A stretch of 17,400 nucleotides of DNA from an uncultured Verrucomicrobiales bacterium (GTDB lineage Bacteria > Verrucomicrobiota > Verrucomicrobiia > Verrucomicrobiales > DEV007): assembly GCA_938091905.1 (NCBI GenBank), contig CALKOM010000041.1, forward strand, positions 1 through 17,400. Direction: 5' to 3'. The notes under the pieces were generated by a model that had not been told where the DNA came from, did no database searches, and was given only the letters and a program-made list of their open reading frames with translations. The position numbers and the translations under genes are program-made. Position 1 is the first letter of the stretch. Each line of letters begins with the position of its first letter. Positions 1 to 17,400 of this stretch are shown here, in pieces.

Positions 1-1
1 G

Positions 2-1090
2 ATGGCCAAACCGATAGCAGACTATCGACCGGCCAATGAGGCGATCTATTCCAATCGAGTCACATTTGGTGTGCAATCGTTGGGCTTTCACAAGTCTGTG
101 TTCAATGAGGCGATGGCGATCGTTGAGTTCCACGATCGGTGCAGTATCCTTGAACGGGTCAAACCGAGCCATCTTAAGCGGAAGATCGGGGTGGGACGTC
201 CCGTCGTTGATGCCTCGTTTTATCGGGCGCTCTATGAGTCGAATTGCCTGCTCATCTGTCCGGCTGTGTGGAACTTCCAGGTGCGGCAAGATGGGGGTTA
301 TAACGACAATCTATCGTTCCTCAGTCCGTTCTTTCTCTATTCGGTAGGGAAGTCCGGTTCTGATAGCTATCTCATGAAGCCGATTCTGTATGCCGCGGCT
401 TCTTTCTCACCGGAACTGAAGACCAGGATGCTGCGTAGCGGCACTTATGTGCCGTCCCTGCTTGGGCTCTTCAAGGCACAATTGGGAGGCGGCGACCTTC
501 TCAGTGCGGCCGCGCATCCTTCAGCCTATACCCTGCCCGAGTCCGGGCCTTTTCTTGAGCTGCTGATTAACAAGGCTCATAAACTGAAGCACATCCCTCC
601 GGTGACGCGCGTGAGATGTGTAGGAGAGAAGCCTGATGATCTCGTCCTTGTGGAAGAGCGCTACCTGATTACCTCAGCGTTGCGGGAGGGGGAAGTGCTA
701 GAATTGGAGATCGATTTAAGTGATAGTTGGACGGATGTTGGACAGAAGTATTTAGCTGCCGAGGGCAAGATTCTGAGAGAACCCGACGGCACGGAAACCC
801 TTCAGGCCGACCTGAAGAAGCTTCTGGTGGAGTTCACGGAGCGGCATCCTCTGGTCGAGCAGACCCGAGCGCGTATCAAGAAGGCACAGAAGAAGCAGTC
901 GACGTTGGCAAAAGTTGCCGGGCACGAATCGCGCTGGAGACTTCGGGTGCCGTGGCAATCGATGTGCAACACGACCGGGCTCAAACGTACTGATGTTGTC
1001 TTTGTGGCGAACGATGGCGCTTACGATGGGGCACCTGCGTATGTTTCGGTGAGGCACCTGCAGCAATCGGATCGTTGGCTGCGAGAATGA
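2..1090 (+). CDS. Uncharacterised protein, probably 5'-truncated by the window edge
   Basis: 362-codon ORF starting at base 2 and ending at TGA 1088-1090, with protein-like composition and co-oriented with uppP. No family assignable by eye; the true start may lie upstream of the window. Confidence 0.75.
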   Translation: MAKPIADYRPANEAIYSNRVTFGVQSLGFHKSVFNEAMAIVEFHDRCSILERVKPSHLKRKIGVGRPVVDASFYRALYESNCLLICPAVWNFQVRQDGGYNDNLSFLSPFFLYSVGKSGSDSYLMKPILYAAASFSPELKTRMLRSGTYVPSLLGLFKAQLGGGDLLSAAAHPSAYTLPESGPFLELLINKAHKLKHIPPVTRVRCVGEKPDDLVLVEERYLITSALREGEVLELEIDLSDSWTDVGQKYLAAEGKILREPDGTETLQADLKKLLVEFTERHPLVEQTRARIKKAQKKQSTLAKVAGHESRWRLRVPWQSMCNTTGLKRTDVVFVANDGAYDGAPAYVSVRHLQQSDRWLRE

Positions 1091-1132
1091 CGTTTCCCTT
1101 GCCTGGCGCTACCATTGGCTCTAAGAGCCAGC

Positions 1133-1975
1133 ATGGACTGGTGGCAAGCATTCATCCTTGGAATCGTTGAAGGTGTAACGGAATATCTCCCCGTATCTTC
1201 AACTGGGCATTTGATCTTGACGCAGCATGCGTTGAACATCCCTCCGTCTGAGGCAGCCAATGCTTACGCTATCTGCATCCAGGCGGGGGCGATTCTGGCT
1301 GTGCTTGGGGTCTACTGGAAACATGTCATGGAGATTGTGGCAGGTTGGTTAGGAAAGGTTGGGATCGGGAAGGGCGATGAAGAGGGATTCCGTTTGGGCG
1401 TTTGTATTATCGCAGCCTTCATCCCGGCAGCGGTTCTTGGGCTGCTCTTTGACGATAAGATCGAAGAGAAGCTGTTCAATTTGACTACCATTGTCATTGC
1501 TTGGTTTGTCGGTGGCGTTGCTATTCTCGCGACCGTCTACTATCGGCGAAGGCGCAAAGATGTGCAGGGCGCGGGGAAATCATTAGCACAGCTCACGTGG
1601 AAACTCGCGGTGATCATTGGCTTCATTCAATGCATAGCGATGTGTCCGGGTACATCGCGAAGTCTCGTGACGATTGTTGGAGGAGTGCTAGTTGGATTGA
1701 GTCTCAGTGCTGCTGTAGAATTTAGTTTTTTGTTAGGAGTTCTTACTCTTTGTGCGGCGACGGTATACAAGGCCAAAGATGCAGGCCCCTTGATGGTAGC
1801 GGAATACGGGTGGGGGCCGATGCTGGTCGGTTCATTCGCTGCTTGGATCTCGGCCGTGATTGCGGTAAAGTGGATGGTGAGTTACCTGCAGAAGCACAGC
1901 ATGGCTGTATTCGGTTACTATCGCATCGCGCTCGCGATTATCGTGGGAGGTGCGATGTTTATGGGATTTAGATAA
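1133..1975 (+). CDS. uppP: Undecaprenyl-diphosphate phosphatase (BacA/UppP)
   Basis: BacA signatures LGIVEGVTEYLPVSSTGHL and PGTSRS plus A..FSFLL; multiple hydrophobic helices. ATG at 1133 (MDWWQA) preferred over the TTG at 1115. Confidence 0.96.
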   Translation: MDWWQAFILGIVEGVTEYLPVSSTGHLILTQHALNIPPSEAANAYAICIQAGAILAVLGVYWKHVMEIVAGWLGKVGIGKGDEEGFRLGVCIIAAFIPAAVLGLLFDDKIEEKLFNLTTIVIAWFVGGVAILATVYYRRRRKDVQGAGKSLAQLTWKLAVIIGFIQCIAMCPGTSRSLVTIVGGVLVGLSLSAAVEFSFLLGVLTLCAATVYKAKDAGPLMVAEYGWGPMLVGSFAAWISAVIAVKWMVSYLQKHSMAVFGYYRIALAIIVGGAMFMGFR

Positions 1976-2117
1976 CGTGGTGCTAGTTATCGTTGATGCG
2001 ATTGATCACGGAGGAAGTTGTTTAAGAAGAATTAATAGTTAGGTGACCAAGATAGGTTCAAAACGCTTTCCGCTTGCGGATTGAGGCGCTCCGTTAACGG
2101 TTCCTGTAGCATTATTC

Positions 2118-2954
2118 ATGGATCGCACCCGTACGTTCTTCGCCAGCTTTGCCCTGATTTGGACAGCTCTGGCCACGCCACTTGCTGCGCGTGACGTCAT
2201 CCGCCAAGTGCTGGCAGACGGTTTCGACTTTCCAGTTGGTATTCCAGATGCCAAGGGATACTACAAGTTCCGAGGCTATACTCCGCCCGGACATCTGGGT
2301 GAGGATTGGAATGGCGTTGGTGGTGGCAATTCAGATATGGGGGACCCAATCTATTCCGTGGCCCACGGCGTTGTCGTGTTCTCTGACGATGTTCGAAGGG
2401 GATGGGGAAACTGTGTGATCGTGAGACATGCCTACCGCGATGATAGTGGGAAGATACGCTATGTTGATTCTCAGTATGGGCATCTCTTGAAGCGTTATGT
2501 GAAATTGTATGACCGGGTGAAACGAGGGCAGCAGATTGGCGAAATGGGGTCGAATCGCGGAATGTATGTGGCACACCTTCACTTTGAGATGCGCAAAGAG
2601 CTGCGCCTGGGCATGAATCGTACGTCGTGGCCGAAAGACAATTCTTGCTATTATCACCCTACCAATTTTATCAAAGCGCACCGTAAGCTGCGCACATCCA
2701 GTAAGGTCTACCCCATCGTTGTGAATACTTTTTTGGGGCAAGGGGAGCTTGGGCGAGACCCTCGGCTCAAGAATTTGAAAGTGGATATTGGCAAAGATGG
2801 ATTGGATCCTATCGAAGAAAAGAAGCCGAAAGAGCAGAATTCAGTATTGAAGAACATTCTTTCCAAATTGAGATCGGAAAAGCAGCAGAAGAAAGAGATG
2901 GAATCAGCTGAATCGCTCAAGAAAATGCGCAGGCGTCTGGAAGAGGAAGGTTAG
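2118..2954 (+). CDS. M23-family (LytM-like) metallopeptidase with signal peptide
   Basis: Signal peptide (FFASFALIWTALATPLAA); Zn motifs HLGED (HxxxD) and HLHFE (HxH); also YGHL and V.RGQQIG.MG typical of Peptidase_M23; Lys/Glu-rich C-tail. Confidence 0.9.
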   Translation: MDRTRTFFASFALIWTALATPLAARDVIRQVLADGFDFPVGIPDAKGYYKFRGYTPPGHLGEDWNGVGGGNSDMGDPIYSVAHGVVVFSDDVRRGWGNCVIVRHAYRDDSGKIRYVDSQYGHLLKRYVKLYDRVKRGQQIGEMGSNRGMYVAHLHFEMRKELRLGMNRTSWPKDNSCYYHPTNFIKAHRKLRTSSKVYPIVVNTFLGQGELGRDPRLKNLKVDIGKDGLDPIEEKKPKEQNSVLKNILSKLRSEKQQKKEMESAESLKKMRRRLEEEG

Positions 2955-3086
2955 GGGCTTTTCATAGTCTCCTTGACTGGGGGGATCAACTTGGTTGAGG
3001 TCTTATCTACGTGAGGAGGATCGGCACTATCTTGGCAATCAGCCTATGGAATGATGCGCCGTGTGACCTCGCGTATGGTATGGACT

Positions 3087-3251
3087 TTACCATTCGCCGC
3101 ACAGAGAGGAAAGAAGCAATACGGTTGAAACCGCCCAGAGCGGGAAACAGATGAGTCCGGCGAAGAATAGTAGCGCCAAGTTGATACCGATGCCGATCAG
3201 ACCGTAATCGACGCGCTCAATTCCACCGGTGTCTCTTAATTACTCAAGCAT
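3087..3251 (-). pseudogene. Possible decayed small membrane-protein ORF
   Basis: Minus strand reads MLE*LRDTGGIERVDYGLIGIGINLALLFFAGLICFPLWAVSTVLLLSSLCGEW*, a long hydrophobic run with a TAA at codon 4, inside an otherwise empty 536-bp gap. Confidence 0.25.
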
Positions 3252-3454
3252 TTGATAGGAATAGCGCCTCAGACGTTTTTGAATCAAGTATTCTTATCCG
3301 GTTTGAATTTAGACTATGTGGTTTGGCCACCGTATTAGCAAACGATGAGCCATGCGCACGAGAGGTCAAATCTGTCGAGTTGATCCCACCGTTTTGCAAC
3401 GCGTGGGATTCTTCTGGTTCTGGGGGCCAGTGAGGGAAATTGTATGTTAGGAGC

Positions 3455-3484
3455 TTGTCACGGTTTGGCGGCTGGAGTTATGTT
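3455..3484 (+). promoter_or_regulatory. Putative sigma-70 promoter, likely leaderless, for the oxidoreductase
   Basis: TTGTCA (3455-3460), 18-nt spacer, TATGTT (3479-3484), then 6 nt to ATG 3491; no Shine-Dalgarno downstream of the -10. Confidence 0.5.
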
Positions 3485-3490
3485 TAGCGT

Positions 3491-4849
3491 ATGAATCCGA
3501 ATCGACGCCAGTTTCTCAAAACGACTACTGCGACAAGTCTCGCTAGCACGCTCAGCTTCCCTGCTGTGCATGCCAAGCATCACGGAGGGAAGAAATACCG
3601 AACTGCTCTGATTGGCTCGGGGTGGTGGGGAATGAATATTCTCAATGAAGCCATGCGGGCGGGTCATTCCAAGGTGGTGGCTCTTTGCGATGTCGACGAC
3701 CGTCAGCTTCAGCCTGCTTTGAAGCACGTCGAGGACGCTAGTGGCAACAAAGCTAAGGCGTATCGTGATTATCGGGAAATGCTAGAGAAAGAAAAGCCAG
3801 AGATTGTTATCGTGGGTACCCCAGATCACTGGCACCCGCTGCAAACGATTGCTGCAGTGAATGCTGGCGCGCACGTCTATGTGGAGAAGCCTATCAGCCA
3901 TACGATCGCGGAAGGCCGGGCTATGGTGGAAGCGGCGCGAGCCACGGGAAAGATGGTTCAGGTAGGTACCCATCGTAGAGTGAGCGCCCATAACATGTCA
4001 GGGATGGATTTCCTGCGATCTGGGAAAGCTGGTAAGATTGGATCCGTACGTTGCTTCGTCCACTATGGCGGAGGCCGCGAGAAGCCGGTCAAGAATACTG
4101 AGCCGCCGAAGGAACTGGACTGGGACATGTGGTGTGGCCCTGCTCCGATGCGCCATTTCTGCGGAAACATTCCAGGCAGTTGGGGCAATGCGATCCATCC
4201 AAAGGGGTTTCGAAACTACCTCGACTATGCCAACGGCACGCTGGGCGATTGGGGAATCCATTGGTTGGACCAAGTCCTTTGGTGGAGCGATGAGGCTGCC
4301 CCGAAACGGGTTTTCTCAACCGGTGGTCGACCTGTCGCGGGTACTCCTGTTTACACCGAGGAGCATCAAACAACGGACGCGCCGGATCATCAAATGGCCG
4401 TCTATGAATTTGAAGATTTTACCATGACCTGGGAACACCGAAAGTTCGCGGGTAATAATACAGATAAGGGGGAGAATGTTGGCTGCTATTTCTATGGCAC
4501 AGAGGGTGTCCTACATCAAGGTTGGCGAGATGGGTGGACTTTCTATCCTAACAATAAAAAAGCACCTCTCATACACCAGGCTCCTGAGTTGCACGCTCCC
4601 GATTCTCAGAACATCCGCGAACTCTGGTCCGATTTCCTAGCAAGTATCGACGACAAGAAGCGCCTGCCGGTATGCGATATTGAGATTGGGCATCGGTCGA
4701 CGACGGCCAGTTTGTTAGGGATGCTTTCGCTCAAGCTTGGTCGCAGCGTAGAGTGGGATGGTGAACGCGAGCGGGTTGTTGGTGATCCGGCGGCTAATGT
4801 CCATCTCCGGCGAGACTATCGTGGAGAGTGGGAATATCCCACAGCTTAG
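3491..4849 (+). CDS. Tat-exported Gfo/Idh/MocA-family NAD(P)-dependent oxidoreductase
   Basis: Twin-arginine NRRQFLK; Rossmann ALIGSGWWG; GTPDHWH; HVYVEKP; VQVGTHRR; LDWDMWCGPAP; GDWGIHWLD; C-terminal R.YR..W typical of the PVC/Bacteroidota subgroup. Confidence 0.93.
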   Translation: MNPNRRQFLKTTTATSLASTLSFPAVHAKHHGGKKYRTALIGSGWWGMNILNEAMRAGHSKVVALCDVDDRQLQPALKHVEDASGNKAKAYRDYREMLEKEKPEIVIVGTPDHWHPLQTIAAVNAGAHVYVEKPISHTIAEGRAMVEAARATGKMVQVGTHRRVSAHNMSGMDFLRSGKAGKIGSVRCFVHYGGGREKPVKNTEPPKELDWDMWCGPAPMRHFCGNIPGSWGNAIHPKGFRNYLDYANGTLGDWGIHWLDQVLWWSDEAAPKRVFSTGGRPVAGTPVYTEEHQTTDAPDHQMAVYEFEDFTMTWEHRKFAGNNTDKGENVGCYFYGTEGVLHQGWRDGWTFYPNNKKAPLIHQAPELHAPDSQNIRELWSDFLASIDDKKRLPVCDIEIGHRSTTASLLGMLSLKLGRSVEWDGERERVVGDPAANVHLRRDYRGEWEYPTA

Positions 4850-4880
4850 AGCAAAGATCCGACTTGCCGACAGGTAGAAG

Positions 4881-4908
4881 TCTCAGCGGCAATATTGCAG
4901 CGTTGAGA
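4881..4908. other. Imperfect inverted repeat 31 nt downstream of the oxidoreductase (possible 3' hairpin)
   Basis: TCTCAGCG-GCAATATTGC-AG-CGTTGAGA: outer arms pair with one G:U and the core GCAATATTGC is a perfect palindrome. No U-tract follows. Confidence 0.35.
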
Positions 4909-5000
4909 ACGGTTGTAGTAGTGAAACTATTCACCAGCTAGGTGGGCTGAATGGGTAGGTCTCGATTGTCCTCGGGTCCATCAGGGGCGATTGTTGAAAT

Positions 5001-5030
5001 TGAAGCGGTAGCCCCAAACGAAGCCATGTA
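5001..5030 (+). repeat. IS3 left inverted repeat (IRL)
   Basis: TGAAGCGGTAGCCCCAAACGAAGCCATGTA matches the reverse complement of the right end in two blocks. Confidence 0.75.
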
Positions 5031-5086
5031 GCTATTGAGAATCCGAAGGCTCGTCTGTGGTGTGCAACCCAAGTAAAACAGACGAA

Positions 5087-5403
5087 ATGAAACGAAAGAG
5101 AAGACACCTGACTCCTGAGTTCAAAGCGTGCATTGCGATCGAAGTCCTCCAGGGTATCAAGACAATCAACGAGATCGCTAAGGCCAATGAGCTAGCCCCA
5201 ACACAAGTGAGCCAGTGGAAGAAGGAACTGGAAGGGCGCGTGCCTGAGAGCTTTGCAGGTAAGAATCACGCCAAATCGGAACTGGCCCTCAAAGAGAAGC
5301 AGGAGCAGCGGTTGGAACGCAAAGTCGGTCAGCTCGTCATGGAGAAGGAGTTCCTTGAGAAAAGCGCTAGGAGCTGGGGATCGATCTCAGCGAAAAGCCA
5401 TGA
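5087..5403 (+). pseudogene. IS3 transposase OrfA (HTH), frameshifted near the C-terminus
   Basis: MKRKRRHLTPEFKACIAIE...TINEIAKANELAPTQVSQWKK is an HTH_Tnp_1-type domain followed by a zipper (LERKVGQLVMEKEFL). The likely original tail K-R-*-ELGIDLSEKP-TGA(5401-5403) lies in a shifted frame, implying a 1-nt loss in the A-run at 5360-5363 and a TAG at 5368. Confidence 0.85.
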
Positions 5404-6224
5404 TTGAAACTTAGCACTCCAAGCTTTCGATACGCCGGCAAAGCGCTCTCCTGGGAGTGAATCGCAACCGACTAACATCGAAGCCAACGCCGACCTCAGA
5501 GAAGGAGTTGAAGATGATGAAGCTTCTGGATGAACTCCACACGCGCTGGCTATTCTTGGGGCAGCGGAAGCTCATCCGAGAGCTTCGAGACCAAGGCATC
5601 GAGATAGGTCGAAAGCGACTACGTCGCCTCATGAGAACGATGGGCATTGAAGCCATTGCTCCGAAGCCCAAGCTCAGCGTTCCTGGCAAAGGCAACAAGA
5701 TCTATCCCTACCTCCTACGTGATCGGAAGGTCAGTGAGGTGGACGAGGTCTGGTGCACGGACATTACCTACATACCAATGGCAACCGGGCACGTCTATCT
5801 GATCGCGATCATGGACTGGCACAGTCGTGCTGTGTTGAGCTGGGAATTGAGCAACACTGGCGATACCGAGATGTGCTTGAGGGCTCTGGCGAAAGCGCTT
5901 CAAAGCGGGCGACGACCCAAGATCTTCAATACAGATCAAGGAAGCCAGTTTACGAGTAAAAAGTGGACCGAAGAGATCGAGTCCAATGGGATCAGGGTGA
6001 GCATGGACGGCAAGGGACGCTGGATGGACAACGTCTTCATCGAACGCCTGTGGCGAAGCCTGAAAGTTGAGAAGACGAGGCTATGGAGCTACGAAACCAT
6101 CCCCGAGTTGAAGGAGCATATTGATGAATAGATGGGCTACTACAACCACCAGCCAAAACATCAGCATCTGAACTACCAGACACCGTGGACGATCTACGGT
6201 TCTCAACCATGCCTAGCGGCATAA
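5400..6224 (+). pseudogene. IS3 transposase OrfB (DDE/rve integrase core) with two nonsense codons
   Basis: ATG 5400 overlaps the restored OrfA stop (ATGA) after an AAAAG motif. Reads MIET*HSKLSIRRQSALLGVNR...VWCTDITY...FNTDQGSQF...DNVFIERLWRSLK...HIDE*MGYYNHQPKHQHLNYQTP...TAA 6224; TAGs at 5412 and 6129. Confidence 0.9.
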
Positions 6225-6284
6225 AGGTCATCACACAGCACCAACAGCGAGCCTAACGAACACTCTACAATAAAACTACGAAAA

Positions 6285-6312
6285 TACTGGCTCCTAAAAG
6301 TAGACCGCTTCA
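6285..6312 (-). repeat. IS3 right inverted repeat (IRR)
   Basis: Reverse complement reads TGAAGCGGTCTACTTTTAGGAGCCAGTA. Confidence 0.75.
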
Positions 6313-6556
6313 ACTGAATCGCTTGGTCCTCTTCGGCGGTAGCCAAGAAGTGATCATACAGACGGCGGTTCAGAGCACGGTGATTCCTCCGCTAGGGTCT
6401 GGCCGACGGTTACGTAAGGCTTTAAAGCGCATACGTGAATGTGTTGAGGCGGTTCAAGTTAAGTCAACGAAAGCGTCGATCCAAGAAGATCTCACCGCCT
6501 GGAGCGGAGCCAATGGGAAATCTGATGCGGCTATTGTGCATAGAATTGCGTTAATG

Positions 6557-8200
6557 CTAGAGAGAGACGCCGCGCTTCCATGGAATGAAGTCATCTTGGC
6601 TGAGGCGCTGCGCACAGGTTTGATAGTGCCCACTTGCCGTGTCGATGACCAATTGGAAAAGGTCGTTGGCGAGGGTGTCTAGAGATGCCTCACCTGCAAT
6701 GATCGAACCCGTGTCGAAGTCAATGATATCGCTGAGATTCTGAGCGATGGTTGTATTGCTAGAAATTTTGATCACGGGAGTGACGGGATTCCCTGTTGGA
6801 GTACCAAGACCAGTTGAGAAGATGATTAGATTGGCCCCGGCTCCGGCCATGGCGGTTGTCGATTCGACATCGTTGCCTGGTGAACACAGGAGATTCAGGC
6901 CTTGGTTAGTTGTCCAGCCCGGGTAGTCGAGGACATCATTGACTGGAGAGGAGCCGCCTTTACGTGCAGCTCCTGCTGATTTCATCGCATCCGTGATGAG
7001 GCCATCAGCGATGTTTCCGTGGGATGGATTCTGGTCGAAACCAGAGCCTACCTTTTGTGCCGCAGCTTGGTAGGCTGCCATCAGTTTGAGAAATCGCTGG
7101 GCAATTTCTGGTGTAGAGCAGCGGTCGACGAGGTCTTGCTCTGCCCCGCAGAGTTCGGGAAATTCTGAGAGAATAACGCGGCCGTGCAGTGCCGCAAGGC
7201 GATCAGAAACAAGGCCAATGACAGGATTTGCGGAGATGCCCGAGAAGCCATCAGATCCTCCACACTCCACGCCCAGAGCGAGTTTGCTCAATGGAGCTGG
7301 TTGGCGAGAGAGTTTGTTGGCGTCAGCCATGCCTTGAAAGGTCGCCTTGAGAGCTGACCCAATCATCTGTCGTTCGGATTGGCTCTTCTGTTGTTCGAAG
7401 AAATGGAGCGGTTTCGAAAACAGCGGATCTCGTTTGTGAATTTCTTCTCTCAATTGGTCGAGCTGTGTCTTCTGACAGCCCAAGCTGAGGATGGTGGCTC
7501 CAGCAACATTGGGATGGGCAATGTATCCTGCTAACAAACCTGCGAGTGAATCAGAGTCGTTATCGGTGCCGCCGCAGCCCAAGGTGTGTGCTAGGAATTT
7601 GACGCCATCAACATTGGGAAAGAGACGGTTCCTGGTGATATCCTGTGAATCTGGATCGATGTCTGCAAGGGGGACTCCCTTTGCGTGCCCCTGGGCGAGC
7701 TGTTGAACATAGGCCTCGTAGGGCCGCGTGATCCCATAGCCAAGCGGCCCTAATAGAGCCTCTTTCATCAGCATTAGATTGCGATTCTCACAGAAGACTA
7801 GCGGGATGACGAGCCACTGGTTCGCCGTGCCAACACTGCCATTTTCGCGATGGTAGCCGTCAAAGGTGGTGTCCATCCATTGGGACACATCGGGAGTGCT
7901 CCAAGGGCGTGCTTCCTCATTGATCTGAGGGGCTTGAACCGCGTGCGTGACATTGCTCGTGTGAATGCCATGACCACGGGGTATGGGCTTATCTGCTTTG
8001 CCCACGGTCAGCCCGTACATGGTGATCGTGTCTCCGGTGCCGAGATTCCAGTCGGTGAATTTGTGTTTGGATTTGATGGCTTCCCCGACGCTAATGGCAT
8101 GGTCATCTACAGTAACGGTCTCGCCTGCAGCGAGATCGCGAAGGGCAACAATGACATTGTCTTTGGGATTTACTCGGAGGGCCTTGATGGGTTCGGGCAT
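6557..8200 (-). CDS. uxaA: Altronate dehydratase (UxaA family; SAF domain plus GD_AH C-terminal domain)
   Basis: N-terminal SAF domain (P.DNVIVAL, HKF, YG..VG.A...I..G..IHTSNV); GCGG; LGVECGGSDGFSGISANP; NPSHGN...GLIT...KS.GA..KGG; FSTGLGTPTGNPV.PVIKISSN; C-terminal PWKRGVSL. Start at 8200 preferred because the ATG at 8218 falls inside the predicted promoter spacer. GarD-like specificity is not excluded. Confidence 0.9.
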   Translation of the reverse strand: MPEPIKALRVNPKDNVIVALRDLAAGETVTVDDHAISVGEAIKSKHKFTDWNLGTGDTITMYGLTVGKADKPIPRGHGIHTSNVTHAVQAPQINEEARPWSTPDVSQWMDTTFDGYHRENGSVGTANQWLVIPLVFCENRNLMLMKEALLGPLGYGITRPYEAYVQQLAQGHAKGVPLADIDPDSQDITRNRLFPNVDGVKFLAHTLGCGGTDNDSDSLAGLLAGYIAHPNVAGATILSLGCQKTQLDQLREEIHKRDPLFSKPLHFFEQQKSQSERQMIGSALKATFQGMADANKLSRQPAPLSKLALGVECGGSDGFSGISANPVIGLVSDRLAALHGRVILSEFPELCGAEQDLVDRCSTPEIAQRFLKLMAAYQAAAQKVGSGFDQNPSHGNIADGLITDAMKSAGAARKGGSSPVNDVLDYPGWTTNQGLNLLCSPGNDVESTTAMAGAGANLIIFSTGLGTPTGNPVTPVIKISSNTTIAQNLSDIIDFDTGSIIAGEASLDTLANDLFQLVIDTASGHYQTCAQRLSQDDFIPWKRGVSL

Positions 8201-8209
8201 GGTAGGCGT

Positions 8210-8238
8210 AGCATGCATTTGAAGGTCAGAGTCGACAA
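8210..8238 (-). promoter_or_regulatory. Putative sigma-70 promoter for uxaA, very short or no leader
   Basis: Minus strand: TTGTCG (8238-8233), 17 nt, CATGCT (8215-8210), then 9 nt to ATG 8200. Confidence 0.4.
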
Positions 8239-8271
8239 GCTGCTTCCTCTCAGGTAGGGCTGGGGGGACAA

Positions 8272-9207
8272 ATGAGCACGTTCTTTGCCAAACTGACTAA
8301 TTTATTTGCCCTTTGGGTCGTCATCGGCTCGGCTTGGGCTATTGCAGTGCCGGCCCATTTCATATGGTTTCGGCCGTGGATCCCTCTAGCCCTGGGTATC
8401 GTCATGTTAGGAATGGGGCTGACTTTGCGTTGGGAGGATTTCCGCGAGGTGTTTCGACAACCGGTGAGCGTAGTGATTGGTGTAGTCGCCCAGTTCGTGA
8501 TCATGCCATCGCTCGCCTTCGTCTTTGCCAAGGTGTTTCGGCTAGAGCCAGAATTTGCTTTGGGGCTCATTCTCGTGGGCTGTTGCCCCGGGGGAACGGC
8601 TTCCAATGTAATCGCCTTTCTCAGTGGAGCCAACGTGCCGCTTTCGGTGCTGATGACGATGTGTTCAACGCTCCTCTCGGTAGCACTCACGCCGCTCTTG
8701 GTCTTCTGGTTGGGTGGCTCGACGCTCGAGACGGAAGTGCTACCGATGATGAAAAGTATGGTGATGATCGTGCTTCTGCCAGTCATCGGCGGCATGGTCC
8801 TCAATTACCTGTTCCCAAAACTGATTGATCAGGTAGGGCGTACGTTTGCGCCGCTGGTCTCGGTTCTTGCTGTGACGATGATCGTGGCCTGCATTGTGGC
8901 CTTGAATTTGGACAAGCTGGCGGCGCACTGGAAGTCGCTTGTTCTTGTGATCGCGCTCTTTGATTTGTCTGGCTTCATCCTGGGCTATCTTGCTGCTCGT
9001 GCCCTACGGCAACCTGAGCGTTTCTGTCGCACGGTATCGATCGAGGTAGGGATGCAGAACTCAGGACTGGCCGTGGCTTTAGCAAACAAGCATTTCCCGG
9101 TTGGCGCGGTGTCGCTCCCCGGGGCGATCTGTGCGGTTTACCATTGCCTGCTGGGTAGTCTCATTGCCACGCTCTGGAGACGATTTCCGCCCCGGGATCA
9201 AGCTTGA
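8272..9207 (+). CDS. Bile acid:Na+ symporter (BASS/SBF) family transporter
   Basis: MLGMGLTL...DF; AQFVIMP; GLILVGCCPGGTASNV; IEVGMQNSGLA..LA are BASS signatures; about 9-10 TM helices; G-rich SD-like GGGGGGA upstream. Confidence 0.95.
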   Translation: MSTFFAKLTNLFALWVVIGSAWAIAVPAHFIWFRPWIPLALGIVMLGMGLTLRWEDFREVFRQPVSVVIGVVAQFVIMPSLAFVFAKVFRLEPEFALGLILVGCCPGGTASNVIAFLSGANVPLSVLMTMCSTLLSVALTPLLVFWLGGSTLETEVLPMMKSMVMIVLLPVIGGMVLNYLFPKLIDQVGRTFAPLVSVLAVTMIVACIVALNLDKLAAHWKSLVLVIALFDLSGFILGYLAARALRQPERFCRTVSIEVGMQNSGLAVALANKHFPVGAVSLPGAICAVYHCLLGSLIATLWRRFPPRDQA

Positions 9208-9227
9208 TTTGGGCACAACTTTCCGTT

Positions 9228-9256
9228 TTCACAGGGGACAGTCGCGTCTATACACT
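9228..9256 (+). promoter_or_regulatory. Putative sigma-70 promoter, likely leaderless, for the TPR-AAA operon
   Basis: TTCACA (9228-9233), 17 nt, TACACT (9251-9256), then 7 nt to ATG 9264. Confidence 0.55.
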
Positions 9257-9263
9257 GGATTCT

Positions 9264-10700
9264 ATGTCAGATATGGAGTCCTTGCGCCGCGCGCTCGCGG
9301 AGTCACCGGAGAATGTGCCTCTGCTGCAACTCTACGCCCAGGCGTGCGTGGAGGCTTTTTCGTTGTCGGAGGCGCGTGAAACCTTTGAACGGATTCTGAA
9401 CATTCAGCCTCACTCTTCAGAGGCCCGCCTGGGTGTCGCCAAGGTGCTTTATTTCGAAGGCAAGACTTCAGAGGCTGCGATCCGGGCAGAGACCTTGGTC
9501 AAAGAGAAGCCAGACTTTGCCCCAGCCTTTGTCTTTCTGAGCCGTCTCTATCTTAGTGAGAACAACAAGGCGCTGGCGGAGGATTTTTACGAGCGAGCGA
9601 TCGCCCTGAGCAAGCAAGTAGCGGATAGTGCGCTGGAGAAAGAGTTAGGCCTCAGTCGGGAACGCATGGAGAAGGTAGAGAATGAAAAGTCTGGGGATCA
9701 GCGTTACCTTTTCGGAAGTGAGTGGAAGGAAGAGGATCCTGATTCGCCTCCTGGTTCCGAAGATGATTACTTCTTCGACGATGATGACGACGAAGATCCC
9801 TTTAGCAATCCGCAGCGTGATTTTTCCCTAGCAGACTTCGAGAGACCAAAGGTGAGCTTTGCCGATGTCGGCGGCATGGAGGATCTCAAAGAAGAGATTC
9901 GCATGAAAGTGCTCTATCCGATGCAGAATCAAGAACTCTTCAAGGCCTATGGAAAGACGGTGGGAGGTGGCGTTCTGCTTTATGGACCTCCTGGTTGTGG
10001 CAAGACCCTGATTAGCCGTGCCGCTGCGGGTGAGATCGATGCAAACTTCTTCTCGCTTGGCCTACATCAGGTCTTGGACATGTACATTGGTAACAGCGAA
10101 AAGAATCTGCATCAGATTTTTCAATTAGCCCGAGAGAAAGCGCCGTCTGTCATCTTCTTTGATGAGGTGGACGCCCTTGCTGCTGATCGCAAAGACCTCA
10201 AGCAGAGTGCTGGGCGCACCTTGATCAATCAGTTCCTATCTGAAATGGATGGGACAGATTCAAATAATGAGGGTGTGCTCGTGATCGGGGCCACCAATGC
10301 ACCTTGGCACATTGATCCTGCTTTCCGTCGGCCTGGACGTTTTGATAGGATAATCTTTGTGCCGCCACCCGATGAGGTGGCTCGCGAATCAATTGTCCAG
10401 GTGATGGCGAAAGACAAACCGATCAATGATCTAGACGCACGCATGTTAGCAAAGAAGACGAAGCACTTCTCTGGAGCTGATCTCAAAGCGATCTTTGATC
10501 AGGGCGCAGAAGAAGCGCTCACCTTAGCGATGAAGGAGGGGCGCATCGTTCCAATGAATACCAAGGCCCTTGTGAAAGTAGCCAAGTCCATCGTCCCATC
10601 AAGCAAACCGTGGTTTGAGAGTGCAAAGAACTACGCCATGTATGCTAACCAGAGCGGGTTTTACGATGACGTGTTGAGCTTTCTCGGTATCAAGAAATGA
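9264..10700 (+). CDS. TPR-domain AAA+ ATPase (classical clade, single AAA module)
   Basis: About 3-4 N-terminal TPR-like repeats (ARETFERILNIQP, AEDFYERAIAL); acidic linker; VSFADVGGMEDLKEEI; Walker A GPPGCGKT; pore loop MYIG; Walker B VIFFDEVD; SRH ATNAPWHIDPAFRRPGRFD. ATG 9264 preferred over the TTG at 9204. Confidence 0.93.
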   Translation: MSDMESLRRALAESPENVPLLQLYAQACVEAFSLSEARETFERILNIQPHSSEARLGVAKVLYFEGKTSEAAIRAETLVKEKPDFAPAFVFLSRLYLSENNKALAEDFYERAIALSKQVADSALEKELGLSRERMEKVENEKSGDQRYLFGSEWKEEDPDSPPGSEDDYFFDDDDDEDPFSNPQRDFSLADFERPKVSFADVGGMEDLKEEIRMKVLYPMQNQELFKAYGKTVGGGVLLYGPPGCGKTLISRAAAGEIDANFFSLGLHQVLDMYIGNSEKNLHQIFQLAREKAPSVIFFDEVDALAADRKDLKQSAGRTLINQFLSEMDGTDSNNEGVLVIGATNAPWHIDPAFRRPGRFDRIIFVPPPDEVARESIVQVMAKDKPINDLDARMLAKKTKHFSGADLKAIFDQGAEEALTLAMKEGRIVPMNTKALVKVAKSIVPSSKPWFESAKNYAMYANQSGFYDDVLSFLGIKK

Positions 10701-11980
10701 GTTCGGTTCAGGGTCAGCAAGGTGATACAGGCGAGCCCGATGTCAGGCGCGCCGAGCATTTGGAACAAATCGGGCGAACGGAGGATGCTCTCAGTGCCTA
10801 TCGTGCTGCCTTGGCGATTGATCCAAAGAACGCCGACTTATTGCGTCGATTTGCTCACTGTCAAATGCGCTCGGAGAAAGAGGCTGAACATGCGTTAGGC
10901 ACGATTGATCAAGCGGTCGCTTTGGTGCCGAATGATCCCTACAATCACGTGGTGCGATCGTTAGTTCTTGCCGATCAGCGTAAGCCGAAACTGGCGGTGG
11001 CAGCAGCTGAAGAGGCAATCGCGCTTGAGCCTGAATTGTCTATTGGTCATACTGCACTGGCAAACGCCTACTTGAAACGCCAGTCTTGGCATGCGGCCGA
11101 GGTTTCAGCAAAGAAGGCACTTTCCTTGGACCCTGACGAAGAAATGTCGGCAAATATTCTGGCCCACGCGCTCTTTTGTCAGGGGAAGCAGGTTGAGAAC
11201 CAGGTACATATTTCAGGTTTACTCCATCAAGATCCCGAAGATCCCTACACACATTATGCTGCCGGATTAGCTGCCTTGCAGGCGGAGAAGTATCAGAAGG
11301 CGGAGGAGCACTTTTTGGAGGCGCTTCGACTGAATCCTAACTTTGATGCCGCTCGTGAGGGGTTGCTAAATGCCTTCCGGGCACGCTCCTTTGTCTATCG
11401 AAGCTATCTCCGCTACGCCTTCTTCATGACACGGCTGACGAGCGGTCAGCGCTATGGCCTGATCATCGGATTGCTCCTTGCAGTCCAGCTCCTTAAAGGT
11501 GCCTTCCGCAATGTGTCACCTGGCATTTCTACCGGCATAGGCGTGGTCTACATGCTCTTTGTGCTCTGGACATTTGTGGCGAGGTCGGTTGGCTCGCTTA
11601 TTGTGCTGGGTGATCATAAGGCACGCCGGGCGCTCCGTTTCATGGAGCGGTTGGATGCCGTTGTCGTTGGTGGTGGCGTGGTTGTTGGCCTTGTCTTGCT
11701 CTTGGCCGGATTTGTCCTGGGGCAATCACCACTGATCGCTCTGGGAGGAGGCTGCATATGCATGGCGGTTCCTGTGGTGATGGCACTAACGAATGAGCAC
11801 CCCAAAGGGAAATTTCTTTACGGCTTGCTCGGCCTGATCAATGTCATCGCGCTTTTGGCGATGGTCGTAGGTCTGGTCGTGCCGGGCCTTGATCTGATGG
11901 ACTCCGCTCGCACTGCAGGGTTTCTGACGTTGATTGTGACGACGTGGCTGGCTGTGTTTGGAGTTCTTTACCGCAACTAA
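10697..11980 (+). CDS. TPR-repeat protein with a C-terminal polytopic membrane domain
   Basis: About 6 TPR-like repeats (ALSAYRAALAIDP, AAEEAIALEP, AKKALSLDP, HFLEALRLNP) then about 6 hydrophobic segments; no signal peptide; ATGA overlap with the ATPase stop. Confidence 0.88.
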   Translation: MSSVQGQQGDTGEPDVRRAEHLEQIGRTEDALSAYRAALAIDPKNADLLRRFAHCQMRSEKEAEHALGTIDQAVALVPNDPYNHVVRSLVLADQRKPKLAVAAAEEAIALEPELSIGHTALANAYLKRQSWHAAEVSAKKALSLDPDEEMSANILAHALFCQGKQVENQVHISGLLHQDPEDPYTHYAAGLAALQAEKYQKAEEHFLEALRLNPNFDAAREGLLNAFRARSFVYRSYLRYAFFMTRLTSGQRYGLIIGLLLAVQLLKGAFRNVSPGISTGIGVVYMLFVLWTFVARSVGSLIVLGDHKARRALRFMERLDAVVVGGGVVVGLVLLLAGFVLGQSPLIALGGGCICMAVPVVMALTNEHPKGKFLYGLLGLINVIALLAMVVGLVVPGLDLMDSARTAGFLTLIVTTWLAVFGVLYRN

Positions 11981-11991
11981 TCGACGCAACG

Positions 11992-12939
11992 ATGGGGAAG
12001 ATACTTGTTCTTCGAGGTGGAGCCATTGGAGACTTTATCCTGACGGTTCCTGCGATCCGGCTGCTGGCGGAAGGTTTGCCTGAAGCTGAGTTGGAAGTGA
12101 TGGGCTACAGTCCTATCATTAGCCTGGCTGAAGCTTCTGGCTACGCTAAGAGGACGCGTTCGATCGAGTATGGTGCGCTTGCATCATTCTTTGCCAAGGG
12201 GGCCACGCTAAACGAGGGGCTCTGCGCTTACTTTGCTGAGTTTAGTGTGGTTGTCAGCTATCTCTACGATCCTGACGGGATCTTTCGTGAGAATCTTGAG
12301 CGCGCGGGGGTGCAGATGCTCATCGAGTGTTCTCATCGAGTGGCGAATGAAGGACCGCCTGCGGCTGAACAGCTCGCAAAACCGTTAGAGAGGCTCGCGC
12401 TTTTTCTTGAAAGGGATACAGCAAACCCCTTGTTGAAGATGCCTCTGCCGATCGTGGATGAAGCAAGAAGCTTTCTTGGTGACCACGCAGGTCCTATCAT
12501 CGCAGTACACCCGGGAAGTGGAAGCCCTTACAAGAATTGGGAGCTGGACAGATGGCGGGACGTTCTCCTCAGATTGTACGAAACTAATTCAACCAGACGA
12601 TTTCTCGTTTCCACGGGTGAAGCGGAGGAGGCTGCCGTCTCGAAGTTTCTTGAAAGTCTCGATGCATTAGACTTGCCCATTGTTCGGGCAAATCGTTTGC
12701 CCCTACCTGTGCTTGGGGCTGCGCTGTCACGCTGTCGGCTCTATCTCGGACACGATAGCGGTATTTCTCATCTGGCTGGTGCGGTGGGAGTGCCTAGCCT
12801 CGTTCTCTTTGGGCCGACAGAAGACTCTGTCTGGGCGCCACAACATGAGCATGTCCGAGTGCTAAAGCACCCTAGTGGTCTTCTCAATGAGATCACCGTG
12901 CACGACGTCGTCGCAGCAGCAGAAGCGAAGTTGAATTGA
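11992..12939 (+). CDS. Glycosyltransferase family 9 (ADP-heptose:LPS heptosyltransferase-like)
   Basis: KILVLRGGAIGDFILTVPAI; IAVHPGSGS..KNW; YLGHDSGISHLAGAVGVPSLVLFGPT....WAP are GT9 motifs. ATG lies 11 nt after the upstream stop. Confidence 0.93.
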   Translation: MGKILVLRGGAIGDFILTVPAIRLLAEGLPEAELEVMGYSPIISLAEASGYAKRTRSIEYGALASFFAKGATLNEGLCAYFAEFSVVVSYLYDPDGIFRENLERAGVQMLIECSHRVANEGPPAAEQLAKPLERLALFLERDTANPLLKMPLPIVDEARSFLGDHAGPIIAVHPGSGSPYKNWELDRWRDVLLRLYETNSTRRFLVSTGEAEEAAVSKFLESLDALDLPIVRANRLPLPVLGAALSRCRLYLGHDSGISHLAGAVGVPSLVLFGPTEDSVWAPQHEHVRVLKHPSGLLNEITVHDVVAAAEAKLN

Positions 12940-12944
12940 GAAGG

Positions 12945-15584
12945 CTACTTTGCTGCCGGTGCCTCTTCTTTCTTTTCAGTCTCTAACGACTCTTTGAATC
13001 GTGCGCGTAGGGTCTTTATATCGCTGTTGAGCTGCTTGAGTTGCGCCCGCAGGTCACTGACGTCTCCTCGGAGGCGATTGACTTCTGCTGGCATCGGAGG
13101 AGCTGCTTGTTTGCGCAATTGGTTGAGCGCATTCTGTGCTGCCTTGGCATCAGGAGACTCTTTGTCAGCCACCACGTAGGATTCTAGCAGAGGTGCCGCT
13201 TTCGCGTCTCCAAGAGCACCGAGTGCGCCCATGGCAGCGCGGGCAACATTGCGTTTCAAGTGATCGACGTGTTGCATGAGAAAGGTACGAACTTCGATCT
13301 TGGAATCCTCATTCCGAGCGAGATGGCCAAGGACGCCTAGCGCCGAAGCAAATCCGCGGCTGGTGAACTTGGCTTCTTCGGTTTCGAGAGCGCGCCTGAG
13401 CGGTTCCACAAAGGAGGGGTCATCTTGTGAACGCATGGCATCAATGGCCGCGCGGGTAATGGCGTGTCCATAGGAGTCGCTCTGAAGCAGCTCCAGGAGA
13501 TAGTTCATCAGCTCTGGCTTGGCATATTTACCGATGGCGCGGATGGCGCTTGTACGGATTTCTGGATTGCCTTCCTGATCGGCCACATTCTTGAGCGTAT
13601 TAAAGGCATCATCTGAGTAATACGATGTTAGGGCCTGGACAACGGCTTTGCGAACGCGAGCATCTGGTTGAGCGAGAGATGTTTGCAGAGCTGTAAACGC
13701 TTCATCATTGTGGATGCTCTGCAGACCTTGAGCCGCAGCGACACGGACGGCGAAGAAGGTGTCCTTATTGAGAGCAGCCTTCAGCTTTTCAACGTTTCTT
13801 TTGTCTGCGAGCTGCTTCGCGGCTTCGAGGCGCCCAATGGCATCGGTCTTATCCTCGATCTGAGCGATGAGTTGCTTCTCAGAGGGCTTGAAGTTAATCT
13901 TCGCAAGGACGGCTAGGTCAGGATCGATACGTACAATGTCAGGAGCTTTGGACAGGCCAACATAAAAATCTTCTCGATCTTGAGAGATGGTGATCGTTTC
14001 GTTGTGGACCTCGTCGCCTAGTTTGAAACGGATCTGAAGAGGGAATTCGAAGAGTGGACGTTTCTCATTCTTCATCTGATCCTGGGTGATGGTGAGCTTG
14101 GCTTGTTTGGCCAATTCGTCCCACCTGTAGTCGACCTTCAATGTTGGGTAGCCCGAAAGGTAGACCCATTGATCAAAGAACTGGGAGAGGGATCGGCCGC
14201 TCAGTTCTTCTAAGATTTCGACCAAGTCTTGGGTCACGACTGTCTTGTAGGCGTGCGTTTCAAGATACGTTTTCACGCACCGGCGAAACAAGTCTTCGCC
14301 AAGTTCGGTCCGTAGCATGTGAAGCACCCAGCCACCTTTCGGGTAGGCTCGGAAACTGAATTGTTCCATGGGTTCACCATAGCCCTTGTAGACGATCGGT
14401 ATGATATCTTTGTCATTCCGGAAGATGCCTTGAGCATTCCGATAGAGGCCATACTTGAAGAAATCCTCTCCTTGAGAGTGACGATCATAGAGAAGGGAAT
14501 AGTAGGTAGCAAAGCCCTCATTTAACCAGAGATGGCTCCAATCTCGACAGGTCACCAAGTCACCAAACCATTGGTGGGCTGCCTCATGTGCGTCCAGGGA
14601 GCGGCTACTCTTTAGATTCTCGATCTCATCTGGAAAGAGGGTGTCCACAGTGAGAGTCGTTAGGCTGGTGTTTTCCATGCCGCCAAACATGTAGTCGATC
14701 GCACAGACGTTGTAGTATTTGTCCCAAGGGTAGGGGACACCGATCTCGTCTTCGAAGTAGGCGAGGATTTTCTTCGTATCGAGAAAAGTATTCTTTGCGA
14801 GAGCTTTCTTGGAGGGAGGTACATACAGGGCGATTGGAATATCGCGATAGGTGTCTTCGAGCTTCTCAAAGTAGCCAGCGACCAGGGTGATGAGGTAGTT
14901 CACATGAACCTTGTCTTGCAGCCAATGGAATGTCTTGAGTTCTCCATTCGTTTTCTCCTCGACCAAACGCCCATTGGAGAGTGCAACCATATCGTTCGGC
15001 ACATGGCAGATGACTTCGGTCGTGAATTTCTCATTCGGATAGTCGTGGCTCGGAAACCAGTGCTGATGGTCTTGAGGCTCGCCTTGAGTCCAGAGTTGTT
15101 CGTCGCCCGGAGCGTAGCCCATTGCCGCTGAGCGGAAGAATAGGCCCTTCTTAGGCATGGCATTATATCGAATCACAACTTGGGCTTCGGTTGAGGTCGG
15201 AATTGGTTCCGTGAAAGTGATCTCGAGAAACTCGTCGGTCTGTTGATGAGCGGCGATCGCCTGCCCGCTTGTGATCTCGTGGATTTGCAAGCCCTTGGCG
15301 TTCAGACGCAGCTGGGATACGGGCGTTGCTATGGGTGAAAAGTTTAAAGTGGCGGTTCCCTCTAATTCTTGGGTATCGAAATCTGGCGTGATTTCTAGTT
15401 TTAGGTGGAGCATGTCGACAATACGGTCTGGGGCATACTGGTTCTTGGGAGAGGCTCCAGGTTTGGAGAGATCGTGGGCGGCCATGATCGCGCAGTGCGC
15501 GCAGTGATACTGCTCCTCTGCAGCTAGGGGGAGGAGCGTGGTCGCTAGGCTGGTCGCCCCAGCAAGTAATTGTCTGATTTCCAT
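12945..15584 (-). CDS. M1-family (PepN-like) aminopeptidase with signal peptide, HEAT repeats and C-terminal coiled coil
   Basis: GGMEN (GxMEN); HEAAHQWFGDLVT...WLNEGFATY (HExxH-x18-E); AYPKGGWVLHMLR; HEAT-like repeats (VRVAAAQGL, VRKAVVQAL, IRTSAIRAIG). Start ATG 15584 (MEIRQLLAGATSLATTLLPLAA). Confidence 0.93.
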   Translation of the reverse strand: MEIRQLLAGATSLATTLLPLAAEEQYHCAHCAIMAAHDLSKPGASPKNQYAPDRIVDMLHLKLEITPDFDTQELEGTATLNFSPIATPVSQLRLNAKGLQIHEITSGQAIAAHQQTDEFLEITFTEPIPTSTEAQVVIRYNAMPKKGLFFRSAAMGYAPGDEQLWTQGEPQDHQHWFPSHDYPNEKFTTEVICHVPNDMVALSNGRLVEEKTNGELKTFHWLQDKVHVNYLITLVAGYFEKLEDTYRDIPIALYVPPSKKALAKNTFLDTKKILAYFEDEIGVPYPWDKYYNVCAIDYMFGGMENTSLTTLTVDTLFPDEIENLKSSRSLDAHEAAHQWFGDLVTCRDWSHLWLNEGFATYYSLLYDRHSQGEDFFKYGLYRNAQGIFRNDKDIIPIVYKGYGEPMEQFSFRAYPKGGWVLHMLRTELGEDLFRRCVKTYLETHAYKTVVTQDLVEILEELSGRSLSQFFDQWVYLSGYPTLKVDYRWDELAKQAKLTITQDQMKNEKRPLFEFPLQIRFKLGDEVHNETITISQDREDFYVGLSKAPDIVRIDPDLAVLAKINFKPSEKQLIAQIEDKTDAIGRLEAAKQLADKRNVEKLKAALNKDTFFAVRVAAAQGLQSIHNDEAFTALQTSLAQPDARVRKAVVQALTSYYSDDAFNTLKNVADQEGNPEIRTSAIRAIGKYAKPELMNYLLELLQSDSYGHAITRAAIDAMRSQDDPSFVEPLRRALETEEAKFTSRGFASALGVLGHLARNEDSKIEVRTFLMQHVDHLKRNVARAAMGALGALGDAKAAPLLESYVVADKESPDAKAAQNALNQLRKQAAPPMPAEVNRLRGDVSDLRAQLKQLNSDIKTLRARFKESLETEKKEEAPAAK

Positions 15585-15726
15585 AGAATCTAGGTTTACT
15601 TCAAGAAGGTGGATCACCAAACGGCGAAAGCAACTGGCAATCAGGACGATACATGCCTGAGCAAGAAGCTGCAATCGGAGACCCAAGGACACTGATTTCT
15701 TCAATGGTACGTAATTTGTCGAGAGT

Positions 15727-15742
15727 TGGCACGGCCAATGCT
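15727..15742 (+). promoter_or_regulatory. Sigma-54 (RpoN) -24/-12 promoter of amt
   Basis: TGGCACG-GCCA-ATGCT matches the consensus TGGCACG-N4-TTGCW with one mismatch and exact GG-N10-GC spacing, 108 nt upstream of the amt ATG. Confidence 0.82.
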
Positions 15743-15850
15743 TCCCGTTGCAAGAACATCGCTTTGGTTCGATTCCTTGGTGGTGAGTCTCTAGCAAATA
15801 AACCAATTCATCTCCTTCTAACCACATTAACTAACAGTTGAACGTTCACT

Positions 15851-17200
15851 ATGAATAAGACTCGCAATATCATTAAGATGGCAGTAGCCGGGGGCTTGGC
15901 CTTGACAGCAGGAGACTTTCTTCTGCTCGCTCAAGATGCTCCGGCCTACGCCGACTACGATGCTTTCTCTAGTTCGCCCGGATTTCCTATCTTTACGGTA
16001 AACAACCTCTGGATCTGTATCTCGGCGGCGTTGGTGTTTATCATGCATCTGGGCTTTGCTTCTCTCGAAGCGGGATTAACGCAGCAGAAGAACACGGTTA
16101 ATATTCTGTTTAAGAACGTGTGGATCCTTTCTACTGGAGTCCTGCTCTACGCTATGTGGGGCTTTAATGCGATGTATCCCGGCGACTTTAATGAGTTCTT
16201 CTCGCCTGGTAGCTGGTTTGCTCAGAGTCTTGATGATGTTTCCCAAACTACTGATGCCTATAATGCGGGCTACACGTGGTGGGGGGACTTTGTCTTCCAG
16301 GCCATGTTTGCTGCAACCGGTGCCACCATCGTTTCTGGTGCAGTGGCGGAGCGGATCAAGCTAAGTTCGTTCATGATCTTTGCGGTATTACTGGTTGGAT
16401 TCGCTTATCCTATAACTGGTTCTTGGAAGTGGGGTGCAGGCTGGCTTGATGATCGCGGGTTCTATGACTTTGCAGGATCATCTGTCGTTCACGCATTTGG
16501 TGGGTTTGCTGCCCTCGCAGCGGTTCTCGTGCTGGGACCCCGTTCCGGTAAGTTTACCACCCAAGGTATCAAACCGATTCCGGGACACAGCATGCCACTT
16601 GCGACGATCGGGGTCTTTCTCCTCTGGTTAGGATGGTATGGATTCAATGGTGGTTCCGTACTCAGTGCTGATCCCAAGCTAGTCTCCTTTGTCTTCGTGA
16701 CTACGACACTTGGCGCCTGTGCTGGCGCAGTGGCTGCGATTGCTGCGGCTTGGATATTCCTCAAAAAGCCAGATCTTTCAATGGCGCTCAATGGTATTCT
16801 TGCCGGTCTCGTCGGGATCACGGCAGGTGCTGACACCGTGTCAGAATTTAGTGCCATTCTCATGGGTGGTGTTTCAGGAGTGATCGTTGTCTTCGCAATC
16901 GTCTTTTTTGATAAGGTCAAAATTGATGATCCTGTCGGTGCAATTTCTGTTCACGGAGTCTGTGGCATTTGGGGAACCATTGCTGTCGGAATCTTTTCCA
17001 CGAACCCCGACCACAGCCTTGCCGAGCAGGTGATCGGCACGCTATCGATCGGTGCGTTTGCATTCATCTTTTCCTTTATCGTCATGATGATTCTCAAGGC
17101 GACGATGGGCGTCAGGGTTTCAGAGGAACTGGAAGAGGCTGGCCTGGATATTGAAGAACACGGCGCCCCCGCTTACACCCATTCCCCCGGAATGGACTAG
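15851..17200 (+). CDS. amtB: Ammonium transporter (Amt/AmtB)
   Basis: MHLGFASLEAG; FQAMFAAT..TIVSGAVAER; DFAGSSVVH and DDPVGAISVHGVCG (both pore His); LWLGWYGFNGGS; NGILAGLVGITAG; C-terminal EEAGLDIEEHG; N-terminal signal-like extension. Confidence 0.97.
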   Translation: MNKTRNIIKMAVAGGLALTAGDFLLLAQDAPAYADYDAFSSSPGFPIFTVNNLWICISAALVFIMHLGFASLEAGLTQQKNTVNILFKNVWILSTGVLLYAMWGFNAMYPGDFNEFFSPGSWFAQSLDDVSQTTDAYNAGYTWWGDFVFQAMFAATGATIVSGAVAERIKLSSFMIFAVLLVGFAYPITGSWKWGAGWLDDRGFYDFAGSSVVHAFGGFAALAAVLVLGPRSGKFTTQGIKPIPGHSMPLATIGVFLLWLGWYGFNGGSVLSADPKLVSFVFVTTTLGACAGAVAAIAAAWIFLKKPDLSMALNGILAGLVGITAGADTVSEFSAILMGGVSGVIVVFAIVFFDKVKIDDPVGAISVHGVCGIWGTIAVGIFSTNPDHSLAEQVIGTLSIGAFAFIFSFIVMMILKATMGVRVSEELEEAGLDIEEHGAPAYTHSPGMD

Positions 17201-17261
17201 ACAGGAGGACGCCGACTAACAAATTCCTGAGAAGGAAATACGAGTTGGTCGTATCGTGCAC

Positions 17262-17294
17262 GGCAGTGGGGGACACGTCCTCCACTGCCTTTCT
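17262..17294 (+). terminator. Intrinsic terminator of amt
   Basis: GGCAGTGGGGGA-CACG-TCCTCCACTGCC (12-bp stem, one G:U) followed by TTTCT, about 60 nt after the amt stop. Confidence 0.75.
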
Positions 17295-17400
17295 CGTCTC
17301 GATCTAGCCTGCTCGTCTCAACGCGAAACGGGTCTGGTGATTTCTGATCGGAAGATTGATGCTTCAGTATCAAGCCTCAAATCAAGAGTTCCTTAGAACG

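Follow-up and report, generated by a model that had tools for sequence, protein, structure and literature searches.

The window, the whole 17,400-nucleotide (nt) stretch of DNA analysed here, holds a pair of overlapping forward-strand genes, an AAA ATPase with a TPR head followed directly by a TPR protein with a polytopic membrane domain. The reading frames and their overlap are as the preliminary description of this DNA had them:

9264..10700, forward strand: gene 1, 478 amino acids; TPR domain plus a single classical AAA ATPase module, without a protease domain
10697..11980, forward strand: gene 2, 427 amino acids; TPR solenoid (probably cytoplasmic) plus a six-helix membrane domain
10697..10700, forward strand: ATGA start/stop overlap of genes 1 and 2, read directly in the sequence
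9228..9256, forward strand: weak sigma-70-like site, TTCACA-17-TACACT, 8 nt 5′ of the gene 1 start

The ATG at 9264 matches the N-termini of the orthologues in alignment A2; the mechanically called reading frame of gene 1 is longer and begins at TTG 9204. The pair had also been credited with a promoter-like element of its own. Such a site is present, but it is weak: it matches at 9 of 12 positions, and the RNA-library contig X5 (9169-9319) already has its start 5′ of the site. Sites of this quality number six in the 5-kb region 8100-13100, versus 2.2 ± 1.3 in shuffles. Contigs from metatranscriptome libraries of four studies match both genes at 99% or better, and one of them (X3, 10485-10776) spans the gene 1/gene 2 junction; these contigs are short and stand for presence in RNA libraries only, with DNA carry-over possible and the uncovered parts uninformative.

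Pfam, AlphaFold2 and motif analysis agree with the earlier view of gene 1 as a protease-less protein in which an acidic linker connects a TPR head to a single, intact classical AAA module. Its parts are:

9273..9686, forward strand: N-terminal TPR domain of gene 1, residues 4-141, about 3.5 repeats
9672..9830, forward strand: acidic, length-variable, disordered linker of gene 1, residues 137-189
9831..10538, forward strand: AAA module of gene 1 with its lid, residues 190-425
10560..10685, forward strand: C-terminal helices of gene 1, residues 433-474, three helices in the AlphaFold2 model, with an aromatic-rich motif

Pfam places TPR_19 at residues 5-59 (4.7e-14) and AAA (PF00004) at 237-367 (2.9e-42; 144.7 bits versus a cut-off of 21.2), with AAA_lid_3 also matched; the scan returned no peptidase domain, and gene 1 has no hydrophobic or transmembrane (TM) segment. 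When residues 1-139 were scanned alone at E ≤ 10, 17 of the 21 families matched were named TPR, the best being TPR_19 at 65 bits. The AlphaFold2 model has a mean pLDDT of 79.4, with values of 80-97 for the TPR helices at 4-141 and below 50 for the linker at 137-189, which is gap-rich and poorly conserved in alignment A2. The sequence motifs of the classical AAA clade (PF00004) are all found: Walker A (GPPGCGKT, 241-248), Walker B (DE, D300/E301), the sensor-1 Asn (N345), the arginines of the second region of homology (R356/R359) and pore loop 1 (M-Y-I-G, 273-276). These catalytic and pore motifs are intact and their residues invariant across the 39 aligned sequences of A2; the aromatic position of the pore loop is Y or W in orthologues and is followed by I, L or V and the invariant G276.

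Gene 2 likewise has the TPRs and about six TM helices ascribed to it, and it has no N-terminal hydrophobic segment. Its parts are:

10733..11386, forward strand: TPR domain of gene 2, residues 13-230, 13 helices, 6.5 repeats, pLDDT 88-98
11390..11431, forward strand: Arg/aromatic-rich junction helix of gene 2, residues 232-245, linking TPR domain and TM1
11441..11956, forward strand: six-TM domain of gene 2, residues 249-420, with no Pfam family

The AlphaFold2 model of the whole protein is confident (mean pLDDT 92.3, pTM 0.81), and Pfam matches are to TPR families only, within residues 17-230 (TPR_2, 1.7e-19; TPR_1, 6.3e-18). Around the junction helix, Y234 is invariant, and at least 90% of the rows of alignment A1 share R230, R235 and L238. 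Six long helices follow (249-270, 275-305, 315-341, 344-365, 369-394 and 401-420). Lys/Arg-rich loops lie on the TPR side of the model, and we therefore infer an N-in/C-in topology with the TPRs in the cytoplasm. The conserved residues of the TM domain, D306/R310/L313 after TM2 and an N-x4-G-R/K loop after TM4, fall in loops that this topology would place on the cytoplasmic side.

The six-TM domain stands apart from described families. Among 19 members scanned at E ≤ 10, single chance-level matches were seen and no Pfam family recurred; a PDB profile search gave one chance-level match (E 0.29), a protein atlas queried with residues 225-427 gave no usable match, and Foldseek against the PDB and a wide VIA-align search with the full-length model returned TPR proteins only. 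The domain may have a specific intramembrane activity. Its profile matches 2139 clusters at E ≤ 1e-3 and 1670 clusters (50% identity) at E ≤ 1e-10, and among the matches listed nearly all are about 405-436 residues long, with the six-TM domain at about 215-420.

Whether the pair is conserved across phyla had been left as a point to check, and both co-occurrence and adjacency were found. We searched 401 genomes of the phylum with an ATPase threshold of E ≤ 1e-60 and a six-TM profile threshold of E ≤ 1e-5: the same 23 genomes match both profiles and the other 378 match neither. In all 22 genomes other than that of the window, the ATPase gene is followed immediately by its partner in the same orientation, with a 4-nt overlap in 12 of the 22 orthologous pairs and gaps of -14 to +52 nt in the other 10. 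The same pair also occurs in Planctomycetota, Bacteroidota, Cyanobacteriota and Acidobacteriota. It is thus strongly supported that the two genes form a strictly co-occurring, adjacent and often translationally coupled unit across several phyla. Mere sharing of an operon, with no joint function of the two proteins, is extremely improbable given that presence and absence coincide perfectly in the 401 genomes, that adjacency is complete (22/22) and that the genes are paired again in other phyla among unrelated flanks.

A wider view comes from the best 80 loci, taken from species genomes of many phyla. At 58 of these, a TPR-partner reading frame starts between -53 and +79 nt from the ATPase stop; at two the partner lies about 310 nt downstream, at two it follows a small TM gene, at three the sequence ends within 261 nt of the ATPase stop, and 15 have no partner. 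An Actinomycetota branch has a homologous partner TPR domain on a different TM anchor: the TPR domains of the two clades align over 224 columns with an hhalign probability of 100 (E 3.3e-40), but no alignment is obtained for the TM parts, in which between 1 and 8 hydrophobic segments are predicted (2-5 in most). Homologous TPRs joined to differing TM parts agree with a membrane part that serves as a tether and with TPRs whose role is conserved. In two complete TPR-AAA relatives from Micrarchaeia, the ATPase has a hydrophobic segment of its own at the C-terminus. Among proteins of 749-2135 residues that carry the TM domain, no ATPase-partner fusion was seen, which is weak evidence.

The C-terminal helices of gene 1 bear a motif that reads NYAxYANQSGFYDDV in this clade. 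It is conserved in the 76 bacterial homologues with a readable C-terminus (80 loci), except L057; in L032-L035 and L057, which are second paralogues without a partner, it has diverged. We rejected this motif as a partner-binding element, because homologues without a detected partner keep it (for example, L091-L093, L098 and L102).

The distribution and surroundings of the pair bear on what it might do. With 23 of 401 genomes, its spread is patchy, which fits an accessory function no less well than a part in core quality control. Patchiness would also suit a conflict or defence module in which the TPRs would detect an invader or a stress signal and the ATPase would switch on or regulate the TM protein as a membrane-disrupting effector, in the style of abortive infection. 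Several observations point the same way: a quick ATPase tree (SH-aLRT) interleaves phyla, with Nonomuraea, Calothrix and Opitutaceae among Planctomycetota; copies sit on large Streptomyces plasmids, one of them next to transposases; an IS3 element lies about 3 kb upstream of the pair in the window; and the ATPase matches the defence models PADLOC IetA (119 bits) and NCBIfam IteA (NF042959, 103.8 bits). These two scores, however, are below those of generic AAA families, the latter is far under its cut-off of 510, and no IetS-like protease is encoded alongside, so that gene 1 does not belong with IetAS/IteA. More than one change in the ATPase tree is no proof of transfer, and the pair is single-copy; orthologues remain 45-61% identical across families of the phylum and give no hint of the fast turnover usual in defence genes. 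In the TM protein, moreover, the conserved parts would face the cytoplasm, and the flanks of 12 loci hold ordinary transport, metabolic or unassigned genes, the sole exception being a TIR-domain protein at L038. We consider a defence role quite improbable.

The same flanks give no third member of the system: 49 flanking proteins from the 12 loci share no common family, and clustering the flanks of 96 loci revealed local synteny only. Haem or cytochrome genes do lie near four of the 12 loci (SCO1/DUF420/cytochrome c at L036, a haem synthesis fusion at L038, HemS/ChuX at L040 and cytochrome bd at L045), and both proteins of the pair match the CcmH/CycH TPR model below threshold (30.3 and 34.6 bits versus a cut-off of 42), as might be expected of a dedicated assembly chaperone for one membrane complex, perhaps of the respiratory or cytochrome kind, comparable to Bcs1 or to TPR assembly factors such as Ycf3 and CcmI. 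None of these neighbours recurs, though, cross-matches between TPR families are common, and the TPRs of gene 2 would lie on the cytoplasmic side, unlike those of CcmI; such a chaperone is very unlikely.

The AAA module was compared with known ATPases by profile score and by structure. Over this region, gene 1 reaches 223.3 bits with the CDC48 model (TIGR01243; cut-off 802.65, model positions 446-676 only), 222 with PAN, 206.3 with FtsH (TIGR01241; cut-off 600) and 202.6 with p97 D2 for that domain; CdvC (NF041006) is lower than CDC48, PAN and FtsH, at 173.2 against a cut-off of 650. Structural alignment with VIA-align gives p97 D2 at Z 27.0 (rmsd 2.7, 262 aligned, 38% identity), then NVL (26.5), VAT (25.7), FtsH (24.8), Vps4 (24.5 and 23.7), Pex1/Pex6 (23.9), ATAD1 (22.4) and Msp1 (21.2). 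Gene 1 is nevertheless no member of the Cdc48/p97/VAT family, having one AAA module, a TPR head and a TIGR01243 score below cut-off; it lacks the TM segment and M41 peptidase of FtsH and the N-terminal TM anchor of Msp1/ATAD1.

Vps4 deserves separate consideration. In an ESCRT/Vps4-like remodelling system, the TPR-6TM protein would be a membrane-bound oligomer or scaffold and itself the substrate, disassembled or recycled by the ATPase, and would take the place that Snf7/ESCRT-III holds beside archaeal Vps4. The layout of gene 1 parallels that of Vps4, whose structures align over residues 197-466, and in one Micrarchaeia genome the best match to the CdvC model is its TPR-AAA protein, at 228 bits, although no protein in the Micrarchaeia genomes scores above the CdvC cut-off. 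Against this reading, the head is a genuine TPR domain of about 140 residues, residues 1-139 have no MIT match at E ≤ 10, and residues 415-478 match no Pfam family, Vps4_C included, at that threshold, although in structure the Vps4 chains can be aligned as far as residue 466. The structural alignments give 37-38% identity to p97 D2, VAT and FtsH versus 32-35% to Vps4, and there is no sign that the partner polymerises. With neither an MIT domain, a CdvC score at cut-off nor an ESCRT-III/CdvB partner, gene 1 falls short of Vps4/CdvC, and the Vps4 label is unsupported for an AAA module that scores best against Cdc48/p97 D2, PAN and FtsH; we regard remodelling of this kind as unlikely, though worth weighing.

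We favour, with a probability of roughly 0.55, the reading that the two genes encode a membrane-tethered, protease-less AAA unfoldase or remodeller with gene 2 as tether or adaptor. From the computed motif integrity, folds, topology logic, co-occurrence, adjacency and translational coupling, we infer hexamer formation, direct binding, contact surfaces, substrate and physiological role along the following lines. Gene 1 most likely assembles into one hexameric ring of the classical AAA type, which threads polypeptides by way of its aromatic pore loop. Gene 2 would reside in the inner membrane with its whole conserved surface, made up of the TPRs, the Arg-rich helix that joins them to the membrane domain and a pair of short loops, turned to the cytoplasm; it would tether the ATPase and probably serve as a substrate adaptor too. 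The targets of the machine may then be proteins embedded in the membrane or close to it, which it would extract, disassemble or recycle, with degradation, if any, left to separate proteases such as that of the FtsH-like gene on contig C147. The preliminary description had likewise proposed that the membrane protein recruits the ATPase for extraction or disassembly, with a possible part in envelope stress or defence. A more specific version, suggested by analogy and in our view distinctly unlikely, would make the pair a bacterial counterpart of the eukaryotic extractors of membrane proteins, Msp1 or Cdc48-Derlin, its six-TM domain receiving substrates within the membrane, or thinning the membrane, and passing mislocalised or damaged membrane proteins via the TPR solenoid to the unfoldase.

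ATP-driven removal of bacterial inner-membrane proteins is thought to be mainly the work of FtsH. If the intramembrane-receptor version were true, the pair would represent a widespread, previously unrecognised inner-membrane quality-control route beside FtsH. A Cdc48-D2-like motor is in any case strictly coupled with a predicted membrane tether in at least six bacterial phyla and, because the membrane domain of the partner spans 1670 clusters and has no Pfam family, the system is among the larger uncharacterised membrane-associated AAA systems. It is self-contained in two genes and occurs in the culturable genera Chitinophaga, Flavobacterium, Calothrix, Streptomyces and Prosthecobacter, so its role is open to ordinary genetics and biochemistry.

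Set beside known systems, the pair shares features with several. The D2 domain of Cdc48/p97/VAT is its best AAA match in both sequence and structure. In ERAD, Cdc48/p97 is recruited to membranes by Ubx2 and Derlin/Dfm1, and by analogy the pair would likewise comprise a threading unfoldase without a protease of its own, recruited to membranes by a separate polytopic protein; gene 1, however, would form one ring rather than two, has a TPR head in place of the double-psi-barrel N domain and works with no ubiquitin system. With Vps4/CdvC it has in common a helical N-domain, a flexible linker, a single AAA ring and C-terminal helices, as well as an adjacent partner gene (there ESCRT-III) and a predicted action at membranes, but the partner here is a TPR-6TM protein and not an ESCRT-III polymer. 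Msp1/ATAD1 and FtsH are also single-ring classical AAA proteins and act on membrane proteins from the cytoplasmic face; in them the TM anchor belongs to the ATPase chain, as does the M41 protease of FtsH, whereas here a distinct TPR protein is the predicted anchor and a protease is absent. Pex1/Pex6 docks on Pex15/Pex26, and the TPR receptor Pex5 acts in the same pathway. The likeness lies in an AAA unfoldase bound to a membrane protein, in a pathway that also uses TPR proteins, and may extend to the Pex5 TPR matches in the structure search with gene 2, but Pex1/Pex6 is a eukaryotic double-ring hetero-hexamer and serves as an analogy only.

Literature searches brought up no experimentally characterised system that matches the pair, as the preliminary description had supposed, but its architecture is not entirely new. 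The only description in print that we found is one sentence in a 2024 mSystems genome survey (PMC11237479), whose accessible text places a bacterial “VPS4-like” ATPase beside a “TPRs and 6TM” gene, regards the ATPase as Vps4-like and archaeal in origin, and gives one example accession (Table S3); the accessible part of an ESCRT survey (bioRxiv 10.1101/2024.02.06.579148) says nothing of a bacterial pair. Our locus agrees with that dyad as far as the sentence describes it, a classical AAA gene adjoining a gene for TPRs and six TM helices. In its accessible portion, the mSystems paper describes neither a TPR head for the ATPase nor counts or experiments, and its Vps4-like and archaeal-origin points are not borne out by the scores obtained here. 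The window thus holds no new kind of system but a clean, well-documented instance of one, and the counts given here firm up the published remark and correct its ‘Vps4-like’ label.

The preliminary description of a gene pair in the window, a TPR–AAA ATPase gene (gene 1) followed by an overlapping gene for a TPR protein with membrane segments (gene 2), is confirmed by the open reading frames, Pfam matches and AlphaFold2 models. The mechanical ORF list holds two plus-strand frames, 9204–10700 and 10697–11980. Within the first, the ATG at 9264 falls at the same place as the N-termini of 38 relatives in our ATPase alignment, and gene 1 is therefore taken to start there; the ATGA overlap described for the pair can be read directly from the sequence. 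The pair and its neighbours are as follows.

2–1090, plus strand: 362-aa ORF; no Pfam match; its sole, weak match (7.1e-5) is to an XrtA-system polysaccharide chain-length determinant model
5057–6131, plus strand: IS3-family element; 116-aa HTH ORF and 224-aa integrase-core ORF
8272–9207: bile-acid/sodium symporter family gene, upstream of gene 1
9264–10700, plus strand: gene 1, 478 aa
10697–11980, plus strand: gene 2, 427 aa
11993–12939, plus strand: family-9 glycosyltransferase, heptosyltransferase-like (PF01075, 2.8e-18), downstream of gene 2
12945–15827, minus strand: M1 aminopeptidase domain (PF01433, 8.4e-48) fused to C-terminal HEAT repeats (HEAT_2, 2.7e-25), 960 aa

The glycosyltransferase most likely starts at ATG 11993, 13 nt past the gene 2 stop, and not at GTG 11944 of the mechanical list. 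The IS3 ORFs, which cover positions 1–85 and 123–346 of the 369-position IS3 transposase model, probably reflect the two-frame organisation common in such elements, although the second ORF may lack its end.

In gene 1, Pfam places TPR families at residues 5–120 and an AAA domain at residues 237–367 (PF00004, 2.9e-42), plus its lid, and detects no protease domain, in agreement with the protease-less ATPase claimed earlier. The AAA module is intact, as was also claimed: Walker A, Walker B, sensor-1, both arginines and the M-Y-I-G pore loop are all present, and these motifs are invariant among the relatives except for the middle pore-loop residues. The AlphaFold2 model (mean pLDDT 79.4) shows a TPR head (4–141), a disordered acidic linker (137–189), the AAA module and three C-terminal helices. 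NCBIfam matches are confined to the AAA part and lie far under their cut-offs (CDC48, 223 bits; PAN, 222; FtsH, 206; CdvC, 173; Mpa, 148; IteA, 104), and the best single-domain match among PDB sequences is p97 D2 (202.6 bits). The same domain tops a structure search of 48,161 PDB representatives (Z 27.0, rmsd 2.7, 262 aligned residues, 38% identity), followed by NVL (26.5), VAT (25.7), Rix7 (25.6), FtsHi (24.9), FtsH (24.8), Vps4 (24.5), spastin (24.1) and Msp1 (21.2). As these are all classical-clade motors a few Z units apart, the predicted fold is that of a classical AAA unfoldase and nothing finer.

A 2024 genome survey in mSystems (PMC11237479) reports, in its accessible passages, a bacterial ‘VPS4-like’ ATPase beside a ‘TPRs and 6TM’ gene, which is probably the same module. 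The Vps4 label is not supported for gene 1 by our profiles and model, because neither MIT nor Vps4_C is detected by Pfam, CdvC is the lowest-scoring model among the main classical families, and structural-alignment identity to Vps4 is below that to p97 D2, VAT and FtsH. A Vps4-like motor that recycles a partner assembly is, in our estimate, rather unlikely.

Pfam matches in gene 2 are TPRs only, all inside residues 17–230. Its confident AlphaFold2 model (pLDDT 92.3, pTM 0.81) comprises 13 TPR helices, a junction helix (232–245) and six long helices between residues 249 and 420. The protein lacks a signal peptide, as the preliminary description held, and has no hydrophobic stretch near its N-terminus. 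Lys and Arg abound in the junction and in the loops that follow TM2 and TM4; the loop that follows TM5 is acidic. We therefore infer an N-in/C-in topology with just 4–8 residues exposed outside. Across 37 orthologues, conservation falls on the final TPR, the loops after TM2 (D306, R310 and L313) and TM4, and the junction helix, where Y234 is invariant; all of these would face the cytoplasm. The membrane domain matched no Pfam family (19 members, E ≤ 10) and no PDB sequence, and two structure searches with the full-length gene 2 model were filled by TPR matches. Among 1.84 billion representatives, its profile found 2139 clusters at E ≤ 1e-3, of which 1670 also pass E ≤ 1e-10, and nearly all clusters listed share one architecture of about 420 aa.

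Both genes are single-copy in their own genome. The ATPase (E ≤ 1e-60) occurs in 23 of 401 sampled Verrucomicrobiota genomes, the window's own included; the TM-domain profile (E ≤ 1e-5) finds the same 23 genomes, each time on the contig that carries the ATPase, and has no match in the remaining 378. In all 22 non-own genomes, the next same-strand gene after the best ATPase match encodes a TPR protein of 406–457 aa with 3–6 predicted TM segments, overlapping by 4 nt in 12 pairs and otherwise spaced by −14 to +52 nt. With the pair also found in further phyla, the predicted conservation of gene neighbourhood is borne out in full, and mere co-location of the two genes is highly improbable. One family (f3) has four second TPR–AAA paralogues (L032–L035, about 46% identity), and a Prosthecobacter MAG has another (L057; for this whole set, identity to gene 1 is about 46–47%); the TPR–TM partner does not follow them, their C-terminal motif is diverged and their tree branch is long (1.25).

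No third gene is conserved with the pair: 49 flanking proteins from 12 loci have no family in common, clustering the flanks of 96 loci gave local synteny only, and the glycosyltransferase was not seen in 12 other loci whose flanks were scanned. A chaperone dedicated to one assembly we consider very unlikely. Of 12 loci examined in other Verrucomicrobiota, 4 have haem or cytochrome genes within a few kilobases of the pair (SCO1/SenC together with DUF420 and a cytochrome c domain protein, L036; a HemC–methylase–HemD fusion, L038; HemS/ChuX, L040; cytochrome bd subunit I, L045), which may be chance because none recurs.

In four studies, with one metatranscriptome library from each, contigs match stretches of the two genes at ≥99%, spanning the intergenic region upstream of gene 1 (X5, 9169–9319), the gene junction (X3, 10485–10776) and the passage from gene 2 into the glycosyltransferase (X2, 11888–12051). 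As the contigs lack strand and transcript ends and the libraries may hold DNA, they give weak support for expression and no firm indication of where the operon ends. The promoter-like element proposed for the pair is present at 9228–9256, but matches at just 9 of 12 positions.

Scanning one genome per species gave at least 572 ATPase relatives. Among the best 80 loci, a partner-profile ORF begins −53 to +79 nt from the ATPase stop in 58 and about 310 nt downstream in L064 and L076; three loci break off at most 261 nt past the ATPase stop and 15 are without a partner. In L082 and L089, a 158-aa TM gene stands between the ATPase gene and that of a TPR protein with a single predicted TM segment. 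These two and L081, all Pseudomonadota, show a third layout of ATPase, 158–159-aa protein (3–4 predicted TM segments, no Pfam match; 4-nt overlap with the ATPase in two of three) and TPR protein (about 307–444 aa, 1–2 predicted TM segments). In L085 and L109, the TPR protein matches the six-TM profile only at positions 1–78. A six-TM partner (E ≤ 1e-20) directly follows the ATPase in 22 of the best 80 loci, or 24 with L064 and L076, across Verrucomicrobiota, Planctomycetota, Bacteroidota, Cyanobacteriota (Calothrix) and Acidobacteriota (Thermoanaerobaculia). Their ATPases form one clade in a quick tree (29 rows, SH-aLRT 99) that omits L053 (near-identical), L114 (cut by a contig end) and L122 (masked residues).

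A second clade (34 rows, 32 from Actinomycetota) has a shorter partner, whose TPR is homologous to that of gene 2 (hhalign probability 100, E 3.3e-40, 224 columns) and whose membrane part, with 1–8 predicted hydrophobic segments (2–5 in most), does not align to the six-TM part. One such pair (L133) lies on the 387-kb linear plasmid NZ_CP109276.1 of Streptomyces anthocyanicus (196468–198809), annotated merely as ‘ATP-binding protein’ and ‘tetratricopeptide repeat protein’ and adjoining IS630 and other transposase genes; of 16 plasmid records that gave a match, 8 are from Streptomyces. A conflict system is, in our view, an unlikely identity for the pair. Two complete Micrarchaeia TPR proteins with a single AAA module, relatives of gene 1, carry their own C-terminal hydrophobic segment (L129, 2326–4002, 559 aa, Kyte–Doolittle 1.73 at residues 539–557; L132, 2365–4104, 580 aa, 1.62 at 553–571) and, judged by sequence, may be tail-anchored forms that need no separate membrane partner.

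Over these clades, a conserved cytoplasmic TPR domain sits on interchangeable membrane anchors, which we read as the best argument that the partner's membrane part serves chiefly as a tether. Gene 1 would then be a membrane-tethered, protease-less AAA unfoldase and gene 2 its TPR–TM tether or adaptor, a reading to which we give a probability of about 0.55. The earlier remark that no characterised system was known with this architecture stands in that full-text literature searches brought up a single relevant paper, PMC11237479, and no experiments on the two genes, but the pairing itself was probably already in print: going by the accessible passages of that paper, the pair is one more member of a published module. 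Set against experimentally characterised systems, the pair appears as a variant on the theme of the membrane-recruited classical AAA motor, known here from sequence and models.
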